In this document: positions 1 to 64,000 of the stretch, piece by piece
How the letters are laid out: each line of letters begins with the position of its first letter
Numbering within the stretch: the stretch's first letter is position 1
NCBI GenBank assembly: GCA_951406725.2
Contig: OX597826.1
Coordinates: 66,774,001 to 66,838,000 of the forward strand
Source: Octopus vulgaris
Taxonomy: Eukaryota
Direction of reading: 5' to 3'
DNA length: 64,000 nt
Notes under the pieces: model-generated
Told to the model about the DNA's origin: nothing
Database searches by the model: none
The model's input: only the letters and a program-made list of their open reading frames with translations
Translations under genes and position numbers: made by a program

Positions 1-153
1 AGACGAAAAAGTTTAAATATTCCCGCCACAGGTCTTTTACAACGGCGAGTTATTATCACCAACCACCCCCGCACAATCATAAAAGATATTATTAATCAGA
101 TATATGTTGTTAATTTATATATATGTGTGTGTATATAAATATATATATATAAA

Positions 154-216
<63 letters not shown>

Positions 217-325
217 TATGTTTATATATATAAAGTATATATATATATACATATGTGTGTGTGTGTGAAGACGTATATATATTGCGTATATATATACAAA
301 TTTAATGCGTATGTATGTATGTATG

Positions 326-388
<63 letters not shown>

Positions 389-404
389 ATATATTGTGTG
401 CATA

Positions 405-635
405 TGTGTCGGATTCAGTTGAAAATATGATGCACACCTATGTTAAAAGTTTTAGCGAGTTTGCAAGGCAACTTTGAGTATGCTCAATTGAAATGCATGG
501 ACCCTAGGGCAAAATTACTCATCTTTTAAAATGTCGCCCTCGTAGACCAGAAAGAAATCGTGTTATAATACCTCAACAAGTAAAACAATAATAAACTATT
601 TTAATCCCGAGCAAGGCCGGGTATATATGTCAAAT
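405..635 (+). mobile_element. Helitron-like 3' end (degenerate)
   Basis: CCCGAGCAAGGCCGGG at 606-621 differs by one base from the subterminal hairpin of the complete Helitron at 16675-17067. The terminal CTAG is not preserved and the left boundary is uncertain. Confidence 0.5.
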
Positions 636-1016
636 CTATAAAATGAAGAAGGCGAACGTTGATACAAATTGGATTTTTATCTAAAAAGGGGTCTAAATTG
701 GGCTGGAAGGAGATTAAAATGTACAGGAAGGGGTAACTTGAGGTGAGAAATTGATTGGGAGACGTTTCGGGGCGCTACATATGTTGCTTTAGTGCGAAAA
801 CGGGAATTTTATTGATTTTTGCGGACACTTGGGAGTATAGATTGGACACATTTTGCCCGATTTCAATCTAATTTTTAACATAGAATAGTTGTAGCGGATT
901 TGTAATTTAAGCGCGGAAATCTAATTTTTTTATAACTGGGAGAGACATAGATAACGATAGAGAGTAAGGGAAAGCTAGGGAGAGTCCGAGAGGACAGCTA
1001 AGTTATTTTTATCATA

Positions 1017-1578
1017 CCGCTAAGTCATTTTATCGATCTCGTTTGGGGAACCGCTACGTCATTTTATCGATCTCGTTTGGCGAACCGCTACGTCATTTTA
1101 TCGATCTCGTCGCCGAACCGCTAAGTCATTTCATCGATCACGTTTGGCGAACCGCTATGTTATTTTATCGAAATTGTTTGAAGAACCGCTAAGTTATTTT
1201 ATCGATCTAGTTTGCCGAACTGCTAAGTCATTTTATCGATAACTTTTGCCGAACCGCTATGTCATTTTATCGATCGCGTGTGGCGAACTGCTAAGTCATT
1301 TTATTGATATTGTCCGACGAACCGCTATGTCATATCAATCTAGTATGAAGAACCGCTAAGTTATTTTATCGTTATCGTTTACCGAACCACTATGTTATTT
1401 CATCGATCTCGTTTGGTGAACCGCTAATGCATTTTATCGATATCGTTTGGCGAACCGCTAATGCATTTTATCCATCTCGTTTGGCGAACCGCTAAGTCAT
1501 TTTATCGATATCGTTTGGCGAACCGCTATGTTATATAATCAATATTGCTTGTCGAACCACTAGGTCATTTTATCGATA
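1017..1578. repeat. 34-bp minisatellite, about 17 units, derived from SINE B
   Basis: Unit CCGCTAAGTCATTTTATCGATCTCGTTTGGCGAA starts at 1017, 1051, 1085, 1118, 1152 ... 1557 with no spacers. It matches the reverse complement of the SINE B segment ACTTAGCGGTTCGGCAAAAGAGACCGATAGAAT. Confidence 0.95.
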
Positions 1579-1686
1579 TATGTAATATGATATATTTATA
1601 TGTACATGTATTTATGCATACATATATGCATAAATATATTAAACATATATTACTATATTATGTTTATGTATATGTGTGTGTGTATG

Positions 1687-1731
<45 letters not shown>

Positions 1732-2605
1732 TGCACGCATAACAATACAACAATAGTATTGAATATAATCTTTTCTGCTTGTGTCTGTGTTGTAGTGGTT
1801 CGTCTGTATGCGCGCTTATTTCTTTCTTATCGAGTATGAGAATTTGATTCTTTCTCCGTATTTTCTTTTACCGTATTGACGTTATGCAGTCCGCCTAAAT
1901 ACTTCATTATTTACACGAGGTTTTGCTGAGCATTTTTACAGGAAAAATAAACTCGATATGACTAATTATGTGTTACATTTATGTCTTTTTATTAATTATT
2001 TCTACCTCAAACAAGTTAATTTCATGTCGAGCGCGTTGATATATTTCTTGTCTCCAATTTGTTTCGTCCACTCGGTGTAAAAATATTTCTATTTTGAAGT
2101 ACATTTTTTTCCTGATCAGTTTTATATCTAACTTCACATAACAGATTGCTTCATGCTGCTTGTTGCAGACGGGTTCACCTTTTCATACCACACCTGGGAA
2201 GAGATAAAGTTTTCAAGCAGAATTTCTGCAGTAAAAGATCACGCTTTATTTCCTCTCTATCGTGTATCAGATTTTTTATGTATTCTTTCATTGCACGTAC
2301 GTAATATTGTTGCCTCAATTTTTTACATTATATACGAATAATCTTGATCATTTTTAGTGAAAAATGCATGGCTAAGACCCTATGAGTTAGATATGCGTTT
2401 CGTGTATGTCTTTCAGGAATATTGATAACATAAACGAAATGTAACAGGGTTCTCGAGTTACAGCTGTTCTTTAAAAGTTAAAGTTGTGAACTGCAATACT
2501 ATCTGGAGGGAAGGTGAAGGATCGAGTGTTTATAGAAATGGTAGCAAAAGTCATCACCTCAGCACAGCTGAGAAAAGACTCTGCCTAAGAGTCACATATA
2601 TATAT

Positions 2606-2765
2606 AGAAGTGGCTGTGTGATAAGTAGCTTGCTTACCAACTATATGGTTCTGGGTTCAGTACCACTGCGTGGCATCATGGGCAAGTGTCTTCTACTATA
2701 GCCTCAGGCCGACCTAAGCCTTGTGAGTGGATCTGGTGGACGAAAAGTGAAAAATGCTTGTCGTA
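2606..2765 (+). mobile_element. SINE family B, 5' half
   Basis: GTGGCTGTGTGATAAG head, GGGTTCAGTACC B-box-like motif and GGGCAAGTGTCTTCTACTATAGCC core; aligns to the full copy at 14299. Confidence 0.85.
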
Positions 2766-2944
2766 TATACACACACACATATATATATATATATATAATA
2801 ACAAAATAATAAATAAAACATTTGCATATATACATACAGATATGTACGTACCTACATCTATATGTATATATACATGCATATATGGGTACAGGACACCAAA
2901 AAAAAAACGTCGAACACAATGAGAAACGAAAACATAAACACAAT

Positions 2945-3115
2945 ATATATCAGAGTAAGCACGTAAATGCGAGACAAGGTGGAAAAAATAGTACTCGAAT
3001 ACCAGAGGTAGAGTAATATGCTTTATCAAAAAGCAGCAAAAACTATTACTAGGAGTTTCACTTTCCGACGACCGGGAATGTGAAACAGCTTTTGTGATAC
3101 TTTTGCTGCTGCTTA
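2945..3115. mobile_element. Two Penelope-like terminal fragments joined in inverted orientation
   Basis: Imperfect inverted repeat (GCAGCAAAA..TTTCAC / GTGAAA..TTTTGCTGC). Degenerate hammerhead halves on both strands: CCGACGA...GAAACAGCT on +, GAAACTCCTAGTA on -. Confidence 0.5.
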
Positions 3116-3163
3116 TTATCATCGTCGTCGTCGTCGTCGTCGTTGTTGTTATCGTTGTTGTTG

Positions 3164-3222
<59 letters not shown>

Positions 3223-3434
3223 GCGGCAAGCTGGCAGAATCGTTAGCACGCTGGCTGAAATGCTTAGCGGTATTTCGTCCGCTGTTAAGTTTTGAGTTCG
3301 AAGTCCGCTGAGCTCGACTCTGCTTTTCATTCTTTCGGAGTCGATAAAATTAGTACCAGTTACGTACTAGGATCGATGTAACCGACTTAATCCCTTCCCC
3401 CAAAATTTGAGGCCTTGTGCTTCCAGTAGAAAGG

Positions 3435-3437
<3 letters not shown>
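3223..3437 (+). mobile_element. SINE family A, short-tail form
   Basis: GCGGCAAGCTGGCAGAATCGTTAG A-box head and GAGTTCGAAGTCC B box; ends AGTAGAAAGGATT followed by (ATT)n. Confidence 0.9.
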
Positions 3438-3508
<71 letters not shown>

Positions 3509-3563
3509 CATTATTATTATTATTTTTATTTTTTATTTTTATTACTATTACTATTATTATTAC

Positions 3564-3640
<77 letters not shown>
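3437..3640. repeat. (ATT)n microsatellite
   Basis: Seen directly; it serves as the tail of the elements on both sides. Confidence 0.95.
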
Positions 3641-3641
<1 letters not shown>

Positions 3642-3859
3642 TTTTTTTTTCTTCTTTCAAATTTGCTTCCATTTCTTGCCGAGTGTCTTCCCGACTCCTA
3701 GGGCAAAGAAACTCATAGTATTCATTGGTAGGCCATTAAACCAAACTCAGTAGTTCGTTCATTAAAAATTTTTTTTTTAAAGTTAAATTAAAATACATGA
3801 GCAGCAACAGTTCTCACATCGACAATGCTCTTCTCAATACGTGTGATGTACCAGTTAAG
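3641..3859 (-). mobile_element. R4/Dong-like LINE 3' end, heavily 5'-truncated
   Basis: Minus strand encodes LTGTSHVLRRALSM*, matching the GTAHNLRKILSM* terminus near 43565-43605. It is followed by a 3' UTR, an A-run and a (TAA)n tail. Confidence 0.75.
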
Positions 3860-3924
3860 ACACGTATTGAGAAGAGCATTGTCGATGTGAGAACTGTTGC
3901 TGCTCATGTATTTTAATTTAACTT
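3780..3924. repeat. Perfect 65-bp inverted repeat with 15-bp spacer
   Basis: 3780-3844 is the exact reverse complement of 3860-3924. Confidence 0.97.
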
Positions 3925-3970
3925 ATTATTATTAACTTATTATTATTATTATTATTATCATTATTATTAC

Positions 3971-4029
<59 letters not shown>

Positions 4030-4276
4030 ACACGAAGCATTGTATAATATAAAGTAAAATTTTTTGTGTCTTTGAAAAGCCCAAACAACGCGTGTTGTAG
4101 GAAATAAAAATAAATCAATGGTTTGCACTTCTGTCCTATATTTCGATATTTCGATATTTCGGGATAGAAATACTCCCCAGGAAAAAGAAAAAGAAATTAG
4201 ACATTTGGTTGTTGCAAATCAGCTTTTCTGTTTTGTTGTGTGTGGACGTGTGTATGTGTATGTGTGTGTGTGTGCT

Positions 4277-4377
<101 letters not shown>

Positions 4378-5191
4378 ACGAGACACACACAGAGGATAGC
4401 ATTGCTTTTTTTTAATTCTGTGATACTATTGAGAAAAGAACGATCTCTAGTAGAGACCATGAAACTCCATTACAGTAAATTAAATAACAGCTACAGCAGA
4501 AAACTCTATTTCGTGTATTTAGAAAAGTCTTGCATATCATTACTCTTCCACTTATTAATTAAACCTGAAAAATTTCTTAAGGGGCCTATTGCTTTATCTG
4601 AAAGGTTAGTCGTTCCAGATTAGTTCTCTGACATTAACTAATGTACTAAATTACACAATAACCATAGACTACTTCTGTTTACAGACATCAGTTTACAGAT
4701 ACAGTCGCTTTTAAGACATTAGACAATGATTTGAAAGGAATTTAGCAGCTATTTCTAGTTGGTCAAGCGTTCGGTGAGAAGCTATATGGTTCCTTCAAAG
4801 TTGCTGATTTTGGTGATGGCGGTGGTTGTGTTAGCAATGTTTGTAGCCTTGACGATGGTGAAGGTAGTGATGTGAATAATGGTTATATTGCTTGTGTTGC
4901 AGTGATACTACACTTACTGTTGGTGGTGTTGTTGGCAGTGGTGAAGATGCAGTGGTTGTTGATGGGAGTGATGGTGGTGGTGCTACAGCGGTGCAGGCAT
5001 CTCTCTTTTAGCGGTGGTGGTGGTGCTAGTGGTGGTGGTGTAGTGATATGAAATATCTCTGTTGCTGGTGGACCTGGCAGGAGAAGCAGTAGTAGATATC
5101 GTGTGAGTGTATTATGCTGTGTACTTCTGTACTTCTGTACTTTTGTTTTCTTTATGCTTGTGTCGATATATGTATAAACACACACACACAT

Positions 5192-5275
<84 letters not shown>

Positions 5276-5590
5276 GTGTATACTTATGCATATACATATA
5301 TATATATAAATGTATATATACATGTATATAAATTTATGTATCTATATATGTGTGTGTATATACATATAAATAAATAAATATATATACACGTACAGATAAG
5401 CATATAAACGTGTGCATATGTACATATATATATATACACACACATATAAAGAGATAACTATATAAATGTGTGTGCATATGTGTGTATATATATATATACA
5501 CACATACATACATATAAATTGATATCTATATCAATGTGTGTGTGTATATATATAAATATACATTCATATAAATAGATATCTATATAAATG

Positions 5591-5638
<48 letters not shown>

Positions 5639-5881
5639 CATACAAGCATATCTATATATATAGACACACACACATACACAGAGGCATCTTTCCTCTTTGT
5701 ATTTCTGGGAGTGTCTTGCGCGTGTATGTATGTGTATGTGTGTATATGTGTGTGCTTGTAGGTGTGTGTGTTTGTCTGCGCGTAAATGAATGTGTAGAAT
5801 GTGGAATTGCGTGCATTTGTGCATGGTTCGCCGCCTCTCAGTATCTATCGATGCATGACTGCAGGCATTCATTCAGTTTCT

Positions 5882-5918
<37 letters not shown>

Positions 5919-6214
5919 GTATATATATATATGTATGTATATATATATATATATATACATGAATGAACGATCGGACTCAGATACGTATCAGCTCGAGTAA
6001 GTATATATATATATATACGCTTTTGTACGTGTGTATATGTATGTACCTAGTTTTAGTAGATGTGTGGGCGTGTGCTTTTATGCATCGTTACACATTTTCA
6101 CTGAGAAAGGTCTTTTTTTTATTTACTAATGAATGCGTTGGAGCAGATGCGTGTTTCTGAATTTATCATTTGGTTCTATGCCTGTTGCTTATTGTTCAGT
6201 ATCTTTTATTGTTA

Positions 6215-6272
<58 letters not shown>

Positions 6273-6432
6273 CATTATTATTATAAACAAAAGAAGCATC
6301 GAATGGCCATACAAAATGCCCTGTGATATTCTGTTAAGTTCCTGTACCGTTCTGATGTTCCATTCCTGCCGGAATCAGCTTCCTTTCATCTTTTCAGAGA
6401 TGATGAATGAAGTACCAGTCAAGTAGCGGTAG

Positions 6433-6780
6433 GGTCGATAGAACCCGTTGGTCCCTCTCTCGAAAATATATGGACTTGATGTCAATAGAATCCGTTGCGC
6501 TTTCCTTCGAAAATGAATTGACTTGAGGTCGATAGAATTCTCCGTTCTCTCTTTCGAAAACGTAGAGGATTAGGATCGATGAAAAGCGTTACACATCCTC
6601 CCGAAATTCTATGGACTAGAATTCGAAATAATCCGCTACGCTCTTTCCCCAAAATGCATCGCCTTGGAATTGGTAGAAGCTGTTGCCCCTCTATCAAAAT
6701 ATATGGGTTTTGGGGCCAATGTTATCAGTTGATGCTTCCTTCGAAAATTACGGGTTGCTCATTTCCTTGAAAATGTATGG
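6433..6780 (+). repeat. Degenerate 47-bp minisatellite, about 7 units, derived from the SINE A tail
   Basis: Units start at 6433, 6480, 6527, 6574, 6621, 6668 and 6714 (GGTCGATAGAATCCGTT...TTCGAAAAT...GGACTTG), directly after a decayed SINE A body at about 6290-6430. Confidence 0.75.
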
Positions 6781-6783
6781 CAT

Positions 6784-7007
6784 CGAAGGAGAGGAGCTTT
6801 CTCCGTCCGGGTTGCGGATCCGTGGAACAAGCTGCCAGACGAGATGGTGAAGATGCCATCGACCGCTTTGTTCAAAGCCTCCCTGGACCTCAAGTGGCCT
6901 GAACTCTTTACATGAACACCACCCTGTACTTAACTCCATGTCCCCCTACATGGCCTTGCTATTTGCTTTTGAGCCAAATTAACTAACTAACTAACTAACT
7001 AACTAAC
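6784..7007 (+). mobile_element. CR1-clade LINE 3' end
   Basis: 6784-6915 reads RRRGAFSVRVADPWNKLPDEMVKMPSTALFKASLDLKWPELFT*, with the FSxRVxxxWNxLP motif of the CR1 ORF2 C-terminus. Short 3' UTR and a (TAAC)n tail. Confidence 0.85.
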
Positions 7008-7594
7008 ATATATATATATGCATATCTTTGGAAGGAAAAGCTAAATACATCGCCGTTATATCTTCGGGTGCTTTATAATCTAAGTTCAAATCATATCGAA
7101 TTCGTCTTTCTTAGATTCGATAAAATAAATAAATTTCTATATTTCTGACTTTGTACCCAAGTTAGAAATCGTCGCGCCATTGTTGTTATTACAATCATTG
7201 ACGAAATGTGTCGTCGCTCGCTCCAAATATTTGGATATTTACCAAATTCTTTTGTTGTGGGTATGCGCAAAACTTTACATTGGGCCTAAATTTTGCCATT
7301 CTTTCGAGAAATATATGCAAATCTATACAAATAACCATATCTCAAATTCTTTCTACTAACAAAATCCATTTTCATCTTGAAAACCTTGTATGCTCACATT
7401 TCTAGTTATAAAACATGTGTGCTCGTGCATATACGCACATCTTAAAGGAAGCATTGATTATACTCTTCAGAAGTGATGAATAAGCATCAGCCTTGGGAGC
7501 TGACTGGCGAAAATGTTTAAAATGTCAGCTGAGATGCTTTTCCGTATAGGCTCGGTCTTTTTGCATAACAAGTTCAAACTTCACCATGGTTTAC

Positions 7595-7775
7595 TTGGAT
7601 AGTAAATTTAAACTGTCGCCTGCTCTGTTATTATCATCCGGCATCATAGATATCTTTGGCAGATGGGGGTTCTCTCTTGAAAGCATTCCAGTTAGGTCTC
7701 CGGTCTGACAATACCTTCTTCTTATTAATCTCCGAGGTCCTGCAAAGGGCCAGAAGCACTGCTCATCATTCTTGA
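7595..7775 (-). other. Candidate exon of an unknown gene
   Basis: Unique sequence between a pyrimidine-rich acceptor (TTCGTTATCTTTTAG) and a weak donor (AA|GTAAAC). One open frame, KNDEQCFWPFAGPRRL...SLNLLS; no recognisable domain. Confidence 0.2.
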
Positions 7776-7831
7776 CTAAAAGATAACGAAGCAAATGAAA
7801 TTTTTTTCGCTTTTAATATTTGGGTTGATTT

Positions 7832-8510
7832 AGGCTGCGAGCTGGCTGAATCGTTAGCACGCCGAACGAAATCCTTAGCGATATTTCGCCCGTCCCTACG
7901 TTCTGAGTTCAAATTCCGCCGAGGTCGGCTTTGCCTTTCATCCTTCCGGGGTCGATTATATAAGTACCAGTTACGCACTGGGGTCGATGTAATCCACTTA
8001 ATTCCTTTGTCTGTGCTTGTTTGCCCCCTCTATGTTTATACCCCCTGTGGGCAATAAATAAATACATGGGTTGAATTAAAGGCGGCAAGCTGGTAGAATC
8101 GTTAGTACGCCGGGCGAAATGTTTATCGGTATTTCGTCTTTATGTTCTGAGTTCAAATTCCGCCGAGGTCGACTATGCATTTCATCCTTTCGAGGTTCGA
8201 TAAATTAAGTACCAGTTGTGTACTGGGGTAGATCTAATCGACTGCCCCCCTCCCCAAAATTTCGGGCCTTGTGCCTAGAGTAGAAAAGAATATTTAGGCT
8301 GATTTAGGCGGCAAGCTGGTTAAATTTTTAGAACACGAGGCCAAATGTTAAACTGCATTTCGCCTGTATTTACGTTCTGAGTTCAAATTCCGCATAGGTC
8401 GACTTTGCCTTTCATCCTTTCTGGGTCTATAAAATCCTTTTATGGGGTCGATGTAATCACCTTACTCCCCTCCTCGAAATTGCTGGCCTTGTACCAAAAT
8501 TCGAAACTAA
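7832..8510 (+). mobile_element. Three adjacent SINE A copies (about 7832-8062 long tail, 8081-8292, 8307-8510)
   Basis: Each has the GGCGGC(A/G)AGCTGG head and the GAGTTCAAATTCC B box; they are separated by similar flanks of about 17 bp. Confidence 0.92.
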
Positions 8511-8577
8511 TAATTGGTTCTATTTCACAAGTAAAGACCTTCTCACATTTTGATGTCGACTTTCTACGTCTTTTCAG

Positions 8578-8763
8578 ATATTTTCCTTCATATTTTGGTG
8601 TTGCTAATTTTATAAACATAACTACTTTTATGAAAATGGCAAAACATTCAAAAGCAAACGAACAAGACATCAATGTTCACAAAAGGAAAATAAAATATCA
8701 AGGAAACCATAAAAAAAAGCAAAACAAAAATGGGAACTTAGTATACGCAGATATTCAGAATGA
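8578..8763 (+). other. Candidate exon (186 nt, frame-symmetric)
   Basis: Acceptor TTTCTACGTCTTTTCAG, open frame YFPSYFG...NGNLVYADIQN, weak donor GA|GTAAAA; no recognisable domain. Confidence 0.15.
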
Positions 8764-9187
8764 GTAAAAGGGAAGGAAAACGACCTTTAACAGAAAACAA
8801 TAACATTGTTCAGGACATTAAAAAATTATGGTACACAACAACAACAACAGAAACAGCAACTACTGCGGCAACAATAGCACTTGTTCATATACGCATAGAT
8901 TGCCAAGCAGAAGCGCAGAAAAAAATATGAAGGATATTTTAACAAAAGACTGTTGTGTTGTAAACAATAATTCTTTGAGAATAGTAGCAATAACAAAGAC
9001 AATAAAAATAACAAAGCCAACAAAGACAACTCTTTCGTGTGCTCTGTCTGTCGTACATGCGCACGTATCTTCAAAGGAAAGCGTTTCTAATCCTGCTCTT
9101 ACTCCGACCTTTGCAAAAGTGCTTTTAACCATATGAGCTCTTGGATATGGATTAGTTAAGAAAAGGAATAAAATGGTGACATTGTAT

Positions 9188-9496
9188 TTATTTCTTTACT
9201 ACCCACAAGGGGCTAAATACAGAGAGGAGAAACAAAGACAGACAAACGGATTAAGTCGATTATATCGACACCAGTGTATAACTGGTACTTATATTTAATC
9301 GACCCCGAAAGGATGAAAGGCAAAGTCGACCTCCGTGGAATTTGAACTCAGAACGTAACGGCAGACGAAATACCTATTTCTTTACTACCCACAAGAATGA
9401 AAGACCTCGGTGGAATTTGAACTCAGAACGTAACGGCAGACGAAATACGGCTACCTATTTCGCCTGGTGTGCTAACAATTCTGCCAGCTCGCCGCC
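9188..9496 (-). mobile_element. SINE A with internal tail-body duplication
   Basis: Reverse complement of family A with the junction at 9374/9375. Flanked by a probable TSD, AAAATGGT(G/A)ACATT at 9170-9183 and 9501-9514. Confidence 0.9.
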
Positions 9497-9564
9497 TTTT
9501 AAAATGGTAACATTATATCACAAAAACTTCTGTGGCTGGAAGAAAAGGATGGTAACTCACATTT

Positions 9565-9862
9565 GGAGGCACATGGCCTAGTGGTTAGAGCAGCAGACTA
9601 GCGGTCAAAGAATCGCGGGTTCGAATCTCAGACTGGGCGATGTGTGTGTTTATAAGCTCCACGCGGCTCCGACAGAAGGTAATGGCGAACTTCTGCTGGC
9701 TCTTTCGCCACAACTTTCTCTCACTCTTTTCTCCTGCATCTTGCAACTCACCTACGACCGACCAGCATCCCATCCAGTGCCAGTCGCATATTGGGGTCGA
9801 TCTAATCGACTGGCCCCCTTCCCAAAAATTTCGGGCCATGTGCCAAGAGTAGAAAAGCATAT
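9565..9862 (+). mobile_element. Chimeric SINE: family C-like head and body plus SINE A short tail
   Basis: TGGCCTAGTGGTTAG A box and GGTTCGAATC B box; body similar to 24169-24561; switches to the family A tail near 9778. Confidence 0.8.
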
Positions 9863-9889
9863 ATTCTGCTTCCTTCCTTACATTTGGAG

Positions 9890-10784
9890 AAGGTTTTACT
9901 CTTTTACCCCAATCAAAAACATTTGCATCTTAATTCTGAGTATTGCGCACCTTAACCCGTCCTGGGATTTTTCTTAATCTATTTCCATCTTGTTCAGTGT
10001 TGCTAGCAACTGGTCATGTAGGAGCTTCTCTCGCCATCGTTTTAACAAACCATTTTATAGTTCCTCTTTTAATTTCGTTCTTCACTTTTTTTTTACAATT
10101 TTTCTCATCAATATAGTATCTTACTTCAGTAAAGGTCCTATTATACATCATATTTGCTGGCTTCCATGAAGAATAACACACTCTATTTTATTTTATTCAT
10201 ATTTTGTTACTATTTGAATTTTTCTCTTATACTTTACAAGTCTGTAGTCGTACAGTCAATATTGCATAAGAGTTTTCCTGTAACATAAACCATCTACTTC
10301 CTTACGTTTGTGGTAATTATAATCTTCCTCTGTCACATTCCGGGTGCTTCATTTTAAATTTGCACATTATTTTTCTTGCTCTTTTTCAACGTAGATCTTC
10401 TAATTCAATTATGTTTCTTGTTGAGAATATTGTAACTATAAATTATTACTGTGACAGCTGGAGTATTGGCTCCTTTCATCTTTTTTCCCCCCATTTATAT
10501 TTATCTCCGTTTGTATATTAATCAAGTGCGCTTATAAAATTCGTTTCCAACATTTTCTTTCATATGTGCGTGCTGAACTTTCTCCATTTCAATAATTCCT
10601 AAATATTTGCAAATTTGAGTTTATTCTACTTCACCCGCTCTTTTTTTTTTCTTTTTACCAAATAAGGCATAAATGTCCAAATCCGATGCTGATCCCTCTA
10701 GAAAATCCTTATATTGTCTGAAGTAGGGTTACTAATTGTCTATCAACCGTAGTTCATAACTTTGGGTCACCCATATTTAAAGGA
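9890..10784 (-). pseudogene. Old R4/Dong-like LINE reverse-transcriptase relic
   Basis: Minus-strand pieces in the expected order: NMGDPKL* (decayed YMDDLKLY), CKYLGIIE, KHPECDRGRL*LPQ, RWREKLLHDQLL. Many stops and frameshifts. Confidence 0.75.
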
Positions 10785-11136
10785 TACTCTTTTACTTGTT
10801 TCAGTCATTTGACTGCGGCCATGCAGGAGCACCGCCTTTGTATGCCTAGTACTTAATATATCGGTGTCTTTTGCCGAACCGCTAAGTTACAGGGACGTAA
10901 ACACACCAGCATCGGTTGTCAAGCGATGTTGGGGGAAAAACACTGACACACACACATACACAATATATATATACATATACGACGGGCTTCTTCCAGTTTC
11001 CGTCTACCAAATCCATCCACAAGGCTTTGGTCGGCCCGAGGCTATAGTAGAAGACATTTGCTCAAGGTACCACGCAGTGGGACTGAACCCGGAACCATGT
11101 GGTTTCTAAGCAAGCTACTTACCACACAGCCACTCC
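10785..11136 (-). mobile_element. SINE family B
   Basis: Reverse complement of the 14299-14714 copy, with an internal deletion. Confidence 0.92.
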
Positions 11137-11291
11137 ATCGCATTTGTTGCTAATTCTAGTCTGTTTTTACATTTTAGTTAAAGTTATTAGCGCCAGAATG
11201 AAAGGGAAGAATAGGAATCACTTTGGAATATTCGTGTCGTAAGAGAAATGGGGTTAGTTTTTATAATCCCGTCTAATAGGCTGTCTCTGAA

Positions 11292-11631
11292 GGCGCATGG
11301 CTTAGTGGTTAGAGTATTTGGCTTAGAACAGAGAAGCTGTGATCTTGATTCCCGGACCAGGCTTTTTGCTGTGTTCTTGAGCAAGACACTTTATTTCCCG
11401 CGACTTCATTTCACTCAGCAGTAAAAATTATTTCTGATGTCACTGGTACCAAACTGTATCGGCCTTTGTCTTTTCCTTGGATAACATCGGTGAGAGGGGA
11501 GGCTGGTATGCATGGACGACTGCTGGTCTTCCATACACAACCTTGCCCGGACTTGTGCCTCGAAAGGAACTTCCTAGGTGCAATCCCATGATCATTTGCG
11601 ACAGAAGGAGGTCTTTACCCATTACTTTACC
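11292..11631 (+). mobile_element. SINE family D (tRNA head, GTGTTCTTGAGCAAGACACTTTA core)
   Basis: TGGCTTAGTGGTTAG A box and GATTCCCGG B-box remnant; aligns with 45925-46255. Confidence 0.85.
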
Positions 11632-12791
11632 TATGGCTGTCTCAAATTCTACAGTTTATTCATAAAGTGTTTAACGTATCTACTTATTTGAGTTAAGTTA
11701 CGGCTAATGTTTCTCGGATTCACTGTTAACAACATTCTAGTAATTTAATATACGCCACACACACACACACACACAGAATCTTTGCTTTCTGTACCACGAG
11801 TTACCAAAATATATATAGATCGCCAGGGGGTGATAGAATTGTCCACCAGGTCGAAAGATAGTTGGGGTTGACAAGTGTCGATAAAAAAGGTCAGTGGTGG
11901 AGCTATAAAGTTCAGAGACCGAAGAAATTTACTTCTAAATATTTAAAATTAAAATACCCAATGATACAAACATAAAGAAAGAATGATAAAATTGCTACTC
12001 TTTAAAACACCGTGTGGTTTTTTGGCCAGAGGCCTACGTAAACAATTTATCCAAAAAAATAGAAATGACAATTTTATAATTTATATTATAACAATAAATA
12101 AAAGAGTATGGTTGAAATAGCTTTAATCTCTCTCTCTTTCTCTCTCTCTCTCTTTCTCTTTTTACTGCTTTAGTATATTCAACCGTATGACCTACGTCTT
12201 TGATGTGGTTCTTTTGATTTTGAAAGAAAAGTTACAACTAGTATATCAATGTTGATAGGAAATATACGTAATTATTTAACCGATATTTTAAATTAATGAT
12301 CCGCATTTGTTCGCTTTCATAGCAAGTATTCTTATCAAAATATTGGGTCTACAGACACACACACAAAGAAAACAACTACAATAAATGTTTAAAATTTCGT
12401 AATAAATATATATATAAAAAACTTCCTTTTAAAGTGAATTTTTGCTTCAAGAAATAAATTTCACAAAACTATCTATATTATCTCCGACCGTTCAAATATC
12501 ACTAATTACTACGCGCGAACTTGTAGTCGTGTATGCATATATGTGTAAATATAAACACATATATACTAATGATATTGTTTCAAGAGATGGGGTGGGGGTC
12601 AAATTTTCCTATGAAGCACAAGCGCTGGTTGCACTGTACTTCTTTTTATTGCTATCAGTCAACTAGTTAGCTAATTAACTAATTAATTGTTGCATCAATC
12701 ATTTAATAAATCAATTAGCTGCCTTGTCAGAGTCATTTCGTCCTTTCACATCAAGAAAATTTCAAAAGAAATATAATAACACTATTAGTAC

Positions 12792-12908
<117 letters not shown>

Positions 12909-13177
12909 CATACACACACACATATATATATATTCTCTTGTATATATTGTTTGTATAGATGTTTATCGAAAGGTTCAATAGATTAATACGTTTAAGCCTA
13001 GATCGATGACATAGTATTAATGTATAAAATAATAGGTTATTCGTTATTCATACTAACATTCACGCAAACACACAGAGAAACACACACATGTGGCTCATTT
13101 GAATGGAATATGCATCTTGTAATTCATGATTCACGTCGTTGCATATACGGGCGTGTGTATAAACATATATTAATGAT

Positions 13178-13390
13178 TTCAAGTTTTTGGTACAAGGCCA
13201 GCAAATTCGGGGTAGGGGCAAGTCGATTACATCGACCCCCAGTGTTCAAATGGTACTTATTTCATCTATTGCGGAAAAATGAAAGCCAAGGTCGACCTCG
13301 GCGGAATTTGAACTCAGAACATAAAAGGCAGTCTTAATGCTGCTAAACATTTTGCCCGGCGTGCTTAGGATTTTGCCAGTTCAGTTCGCC
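13178..13390 (-). mobile_element. SINE A (diverged)
   Basis: GGTCGACCTCGGCGGAATTTGAACTCAGAAC core. Confidence 0.85.
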
Positions 13391-13456
<66 letters not shown>

Positions 13457-13738
13457 CACACAGACACACACACACACACACAGACACGCACATTGGTACC
13501 ACATTCATCCCAATTATTTTACTAAAAAAAAAATTATTCGTAAGTATACGGTGTTGATTACACACTTTCCTTTGTGTCGATTATACTATATCACACACAC
13601 ACACACAAACACACACACACATACACATTGCTCTATGCATGAACTAGATTTAATATTTATTGTAAAACAGTCAGTGAATATATTTTGCCATTGCTTAGTA
13701 TCGTATATTCATGTACACGAAATACGTGGTCACGATCG

Positions 13739-13773
<35 letters not shown>

Positions 13774-13838
13774 TTATACATCATTGCTCGGTGATTCCAA
13801 TAGAGTCAAAACGTGGAATATAAATTTCCTTATTACAG

Positions 13839-13878
13839 GCTTCACGCACCTTTAGGTATAGACGAGTCTGTCCAACCA
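13839..13878 (+). other. Candidate 40-nt exon
   Basis: Acceptor TTTCCTTATTACAG and consensus donor CA|GTAAGT in unique sequence; two frames are open (ASRTFRYRRVCPT or LHAPLGIDESVQP). Confidence 0.25.
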
Positions 13879-14298
13879 GTAAGTCATCTCGCAACCAAAG
13901 TTCTATTATTCTACCACATTTATTACTTCTTATAAGCAGTGTGTGCCTTTGTGCATGAAGAGCTAAGGAAATCAACCTTCAAGACCCTCAGATGTTAGTG
14001 AGTGGAAATAAATGAATCCATAATATAAATTCATTTCGTAATATTCTACATGATTTAGTCTTTGTAAATGAAAACTGCAAATGTTCTCCATAAACACAGA
14101 ATCCATACCGAATGTCCATAAAGAGTCTCCATACAGAATCCTTGCAACTGTGAACTGAAGCTAAGGAAATCTATGAAAACGTTTACCGTCCCCACATTGT
14201 TCTGTTTTATATAAATGAGCACATCTATGGAGATTGAAATTCGAAAAAGTCAGCCCTTCCCCCGCAGACTTAGAAGGTGTATGGAATAAGGTATATTA

Positions 14299-14469
14299 GG
14301 CGCAGGAGTGGCTGTGTGGTAAGTAGCTTGTTTACCAACCACATGGTCTCGGGTTCAGTCCCACTGCGTGGCACCTTGGGCAAGTGTCTTCTACTATAGC
14401 CTCGGGTCGACCAAAGCCTTGTGAGTGGATTTGGTAGACGGAAACTGAAAGAAGCCCGTCGTATATATG

Positions 14470-14502
<33 letters not shown>

Positions 14503-14714
14503 TTGTGTGTCTGTGTTTGTCCCCCTAGCATTGCTTGACAACCGATGCTGGTGTGTTTATGTCCCCGTCACTTAGCGGTTCGGCAAAAGAGACCGATAGA
14601 ATAAGTACTGGGCTTACAAAAGAATAAGTCACGGGGTCGAGTTGCTCGATTAAAGGCGGTGCTCCAGCATGGCCGCAGTCAAATGACTGACACAAGTAAA
14701 AGAGTAAAAGAGTA
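14299..14714 (+). mobile_element. SINE family B, full length (CORE-like CTTGGGCAAGT motif, internal TA/TG microsatellite)
   Basis: GGCGCAGGAGTGGCTGTGTGGTAAG head, GGGTTCAGTCCC B box and (GTAAAAGA)n tail. Confidence 0.95.
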
Positions 14715-14827
14715 TGCAAAATTGGGTAGTATATATATCCATGCATACATACATACCTACATACATATGTACATTAAAAGGGAGTATGGAGCGAGTAACA
14801 TTTTATTACGTAATACAACAATTGCTG

Positions 14828-14996
14828 CAAGCGTGGCTGAGTGGTTAGAAGCTTGCTTCCTAACCACATGGATCCGGGTTTAGTGCCAGTCCATAACAAC
14901 TTGGGTCAGTATACCCTCCGGTCGATCAAAACTACCACAGCCTCCGGTCAATCAAAACTATGTGAGTGGATGTGGCAGATGGAAATCGAAAAAGAA
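14828..14996 (+). mobile_element. SINE B 5' half (diverged, with a local duplication)
   Basis: GTGGCTGAGTGGTTAGAAGCTTGC head; CCTCCGGTC(G/A)ATCAAAACTA occurs twice. Confidence 0.75.
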
Positions 14997-15249
14997 GCGA
15001 AGAATTAGTTACCATTGATGAGCTTTAATTTTAAGCGAAACTGCACCAGTATGTAGATCTCGCTCGCTGTGGGGCAGTTATCTCTCCTCTCAGTACACAG
15101 ACATGTGCTTTTTTGCTGCTCTAAGGGTTTTATTTCTAGCAATGTATGTACTACTCTGCACCGTCAGTTACAATTAGTGACAATTGAATTTTTCCTTGTT
15201 GGTTTTATATTGTGTATAGCCGCCTTCGTTATGCTATATATATATATAT

Positions 15250-15295
<46 letters not shown>

Positions 15296-15318
15296 TTGCA
15301 TGTATACACACACACGCA

Positions 15319-15378
<60 letters not shown>

Positions 15379-15435
15379 CATATTTATACAGTAAGGTTAG
15401 TAAGGAGAGACACAAATAAGAAAGAAGAAAACAAA

Positions 15436-15480
15436 GGACCACTGATGCGGTCACAGGAGTGTGACGAAAGAACTCTGGCC
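15436..15480 (+). ncRNA. Minimal type I hammerhead-ribozyme-like motif
   Basis: CCA-CTGATGCG-GTCACA ggag TGTGAC-GAAA-G aa C-TC-TGG: stem I CCA/TGG, 6-bp stem II, CUC cleavage triplet. The core deviates at A9. Confidence 0.65.
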
Positions 15481-15607
15481 GAAATAAGATTAAGATTAAT
15501 GTAAAAAATAAATAACAATGAAGCAAAATAACACCAAATATATAGTGCATGTGTTTTTATTGGCTAAACTGGCAATATGACCATTCCGAAATATAAAAAT
15601 ACATATT

Positions 15608-15676
<69 letters not shown>

Positions 15677-15770
15677 ATATATATGTGTGTGTGTGTGTGT
15701 GTGATATGTGCATGTCTGTGATACCTTTATACTTGCATTCCCAATTTACCCACATTAAGACATTTTATAG

Positions 15771-16215
15771 AAGTGGTTATCAACCGGTGTTTATATATAT
15801 ATATGATTTTGCTCATAGATTTTATAAAAGATTTTGGTTATACTTCTAACAATCCACTAAGTATTTAAACAATTTTTGAAATACAATTCCTAATTTTACT
15901 GGTTTAAAATTTTGGAACAAGGCCAGCAATTTGGAGTAGAGGTTAAGTCGATTACATCGAACCCAGTGGTACATATTTTATCGAAAGGCAAAGTCAATCT
16001 CGGCGGCATTTGAACCCAGAACGTAATGACGGACGAAAGAGCCCTAAGCATTTTACATGGCGTGTTAACAATTCTGCCAGCTCGCTGCTTTACAGTTCCT
16101 AAAAATATTTAATAGTAAACATATAATAAGATTTATTAAAACACAGGTGATGGGGAGGTGGACTACAATAGGTATAAAAAAGATTCCATTGGCAAAAAAT
16201 AGTTGAGAAACACTG
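15771..16215. mobile_element. hAT (Charlie/MER5-like) MITE containing a SINE A (about 15901-16089, minus strand)
   Basis: Termini AAGTGGTTATCAACC and AGTTGAGAAACACTG resemble CAGTGGTTCTCAACC TIRs; 8-bp flanks TTTTATAG and TTTTAAAC. Confidence 0.55.
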
Positions 16216-16566
16216 TTTTAAACACAGAATCAGAAATCACGGCAATGGACATAGTGACCTACATACTCAACTTCCAAATTCTCGCCCGAATATTCATATT
16301 ACTGCTAACAATCATTAGCCTCATATCTCTTTCTCTGACAATTTTATTCACCTAAACCGTATTTTATCATCTCCGAACGTTGTTTTATTTAACCTCGTAC
16401 GATAACCTGTGTGATTTTATTTTCTTTCAGTAGATTCTGGCACTTTATTTAATTTTATTATCGACTACACTGTGCGTAGTGAGTTTTATTTTGCGTGTTA
16501 GTTGTCCTTGCATGCGCGCTAACATCTCGCTGTGAATGTATATGTTTGTATGTGTGTGTGTGTGTG

Positions 16567-16608
<42 letters not shown>

Positions 16609-16638
16609 TACACATACACACACATCTCTCTCTCTCTC

Positions 16639-16674
<36 letters not shown>

Positions 16675-16675
<1 letters not shown>

Positions 16676-17067
16676 TAGCAGTATCTCCCGGCGTTGCTCG
16701 GGTTTGTAAGGGAAATAACTATAAAGTATTTTTAGAGAGTTATAGCCAAAAAATAGCAAAAAATGCATTAAAAATGGAAAAAATATGATGGTGAATTTTT
16801 TTAAATTGTTGACTCATCGTAGACATTTTTAGAGAGTTACTTCCCTTATATTAAAAAAAATATGCATTAAAATGGAAAAAAATGATGGTAAATTATTTTT
16901 TAAAATCGTAGACTCATCGTAGACGCGCGCTAATACCCAGAAGGGCTCGATATGAATCACGACTATAAGATACCCGCTTTTGGTTAAACTGCACCGCAAA
17001 ATGTGGAAGTAGTTAGGAATCTAAATCGGAGTAGACAGACACACAACCTTACTTTTATATATAAAGA
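16675..17067 (-). mobile_element. Complete non-autonomous Helitron (393 bp)
   Basis: Minus strand A|TCTTTATATATAAAAG ... CCCGAGCAACGCCGGG hairpin (16687-16702) ... CTAG|T. Inserted between A and T within (TA)n, with no TSD. Confidence 0.92.
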
Positions 17068-17204
17068 TATATATATATATACACACACACAAAAAAAAAA
17101 CATACGTATGTGCACACATATATATACACATACACTCATACACAGAAACAAATATATGGTAAATGAAAAACAGAAGAAGGAGTATACGAGAATTTTTATC
17201 ATTA

Positions 17205-17319
17205 ATCACAACAATTGTTTCGGTACATCCAGCATCGATCCCTCACGGATGGGACACTTAACAAACTTAACAACTGGTTCGGGAGTATCCGGCGGTGCAT
17301 TTGTGTCTCATCGGGTGAT
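17205..17319 (-). ncRNA. Hammerhead-like motif with long stem II insert
   Basis: ATCAC-CCGATGA-(about 86 nt)-GAAACAATTGT-T-GTGAT: 5-bp stem I, palindromic stem III ACAATTGT, U4-to-C core variant. Confidence 0.6.
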
Positions 17320-17777
17320 AAATAGAAATAACTTGTTAAAATAACAATTCCGCAATATATCTTCTCATTTCGTAGAAAGAAAAGATGCAAAACGAATGAA
17401 ATACCTTATTTTATATAGAAGATCAAAAATAAAATCACAAATGCAAACATGAGACGAACACGCAATACAGCGACAAAAGTATCGAAAATAACCGTTGACA
17501 GATATGGATGTATAAAACCCCTCGCGTATATTGCATGGTGCGTGCGCACTCGCTCATACAAGCATCTGCGAAAATGATAACATACGAGTACGTGTGGTTT
17601 GGTGTACACACGATCACAAAGCGAGTTAAATAAATACTTGGCATTTATAAGAATGGGGAGATTAAAGCTAAATTTAATTCATCTATACTGCTCTCTCTCT
17701 CTCTCCCTCTCTCTCTCTATATATATATATATAATTATATATGTATGTATGTATGTATATATATATATATACATTAT

Positions 17778-18013
17778 CTCCCCTACTCCCTAGCTCTCCT
17801 GCGTGACCCTTCTGTCCACCCTTCGCCATCATAGATCGCTAGCCACTACACATTCTTTATTTTCTCTCCTTGTTTCTTTTTGTGTTCCTTTCTGTGGAAG
17901 AGCGTAAGCCCGAAACGTTAAAGACTTTTTCACTTCCCGAGCGTTATACTAATACATCTGTTTGTTGTCTACACTACTTGTCGTCGTCTTTTGTTTTCTT
18001 CGTGAATTCTCCC

Positions 18014-18015
<2 letters not shown>
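17778..18015 (+). mobile_element. Penelope-like terminal fragment with mini-hammerhead at 17888-17923
   Basis: CTTT-CTGTGGA-A-GAGC gtaa GCCC-GAAACGT-T-AAAG. Same family as 40395-40580; flanked by (TA)n. Confidence 0.65.
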
Positions 18016-18067
<52 letters not shown>

Positions 18068-19115
18068 CTTATCTAACAGGTAATACTCCGTAACACTGAG
18101 TTTCATTTCACGGAATAATCTGTAGATGTGGAAAGAAAACGTGTAGAGAAATGGTTACGGCAATGATTTGAAACGACCATAGTTACTTCCGGTTACACTG
18201 TTACAGTTCTGTTTATGGAAAAAGGTTTGCTACATGTGTGAACTGGAAATATATGTTTGATAGCAGATCCTTGTACTTCGAAAGAACCTATCTTTTCTTA
18301 GGAAATGGGATTTGATATTAGAGACATTTGAAGTTAAGTCTGCTTCATAAGGTGGAAATAAAGGTTACATGAAGGTATAGGTTAAAGAAACTACTGAGGT
18401 AAATGATTTCTCACCTTGAGGATATAGAAACGGAAATTGAGATTGTCGTTTATATGAGAGATGTTAAATTTAAAGGGGTTAAGGAGAATGTATAAGAGCT
18501 CGTGGCCAAAATATCTGTGGCAATCTATTCAGTTATGTGGTTGTATATGTTTCTAGTTTCAGAAGATACTTTCCAAAGTGACAGCATTTAGTGAAGTTCT
18601 ATGATCTGACACTTAAATAAATCTGAAAATTTATATATTCCAATACACATAAGTTTCAATAAATGTGCGGTTGCACGAACTCTTGTGAATATTAGGCTTT
18701 TCTTTCATCAGATAATTATTTAGGACGTCGTTCGGTAATATGAAACGCATAATTATTAATTATTAGCAGTAAGACATGATATTTTAATAAATGTTTAAAC
18801 TTTACTATAAACATAAAGTAGTCTTGTTTCGTTTGGAGTTACGACTGTAATAAAGTATGTGTGTGTATGTGTATGTGTGTGTGTGAGTGGTTGTTTGTGT
18901 ATGTGTGTGTATGGATGTATATTTATATAAGTATACATATGCATGTAAATATGTATTTCTGCGTACACATAGAGGCATGTTTACACACATTTTCACACCT
19001 ATACACGCGAACAAACAGATGGATGCCTACGTATACAGATATAGACTCACACACATACGAATATACATCTATACATACACGTACACAGACATGCACGTAC
19101 ACACATAGACACACA

Positions 19116-19157
<42 letters not shown>

Positions 19158-19379
19158 TAGTGCGTGTGTGTCTGTATAATGTAATGTCGGAGATAATTAG
19201 TTTAAGAGATAAACTGTGGTGTTTAAAACGAGCGTGTGCATTGTGTGAGAAAAGGCGGTAAAGTATTTGAGTTGTTTAATAGCAGCTGAGGAAACTCGGT
19301 TTTCTTAATATTCGTTGGTCAGACAACAGAAAATTCACACTCGCATGTTGCACTTAAAAACACACGGCTCCCTTTAACG

Positions 19380-19662
19380 TCTCTCCCCTTCTCTCTCTCT
19401 CTTTCTCCGTGTCTGACTTTCTCTTTCTTCAGATCAAACCATGAATACCTATCCGGTTGCCTCTCTCTTTCTCTGTCCCTCTATTTATTGCTGTTCCTCT
19501 TTACTCTCTTTCTCTCTTTCTTTGTTCCTCTCTATCTTTATTCCTCTCTATCTTCGTTTCTCCATTCCTCTTCCCTTGTTTGTTTCTTTCTTTCTTTCGC
19601 TTTCTCTTTCTGGTTTTCTTCCTCTCTTAGTCTTTCTCCTCCAGTTCTTCAACCACACACAC

Positions 19663-19693
<31 letters not shown>

Positions 19694-19996
19694 TTATACA
19701 CCCTCTTTCTCTCTTTCTTCCTCTCTTGCCCTGTCTCTCCTTCCCTCTCTCTGTTTCTCTACCTCTACCTCTACCCCTCTTTCTCATAATCTCCCCAGAC
19801 TCTCTCTCTCTCTCTCTACGCTTCTCAAAACCTACTTCAGATGGCTTTATCTCCTCCCACCTTTCCTATCTCTCTCAGTCTCTCCCTCTCCCTTTCACTC
19901 TCATTTCATCTCACACTTCGCCACATCTCACTCTCTCCCTCTCCTTTTCTCATTTTTCCAACGTGTCTTTATGTCTCTACTACATCTCTCTCTCTC

Positions 19997-20027
<31 letters not shown>

Positions 20028-20076
20028 CCCATTTCTTTCTCCGTGTCTCTCTGTCTCTCTCTATTTCTATTCCTTC
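19380..20076. repeat. Polypyrimidine/polypurine (CT-rich) low-complexity tract, about 700 bp
   Basis: Seen directly. Confidence 0.9.
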
Positions 20077-20379
20077 GCTGTTATACTGATACGTTATACT
20101 GATATAAGTCTTTGAAAGAAAAGACCGTGTGAAAAGAAGTCGTGTATCTCAGTATACGGCCAGGCCCCTTCGCACACCCGTATCGATATACGTTCACACC
20201 CATCAACATTGACACGACATATGCGCATTGATACGAATACATACATGCACACATAAATACATACATACACATACGTATACACATGCAAAAACACATGCAC
20301 ACACACACACATATATATATATATACATGTATATGTGCATATATATATATGTGTGTATATATATATGTATATATAAATA

Positions 20380-20432
<53 letters not shown>

Positions 20433-20656
20433 GTATATGCACGCACACACACATATACATGTATATGTATATAACTATATCTACATGTCTGCGTGTATAT
20501 ACACCTATACCTATGTATATATACATGTGCGTGTGTGTGTATATATATATAGGTATACATACTTATATGCATTTATACATACATAAAAACATATATGTAT
20601 AAACATGTGTGTTTGTGCATATCCATCCATACATACATGCACACACACGCACACAC

Positions 20657-20705
<49 letters not shown>

Positions 20706-21113
20706 CACACGCACATATATATATATATATATATATGCTAGACACAAGTATTTCGCATACACACTTATGTATAAGCAATTGTGCGCGTTTGTATTTGTAT
20801 GTATAGTGTGTATGAGAATGTCTGTGTTTGCATGTGTGTATGTGTGTGTGTGTTTGCGCACGCGCCCAGTTGTATCCAGTCAACTGGTTGTTGGCCACGC
20901 TGGGGCATGCCCTTTTCAGGTTACAATATCGCGTGTAATGCATTTTACAGAGTTGGATATGACTTGGCAATTTCACAATTTGACAGCTTTTATTTCTTCG
21001 TAAAGGTACACACAGAAGTTAATGTGCATGCACTTATACACACAGCAGCAAACGTATACGCCTGTAAACCAATATGGCGTGATTTGGTGTGAAATTAAAT
21101 ATACGTACATACA

Positions 21114-21146
<33 letters not shown>

Positions 21147-21419
21147 GTGTGTGTTTATATATATATATATATGGATACACACACATACTTATATACATAT
21201 ACATAGATATATATATATATATATGTATATATGTATATAAGTTTATATATGCATATATGTAAATACATATGTATATATAAGATATATATGTATAAATATG
21301 TATACATATATACATACATATATATATATAAATATATATATATGTGTGTGTGTGTGTGTGTATGTACAAAGAGAGTAAGAAAGAGAGAAAGAGAAAGAAA
21401 GAGTGAAGGACAGACACGC

Positions 21420-21796
<377 letters not shown>

Positions 21797-22068
21797 CTGA
21801 GAGGTTGGTAGATAGATATATGTGTTCAGACGTACACATATAACTTATTAGTCGTGAAACTACTTTGATTTTGCTGCTCCGTGTTTCCCGCCAAACACAT
21901 GCTTATGTATTATATGCACACGTCTACGTCTATGTTTAATCACACATGCGTGTGTGCATGTTCTTCTCGTCCTCTTTTGACTTTTAGAATAAATTTTAAC
22001 CGGCCACCAGCTTGGTAGCAAGTGTGTGAATGAAAGCTTTTTCGTTTTAGCTATCATACTTTCAATCT

Positions 22069-22664
22069 CGAGCGGCAGAAACGTTAGCACGCCGGGGGAA
22101 ATACTTAGCGGTATTTCGTCTGCCGTTACGTTCTGCGTTCAAATTCCGCCGAGGTCGACTTTACCTTTCATCCTTTCGGGGTCGATAAATTAAGTATCAG
22201 TTACGCACTGGAGTCGATATAATTGACTTAATCCGTTTGTCTGTCCTTGTTTGTCCTCTCTGTGTTTAGCCCCTTGTGAGTAGTAAAGAAATAGGTATTT
22301 CGTCTGCCGCTACGTCCTGAGTTCAAATTCCGCCGAGGTCGACTTTACCTTTCATACTTTCGGGGTCGATTAAATAAGTACCAGTTACGCACTGGGGTCG
22401 ATACAATCGACTTAATCCGTTTGTCTGTCCTTGTTTGTCCTCTCTGTGTTTAGCGCCTTGTGGGTAGTAAAGAAATAGGTATTTCATCTGTCTCTACGTT
22501 CTGAGTTCAAATACTGCCGAGGTCGATTTTACCTTTCATACTTTCGGGGTCGATTAAATAAGTATCAGTTACGCACTGGGGTCGATGTAATCGACTTAAT
22601 CCGTTTGTCTGTCCTTCTTTGTCCTCTCTGCGTTTATCCCTCTGTGGGCAATAAAGAAATAAAT
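22069..22664 (+). mobile_element. SINE A trimer (one head, three body+long-tail units, 184-bp period)
   Basis: AAAGAAATA|GGTATTTC junctions at 22293/22294 and 22477/22478. Confidence 0.95.
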
Positions 22665-22779
22665 CTTCAGAAGTTCTTGCAGACTTTTGTTCTTCCTGTT
22701 ATAGTGCTCATCTTTAGCGTATGAATTAAGGATTTGCATTCTCTCCCCAAGACGTATGTATTCTGTATGTATACGTGTA

Positions 22780-22833
<54 letters not shown>

Positions 22834-23612
22834 AGGAGAGAGATGTGAAAGTGCTCGATGTCTTCCTGACCAATACATGAGACAAGATAATTCCAACCCT
22901 TTCTTTTTTCTTCTTCTCCCTATTTTCCAACCAATTATCTGCTGTTTCTACAGAGAGGTTCTACAAATGCCAACAAAATGTAGTAACGAACGGTTTTCGT
23001 TTGATATAAATAAAAGACACTTGAGTGACAATGGATAAATGAAAAGAAATTTTGTGAGACATATGGCAGTTCGATTTGAAGGAAAAAAAAAGGAGTCGAA
23101 GCAATTAATTATTGAATTTGAAACAAAAGGCAATAATTGATACAAAGTCCTTCTAATGACATACGCAAGGGTGAGATTTTGAGAGAAAGCATTTAAGTGA
23201 TAAAAAGTGGATGGTGAGAGACAGGTGTAGGAAATTTATAAAATTTGTTTACACAGCTTTTCAAAAACTTCTCAAATAAAATTCAAATTCAAGTGGGAGA
23301 TTTTCACATTCTTCAAGAATATAAAACCAATCTGTCGGAAGAATAAAGTTATTCAAAATATATTTCGATGTCTGCATTTCAATTTCCTAAATTAATTCGC
23401 AGCTTGAATTTAGCAGATTAAAGAGAAGAATGGGGATTAACATAATTTTCAGTCGTGCATAAATTACAAACAAAAAAATAAATAAATAAAATAAAATAAA
23501 ATAAAATATGCTTTTGAGAAGTTGGTTATTGATCTATCAATTTTAAAGACTTAGCAACTGTAAATTCGGCGCCTGATAGATAATGATTGTTTCATCCTCC
23601 AGATTCCTAATA

Positions 23613-24015
23613 TATTCTTTTCTATTCTAGGAACAAAGCCCGAAATTTTGGGAGAGGGGGCAAGTCGATTAGATCGACCCGAGTACGCAACTGGTACTCA
23701 ATTTATCGACCTCAAAAGGATGAAAGGCAAAGTCGACCTCAGCGGAATTTGAACTAAGAACGTAAAGACGGACGAAATACCTATTTCTTTACTACCCACA
23801 AGGGGCTAAACACCGAGAGGACAAACAAGGACAGACAAACGGATTAAGTTGATTATATCGACCCCAGTGCGCAACTGGTACTTATTTAATCGACCCAGAA
23901 AGGATGAAAGGCAAAGTCGACCTCGGCGGAATTTGAACTCAGACGGACGAAAGACAGACGAAATACCGCTAAGCATTATTGCCCGGCATGCTAACGTTTC
24001 TGCCAGCTCACCGCC
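23613..24015 (-). mobile_element. SINE A dimer (long-tail unit followed by short-tail unit)
   Basis: Junction at 23781/23782; probable 16-bp TSD AGA(T/C)TC(C/T)TAATATATT at 23601-23616 and 24018-24033. Confidence 0.92.
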
Positions 24016-24168
24016 TAAGACTCTTAATATATTGTAATACCGTTTCTCAGCCTTTCTGAAAAGATAGTTGCGTAAAATGTTTCTTCTTTTGGAATCATGT
24101 TTCCTAAATCCTCCGTTTATTTCGCACGGAGATCCCTGGCAAATTATACTCTGCACCACGCCTTCATT

Positions 24169-24561
24169 GTTGGAAGCACTCCGTCGGTTACGACGACGAG
24201 GGTTCCGGTTTATCCGATGAAATCAACGGAACAGCCTGCTCGTGAAATTAACGTGTAAGTGGCTGAGCACTCCACAGACACGTGTACTCTTAACGTAGTT
24301 CTCGGGGATATTCAGCGTGACACAGAGAGTGACAAGGCCGGCCCTTTGAAATACAGGTACAACAGAAACAGGAAGTAAGAGTGAGAGAAAGTTGTGGTGA
24401 AAGAGTACAGCAGGGATCACCACCATCCCCTGCCGGAGCAGCCTCGTGGAGCTTTAGGTGTTTTCGCTCAATAAACACTCACAACGCCCGGTCTGGGAAT
24501 CGAAACCGCGATCCTATGACCGTGAGTCCGCTGCCCTAACCACTGGGCCATTGCGCCTCCA
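24169..24561 (-). mobile_element. SINE family C, full length
   Basis: Head TGGAGGCGCAATGGCCCAGTGGTTAG...GGTTTCGATTCC; perfect 12-bp TSD CACGCCTTCATT at 24157-24168 and 24562-24573. Confidence 0.93.
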
Positions 24562-24598
24562 CACGCCTTCATTAAACCCTTTATTAACAACGCCTTCA

Positions 24599-24822
24599 TT
24601 AAAGCCTTCCAGGCGGATTTAGTATTGAGAGTCTTTGCTCTGTGTCGGTATGCGGCGTTTCAGCAACTACATCATGTTTTCATACAAGGAATGTTACAGT
24701 GTATTAACAGATCCTTCTTGGTGTGGTATATTTGAAAACACGGCACCGCACAGAGAATCCCACTGCTTTCACACACAGTGATTCGATGCGGTCAGTACTG
24801 CTTCCCATCTGCAAGGGGTTAA
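24599..24822. mobile_element. Possible decayed piggyBac-type MITE
   Basis: TTAA at both ends, right end GCAAGGGG|TTAA, and loose inverted similarity to the left end (CCTT.CAG..GG....AGTA.TGA). Confidence 0.3.
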
Positions 24823-25659
24823 AGAATTTACAACAGATCGAGCAAAGGACAATATTAAAGAATTTACACTGGCATTGGATATTTAATGATGAGAAGTGCC
24901 ATGGTTTCTTCTCTCGATTCTACGTATAAAATTAGCAAAGTTTCTCGTGTATAATTATTTAATTTCAGAGATGGTTTTGCTAGACGCTACGTCCAAGCTA
25001 AAAAGTGAATTGTACGGAACTTTTTTTGCAGTTGCGTTGTATTTTAAGTAAGAATAATATTATTGACTTTTGTCATGGAAAGGTTAAAAGATGCTTGATG
25101 CATAGAAATATTAGATATGCCTCTGCAAATATTGATAACTAACATTTGAAATCTATAGAAGGCTGATTCGAATTATTGGAATATATATACGTATGTATAA
25201 TTACACACGTACACACTCACACACACAGACATACAGAGACAAACACTGTCTCTCTCTCTTTATTTCTCAAACACACAAACACACACACACACAAACACAG
25301 ACACACAGTCACACACATTAGGTTCTTATAGGGTTTCCTACATGTAGAAGTTTTTGAATGTTTACTTCAGAGAAATTAACTTCAGAGAAAGTTCAAGATT
25401 TATATTCCTATCAAAGCACATTTTAAGCAACATCATAACTACACACTACTGCAATAAATAACCAATGTATCTGATCCCGGTACAGTCATCATAATATAAT
25501 ACAGATTTCCTAACCTGTATTACAATTCTTCACAACAGCCATGATGTTGGTTTCAATAAGATGGGGATAAAGTATCTTCCGAACTAGTCTTTTTATGAAA
25601 AAGAGGTGAAGACAATATTAATAAAATCAATAATTTTGTATGGTATTTTATATACCTGT

Positions 25660-25900
25660 ATTTGACTTTGTTGTCCAAATAGATGTCATTGACCATGTTT
25701 AAATTTATATAAATTACTTAGGCCCTGCATATATTCTTCTCTCTTTTGTAAGTCTAAGTCTGTTGGTTCCTGGATAATTGTCATGCAGATAACGTCTATT
25801 GAGGAAGAAACACATGTCCTCGACCCTAGACAAGAAGCCCTTCCTCTTCCCTGAATAATTCTTGACTCTCAAGATGATCTCACCTTTACATATGGAGCTG
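25660..25900 (-). pseudogene. Possible Ty3/Gypsy pol relic (pre-integrase and zinc-binding region)
   Basis: Pieces EEGLLV*GRGHVFLPQ and YLHDNYPGTNRLRL resemble GLLxWGxRVxIP...LHxxHPGxxRM; heavily decayed. Confidence 0.3.
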
Positions 25901-26131
25901 ATCTTAATTGGTATTTGGTAATTGAAACATTTTCTCTAATAGGAAGGATAATTCTAAAGAATCAAAAGTTTATGTTGTATGGTACTCCATACCCGGATGT
26001 CTCTTTCTTTCTTTCCTTCTTTCTTTCTTTCTTCGTTCTTTCTTTCCGCCTTTCTTTCTGTCTTTCTGTCTTTCTTTCTCTCCCCTTTCTCTCCCTTCTC
26101 TCTCCTCACACATATGTATAAAGCTAAGTAT

Positions 26132-26221
<90 letters not shown>

Positions 26222-26742
26222 GTGTGTGTGTATGTGTACATATATAAGTAATCTCCACAGTAATCTTCCACTTTACTAGAATGAAGAACATCTCGGAATA
26301 ACGAGACTAAAACATCAAAAATTTAAAAACCAGCAAAACGAATTTCCATCATCAGCAGTCAAACAAATATCACAATAGTTTTGACACCTGGGCAGTACGA
26401 ACACACACACACACATACACACACGTGCACACACACACACATACATACATACGTATATATGGGTGTGTGGGGGAGTGCGTGTGTGTATTTAGAGATAGAG
26501 AGAGTGAGAGGAAAAAGGCACATATACGCCAACAAAATCTTACACACGAGATGCTATCTATCTTCTGATGAACAGCAGTGCAGGATTATTTAAGTTTTAG
26601 TGCTAAGCTTGCAGTTCCTGATTGAGGTATAGTGTTTGATTGGTAAACGTGTTGCAGTTTATGGTTTAGATTTAAGGCTAAACCTTAACGCCACTTTCTC
26701 TGTGTCTATCTTTGAACGTATGCATATGGGTATATCTGTATC

Positions 26743-26816
<74 letters not shown>

Positions 26817-26819
26817 ATA

Positions 26820-26872
<53 letters not shown>

Positions 26873-26891
26873 GTATGTATGTATGTATTTA

Positions 26892-26957
<66 letters not shown>

Positions 26958-27162
26958 TATAGATATATATAAGTCATTATGTAATTATTTGGGCTTTGGG
27001 TGTATGGTTAGTTGTATGCCGATTAAAGTACTGTGATTCTCTGTCATTCTTGGAAAACGCCTATAATGGAAAACAGCAGCGGATACTCCATATATCCAAA
27101 TACAAAATCCGAAGTGTCCATAGACATGTGTGTAAGCACGCTCATAAATAGACATTTCCTCT

Positions 27163-27226
<64 letters not shown>

Positions 27227-27884
27227 GTGTGCGTATATGTATGTATATACATATATATGTATTCATGTGTGTATGTATTGTATGTATGTATTGTATGTAT
27301 GTATGTGTGTATGTATGTATGTGTGTATGTATGTAGGTATATATTTATACATATATAGAGAGAGAGACAGATAGATAGATGTACCGATAGATATACCGAT
27401 ACATACATACATACGTAGATACACGTGTGCCTACATGCACACATATATACAAGCATACATACGTACATACATACAAAAAGGCAGACGCACAGACTCGCAG
27501 ACAGAAACAGATTTAAAATGGGAAATATGGTTTCGTTTGAGCACAAAGGCTAAAAATTACATTTACTGATACCTTACCAGAGTTACCCATACAATTACAT
27601 ACGTACAGAATCATAAACACATACACACGCACGCACACACGCCATAAACATACATGCACACCATATGCATGAACATGTATAAACACATACACAAGCGTCT
27701 ATACATGTATGGAGAGGCGTTGACACAAACGCATATGATAAGGTGTAATTGTACACATTGTAATGGGTTTCCCAGAGAGGTTATGACTTGGCAGTTTAAC
27801 GGATCTTATGCCCAACAGACGTATCCCGCTTTGGTGTGCGCACCAAAACATTCACGGACTAACAAATAAATACGCACATACACA

Positions 27885-27967
<83 letters not shown>

Positions 27968-28311
27968 ATATATAAATATATCTCGGTATATGTGTATGTC
28001 AATATATCATACTCAGATTCAGACAAACATACGCTAGCACAGGCGAACGTACAAATCGTTACACATACGCATAGACAGGGTCTTTCATGTATAAGACGAA
28101 CTAGTTGTTTCGAACATGCATATATACGTTTAAAATTCTGTAGATATATATGTGCATATATTAAATATATATAGAGAGATACATACATACATATATACAT
28201 ACATACATACATACATACATACATACATACATACATACACACACAAACACAGGCGCGCACAAACACACACACAGCTTGATTCACAAAGGCATGATTAAGT
28301 CCAGTTAAGTC

Positions 28312-28411
28312 GCACTGCATAGTACCTTGGGCAGGTGTCTTCCATTATAGCCTTGGGCTGACCAAATCATTGAGAGAGGGTTTGGTAGACGGAAACTGAA
28401 AGAAGATGGTC

Positions 28412-28445
<34 letters not shown>

Positions 28446-28580
28446 GTAGGTGCAGGAGTGGCTTACTAACCACACGATTCCAAGTTCAGTCCCACTGCGT
28501 GGAACCTTGGGCAAGTGTCTTCTGCTATATCCTCGTGCCGACCAAAACCTTGTCGTATATATATATACACGCACACATGC

Positions 28581-28648
<68 letters not shown>

Positions 28649-28830
28649 TTGTATGTCTGTATTTGTGCCCCCACCATCGCTTGACAACCGATTTTGGTGT
28701 GTTTACGGCCCCTTAACTCAGAGTTTCGGCCAAAATGAACGATAGTATAAGTACTAGGCTTACAAAGAATCGATTTGTCAAATGGAATCGATTTGTCAAA
28801 TGACTTAAACAAATAAATGAATAAAAGAAT
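28312..28830 (+). mobile_element. SINE B fragments (about 28312-28412 and 28446-28830)
   Basis: CCTTGGGCA(A/G)GTGTCTTC core occurs twice; 18-bp tandem duplication GAATCGATTTGTCAAATG near 28767-28802. Confidence 0.85.
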
Positions 28831-29338
28831 AAATGAATACGTATGTGTCTGACTTTGTGTTTCTCTCTGTGCCCATCACTCTTGAAAAACTACCCGTTTA
28901 CGCAGTTTGCGATAAAGGGCCGATAGGATAACAACTAGACTTATTTAAAAATAAATTTACTGTAGCGAATTGTTGGTCCAAAACCTTTCAAAGCTGTGCC
29001 CCATCTCGGTTGCTGTCCAATGATTGAAACAAGTAAATGATAATAGATCAAAGAAGTATGTATGCATGTGTATGAAGGCATGTATGTATGCATGTGGGAA
29101 TGTACATGTGTGTGTGTGTGAATCTGTAAGCGTGCATGTGTGTGTGTCAGCGTGCATTTACAGCGTATATCTGAGGTCTCATATGATCCCGAAAGACGAC
29201 CCTCGTCAACCGTATAATTAGCGACATAAAGGTCAGGAATTGATATCACTCCGTTGAACAGTTGAAACTGGGTCTCCTCTGAAGCTCCGATGTTATTAAG
29301 CCAAGGGAGACATCGATACGCGCACACACACACGCACG

Positions 29339-29402
<64 letters not shown>

Positions 29403-29527
29403 TACACAGAAGCACAAACACACACGATATACAGACATACAGAACGTGAAAGGAAGAGAGAGAGAAATTTTAAACATTCTTTCTCATATAACTTTACGGA
29501 TAAACGTAAACACCGACACAAACATTC

Positions 29528-29575
<48 letters not shown>

Positions 29576-29815
29576 ATACATAAGTACACACGTACATATG
29601 AATACATATTCACATAAATGTATGTATATATATATATATACATATACACATGTGTATCTATATAGCGTTTTAATTTTCACGATTTATTTCACATTTATAT
29701 CGCATTTCACAGTTGCAAAATTCTTACGTTGTAAACAAAACACGCACACACACATGCACACACACACACATTTATATATTTACACACACATATATGCATA
29801 CATACATTTCTGTAC

Positions 29816-29879
<64 letters not shown>

Positions 29880-29890
29880 GTCTGTCTATC

Positions 29891-29990
<100 letters not shown>

Positions 29991-30069
29991 ATCTATCTAT
30001 CTATTTATCTATCTATCTAGCTTTCTCCTTTTTTTATTTATTTATTTATTTTTTGTTCTTTTTATCCCT

Positions 30070-30218
30070 TTTACGATCCCTTTTGATCGAAAACCTACGC
30101 CACTTTTTTTTTGTTTCTTTTGTTTTTTGTTTTTTGTTTTTTTCATCCCCCAAAAGAAAAGCTCTACCTTGTAACTTATCCCATCTGTGTGCAGCCCTGT
30201 GTGGCCAATAAAGAAACT
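30070..30218 (+). mobile_element. LINE-like 3' end (same family as 36105-36398)
   Basis: TTACGATCC.TTTTGATCGAAA...CAGCCCTGTGTGGCCAATAAAGAAAC; lies within TATC/TAGC repeats. Confidence 0.7.
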
Positions 30219-30253
30219 TATCTAGCTAGCTAGCTAAACATAGCGCATGTAGC

Positions 30254-30283
30254 ATAAATTTGCGTCAACTGACGCAAATTTAT
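30254..30283. repeat. Palindrome with 14-bp arms and 2-nt spacer
   Basis: ATAAATTTGCGTCA ac TGACGCAAATTTAT. Confidence 0.9.
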
Positions 30284-30839
30284 AATGTAATAGGTATGTT
30301 CTATCAGTGTTCATTTTGGTTTATCACCAAAACTCCGTTTAAAATGCAACCCAAAAATGTGCTGCCGAGCTGAATTCGCCAATCAAAGGTGACTAAAAAT
30401 GTTTTAACTCGCTCAATGCTTTATATATATATGTATATATATATACACACATGTATATTTCCATGATTAAACAAAGAAACAACAAATAGAAATATGACAT
30501 GCCTATATATATATCTGAATTGTGTAGTAAATAAACAAGCGAAAATGTACTAAATACACAGGTGAACAGAAAAGACAGTTCACCAACTCCTCATTAGTTA
30601 CCGCCCAGAAGGTTGAACGCATTTTATATATTTATATTGTATGTACACACACACACACGCACACACACACACATACACACACATACATATGCTTTTGTAT
30701 GTGTGTGTGTGTGCATGTGTGTGTGTCTGTCCGTGGTGTGTGTGCGTGTGCGTGTGGTGTGTGTGTGTGTATTTGTAATATCCAAATTATATAATTGAAA
30801 CAGTTTCATATAATAAGGATTATATTAACACAACATTCT

Positions 30840-31080
30840 TAGCACCCGCGCGTTGTTCCATCACAAGAAGGTGCGGTTTTCTGTTCGTGGAAAATCCATT
30901 TACGGACGTATATTGTTAAAAAAAAAAACACAAATATACTTCAGAGTTAGGCGAAACGAAATTGTCCCGGAGGTGATCCCAATAGCTACAAATACAGCAT
31001 TTCACTGTAGTTGCAGCTTATCAATGCTGCACACTATCATCACATCGGAAACGAAAACGAGATCGCTAGCCCGAAGTATA
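30840..31080 (-). pseudogene. Possible Tc1/IS630-like transposase relic
   Basis: NSEVYLCFF...KPHLLVM(D)NARV with one frameshift resembles the NxxxFxxF...LVMDNARxH catalytic region. Confidence 0.3.
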
Positions 31081-32222
31081 TACAAACAATGTATAAATCG
31101 TTTGCCGATTTGCAATGGCGACGCATAACATTGAACAAATTCAATTTATTCAATAATTGTAAACCTCATATCTCAGGCTCTCTTACACTACGCTAACCCT
31201 ATGAATTAGAGACCGTTTGGAGACCATCCTGTTGCCTCCGTAATTCCTTGTCTCTACTGAATATAATTTAATCTTTTCGTCCTTTTCTCTTGCCAGCTAT
31301 AGTAGTCCCTGATTGAGGGCTACTTCTATGCCCCCTATGACCTTCTCTTTATCTTACCCTTTCATCCACTCTTACCATTTATCAGCTCTGCTATTGCAAA
31401 TCAATCCCCACCCGATTTCATCCTAATAACCATTTACGTAATCCTTCTGTTCCTTCCTACCCCGCGGCCATCTTAATCTTTTTATGTCCTCGCTACCTCT
31501 TCTAATTCATGTTTGGTCACCAGAGCAAATATGCAAATTTACGGTTAATTATTACTTTTGGATCCATTTCTGAGCCTGCTATTAGAATCCCTTTCCGATG
31601 TCTCTATGGATGGTACCAAAAAAATCTGCCCTCTATACAGAGTGGTTGCCAAAGGAGAAGCGAAAGCGCTAAGACCTTTATTCAATTTCTAAAGTGGTGG
31701 TGCCACGAAAAACTTACTCACAAAACCCTGTAAAATGGTTGGTGATGAGAAAAGCACCCAGTCATTGGAAACAAGCCAAATCACATGAGCAAGCATCAGA
31801 CTATGGAAACAGCAGCAAGAATTTTAAATTATACTAAAATATATTTTACATATTGCAGACATTATCTGACGTAGAACTCAATATGTTGGATAGAGCAGAT
31901 AGATATGTTTATTACATAAAAAAATTGACAGTTTACTCTGAGATTGGCTCCAAGCTGGGCTGTTCGTGTCAACTTTTGATATATAATAAACACAAACACA
32001 CAACCGTACGCACGCGCACTAACACACAAGTGTGTTACTGTGTGCATAAAACTTGATATTACGTGTAGTATATATATATATATATATATATACAATGTTA
32101 TACAATGAGATTTTATAACGCTAAACCTCGTATATTGCGCAATCTCATATATCTCTAGCTTGAGGATACGTTCCTACGTATTATGAGAAATAATTACATA
32201 TGTATGTGTGTATATATATATG

Positions 32223-32316
<94 letters not shown>

Positions 32317-32638
32317 CATACATATATATAGATATATATGTATATATATAGATATAGATATAGATAGATGAATAGATAGATAGTTAGATAGAGAGAGGGA
32401 TATATAGACAGATAGATATATCTATATATACACACATATATGTACGTATATATGCATACGTATGTGGGTTTATGGATATCAAAATATATATATATACATG
32501 CATACATATGCATACATACATATATATATATCTATACATATATATACATGCATACATATGCATACATACATATATATATATATATATACATATATATACA
32601 CACACATATGAACATATATATATATATATATATGTATG

Positions 32639-32672
<34 letters not shown>

Positions 32673-33409
32673 TGTATGTATGTATGTATGTATGTATATG
32701 TGCAAGCGCGTGTGTATATGTTTGTGTACTAACACCCGCACATACTCATTTGAAATCAATACTTAGAAGTTTGCATTATAATACTTTAGAAGTTGTATCT
32801 GCTGACTAATATTGGTTAGACGCACACACACACACATACACGCACAAACACTCCCCCACCACACACACACTTATACACATGCACACATTATCATAGATTA
32901 TCTGAATCGCAGAAACACATTCAGAAGGAACGTATTAAAATCACACTCATACGCATAACCACAGGCGCGCACACTCTCTCGTACACATATTGACAAGCGC
33001 AGACGTTTAACCTTACACAGACTCAAATACACCATGCATACAGAGACACACGCATAGACATATACAGAGATTCTGAAGTGCCTCTGCTCTCTCATCTACC
33101 CAGACATCGTCTCCCACTCACACACACACATGTATATATATATATTGGCTGTGCATAATACATACAAATACTTATGTACTATTACTGTTATTTCTCTATA
33201 CTCCTTAGAGGTTTAAATTCTCCTCAATACGTAGTAATAAGTTGGCACATACAGGCATACGATCATACGTACATATACAAGTATCCAACTCCGCATGTAT
33301 GCGAATGTATATATAGATAAATACATATGTGTGTGTGTGTGTGCACAGGTATATTTATATATATGCATAAATATATGTATGTGTGTATGTATGTAGATAT
33401 ACATGTATG

Positions 33410-33455
<46 letters not shown>

Positions 33456-34543
33456 AACACATATACATATGCATGTATATATAATATAATATATGATATA
33501 CAGTAGAATGTACCCATTTATTAATTCTGTTTCTCATCTCAATGTTTGTCGATGGTATGTGTACAAAACCACTTATTCATAAAATTGCATGTACATACAT
33601 TCATACATAACTACATACATACTTACAAATATACAAAAAAAAATATGTATATGTGTATATATATGTGTTTGTGCGTACTTGTACACAGACGTATTTATAT
33701 TACATATACGCAGAATATATACATAGATATATACTTATACATACATGCATACATACACAATCATGTATACATATATATATATATGTATATACATGCTTAG
33801 CTAAACTTATATTTATGAGAAAAATAAATTCGCATATATACGTACGCGTGGTGCGCTCACACACACATTTATGTACTTAACAGCAGAGACAAAAATCCTG
33901 CTGCGTTTGATAATAGGTGTAATTTTCGTAACACGACATATTGTAACCAAATTTTAGAAGTCTGTGTAATATATCCCATTATAAGATAAACTATGCAATA
34001 AGCAGTTATATTTGTCTGTTTAATTCCCGAATAAAGATGTTGTGTGTCTCTATAGCACTATGTCTAACGTACTTTTTCCTAATTCCTTTGTATTAGTTCG
34101 TTCGACCATCAGACAATGAACTGTCTATTGGATTTAACAATTTTTTTAAAGCTGAAGATCGGTTTAGTTTTAATCAAGATATGTGGCTTTTGATGTTTCT
34201 TTATATATTATCCGAAAAATCACGTGAAGCGTCCATGACCTACGTAGGTCCTATACATTCGATGCTTTTTTTCCCCAAGGAATCTAATGCTCTTAGCTTT
34301 TTCTTGGGGCTGACCAGATTGGAGTAATCTCAAGATTAATCAGCCGAAATTGCGAAGATGATCCAGTTCTTGACTGACGATTAAAGGTTTGGAATTACCC
34401 GTCCATGTTTTTTGTATCGTCTATCTGGATGTTTTGCTGTCCCTTTTTTGTATCACCTAGATGTCCGGATGTTTTGCGTTCTTGTCCCATTTTGTATTTT
34501 TATATATATATATGTATAGCGGCGTACGTACACTTTGTTCTCT

Positions 34544-34575
<32 letters not shown>

Positions 34576-34659
34576 CACGGTAGTGCTCCGGCATGACCGC
34601 AGCTACATGGCTGAAACGTATAAGAGTATATATATATGTATATATATATTAATTATTTT

Positions 34660-35080
34660 GGCGCACGCGTAGCTGTGTGGTAAGAAGCTTGCTTCCTTCA
34701 CCATATGGTTCCTCATCAGTCCCACTGCATGGTACCTTCGACAAGTGTCTTCTACTACAACCGCGGGCCGACAAAAACCATGCATGTGTATTTGGCAGAC
34801 GGAAACTGAAAGAAGCCCGTCGTGTATACACACACACACATTTATATCTATAATATATGTGTGTTTGTGTGTGTCTGGGTCTGTAATTGTCCCCGCCACC
34901 GCTTGATAACCGGTGTTTGTGTGTTTACGACACCGTACATTAGCGGGTGGGTAAAACAGATCAATAGGATAAGTACCAGGATTTTTAAAAATAAATACTG
35001 GGGTCGATTGGGTCGGCTAAAATAATTCAAGGCGGTGCTACAGCATGGCCACAGTCTAATGACTGAAACATGTAAAAATA
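34660..35080 (+). mobile_element. SINE B, full length (diverged)
   Basis: Collinear with 14299-14714. Confidence 0.9.
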
Positions 35081-35113
35081 CATACAGACATACATATATA
35101 TATACATATATAA

Positions 35114-35150
<37 letters not shown>

Positions 35151-35479
35151 AGCATGTATATTTATATATACAATGTATTTATTATGGTAGTTTTCGACTT
35201 TAAGAGTCCCTCCTAGAGTGGGGCATCTATGAATAGTAATGTCCTTAATATATTTAAAAGGAATAATTAACCAATTTTTCCCTTATAAGGTTTTTGAGGT
35301 TTTTCATACTAACTACTTGATAAATTCTTATAAAGATTTTATCCCATTTAAAAATTTTATATATATATATATGAATGTATGTTCCTTGCATATTTTCTCA
35401 TATGTATAAATGCTCTTTCCTAGTGTGAGAGCTTAAACGACTTTTGAACCGTGAAAATGCGTTTGATGAGCTGATCTCA

Positions 35480-35920
35480 TATACTGAAGCAATGTCTCGT
35501 TTCAACATTGACTCCATTTTCTACTTGTTTATTATGAATGTTCATATACGATCTTATACCAGCATGAGATTTGCATAAGTTTGTACATAAAGAACAATCA
35601 AAGAACGAATGAAAAACCCTCGCAAAATTCTTACAAAATTCTCTTTTCATTTCACCATGCTTAACTCTCTCAAGCGCAAAATCTTTAACACCGCTCCAAA
35701 TCGTAGCTCTCCACGCTAACCGATCAGCCGCAAGTGACTCAAGACTGTTGTAATACAATTTAAGGGATTTTCACAGCGGATTTTAGGGGCTTTGTATCGT
35801 ATCTTCGGCTTATTATTTTTTTCTTTTTCACTGCATGGATCACCATAAAGTATTTGATTGGAAATGCGCTCAGCATCCACACGAATGAGCTAGCTAGTCC
35901 ATCGTAGATTCTTGTTTTTA
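35480..35920 (-). pseudogene. RTE (BovB-like) LINE ORF C-terminal relic
   Basis: NLRWTS*LIRVDAERISNQILYGD..KPKIRYK followed by ESLAADRLAWRATIWSGVKDF...CSLCTNLCKSHAGIRSY, the RTE thumb, AxDRxxWR and terminal zinc-finger pattern. Confidence 0.8.
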
Positions 35921-36104
35921 TATATTATACGTCACTATCATTTTATCTTTATTTTTATATTTTCTTGCACACAGACACACAACAAACACGCACATCTTTC
36001 TCTCTGTCTGTCTATGTATGTATGTATGTAGGTATGAATGTATCTATCTATCTATCCATTCCTCCACCCAATCGCCTATCCACCCACCCACCCATCCATA
36101 TAAC

Positions 36105-36398
36105 ATGTGACTTCATTGACCGAGATTACCGTGGTCTTTTCTGTAGGCTTTTCTTTCCACGGGTAAACCTCACCTGTCTTCTCCTTTACACTTTACATTG
36201 ACATTTCAGTGATAACGATCCATATTGATCGATTTTTTCTTTTCCCTTTCCTATTTTTTTTTTTGTTTTTCTCTTTCTTTCCATTTACGATCCATTTTGA
36301 TCGAAAACCAACCCACCCTTTTTTATCTCCAAAAAGAAAAGCTCTATCTTGTAATTTGTCCCGTCTGTGTGCAGCCCTGTGTGGCTAATAAAGAAACA
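36105..36398 (+). mobile_element. LINE-like 3' UTR with AATAAA and (TATC)n tail
   Basis: Ends GTAATTTGTCCCGTCTGTGTGCAGCCCTGTGTGGCTAATAAAGAAAC, then (TATC)n; second copy at 30070. Confidence 0.7.
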
Positions 36399-36489
<91 letters not shown>

Positions 36490-37079
36490 AGTCAGTACGT
36501 GAAAGCAAAATATGCGTGGCACAAATAACAGTGTGTTGCGCTCGAATGGATGGGAACTTCTTCAGGAATTCAAGCCTCTCTGAACCGAAAGTTTGTTGTA
36601 CTAACAATCCTTATCGAGCTGTTATGAAGGTAGATACACAGACTCATCTTGACAGCTGTTTCGGGAAGATCATAACTTACACAATAACCACATTCGCACA
36701 TTCGTATGATGTCATAGATGTGTAACACACTGTGGGTTCGATGAAATTGTTTTAAAACGGGTTGGCTGACACTCCGCACCAGAAAAGTGGCGAATCCATA
36801 CTATATAGGAGAGTTTCACATATAAAGATCTAAAGGGAGTAGAATGGTGAAAGTGAGGTTCGAGTTAGCAGAGGGGTGTTTAAGTAGAAATGTGAGATGA
36901 AGACGTACCGCTCGTCTCATACGATATATGTTTGTGTACTTAGAACTGTATATCGGTACGAGAGGATTCCTTGAGAGGAATACCACAGTAGTCGGCGTTC
37001 TTATAACAGGCCAAAGCCACGTTTAGTAGGATATAAAGATTGCCATTAATAAATGTATATATTAGTGTGTGTGCATGTT

Positions 37080-37130
<51 letters not shown>

Positions 37131-37158
37131 ATATTATATACATACATATACATGCATA

Positions 37159-37207
<49 letters not shown>

Positions 37208-38010
37208 TTATATAAACATATATACAAAAGATATATATATATGTATATATACATATATAAATATTTCATCTGTATATGCATCCGTACATAGATATATGTG
37301 GATATATACATATCTATCTATCTATATATATATATATATATATGCAAATTTGTGAATAATTGTACGTAGGTATACATGTGCATGTCTATATATTTATGCA
37401 TATACGTATGTATATTATGTACATGCGTATATGACTATATATACATATACATTTATATATATATATACGTGCGTGTTTGTGTGTGTGAATGTGTGTGTAT
37501 ATGTGTACGTGTGTTGATGTGTCTGTATATATGTAAATGCCCACCAATGTTCTTTTTAAAAAGTGACGAAAACAATACAGACAAGAAATTAAAAAAAACA
37601 GGCCAGAAACAGAGGAAGAAGAAAAGAAAAAAAAAGAGAGAAACAAATGCTATAACAATAAACAGAAGAATGTGAAAGAAACAAAGAATGGAAAAATGAC
37701 GACGCCAAAATACAATATATTTTGGCGAATGGAATAAATCGATGAAAGTGCAAAGGAAATCGATCTGGACGACTCTGTGTTGAGTTTGTTATGTGTCGGT
37801 CTCTGTGGTGTGGATGTATTTGTGTATGGAGGCGAAGTTTGTACGTATGTCTCTGTGAGACATATATATATATATATATATATATATGCATACATACATA
37901 TGTGTGTATGTATATATATGTGTACATACATGAGTATGTATGGTTGTTTGTGTATATATATATATATATATATATATGTCAATTCCTATCCATCTAGATA
38001 AGATTTCGAC

Positions 38011-38073
38011 GGGTTCTGATGTTCTTGGGAAGACACTTATCAAACAAGTGTCTCTGGACGAAACTTTAAGCCC
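38011..38073 (+). ncRNA. Degenerate mini-hammerhead-like motif
   Basis: GGGTT-CTGATGT-...AGACACTT atcaaac AAGTGTCT...-GAAACTTTA-AGCCC; A9 is mutated. Confidence 0.45.
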
Positions 38074-38527
38074 TCGAGTCACTGTAGTAATAAGCTCATG
38101 CAATGAAAAATTATGTGGACACACACTCACACACATGCACACACATGCTTATATGTCTATATATATATATTAATAGCTACATACATATTTATATATATAT
38201 ATATATATATGTATATAGAAATATGTGTATATGTATACACACCCATTTAAGGACAGACATACGGCATATATATATATATGTATGTATGTATGTATGTATA
38301 TTTAATAAAAGCGTGTATATATATATATGTGCGTGTATATTTATTTATGTACATATTTTAGTATATATATATACACATTGTGTGTACACACATACATATA
38401 TATAGATATATTTATATATATATATATATACGTCTAAATACACACACATATATATTCATAGACATATACATATATGCATACACGCAGACTTGCATGCGCA
38501 TACATGAATACAAGCATAAAACACACA

Positions 38528-38575
<48 letters not shown>

Positions 38576-38782
38576 TATATATATATGCTCATACATGCAT
38601 TCGCATACATATATACTAGCTTTAATCCTTTCTGATTAGCCACTATTCATGTTTATGTCAAAATGGCGTACCCGTGGAATTTTATTTTATTTCATTTTCT
38701 TCATGTTTTTGATGACCTTTCTTTTCTTAGAAATAATTTCATCATGTTTTGCAGTTGTATGCGTGTAAGCATGTATGTATGA

Positions 38783-38813
<31 letters not shown>

Positions 38814-38910
38814 CGTATGTATGTATGTATGTATGTATGTATGTATGTATGTACGTATGTATATATGTATGGATATATGTAAGTGATTATGTGTTTGTGT
38901 GTGCTGCTAG

Positions 38911-39096
<186 letters not shown>

Positions 39097-39417
39097 TTTT
39101 TTTTTTATGTGATCGTTGTGTTTTGCAGAGTGGGTGAGTTGGATGACAGGTGGCGCTTCAATCCTTCGCCACCTTCATCTCTTGAAGATTTTCAATTCTG
39201 CCTCCGGTCGTTTTCTGTATTGTGTTTTCAGATTGTTCAATGTATCTGTTATTGTTGTTCTTGTTGATCTTGTTGTTGTTGTTGTTGTTGTTGTTGTCGG
39301 TGCGGTTCTTGTTGTTGTCGTTATTGACTTTGTTGCACACACAAAAGAAACTATTTTTATATAAGAATTTCTCACTTTCGCTTTCTCTGTCTCTCTCTCT
39401 CTCTTAGATACAAACAT

Positions 39418-39477
<60 letters not shown>

Positions 39478-39809
39478 ATACATACTATCACATACACACA
39501 TATACAGGTACACACACAATCACACAAGCACACACAAATGCATAAACGTACGAACACACACAGACACACACATACGCATACACAAATACACACACACATT
39601 CTTATACACCCACGATGCACACACACGCACTCAGACATCTGTATTGATATGTATGTGTATATATTAAATGAATGTATGCATGTATGTACATATGTGTGTA
39701 TGTATGTATGTATGTATGTATGTATGTATGTATGTATATAGCAATACATGTGTATATATGCATATACATGCTTACATATACATACGCATGCTTACATACA
39801 AATACATAC

Positions 39810-39861
<52 letters not shown>

Positions 39862-39913
39862 GCATGTACATACATGCATGCATAGAGATAAGATGATATG
39901 TATGTGTGTATAC

Positions 39914-39966
<53 letters not shown>

Positions 39967-40150
39967 AATGTATATGCATGCAGACACTTTCATGCAGACT
40001 AAGACATACACATGTATACAGAAAAGAAGAACATGTGTTTCCGTCAGTTGCGACGGTGTGTTCTCCATTGTTCGATGACTGGGCAGCCTACGCAATAGAT
40101 TATCTGTCGTACCTGTACGTATTTCGCTTGGAGAATTAGCGTGACACACA

Positions 40151-40195
<45 letters not shown>

Positions 40196-40348
40196 TCTGT
40201 CTGTCTGTCTCTCTTTCTTTCTCTCTCTTTCTCTTTCTTTCTCTCTCTCTCCCTCTCTCGGTTTATTTGCATATCTACATATATATATAAAACTATATCT
40301 ATACATATTATATATGTATATATATATATATATATATGTATATGTATG

Positions 40349-40394
<46 letters not shown>

Positions 40395-40399
<5 letters not shown>

Positions 40400-40580
40400 A
40401 GAATTCACGAAAAAACAAAAGACGAAGCCAGGTGATGTAGACAACAAACAGATGTATTTGTATAACTCTCGGGAATTGAAAAAGTCTTTCACGTTTCGAG
40501 CCTACGCTCTTCTGCAGAAAGGAACACAGAAAGAAAGGAGAGAAAAAAATAATGTGTGTAGTGGCTAACAATCTATCATA
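40395..40580 (-). mobile_element. Penelope-like terminal fragment with mini-hammerhead at 40486-40521
   Basis: CTTT-CTGCAGA-A-GAGC gtag GCTC-GAAACGT-G-AAAG on the minus strand; homologous to 17778-18015. Confidence 0.65.
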
Positions 40581-40655
40581 TATATATATACATTTATATA
40601 TGTACCTATATGTATATATGCATATACATGTGTGTTCGTGTGTGTGTGTGTGTAT

Positions 40656-40703
<48 letters not shown>

Positions 40704-40839
40704 GAAAGAGCTACTCTCTAGTGTAATCTAGTCATATAACTGTTTTTCTGTCTCTTTCGTTTTTGTAACACGTAAACGGCTTAATGCTCGACCTCAGACA
40801 TATTGAAATGAGCACACATACACACTTCACTGTATATAT

Positions 40840-42000
<1,161 letters not shown>

Positions 42001-42470
42001 TGTACATATATATATATGTGTGTATATAAATACATCTGTGTGTATGTATATATATCAGGAGGTTGAGTCAAACTTTTTTCGGGTTTTCACTAATGATTTT
42101 TGGCAAATTGCAACTCCGTGTTATGTCAATAATTTAATACTGCTCGGCCAATCTTAGCTAAATTATTTATTCTCCGTTTTACAGCTTTGATGATAAGTGA
42201 AGTGCTGAATTATTTTTTTAAAAATTAGACCCAGTTTACAATACATATTGAAATAAGGGATTGAGTGCAAGGTCAACGGCAAAAGTAATTAATCTGGCTG
42301 AAGGCCCAGGATCTGTGAACGAAGGTGTGAGACAAAACTCGTTCAGACATCCTCGAAGAAAAACGAAAATCAAGATGACATTATATGGTGGAAAATGAGA
42401 CGTTCCATAATATGGCTGAGCTACAGCCAAGCTGACGACAGGAGTTTAACAACATGGATCAATGTGTTAT

Positions 42471-42472
<2 letters not shown>

Positions 42473-42514
<42 letters not shown>

Positions 42515-42517
42515 GTG

Positions 42518-42554
<37 letters not shown>
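42473..42554. repeat. (CTA)n-(TAG)n palindromic microsatellite
   Basis: Centre ACTAGT at 42511-42516, arms about 40 bp, one mismatch. Confidence 0.85.
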
Positions 42555-42660
42555 GTTTGCAAGCTGGTAGAATTGACAGCTCCCCGGGCGAAATGCTTAG
42601 CGGCATTTCGTTCGTCTTTACGTCCTGAGTTCAAATTCCACCAAAGTCGACTTCGCCTTT

Positions 42661-43262
42661 CTGTTTTCCAGTTGTAAAAGTCCACGGCCACCTTCTTTTC
42701 TTGTCAGGTAAAGTTGTTCTATATCTGCGGCGAGCTGGCAGAAACGTTAGCACGCCGGGCGAAATGCATAGCTGTATTTCGTCTGCCATTACGATCCGAG
42801 TTCAAATTCCGCCGAGGTCGACTTTGCCTTTCATCCTTTCGGGGTCGATAAATTAAGTACCAGTTACGCACTGGGGTCGATGTAATCGACTTAATCCCTT
42901 TGTCTGTCCTTGTTTATCCCCTCTGTGTTTAGCTCCTTGTGGGTAGTAAAGTTGTTCTATATCTGCCTTAGGGTGGTACATTCTATACATTGTCAACAAT
43001 TTTCGTATTTTTCTGTCAAGATTACATATTTCAGCAATTGACCAGTTAATGATATTGAAACTGTAAGTCACGACTGGTATGGCTAAAGCATTGATCGCTT
43101 CCAACCTGTTTCTTGCATTCAGCTCTGTCTTGATTATTGCTCTCACTCTGCGATAACATTTTCTTCTGATTCTTTCCCTTATCAATGAATGTTTGATTGC
43201 GTTCCCTTCAAATACCCCAGGGTATTTGTAGCTCTCTGCTGGTTCTAATTCTTTTATGACAT
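42661..43262 (-). pseudogene. R4/Dong-like LINE RT-thumb fragment, split by a SINE
   Basis: LEPAESYKY.G...IRERIRRKCYRRVRAIIKTELNARNRLEAIN...HPKADIEQLY resumes after the SINE as LTRKEGGRGLLQLE (LYLxRxxGGRGL motif). Confidence 0.9.
42727..42951 (+). mobile_element. Young SINE A (long tail) with 21-bp direct repeat
   Basis: GTAAAGTTGTTCTATATCTGC at 42708-42728 and 42946-42966. A further partial SINE A lies at about 42555-42660. Confidence 0.95.
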
Positions 43263-43264
43263 TA

Positions 43265-43299
<35 letters not shown>

Positions 43300-43367
43300 G
43301 TTATTGTTGTTGTTGTTGTTATCATTATTATCATCATAATCATCATTATTATTATTATTATTATTAT

Positions 43368-43718
43368 ATGTTTGACTTTTGCTTTGTATTTGTACAAATT
43401 GACTTTAAGTCTCACCCAGAGACCTCAAGAGACAACAAGTTAGAAGTTCGTGTTGGTGTTATGCCTAGGGTGCCATATATTTGGTTTTGTACATAGTGTT
43501 GTTCTAGAGAACGTTTCAGAAACCATAACAGAATTATGAGTTTGTTTTAAAATTTGAGATTACATAGACAGTATCTTACGTAGGTTATGAGCAGTTCCCA
43601 TTACCACTATATTTTTAATTTCTGCCAATTTGCGGTTTCCTGGTATTGCGCTGGGTAGCAATCAGCCCGTTTTGCTATTATTCCTAGGGCACCTATGACA
43701 ACAGGTATTGTTTTAGTC
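43368..43718 (-). mobile_element. R4/Dong-like LINE 3' end with (TAA)n tail
   Basis: TKTIPVVIGALGII ... IVVMGTAHNLRKILSM*, then 3' UTR; tail at 43262-43367. Confidence 0.85.
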
Positions 43719-43815
43719 TTCTTCTTCTTCTTCTTCTTCTTCTTCTTCTTCTTCTTCTTCTTCTTCTTCTTCTTCTTCTTCTTCTTCTTCTTCTTCTTCT
43801 TCTTCTTCTTCTTCT

Positions 43816-44612
43816 TGTTTTTGTACAGCTTCTAATGCTGGAGATGTACTACAGTATTAGCTGTTCTCTACTAGTGAAACATTCGAGCGGTTCCAAGCAA
43901 TGTTGTGCTTTGCAAGTGCTCCGCCCTTAATACAGCCCCTATTTGTTTCATGTACATCTCAAGATTTTTATTCACTATTCCCAGGGCTCCGACAATTATT
44001 GGTACTACTACTTCCTTTTCAACGACCACAACTGCTTAACCTCTCAAGCTAACCGGTCATATCTATCGATTTTTCTTTCCACTTTATCACATACCTTGTT
44101 CTCAGCTGGGCACACTATATCTATGACCCAGCATCGTTTGCTTTCTTTCTCAATTAACTCTATGTCTGGTTTCCTATTCTCTATCTCATGATCGAACTGA
44201 ATTATAAAATCCCATAGGAACTTTGCATTATCATTTTCGATGATGCCTTCAGGTTTATGTTCGTACCACTTTTTCGCTCCGACAAATCTATACTTGTTGC
44301 AAAGTATCCAATGGACAATTCTTGCTATGTTGTCATGTCATCTATTATATTCTTTCTGGACTAGTGACGTACATTGACTGGTAATATGTCACACTGTTTC
44401 ACCATTTTGTCAGCAAATTCTGCACTTATCACTTTCTGATGTGTTGTCTACTCTGTATTAGATGTAATTAGTTCTTAATGCTTGATCTTGGGCAGCACAG
44501 ATTAGAGTCTCCGTTTCCGGTTTTAAATCACTTTTAGTCATCCATAGCCATTTTTCCTGTCTGTCTTATTTTCAATATCCCTATGAAGTTGTTCATGCAT
44601 TCTTTTCTTTAT
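43816..44612 (-). pseudogene. R4/Dong-like LINE CCHC knuckle plus restriction-like endonuclease relic, (GAA)n tail at 43718-43815
   Basis: LKPETETLICAAQDQALRTNY, CRIC..ETV*HITSQC, KWYEHKPE..LWDFII..RKPDI..IDIVCP, VPIIVGALG, LLGTAR. Confidence 0.92.
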
Positions 44613-44669
44613 CCATCTATTATTATTTTTAGTATCATCATTGTTATTATTTGCAGTAGTAGTAGTTGT

Positions 44670-44704
<35 letters not shown>

Positions 44705-45139
44705 TAGCAGCAGCAGCAGTACCAGCAGCAGCAGCAGCATGGTCTCTCTTCGGCTTGTGATTGCTACATCAAGTCACATTTCCAAAAAGGCATGTCGTTT
44801 TGCAATCCAAAACCCGGAGTTAACTAGAAAATATTCAATGAACAAAAAAAAAAAAAAAAGAGACGTCGAATCGAAACATTTAAATCACAAAGACGCGCAA
44901 CAGAAAATGTCGACTATATCATATCATTTATCTCAGGATAAAGATATTACACAGCTTATCAGCAGTTTTGCTACAAAATATCATTAAAGTGCTCACTTCA
45001 CATAAAACCACCATGTTGCTACTGAAACAACATACAATGCCTTCCACGATAAAGACCGTCTTGGAATAAATATAGAGAAAAATAGAGAACATCTGTAATA
45101 TTGAATATATTCATACATATCAATGAAAAGTGTGTTATC

Positions 45140-45225
45140 TTTCTCTTTCATCTTTTACATTCTTCAGTCATTCGACTGCGGCATTGTCAGGGCAATGATT
45201 TAGTCGAATAAATCGACCTCAGCCC

Positions 45226-45274
<49 letters not shown>

Positions 45275-45582
45275 TATTATTATTGTTGTTGTTGTTGGTG
45301 GTGTTAAATTCTTGGACTTACTCTATTGTTTGCTTTCGCTGAACCGCAAAAGGTAGTGGTGGGGTCTAAACAAGCCAACACCGGTTGTTATGCGGTGGTG
45401 GACACCACAAGAATAGACACAAAGACATACACACACAAACATGCTTTATAAGACTGGTACTTATTCTATCGATCTCTTTGCAGAACCGCTAAGTTACAGG
45501 AACGTAAAAACGCACCAACATCGGTTGTCAAGTGATGGTGGGGGCACAAATACAGACACACAAATACACACAAATACACACA

Positions 45583-45641
<59 letters not shown>

Positions 45642-45805
45642 GACGGGCTTCTTTAGGTTTCCATCTACCAAATCCATTCACAAGGCTTTGATCGGCCAGA
45701 GGCTATAGTAGAAGACACTTGCCCAAGGTACCACGCAGTGGGACTGAACCCGAAACGATGTGGTTGGGAAGCAAGCTTTTTACCACACAGCCACTCCTAC
45801 GCCTA
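45140..45805 (-). mobile_element. SINE B pieces (diverged 3' part about 45140-45430; copy about 45450-45805)
   Basis: GAACCGCTAAGTTAC, GAAGACACTTGCCCAAGG and CCACACAGCCACTCCTACGCC. Confidence 0.88.
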
Positions 45806-45924
45806 TATGTGTGTGTATGTGCGTGTGTGTGTGTGTGTGTGTATACAGGTATGTTGATGCAAACAGCAAAATAGAACTCAAAATACGAGTATTTGTATAC
45901 TTTTATTAATATTTAGCAGAAATA

Positions 45925-46255
45925 AGGCTCAGTGGTTATATCTTCGAGCTTACGATCGTGTGGTTGTGAGTTCGATTTCCGGACCGGACTGCATGTAGTG
46001 TTCTTGAGCAAGACACTTTATTATCACGTTGCTCCAGTTCACTCAGCTGTAGAAATGAGTTACGACATCACTGGTGCCAAGTTGTATCGGCCCCTTTGCC
46101 TTTCCCTTGGATAACATCAGTGGTGTGGAGAGAGGAAGCTGGTATGCATGTGCGACTGCTGGCCTTCCATAAACAATCTTGCCCGGACTTGTGCCTCGGC
46201 GGGTAACTTACTAGGCGCAATCCCATGGTCATTCATGACCGAAGCGGGTCTCCCC
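45925..46255 (+). mobile_element. SINE family D
   Basis: GGCTCAGTGGTTA A box and GAGTTCGATTTCC B box; aligns with 11292-11631. Confidence 0.88.
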
Positions 46256-46942
46256 CAGCAGAAATAATAGATTCGTGCGTTGGTACTTAACAAACTAGCC
46301 ACTGGTCGAAGACCTATATATACATATATATGCATATCAGTCTTAACCAATCGAAGGTCCCGCATTATGGAAATGAGTCCGTAAGCGCGTGATTGCAAAG
46401 CGAAATTCTTAATCACTCAACCATGCCTGCACCTTAGTGGAACACTGCCTAAAAAATTCATCCGAGTGCAAACATGTCCGATATTGTTATTTGGGACTAA
46501 CAAAAAAATTCACATGCTTAGAAGCAAGTTAATTGCACTCCAGGTGTGAAAATTCCTTTCCAAAGGGAAAAAAAAATCTTTACAGTGAATAAGCTCGAAG
46601 CATATTTTCCTAACCAAAACTATTTATTATAAACTATTATAATTACAAATTAGCAATCTCGAAAAGCCGTGATTTGTATGTAAAGGAAGTGACACATGAT
46701 CCAGCAGATGAGAAATAAAATCTGTAAGCAGAACAGTAAAGATATGATAGCTATTTCTAAAGTCGAATATGTAACCCATCTTGTGTTTCTAATCCAAAGG
46801 GCAGCCCACGCTGGAGCTCTGCTTCTCTGATTTTTTTTTTGTTAGAAGCCAACATCTTGATGGTAGGAAGAATTGACAGAAATGAAAAAGTAAACATACA
46901 TTTACGCACAATAGTTAGTACACAATCCCACATATATCAATT

Positions 46943-47260
46943 ATGTGTGTGTGTGTGTATGTGTGTGTTTGTGCATGAGCGTGTGTGTGTGAGTGTGTGT
47001 GTATGATCGTGTATGTGTGTGTGTATGAGTGCGTGTGTGTGAGTGCTTGTGTGTATAAGCGTGTGCGTGTGAATGCATGAGAGTGTGTGTGTGAGTGTGT
47101 GTGTATGATCGTGTGTGTGTGAGAGAGTGTGAGTGTGTGTATGAGCGTGTGTTTGTGTGTGAGTGTGTGTGTATAAGCGTGTATGTGTGTGAGTGTGTAT
47201 GAGCGTGTGTGTATGAGTGTGTGTACGTGCGTGTGTACTTGTGCGTATATGTGTGTGTAC
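46943..47260. repeat. (GT)n-derived higher-order repeat
   Basis: Recurrent GTGTGTATGA(G/T)CGTGTG and GTGAGTGTG modules. Confidence 0.8.
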
Positions 47261-47854
47261 ATAAATGTGATATACAGGCATACATCCATACATAGAGAAA
47301 TGTGTGCACACACATGTGTATATGTGTTTGTTTTCATAATATATGTGCTAAATAAGCCGTCAGATCAAATTGAAGTCAGAGTCAATACGGATTTTATTAT
47401 AAATTTATTACTACTCTCATCACGAATTACTTCATCTAATAACGTTCCTCACTTTTAAAACACGTATACACATACACACATACACTCACGGATTCTGTTA
47501 CCAGATTATAAATTCACATTTACAACATTAATAACTGCTCTGCTTGGTTTCATGCGCAATTGCCTAACCGATAACCCGGGAAAATGCTAGAGATTTCAGA
47601 ATAAGAAATTCAACCAACTAACACGTACATAACAAGTAAAACTTGTAAGGGGGACAATATAAATATGCGAGACATTTCTGAAGTTTAAAAATATATTACA
47701 ATACTTTTTTTATTCACATTCCTAAGATGGAATTTATGTCATTGCTAGAACTCAGCTCCTTCTTTACCATAAAACTGCAAATAAAGACTAGATGGAAACA
47801 TTAATTGACGTACACACACATAGATACACACACACGACGCACATATATTCTGTG

Positions 47855-48237
47855 TGCGCGGGTGTGTAGTATGAAGCTTGCTTCCCAACCACATGGTTCT
47901 GGGTTCAGTCCCGCTGCGTAGCATCTTGGGCGGGTGTCTTCTAGTATAGTCTCGAGTCGACCAAAGCCTTGTGAGTGGATTTGGCAGACGGAAACTGAAA
48001 AAAGCCTGTCGTATGTGTGTGTATTTCTGTGTTTGTGTTTGTCCCCACCATCACTTGACAACTGATGTTGGTGAGGTTTCGTCATCGTAACTTAGCGGTT
48101 CGGCAAAAGTGATCGATAGAATAATTACTAGGATTACACAGAATAAATCTTGGGGTCGATTTGTTCGACTAAAGGCGGTGCTCCAGCATGGCCGCAGTCA
48201 AATGACTGAAACAAGTAGAAATATATGAATAAAAGAA
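47855..48237 (+). mobile_element. SINE B, near full length
   Basis: Collinear with 14299-14714. Confidence 0.92.
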
Positions 48238-48257
48238 TGTATATATATATATACCAT

Positions 48258-48324
<67 letters not shown>

Positions 48325-48683
48325 TCGTCTTCATTTAAACTAATTTTAGTAAATGTGTCCATGTCGAAATTTCTGTTCGTGCTCCTGTTTGTACGCGTGT
48401 ATATAGCGTTCGCTAACTTTTGGTTGGTTGTGTACATATAAGACTTTTCAAAGGTCTCACGAGCTTGTGTGTGAACATGCACGCGTGCCCATCAGCATGC
48501 TTGCTTCACTGTGTGACTGTGTGGGCGTACGTGCGAGGCAGGTGTCAGCATTTGCATGTGAAAGGCAGAAAATGTTTGCATATATATATACATCTATACA
48601 TATATATATATATACATGTCATATATATATATATATGTATAGATGTATATATATATGTATATATATATATATACATACATACT

Positions 48684-48748
<65 letters not shown>

Positions 48749-49005
48749 GTATGTATTTGCATCATGCATACGTGTGTTTATAAAGGTATCGGGTTTGGTT
48801 TGGTAGATGTAAGCATTTGTTTGAAAGGCAAAAAGAAAAGACAAAATGTGTGTGTGTATGTGTATTTATAAATGTGTGTGCCTTTGCATGCATGAGTATG
48901 TGTGAGTGCGTTTTATACGAGATAAAGAAAGAGAATTTGTAACTATATGGATGCGCGTGTGTGTATATATATGTGTGTATGTATATATGTTTAAGTATAT
49001 GTATG

Positions 49006-49059
<54 letters not shown>

Positions 49060-49369
49060 CATACATATATAGAAATATATATATATATCTACATATATAT
49101 ATATATCTACATATATATATATGTGTGTGTGTATGTGTGTGTATTCTACATATATGCATACGTATGATTATACTTGCGCGTGTGTTCCCTGATCTTTCAA
49201 TTGTAATGTAAGGGCAGTGATATGGCTTTCCATTCCACACCTAAACATCAAAGACATTTAGGATATTCAAGGCATTTCTGGAAGCAATTTCTTCAAATGA
49301 TTGGAACCACTCTTCGAAAACAACATATGGAAACAGATCGTTACAACAGCAGCAAAATAGCATGAACAT

Positions 49370-49441
<72 letters not shown>

Positions 49442-49623
49442 TATACATATGTCTCTCTATATATGCATATGTGTGTGTGTGTGTGTGTGTGTGCGTGCGT
49501 TTGCATGTGCAGATGGACGCTTGATAACATCCTTAGATTGAAACCGAACACTGTGTTACGAAATGAAACATACATAGGCATCCGTACTTATATATGTATA
49601 TATACATATATATGTATATATAC

Positions 49624-49691
<68 letters not shown>

Positions 49692-50124
49692 ATACATATT
49701 TATATACGTATATATATGTATACATGTTTGTATAAATACATATGTATATATATATATATATATGTATGAATATATATATATATAAATATGCATTTATACT
49801 TGTGTGTATACATATATATATTTATGCATGTCTATGCATATTGTTATGCGCTTTCACATATATAAGCATATGTGAATGTTCTCATACATACCGACACATC
49901 AGTACACCCACTGACAAATCGACTCATCTCGCGCACGTGACCTGTGACATAGATATAGTCACAAACTTACTCAGATATACGAATTTGTATTCAGTATACT
50001 TTTTCTGTTCAGATTGCATATTATAAGCTGAACTCATCCTACTGAACTAAATTTACCATTTTCTTCCCTTTATACGTCATTTGAAAGATCGATATTCAGC
50101 ATTCTATGCGTTATGCTAATATAT

Positions 50125-50522
50125 TGGTAGAAACGTTAGCACTCCGGGCGAAATGCTTAGTGGTATCTCGTCTGCCGCTACGTTCTGAGTTCAAATTTCG
50201 CCGAGGTCAACTTTGCCTTTCATCCTTTCGAGGTCGATAAATTAAGTACCAATTACGCACTGGGGTCGATGTAATCGACTTAATCCGTTTGTCTGTCCTT
50301 GTTTGTCCCCTCTACGTTTGTCCCCTCTACTGCCCCCTTGTGGGCAGTAAAGAAATAGGCATTAAGACTGCCGTTGCGTTCTGAGTTCAGATTCTGCCGA
50401 GGTCGACTTTCCCTTTCATCCTTTCAGGGTCGATAGATTAAGCACCAGTTGCGTACTGGGGTCGATCTAATCAACTGGCCCCTCCCCTCCAAATATCGGG
50501 CCTTGTGCCTAGAGTAGAAAAT
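50125..50522 (+). mobile_element. SINE A dimer (long-tail unit followed by short-tail unit)
   Basis: Junction AAAGAAATA|GGCATT at 50357/50358. Confidence 0.9.
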
Positions 50523-50529
50523 AATTTAT

Positions 50530-51082
50530 TTGTTTCATGCATTAGATTGCGACCATGCTGCAGCACTGCCTCGAAAAATTTGTAGTTGAATTAATCGACC
50601 CCAGTACAGCATTTATGACAAATAAGGCTCTGTGCTACTTGGACAGGGCGCCGTTGACTAGAGGTCCCTTACAGTGCCTTGTGCTTAAGCACCCCTAAGC
50701 ACATTGGTAAATGCGGCACCGGTGGTCCCCAGTGATTATTTCGTTTTTCAAGCCTAACACTTATGCTATCGGTCGCTTTTGCCGAACCGCTAATTTACGG
50801 GGGACTTAAGCACATCAACATTTGTTGTCAAGTATTGGTAGGGGTCAAACACAGACACAAAGAAACACGAACATACACACACACACACACGCGCGCGCAC
50901 ATACACAGGAGCGCGCACTCAAACACATATGAGCTTTTTTTACTTTTCGTCTACCAAATCCGCACACAAGGAATCGGTCGGCCCGAGGCTATAGTAGAAG
51001 ACACTTCCCCAAGGGGGCACTCAGTGGGGATGAACCCGAAACCATGTGGTTGGGAAGCAAGCTTCTAACCTCACGACCACAT
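50530..51082 (-). mobile_element. SINE B interrupted by an insert of about 120 bp (50602-50721), possibly a hAT MITE
   Basis: SINE B motifs on both sides; insert ends CAGTACAGCATTTA and TAAATGCGGCACCG are imperfect inverted repeats. Confidence 0.7.
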
Positions 51083-51278
51083 TTTTACATATATTGTTGA
51101 CCAGCATGATTTATCGAATAAATGTAAATAGAGATGTGATGTATGGAATCTATATACGATAACAATGCCTGATGTAGATTTAATTTATCTAATGAAAAAT
51201 CATGAAAGAGGGTAATTAGAAATTATTTTGCAGACATATTTTGCAATATCAAATTTCGCAGCGAAGCAACGCACGCAC

Positions 51279-51354
<76 letters not shown>

Positions 51355-51626
51355 CACACACAACACACAACACACACACGCACGCACACACACAACACAC
51401 ACAACACACACAACACAACACAACACACACACACAACACAACACATACACATACACACATAAACACACACAAGTGTGTAAGTAGACACATATGTATGTAC
51501 GTATTCTTGCTTGTATCTATAAGTATGTATGTGTGCATATATATATATATATATGTATATATGTAATACCTATATATATGGTATCAGCATATGATATATA
51601 TTATATAACATATATACATATATAAA

Positions 51627-51667
<41 letters not shown>

Positions 51668-51726
51668 ATCTATGTATGTATATGTATATATATATATATA
51701 TGTATATATACGTGTATATCTCTGAA

Positions 51727-51799
<73 letters not shown>

Positions 51800-51802
<3 letters not shown>

Positions 51803-52435
51803 ATGACGTTCTGCGAATGATCAACAAATTTGTATCCGTAAGCAATATTAGAAACAAGCAAGAAGATAATGGATTATCTCTCTCTCTCTCCCCTCCGATA
51901 AATATACTGTTAAGCGGGATGCAGTGTTCTACTATCAAGAACAAACATCTACCTGATATCAATGAAAAAGAAAATATTCCCCGACAATAACTACCAACTG
52001 CCTTAAACATATTAAGAGTAGGAATAGAATATTGTGTTACACAACATATAACATTGCAGTAAAATTCAGAGCTGCAAAACATTTTCTCTCCTTGATCAGA
52101 ATATATTTCCCGAACGGCCACATATTCCATCAGCTATTGCTATTCAACAAGAATAACATAAAGTCAAGCTGTAGCTGCACACAGAACATGTCAAATATCA
52201 TTAAGAGTTACAATGCATAAATATTGCAAATAAACTAAGTGTGTAGCTGACATGCAATTGCCGAAATATATATCTCTTCTCGAAGGTAATTTCTCCGGGA
52301 AAAAAAAAACTATAAAAAAAAAAATACAAAAACAAATACAAGTGTTATATTCTGTGTTGATGATCACGCTAATAATTCACAAACAATCTACAAGAGACCG
52401 ACATAATAGTCATTCAAAATATTTTTGCACCAACA
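51800..52435 (+). pseudogene. Penelope-like element ORF relic (RT-endonuclease linker and start of GIY-YIG)
   Basis: YNIAVKFRAAKHFLSLIRIYFPNGHIFHQLLLFNKNNIKSSCSCTQNMSNIIKSYNA*IL...TCNCRN matches the FLxLIxxHFPxxHxLHKIFNxNNVKxSYSCxxNM...CNCR pattern. Confidence 0.85.
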
Positions 52436-53216
52436 TTGCGTATCGTTGCATTACGGTTACATCGAGATGATTGCAGCACATTTGAAATGGCAGTGATAAT
52501 GGTAGGCTCACGCAGTCAGAGAAAAAACGGTTCTTCAATTTCTTGCTGCCCATCCTGCACAAATGATTTGTTTGTAATGATTAAATGTATTTGTTGTACA
52601 TTAGCTTATGCTCTCCATCTAATAGATGCTGTCTGAACAGGAGCACGGCGTACCACTCGTCAGGTTTCGATGTGATCGCAGTGCAATGTTAGATAAAGTG
52701 TTTTACTCAACACACTACCCGGTCCCGGAGTTGAAATTACGATCTCTCGATCGCGAGGGGGATACACATTCTACTAGACCACGTGATCCCACATGTTTGA
52801 TACAGATAAATGAGAAAACTACCAGCATTATGTGGACCCATTCAATCATAGAAAAAGAAGAAGAAAACCGAACTTAGTTCGGACTTTTGGGAGATACCTT
52901 CAGCTTCTTTCTTATAAACGTTGATACTGATCTGACTGGCTCATAATGGATGGCTAATAATATCACTAATCCGATTGTTCCGAAATATAGCAGACATGAT
53001 TTAAATAGTTTTAGTTATTTTCAGGCCGTTTATGTACGCAGCCGACCAAATTAGTAACGGAACAAAACTTGTGTACAGATGCGATGTAATCATGTTTCTT
53101 CACACGTGACAAAAACACATGACATAACGCATCTCAATCAACGATGGTTAATGGAGCACTTTAATATTTTATGGTAATGTAATGTTAAAATAAAAAAAAA
53201 CAATACCTACATATGA

Positions 53217-53346
<130 letters not shown>

Positions 53347-53383
53347 TATATATATATATTTATATATATATACATATATATAA

Positions 53384-53416
<33 letters not shown>

Positions 53417-53429
53417 CATATATATATAT

Positions 53430-53489
<60 letters not shown>

Positions 53490-53492
<3 letters not shown>

Positions 53493-53593
53493 TGGGTTGG
53501 TTCATAATTAATGATGTTTTATAATTTAATTTACAACAGTTTTATTATAAATTTATAATATAAAACTGTCGTTAATGAAGCAGCAACCCAATA
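53490..53593. mobile_element. Mariner-derived mini-MITE, about 100 bp (MADE-like)
   Basis: TA-TTGGGTTG ... CAACCCAA-TA; the inverted similarity extends about 25 bp (ATTAA(T/C)GA). Confidence 0.7.
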
Positions 53594-53657
53594 TAGCTGT
53601 GATACACATATAAATGGGTGCACGCACACACTCATACACACACACACACAGACACAC

Positions 53658-53705
<48 letters not shown>

Positions 53706-53714
53706 TGAATTTAT

Positions 53715-54156
53715 GTCATTATTCAGTTTTATTTCAAGATTTCTTGCCAATAGAGAAAGAGCCGGTTTCTAACCTAAATCCAAGGCTCTTTCATTGAAAT
53801 TTCAACAACATCAACAGGCTATGTATGTATGTATGGAATTGTACAAATTTGTATGTCTTGTTTTATCTGTGTATTCTCATGCATGTAGTTGCATATCTAG
53901 ACATGTTCACATATATTTAAATGCTAAATTTCTAGAAAGTTTTACAGATTTTTACAGTTCCAGTGATAGACTGCATCTGTTGTCTTCGAATAAGCTTTCT
54001 CCTTTCTGATTTTGTGAAGCCTAATTTCTCATGATTGGTATTTAAGCAGTGCGTTACATATCCAATTGCTCCAATAATCACAGGTATAAACCTGAAATTG
54101 TGATCTGGATAAAGTAGTTGTAGATTCCTCAATAGTTCAACGTAGGTACTTTCTGG
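53715..54156 (-). mobile_element. R4/Dong-like (REL endonuclease) LINE 3' end
   Basis: YVELLRNLQLLYPDHNFRFIPVIIGAIGYV...QSITGTVKICKTF, then a 3' UTR ending AATAAAACTGAATAATGAC; CATA-type repeats on the flanks. Confidence 0.8.
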
Positions 54157-54235
54157 TATGTATGTAATATATGTTTGTTTGGTATGGTATGGTATGTATG
54201 GTATGGTATGGTTGGTATGTATGTATGTATGTATA

Positions 54236-54459
54236 CTACCCACAAGTATGTACACAGAGGGAACAAACAAGGACAGTATGTATGTATGTAAGTCGTATAT
54301 ATATCGACCCAGTGCGAAACTGGTACTTTATATTATCGACCCCGAGTGTGATGAAAGGCAAAGTCGACCTCGGCGGAATTTGAACTCAGAACGTATACGG
54401 CAGACGAAATACGGCTACGCATTTCGCCCGCACGCTAACGTTTCTGCCAGTTTACCGCC
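54236..54459 (-). mobile_element. SINE A (long tail, partly replaced by TATG repeats)
   Basis: AAAGTCGACCTCGGCGGAATTTGAACTCAGAACG core. Confidence 0.88.
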
Positions 54460-55058
54460 TGTATATATATATATATACATGCATGAATGTATGTATATAT
54501 ATATGTGCTTCTCTGTATGTATGCATGTATGTATGTATGCATGTATGTATGTATGAATGAATGTATGTACGTATGCATGCGTGCATGTGTGTATAAACCT
54601 TTCCAGAGGCTTGATAGTTTGAGTACTTGTATCCTAGGATCACACTTGGATTTATCGAAGAATACATAAGCATCAGGTTGACTAAATATTGTGTAAACTA
54701 CTGTACAAGGCTACAACTTTGTTACAAAACTGCCAATAAACGCATCCAACTCAGTAAGCTTTCAACACCTCTTTCTTTCATGTTACAAAATTGCATAAAA
54801 CCCTTATTCAATACAAACCCACTTGAATATGAACGAAAGGCTGTGTCATCAGGCGATAAAAAAAATCAATACCCGCAAAATTAGAATGGAAACTTCCTAG
54901 AATTTCACCGCGTGTGACCAATGTCTGGTGGTTAATAAAAATTTCTAGGCTGCTCAGTTTTCTGCAATGATTGTTTATTGTGGACAGAGCCTGGAATATT
55001 CTGGACAGTGGGTCAGTCTTGCTCAGAGCATGACTTGGAATTTAAAGGTGAAGATAGA

Positions 55059-55225
55059 GGCGTAGGCGTAGGAGTGGCTGTGTGGTAAGTAGCTTGCTTA
55101 CGAACCACATGGTTCCGGGTTCAGTCCCACTCCGTGGCACCTTGGGCAAGTGTCTTCTACTATAGCCTCGGGCCGACCAAAGCCTTGTGAGTGGATTTGT
55201 TAGACAGAAACTGAAAGAAGCACGT

Positions 55226-55263
<38 letters not shown>

Positions 55264-55432
55264 CGTGTGTGTGTGTATGTTTGTGAGTCTGTGTTTGTCC
55301 CCCCCAACATCGCTTGACAACCGCAACTTAGCGGTTCGGCAAAAGACACCGACAAAATAAGTACTAGGCTTACGAAGAATAAGTCCTGGGGATGCTTACA
55401 GCCAAATGACTGAAACAAATAAAAGAATAAAC
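55059..55432 (+). mobile_element. SINE B with internal deletions
   Basis: GGCGTAGGAGTGGCTGTGTGGTAAG head and TAAAAGAA tail. Confidence 0.92.
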
Positions 55433-55587
55433 GAATGCAAAATATAACACGATATAGTCGCGTCCTTGAAACAGTATCGTTTCTACCAGTACCAAAATAC
55501 TTTAGTGTACGAGACTACGGTCTTGGAGGAACAGGGAATATAAACACGGAATGAACCGACCTTGGAAGTTTGATTGGGTTACTTTGC

Positions 55588-56382
55588 TTTCGACAGTCAT
55601 TGGAATGTGGCCACGCTGCAGCACCGCCTTGAAGGGTTGAACTAATCGACCTCAGGACTTTTTTTTTTTTGAGCTTATCGATTTCTATTGCCGAACCGCT
55701 TATTTACGCAGACGTAAACAAACCAAAACCGGATGTCAAACAGCTAGGAGGTACACACTCACCCACACACACACATATACGACAGACTTCATTGTAGTTT
55801 CCCTCTAGCAGATTCACTCACATGATATTGGGAGGCTCGGGGCTACAGTTGAAGACACTTTATTTCATCGAATTGACCATGAAGGTCGAACACAGATAAA
55901 GATAGCTGGGGGCTGGACAGAGACATTAAGGAAAACGACAAAGATGGGGAAAAAATGAGAGGGGCACCGGCGCCTGCCGACCGATAACCCCTCGAAATCA
56001 CTGTTCAATTTAAATCAATATAAATCAAAATTATAATCACAAAAATTCAAAAATTACAATTACAAATTACAAAAATAGATTTTTTAAATTATTCTTCGTC
56101 TTCTTCATCCAGGCCCCCAAGTAAGTTTCCTGCCGCCTGCAGGATAGCCTGCATCGGCAGGCCCGGACAGAGGAAAACAAAATCTTTGTTACAGGTCTTC
56201 CTGACCTCAATCAGTTTTTTTCTGATTTATGACCTCCGCAGCCACCTGCGGAGGTCAACTTGGACAGTCTATACTGGTCGAGTCAGTTGAAGACACTTGC
56301 CGAGGGTCCGCGCGGTGAGACTCAACCCAAAATCACGTGGTTACAAAGTCTGCTGCTTAACCACACAACAATGGCTGCACCT
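55588..56382 (-). mobile_element. Diverged SINE B split by the 55861-56283 insertion
   Basis: GAAGACACTT|GCC continuity is restored when the insert and one TSD copy are removed. Confidence 0.8.
55861..56283 (-). mobile_element. Unclassified 423-bp retroposed insert with 15-bp TSD
   Basis: CAGTTGAAGACACTT at 55846-55860 and 56284-56298. The minus strand ends GAAATA|AA and carries several hairpins. Confidence 0.85.
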
Positions 56383-57559
56383 ATTTTAGCGACATGCAGC
56401 GCCAAAATCTTTTTTTTTTTTCTCTGATACTTGCCAGGGCGACAGTGGGAGGCAAATAAAAATTCGAATTGAAATGCATTCATTCGAAACTTTGAATAGC
56501 TGGGGTGTTTTTCTAAGTGTGTAATATCAAAAAGTTTTCGAATAGCTAGAATTGTTAGTCGGTACTCAATATCCTGGTTGCTAATTATTCAAATTTAGAA
56601 TTCGCAAATAGGTGTTCTCATTCATTTGAAATCAAGAAAATAATTTAACTCTCAACTTTTTTGTTACCAGAAACATTACAGTAATCTTTGCAACAACAAA
56701 TATTCACAAAATAAACTTCACAAAATCTACCAACATAGCGAAGATATGTATTGAACATATCACAGCTTCCACAACCAGCAGTGAATCGTGGTGCAGTGCT
56801 TTTATCATCTCGTCAAAAACAGGTATTTGCGTACAATAATTCTCTTGAGTAAAGTCTAATATTTGAGAACGATTACAGTAGAATTCCAAGGAGGATCATT
56901 ACTGATTCGAAATTGCAAAACATTACATTATTTTTCCTTAGCAGAACGAAAGGATTGAAAATTAAAAAGCAGAAAATTCAAAACCCAACGGATAATTGAA
57001 AATCTGTTATCATTGAGAAGCACATGGAGTTAAAACTATTTCAGTCCTTCTGAGTTTATAGCCTACTTAATCAACTTCCTCGACACCACCTGCTTCATGG
57101 TTTTTTTTTTCTTTCATCCATTAACACTGTCTTCGATATCCTGTTTGACATGTAATACACCCGAACCTTCCAACTTCTTTTGCTCTCATATTTTCTTCAT
57201 CCTGTCCATATTCATAGATATTTTTCTAAACATTTTTCTTGAGTCCGAGGGTTCTAAGGCCGTTCACCTGGTTTCCTTGACGTGTAAGTGATTGAGACCA
57301 CAGCATTATCTGGCGAAAAGTACACCTTTGAGAGGAGGGGACAAGTCTATTACATCGACCCCATTACTTGTCTGGCACTTCAGTCTATCGACTAAAGTTG
57401 ATCTCGGTGGGATTTGAACTCAGAACTTAAAGGTGCCAAGGTGCTACGAAATGGGACTGTTCCAGGAACCATGTGGTCGGGAAGCAAGCTTCTTACCACA
57501 CACTCATTCCTGCACCTATCTATCTACAATGAAGAGCTAAATTTATGAATGTATTAATT

Positions 57560-57930
57560 ATCCTTTATTCAGTAAGCGCAAGACCTGAAACTTTAGAGGC
57601 GAAGGTAAATCGATTACATCGAACCCAATGCTCCACCGGTACTTATTACATCGAAACCCGAAAGGATGAAAGGCAAAAATCGACCTCGGTGGAATTTGAA
57701 CTCAGAAATACCTATTTCTTTACTATCCACAAGGGGCTAAACACAGAGAGGACAAACAAGGACAGACAAACGGATTAAGTCGATATACATCGAACCTAGC
57801 GCTCTACCGGTACTTATTTCATCGAAACCCGAAAGGATGAAAGGCAAAATCGACCTCGGTGGAATTTGAACTCAGAAATACCGCTAAGCATTTTGCCTGG
57901 CTTGTTAACGATTCTGCCAGTTTGTTGCCG
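57560..57930 (-). mobile_element. SINE A dimer whose two bodies share private mutations
   Basis: Bodies at 57610-57712 and 57780-57882 flank a 67-bp long tail. Smaller SINE A and B scraps lie at about 57330-57515. Confidence 0.92.
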
Positions 57931-57954
57931 TTTTAGGTATATTAATTATAAAAA

Positions 57955-58200
57955 TAATTCTATCTCTCCGAATAACATTGCTGTCAAAGATTGAAAGAAA
58001 AGAAATGTCTGTTCGTACTTTGTAGTAAATGATTAGCGAGATTTATGAGTTTGACATTGTTTCTGCAATTTAACTTGATGACTCGACAGATGAGACAAAT
58101 TGTCTTCAGTTATCTATATTTTATCGACGAGGAGGAAATGAAGGCGTTTTGAAAAGATATTGTTGAACATAACTCTAGAAGCAACGATTTAGTCATAAAC
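57955..58200 (+). pseudogene. hAT-Charlie transposase relic, part 1
   Basis: EMSVRTL..SAI*LDDSTDETNCLQLSIFYR matches the QLDESTDxxNxxQL motif around the first catalytic D. Confidence 0.8.
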
Positions 58201-58217
58201 AATATTTTTTAAAAAGT

Positions 58218-58560
58218 GGTTTTAAATTTTGATTGAAGGCCAGCAATTTTAGTTGGAGGGCATTTAGTCAATTAAATCGACCACAGTGCTCAAATTATAC
58301 TTATTTTATCTGTACCGAAAGACTGAATGGCAAAGTCAACCTCGTTGGAATTTGATCTCAGAGCGTATAGAGCCTGAAAAACTGACGCTAAGTGAAGGCG
58401 TGGCTATGTGGTAAGAAGCTTACTTTAAACCATATGGTCTGGCTCCGGGCTCAGTCCAATTGCATGGCACCTTGGACATGTGTCTTCTACTATAGTCTCG
58501 GGCCAACCAAAGCCTTGGGAGCGGATTTGGTAGACGAAAACTGAAAGAAACCTGTCGTAT
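58218..58560. mobile_element. SINE A (minus, about 58218-58392) and SINE B 5' half (plus, about 58397-58560), head to head
   Basis: Family core motifs present in both. Confidence 0.85.
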
Positions 58561-58563
58561 ACA

Positions 58564-58658
<95 letters not shown>

Positions 58659-58669
58659 ATATATATATA

Positions 58670-59222
58670 CAAAGTGCGCTAAATATAGTGTCGTCTAAAT
58701 TAGGCAAAAATGAAAATAACTCTGACATTTCATTCTAACAGATATATTTACCAAAATTACACAAAAATGTCTTGAAATACTAAAGAGTAAATTAATTCAA
58801 TTAAATCGCCATTGGCTTCAACCACGGACTCCAGACGACTTCGGAATCTCCTGCAGCTCTTCTGGACGGTCCCTTCGTTTAAGTTGGTGAATGCTGCCAT
58901 AATCCTTGCCTTCAGTTCATCTTTGGTGTTACAAGGAGTTTTGTTGGTCTCTCGCTCAACTGCGTCACACCCATAATAATTAAGGGGGTTTCTATGTGGG
59001 GAGTTAGGTGGCCCGATCTTTGGGGTGATGTGATCGCAGAAACTGTCTGACAGCCATGACTGGCTTCTCCTGCTTGTGTGGTATGGTATAGAGTCCTGTT
59101 GCCAGACATAATGTCTTCCAGCTGCTACCCTCTTGACCCAGGGTAGCACTACCTCATCCAGGCACTTGATGTAGGCCTCCATGTTGTGTCTGAGGTCGTG
59201 TGGGAAGATGAGTGGAGACATA
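58670..59222 (-). mobile_element. Tc1/mariner maT (DD37D) transposon, 3' part
   Basis: ORF 58757-59221: WQQD...PPNSPHRNPLNYY has 37 residues between the second D and the decayed third D, ending CRRFRSRLESVVEANGDLIE. Terminus TA|CAAAGTGCG at 58670. Confidence 0.9.
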
Positions 59223-59227
59223 TGATA

Positions 59228-60330
59228 GCTTTGAAGTAATAAATTCCTTTTTTAGACAATGCAGTTTATAATGAGAAAATCTGAAAGGCTGTACAAATGA
59301 TGGGTCACTGATAATATTAGAAGGGTCTTTAGAGCTCATTTCATTGAAATAGCTGCGCATGTGACATTTATGCATTGGATGATCAAACACGGTGCTGTGA
59401 TTTGTAGGGTTCTATCAACAATCCAGTTTATCGTTACAATTGTTAATGGTGGCTAATCATGTAAACGGGAAATGCTCCTAGAACCTGGGTATTTTAACTG
59501 ATGCGTAGAGATTTTGGTACTTTTGACAGGGTATACCTTTTTATTTTCTAATATATTGAGGGGTTGCCGTAGAAAAGCCTTAAGACTTGTCCTTACACTT
59601 CAAAAAGAATAGCTGGAATCTTTTTGACATTCAAACAAACGTGAACATTTTGGTCATTTCATAGAAATACCTTTTTTCTTTCTTATCCGAATCTTGCTTC
59701 TTTCTTTGAAGAACTAAATATGCAAAACGAGAACCTTTAAGATGCCGACGCAACTGTTTGTGAATTTGCGTCTGAGATTTTTTTTATATTGCAAAGCTTT
59801 TCATGCAGAGATGAAATTGTGATACTTCGGTTATTTTTAATAACGTGACAGAATTTCTCGATCAGAATTCGCAATGTAAGAATGGCATAACCAGAGAATG
59901 AACCACAAAGAATATCATAACGTTGGAAGAATAAGTTAATGGATATTAATGAATATTTCCCAAATATTGGTGACGAGAAATTTAGTGTGATATCGGAATC
60001 GTTTCACTGCAATTGCTACGCTGGAATTTGAAACAGATATGAAAGAAACTAATCTGGTTAAGCTTCAGAGTGATGATTCTGAACATTATGAATTACCAGA
60101 GGATTTATGTGTTTTTTTTTTGGGGGGGGGGGAGGGATTCCAGATGCGCAAATAATCCAAATGGATTGTTGAATCTGTTTTCCAAACATTGCTGCTATTT
60201 CCGCCAACATAGCTTTTGTGATTTAACAGGCCGAGTGTTAACTCAAAACAAATCAAATCACGAAATTAAAACAATATTACAGTATGCGCATTGTTTATTG
60301 AGTATCGTTGCATATTTTTCATAATCGTCC
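59228..60330 (+). pseudogene. hAT-Charlie transposase relic, part 2
   Basis: INSFF..ENLKGCTNDG, TFMHWMIKH (HCxIH), LLFSNILR..KALRLVLTLQKE, FFEELNMQNENL and LLLFPPT*L (dimerisation domain), in the correct order. Confidence 0.8.
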
Positions 60331-60685
60331 GAAGATAAACAACGAGAAACTCAGACCAAAGATTCGTGAAATTTCAGATTCAGATAAATTACATTGAGCT
60401 AAATAGATAGATAGATATATTGAGAGAGGGGGAGAATGACAGAGGGAATTAGTGAAAGACAGAGGAAAATTGACCTCAGTAGAGGACTGGTGTCCAGTTA
60501 ATCAAACTCGAATGGATGGAAGTTAATTTCGGAGGGCTTTGAACTCAGCGTACCAGAACAGAAGCGAAATCTTCAGGGAAATTCTATATGACGCTATAGC
60601 GATTCTGCCAAAACATCTTAACACATCACAGCACATATGTTTATGTAAGTATCTATATATTTTTACATACACACTCACACACATA

Positions 60686-60784
<99 letters not shown>

Positions 60785-61269
60785 ACACGCACGCACACAC
60801 ACACACACATATATACATATACACACATACACACATATTTATATATAAGTATAAATGTATTTTTATATTTGTTTGTGTGTGTGTATATGTGTTCCACTAC
60901 ATCTGTGTATTTGCCAGTGTATATGTATTTCTATGCGTTTCTATGGTTGTGTGTACTCGTGTATATGTGTTTGTTTTTCTTCATACGGTTCTTTCATTGT
61001 CCCCTAATCCAAAACTGTTATAGGAATTATTCAGAGGAAGAAATCATAATACCGTCATTAATACAATAATCCTATTAACTTGTTTGGAAAAACGAACAAT
61101 CGATGATAATATCGGTCACAACATTTCAAGCCTCTCCTATAAAAAAAAGCCGCCATTTTTGTTCTCCCTTATGCACGCGTACACACAGACAATATACGCA
61201 GGCACGCATATATAATATATATATATACATACAAATATACATATATATATATACATATATACGTACATA

Positions 61270-61300
<31 letters not shown>

Positions 61301-61304
61301 CTTG

Positions 61305-61345
<41 letters not shown>

Positions 61346-61743
61346 ATTCATATGAGATTTTGGATTCACGGTTATATGAATTGCAATTAAGGAGAAAAAT
61401 GATTCAATACTGTTAGAATAGCATAATATTATTATTCAAAGCAGAATCTGTGTAAACCCCTACGAGGAGATGCGGCGGGGTCAAAAAACTCTGAATAGCA
61501 ACCGCACCTAAATTTAGCATTGAATTATAGTCTAGTATGTATTAAAGGTTATATGTGTATGTGTGTGTGTGTGTGTGTGTGTGATGATTTTGTTGGTCGA
61601 AACTTCTAAGTTACTATCAATAATAATTTTCTTGCTAAAGAATAAGAAATTTGTATTGAGTAATTATTCGATTTAATGCAAAATTATTTTTATCCTCACA
61701 TTAGAACAAGCAATAATATCGTACAATATAATATATTACATAG

Positions 61744-61825
<82 letters not shown>

Positions 61826-61832
<7 letters not shown>

Positions 61833-62207
61833 ATGTTACATTACTCGGTAGTCAGGATAAATTTAGTCAAGAAGAATTTATATATTTTTATATATTTTTT
61901 ATATTTTTTATGTATTTTTATATATTTTTATATAATTTTTATGATGAAAAATGCGAGCGATGTATAAGTACGCAGGCAAAGCAGAGTTATAACAGAGTAA
62001 TTTCCCTTCATTTTTAACGGTATTTTTTCATAACGTTTTCAAATAGCCAGATAACCGAAGAGATGGTGTTGTGGATTTCCACTTCGGCATCTGAAACTCA
62101 GAGTTTTATCTTGACTACCGAGTAATGTAACATATTGTATAGATAAATTTCCTCTATTTACATAATATTGAGGTCTCTTTCTTTCTTTTGTTATCTTACA
62201 GTTTTAT

Positions 62208-62212
<5 letters not shown>
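61826..62212 (+). mobile_element. Penelope-like terminal fragment with inverted partial copy and mini-hammerhead at 62050-62110
   Basis: GATAA-CCGAAGA-GATG...CATCT-GAAACTCAGAGT-T-TTATC. 61826-61861 is a 35/36 inverted match to 62105-62140. Confidence 0.7.
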
Positions 62213-62261
<49 letters not shown>

Positions 62262-62271
62262 CAGTTGTATA

Positions 62272-62453
62272 ATTAAGAGATGAGAAATTATGTACATCAT
62301 TTACAATTGACGGATATTTGTCCTCATCTTTTTGGCTGATACACCCTCCAGCCTTCATCAGGTATCTTGGGGGAAATTTCGAACCTGGGTTCTCATTCCT
62401 AAGGTATTTTCGATGGTGTTGTTGTTGTTATCATTATCATTATCATCATCATC

Positions 62454-62504
<51 letters not shown>

Positions 62505-62777
62505 GTATGTATGTTGTTGTTGTTGTTGTTGTTATTACTACTACTACTATTATTATCATTATTATTATTATTATTATTATCATTATTATTATTATGATTA
62601 TTATTATTATTCAGGTCTCTGCCTGGAATCTAACTCGGAATCTTGGGGTTAGTAGTCCGCGCTCTTAACGACTCCGCCATATGCTCGATGAACGCTGGAG
62701 GCTATATCAGCCGAAACGTTGTGTTAACAACAAAGAAGATGAGGACAAATATCCGTCGATTGTAAATAATGTAAATA

Positions 62778-62782
<5 letters not shown>
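62272..62782 (-). mobile_element. tRNA-headed element with (AAT)n spacer and hammerhead-bearing Penelope-like tail, plus an inverted tail copy
   Basis: Head 62684-62612 (TGGCGGAGTCG A box, GAGTTAGATTCC B box); CTGATGA at 62361-62355; inverted copy at 62685-62782 with GAAACGTTGTGT. Confidence 0.75.
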
Positions 62783-62819
<37 letters not shown>

Positions 62820-62879
62820 TATTGTTTGTAGAGTCTGTCCACCCCACCCTTCAGACTTGTTGCTTATTGTTCTTCATTT

Positions 62880-63400
62880 CCTTTGTCGTCTCTCTGAATG
62901 TTGCCTACTATCTGTTCCTTTCATGTCTTGTCCCTCACTTCCCACACATGCTCAGCACAACATCGTTCTAACGCATGCGTCGTATGCTTCCGAATACGAT
63001 TCTTCGTTTTACTATCTTTCTTCGTTATTCCAAGCTTAATGTCTTTCTAAGTATTTTGAATATTTCGTAGTTTCTTCCGAAATTTCTACTGTCTGTGTCT
63101 AAGTTTCGGTACCATAGGAAAGTGTCAGGATGACGGAGTGTTTGTAAGTCCCTGTTCGAAAGTTGGAAGGACATATCACCGTAAGATAAGACACTTTCAT
63201 CCTGAAGATTCACTAATGTATAGGAGTTCCTTACGTTGTTTCGTTTTCTTTTCTCGGGTCTGATTTTGGTTTCAAATTTTAGCATAAAATCAGCAATCTC
63301 AGGGGTGAAGGCTAAGTCGATTACATCGCCCCCGGTGCTCAACTGGTACTTATCTTATCGACTCCGAAATGATTCAAGACAAAGTCGACCTTGGCGGATA

Positions 63401-63453
<53 letters not shown>

Positions 63454-63785
63454 AGTCTAGGCACAAGAGGTTTACGTATGCTGTCTCTACATATTACTCT
63501 GTTAAGATTGTCATCAACAGAGTCGAATACGTTTTTGTACCCAACAAAACTCTGTAAACTGGAGTATCATATTCAATTGATTTAGTTAACTCACAGCATT
63601 TCAATGGTCAATTGTGGAAAAGACCCATCTCAAATCCTACATATCTAAATACTTGGTTTTCGGAAATTCTGTCCGTTTGGTTTTACTCGAGTTGTTTGCA
63701 CGTATTTTTCTCGCCATTACTCTTGAGAACTGCTGTATTCCGGTGACGGAAATAACAACGACTATACAGGTGACAATATTAGAAA
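62880..63785 (-). pseudogene. LINE (probably RTE) reverse-transcriptase relic, split by SINE A (about 63265-63400) and (TA)n
   Basis: ISVTGIQQFSRV and SFVGYKNVFDSVD (FxDxxKAFDSV), later MR*NDVVL (decayed ADD motif). Confidence 0.55.
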
Positions 63786-63791
63786 CCCCGA

Positions 63792-64000
63792 GGCGTCGAT
63801 CTGGCAGAATTGTTAGCACGCCGGGCGAAATGCTTTGCGGTATTTCACCTGTCGCAACGTTCTGAGTTCAAATTCCGCCGAGGTCGACTTTGCCTTTCAT
63901 CCTTTCGGGGTCGATTGAATAAGTACCAGTTACGCACTGGGGTCCATATATAATCGACTTAATCCGTTTGTCCTTGTTTGTCCCCTCTATGTTTAGCCCC
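63792..64000 (+). mobile_element. SINE A (long tail), running off the window end
   Basis: CTGGCAGAATTGTTAGCACGCCGGGCGAAATG head and B box. Confidence 0.92.

Follow-up and report, generated by a model that had tools for sequence, protein, structure and literature searches.

How does a SINE come to carry its body twice, once on either side of a young tail, and why does the same joint between tail and body return at other places? The 57.7-kb locus raises this question within a 64-kb window (the whole stretch of DNA analysed), and the sequence analysis is based on that window together with one comparison with public sequencing runs. The joint is real and unusual: its 3' side is fixed and its 5' join varies, which is the pattern of target-specific non-LTR retroposition. 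The preliminary description had proposed a SINE that targets its own family through a site-specific endonuclease, with a general duplication of ~100-120 bp. Self-targeting with a fixed 3' junction stands, and the endonuclease and the general duplication are less supported.

The window is AT-rich animal DNA with dense microsatellites and two plentiful families of short repeats. The SINE family is short, non-coding, multicopy and dispersed, with 24 units or fragments aligned in the 64 kb; the distance table comprises 18 of these, without six short or heavily deleted fragments. The heads of aligned copies carry A- and B-box-like motifs (TGGCAGAATCGTT and GAGTTCAAATTCC), as found in tRNA-derived SINEs. 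These motifs are read as the A and B boxes; ARAGORN called no tRNA gene. Outer target duplications are significant against shuffled sequence (p<0.004) at five of the 11 loci examined, one inside a microsatellite. The family presumably resembles a known octopus tRNA-derived family, and its tRNA-like head, conserved central block and exchangeable tails are, we assume, comparable to those of the octopus SINEs OR1, OR2 and OK and of SINEs with MetaSINE-type central domains. Tandem formation of the usual kind is seen at 7815-8480 (+), where three SINEs with different tail types follow one another with the same ~18-nt AT-rich duplication between them; this is sequential insertion at one ordinary site and provides the control for how tandems usually form. 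At 9776-9865 (+) the family is represented by a short-tail fragment whose 5' truncation reaches far into the body. The second plentiful family, ~400 bp long with internal microsatellites, is present at about 14 places (e.g., 10785-11139, 14296-14765, 55049-55436), and fixed-junction dimers are absent from the four copies of it read by eye.

Table 1. Features of the 57.7-kb locus, other loci with the tail-body junction and a control insertion (positions in the window)
Feature	Positions	Strand	Remarks
tRNA-like head of resident SINE	57883..57930	-	A-box-like TGGCAGAATCGTT; old, 8/47 from window majority
Body copy 1, 103 nt	57780..57882	-	Resident's 16-nt deletion and private substitutions
Young long tail, 67 nt	57713..57779	-	1/67 from majority; ends AAAGAAATA
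Fixed junction, AAAGAAATA joined to GGTATTTC	57705..57721	-	Exact 17-mer match
Body copy 2 = resident body	57610..57712	-	By alignment
Old short tail	~57560..57609	-	Decayed relative of the 3.4-kb tail type
Possible old target duplication, downstream copy	57552..57561	-	10-nt core; weak, shuffle p=0.07
Possible old target duplication, upstream copy	57940..57949	-	Partner of 57552-57561
9.4-kb locus	9185..9498	-	Head, ~50-60 nt of body, last ~21 nt of long tail, junction, full body, long tail
22-kb locus	22066..22665	+	Trimer of 184-nt units, junctions 22293 and 22477
23.8-kb locus	23610..24016	-	Head, mostly long-type body, young tail, junction 23782/23781, short-type body and tail
50-kb locus	50120..50530	+	Truncated head, long-type body, tail, junction 50357 (GGCATT), body of a different subfamily, short tail
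Control long-tail monomer	42726..42951	+	Unrelated site; perfect 21-bp duplication starting in 6-nt tail microhomology

The junction consists of the tail end AAAGAAATA joined to GG(T/C)ATT and is found at six places, in five loci, of the window. Its recurrence at one position, already noted in the preliminary description, is confirmed: the exact 17-mer AAAGAAATAGGTATTTC occurs at 9367-9383(-), 22285-22301(+), 22469-22485(+), 23774-23790(-) and 57705-57721(-), and the sixth case, at 50357(+), reads AAAGAAATA followed by GGCATT. Shuffled sequences contain the 17-mer 0.02 times on average, and none of 100 shuffles reaches the five occurrences observed. The junction carries six of the seven complete young-type tails and six of the 11 long-tail ends overall. 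All six junctions are in register and the tail has an invariant length there; the 5' joins differ among the five loci. Random landing of this kind (~17 sites, 128,000 strand-positions) has a probability of ~1e-21, a value that excludes chance, not inheritance. Below the one junction, four terminal tail types and differing second bodies are found among the five loci, which rejects one dimeric master moving as a unit; rolling-circle copying of a single RNA is rejected because the terminal tails differ.

Body 2 takes on the resident type within 8, 2 and 13 nt of the junction at the three loci that are informative, indicating priming at the junction itself. At 9.4 kb, C opens the first body and G the junction copy, suggesting that the G was templated by the donor and that the nick fell at +1/+2, not straight after GCTTAGC as had been proposed. 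The AATA-type microhomology that the family uses elsewhere is absent here; together with the invariance of the joint and its apparently donor-made first G, this absence suggests that the junction is templated. Long tails also sit at five unrelated sites, several with 18-21-bp duplications that begin in short tail microhomology. Internal tails depart from the majority at 10/356 positions and terminal tails at 43/321 (p=2e-7), and the comparison with the two young-type terminal tails (7/128) is not significant (p=0.17). The heads at junction loci are more diverged than internal tails when CpG sites are counted (16/170, p=0.002) and not significantly so when CpG and polymorphic columns are removed (6/130 vs 10/356, p=0.39). 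Intact copies can fold an 11-13-bp hairpin of modest stability (z -2.0 at 42.8 kb), with the target point at its apex. This hairpin is lost at 57.7 kb today, and the tail RNA folds no better than shuffles (z 0.31 to -1.03).

The 57.7-kb locus is the clearest case of a copied resident. Its two bodies are 6.9% apart, against at least 16.8% (16.8-27.7%) to other full bodies; only a 46-nt fragment at 9.4 kb is nominally closer to a 57.7-kb body (6.5%). Both have the 16-nt deletion, flanked on both sides by TTC, and eight substitutions in 105 sites; two further sites are private to body 1, three are private to body 2 and one is different in both. Resident body 2 departs from the majority at 11/105 positions and the tail at 1/67 (Fisher p=0.03). 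The common deletion and substitutions, with a tail so close to the majority, thus indicate that a decayed resident body was copied, in agreement with the earlier proposal that the duplicated body is the local one and the tail alone is new. Among the changes first listed as private, CTCGGTGG is not, being a CpG change present in 5/22 other units.

A local duplication of ~100 bp is not the rule that it was first taken for, as a full resident duplication is found at one of the five loci only; it is one outcome among several. Similarly, the expectation that bodies are closer within than between loci is clearly borne out at 57.7 kb, weakly at 9.4 and 22 kb, and fails at 23.8 and 50 kb. The 5' side varies accordingly: the whole resident body was copied at 57.7 kb, the body is mostly or wholly that of the donor at 23.8 and 50 kb, and ~21 nt of tail are present at 9.4 kb. 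At the last of these loci (junction 9375/9374, outer duplication of 19 bp), the tail remnant is joined near a CCTT microhomology common to body and tail, a later deletion could alternatively be the source of the short remnant, and within-locus sharing amounts to one CpG site. The 22-kb locus has young internal tails and a terminal tail of an older type. Sharing is modest there (one near-private site in all three units and one each in two pairs), and the units are mosaic, which suggests some later conversion. At 23.8 kb, where the outer duplication measures 16 bp, the two bodies differ by 14.5% (ranks 8 and 5 of 17), and at 12 of 15 columns body 1 has the long-type base. The 50-kb internal tail has a 12-nt insertion, and the bodies around it are 17.9% apart (ranks 12 and 6 of 17), body 1 showing the long-type majority at 16 of the 19 columns where body 2 differs. 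A four-base variant at the target point, common to the 13.3-kb monomer (13329-13340, -) and the 50-kb body 2 (50359-50370, +), marks a minor SINE subfamily. Since body 1 is long-type and body 2 opens with this variant, body 1 at 50 kb was not copied locally. A conversion of short-tail SINEs to long-tail ones, as first suggested, is only partly apt, because the residents at 9.4 and 22 kb have long terminal tails and no locus has lost a short tail. It had also been stated that target duplications normally stay under 30 bp. The rotifer element R9, whose target duplication is reportedly exceptionally long at 126 bp, is a published exception.

Retroposition of the SINE into a fixed point of its own family, taking RNA-guided and nuclease-based models together, is likely. 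The mechanism favoured here, albeit tentatively, is pairing of resident copies with read-through RNA from a junction-bearing master, on the grounds that the junction does not vary and that its first G seems to come from the donor. A young long-tail SINE would insert by target-primed reverse transcription at one fixed point in copies of the family. Its RNA would be read through from a master in which a body follows the tail, so that the 3' extension is body sequence, and this extension would pair with the bottom strand of the resident from precisely the junction onwards. A nick at the boundary (+1/+2, the apex of the small hairpin) would prime copying of the tail. The cDNA could then anneal to the displaced resident body, giving a duplication of up to ~100-117 nt that stops where homology ends (57.7 kb), or do so by microhomology, giving the 9.4-kb product; annealing to the resident head instead would bring in the donor body, as at 50 kb and largely at 23.8 kb. 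As every product has a junction of its own, such insertion would sustain itself and give rise to 184-nt arrays. Where long tails landed at unrelated sites, 3' microhomology was used, suggesting an enzyme that starts from RNA-DNA pairing and does not depend strictly on one site.

Each step of this scheme has a precedent in work on R2 and related elements: priming by R2 is guided, and can be rescued, by homology at the 3' end, even where Cas9 has made the nick (PMC10499050); annealing of the tail gives R2 its seamless 3' junctions, while the 5' side falls into "anneal" and "join" classes (PMC11371274); and target-specific non-LTR elements typically have a 3' boundary that is fixed and a 5' boundary that varies (PMC4640811). 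Against RNA pairing, the 50-kb resident differs from the donor at +3, +7, +8 and +10, which would weaken pairing at the primer end. The small number of loci also counts against it, five in all and one with a full resident duplication, and neither a master copy nor its read-through RNA, a partner LINE or an empty allele turned up in the 64-kb window or in four runs. The modest hairpin, lost at 57.7 kb, the age contrasts that lack significance and the mosaic units at 22 kb weigh the same way. The fullest form of the read-through scheme would be a natural RNA-guided homing SINE, in which the junction arose once, no sequence-specific nuclease acts, homology (~100 nt) sets the length of the duplication and a burst of the tail seeds arrays; this is conceivable, if rather unlikely. 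If true, a new LINE-recognition tail would have spread through old copies in a lineage-specific burst.

An invariant junction is equally what inheritance predicts. Under a DNA-level explanation, a founding dimer made the junction, dimers spread as units, and recombination, ectopic or allelic, together with gene conversion swapped tails and homogenised bodies. The body pairs at 23.8 and 50 kb, no closer than pairs between loci, fit this history, as do the mosaic units at 22 kb and the ascription of reptile sSats and clam arrays to unequal recombination. Even the 57.7-kb arrangement could be reached, for example if conversion from an empty allele turned a donor-type body 1 resident-type up to the end of homology. 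However, conversion would have to cross ~18% divergence and a 16-nt gap, four different tails would have to be recruited under one junction at five loci, and at 57.7 kb the body is older than the tail (p=0.03), which together make the DNA-level history unlikely, though not far-fetched. One crossover, or the integration of a circle, should leave switch points that are complementary; this version is rejected, as both 57.7-kb bodies are resident-type along ~100 nt. Fresh nicking at each event by a sequence-specific LINE endonuclease (Tx1- or NeSL-like), with the 5' end resolved by homology downstream or upstream, would produce the fixed 3' and variable 5' boundaries that PMC4640811 describes as the signature of target-specific non-LTR elements, and SINEU-3 and Tx1-Mar do target another transposon (PMC4494074). 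A tail-like 3' end is moreover found in (TATC)n twice in the window, as with microsatellite-specific LINEs. Yet the five long tails at unrelated sites make a site-specific nuclease doubtful, tail length does not vary at the junction, +1 at 9.4 kb is G, against C in the first body, four of the ten bases that open the 50-kb target are different, and no LINE abuts the site within the window; repeated nicking of this kind appears unlikely.

The fixed junction with any subfamily downstream, and the single outer duplication at 23.8 kb, would also follow if a full long-tail RNA were linked, by ligation or by a jump during reverse transcription, to the 5' end that cleavage at the hairpin apex leaves on another SINE RNA, the chimera then being inserted as a unit; extra-template junctions are known for R2 (PMC11371274). 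Such a chimera is improbable, because it cannot account for a young tail at 57.7 kb whose two neighbouring bodies are decayed and have the same private changes, and Rfam gives no ribozyme: none matches at the gathering threshold in the 64 kb, and none is among seven weak matches in 22.0-24.1 kb. A ribozyme-bearing retrozyme is rejected likewise, as no described self-cleaving ribozyme was found at the unit boundary by Rfam. Tandem repeats of 171-184 nt in a repeat-rich genome, at a locus that no contig of the four compared runs spans, might finally suggest local slippage duplication or an assembly artefact. This is very hard to credit, given that breakpoint homology is lacking and that the junction recurs in other runs. 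Simple slippage in particular is rejected: the duplicated bodies differ by 6.9%, and the internal tail was not copied from the terminal tail at 57.7, 23.8, 50 or 22 kb.

Similar architectures have been published as reptile sSats, clam arrays and SINEU-3. In crocodilians, SINEU-3, like Tx1-Mar, strongly prefers one site in another repeat and forms tandem copies by sequential insertion, but its target is a Mariner element, the expected duplication is 16 nt and specificity is ascribed to the Tx1 endonuclease (PMC4494074). The octopus SINE, in contrast, targets its own family, and its 5' side can duplicate ~100 nt. Squamate SINE-derived satellites likewise repeat in tandem a unit that is shorter than the SINE, its boundaries being consistent and the terminal unit longer; they differ in being attributed to unequal recombination and later homogenisation and in reaching arrays of up to hundreds of units, and the available text mentions neither mixed old and young parts nor a switch of tail type (PMC10702118). 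The octopus loci are not sSats in the strict sense, for which at least four homogeneous middle units are required, the longest array here having 3.0 copies of 184 nt. The arrays of Scapharca broughtonii also begin with a full head, continue with units head-truncated at one position and have one outer duplication, whereas their internal tails are truncated and the last is complete, and unequal recombination is proposed; the available text does not treat resident against donor ancestry (PMC11481361). R2 and R9 share the fixed 3' junction aided by pairing between RNA and target and the 5' end formed by annealing or joining, but they are autonomous and find their rDNA target via protein DNA-binding domains (PMC10499050, PMC11371274); the octopus SINE is non-coding and has a dispersed self target. 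The available text of articles on octopus SINEs does not mention self-targeting (PMC4824008, PMC4758252, PMC5804259). By title or abstract start, no paper on this junction or on octopus SINE self-targeting was found, in a search outside which most subscription papers lie.

If self-targeting is true, head-truncated SINE arrays, ascribed to unequal recombination in reptiles and clams, would have a retroposition origin. It would also explain the exchange of LINE-derived tails between SINE families, which the available text of PMC4824008 calls unknown, and would be a natural instance of RNA homology choosing an insertion site, as engineered for R2. Insertion into its own dispersed copies would offer the SINE a low-harm niche.

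Public runs provide a further view of the locus. Among 24 runs listed, four were compared with 56800-58300, and 22 raw reads were included. No contig or read of the four runs spans the 57.7-kb locus, the orthologous contigs breaking in repeats: X4 contigs cover 57482-57678 and 57891-58300, and those of X10 and X20 cover the left flank. Among the joints listed, that from 57877 to 57705 (the junction behind undeleted bodies) was seen in 15 X4 contigs, in 8 X20 contigs and in no contig from X10, whose flank is 4.7% diverged (vs 1.8-1.9%). Ratios of tail to body from summed contig depths, which are not copy numbers, are 2.45 (X4), 2.41 (X20) and 0.46 (X10); they hint at a recent burst and are not counted as evidence. 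A genome-wide search for junctions by way of spurious antisense proteins gave no candidate.

No partner LINE was detected in the window: no ORF is attached to the tail-like elements, and a Pfam search of 30 of the 250 candidate ORFs gave no family. T-rich, 5'-truncated elements lie in or beside (TATC)n at 30020-30217 (+) and ~36100-36397 (+), and their 3' ends (30.2 and 36.4 kb) are 59-65% like the SINE long tail. Judged by this resemblance, they are a candidate 3'UTR of the partner LINE and may lead to a microsatellite-targeting LINE, which we guess could belong to a Tx1-like clade. A non-LTR reverse-transcriptase fragment at 42856-43269 (-) (11 matches at 53-64% identity, five with PF00078) adjoins a TAA-type microsatellite and is interrupted by the 42.8-kb SINE with its perfect 21-bp duplication; not being linked to the tail, and merely interrupted by the SINE, it is rejected as the partner. 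ORF fragments at 53935-54162 (-) and 58760-59251 (-) have no Pfam match at E<=0.01; the former presumably resembles a LINE C-terminus and the latter a mariner-type transposase.

Pattern scans for further SINE copies gave none in viral contigs and, in prokaryote genomes, none and then one chance bacterial match. The sole metagenome match is a contig end (L001, 6400-6613) with a tRNA-like head and the central block of the SINE but a different head and different flanks, suggesting that the block is common to the SINE of another organism. Several other repeats were observed in the window. A near-perfect palindrome of 145 bp (93%) at 3780-3924 adjoins a TTA array, and an element with ~100-bp inverted ends lies between (TA)n tracts at 62225-62816, with long TAA-type repeats inside. 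The tandem array at 1016-1577 comprises 16.6 copies of a 34-bp unit whose start is ACCGCTAAG, a motif that recurs in antisense immediately next to the SINE target point and is found in the second repeat family as well.
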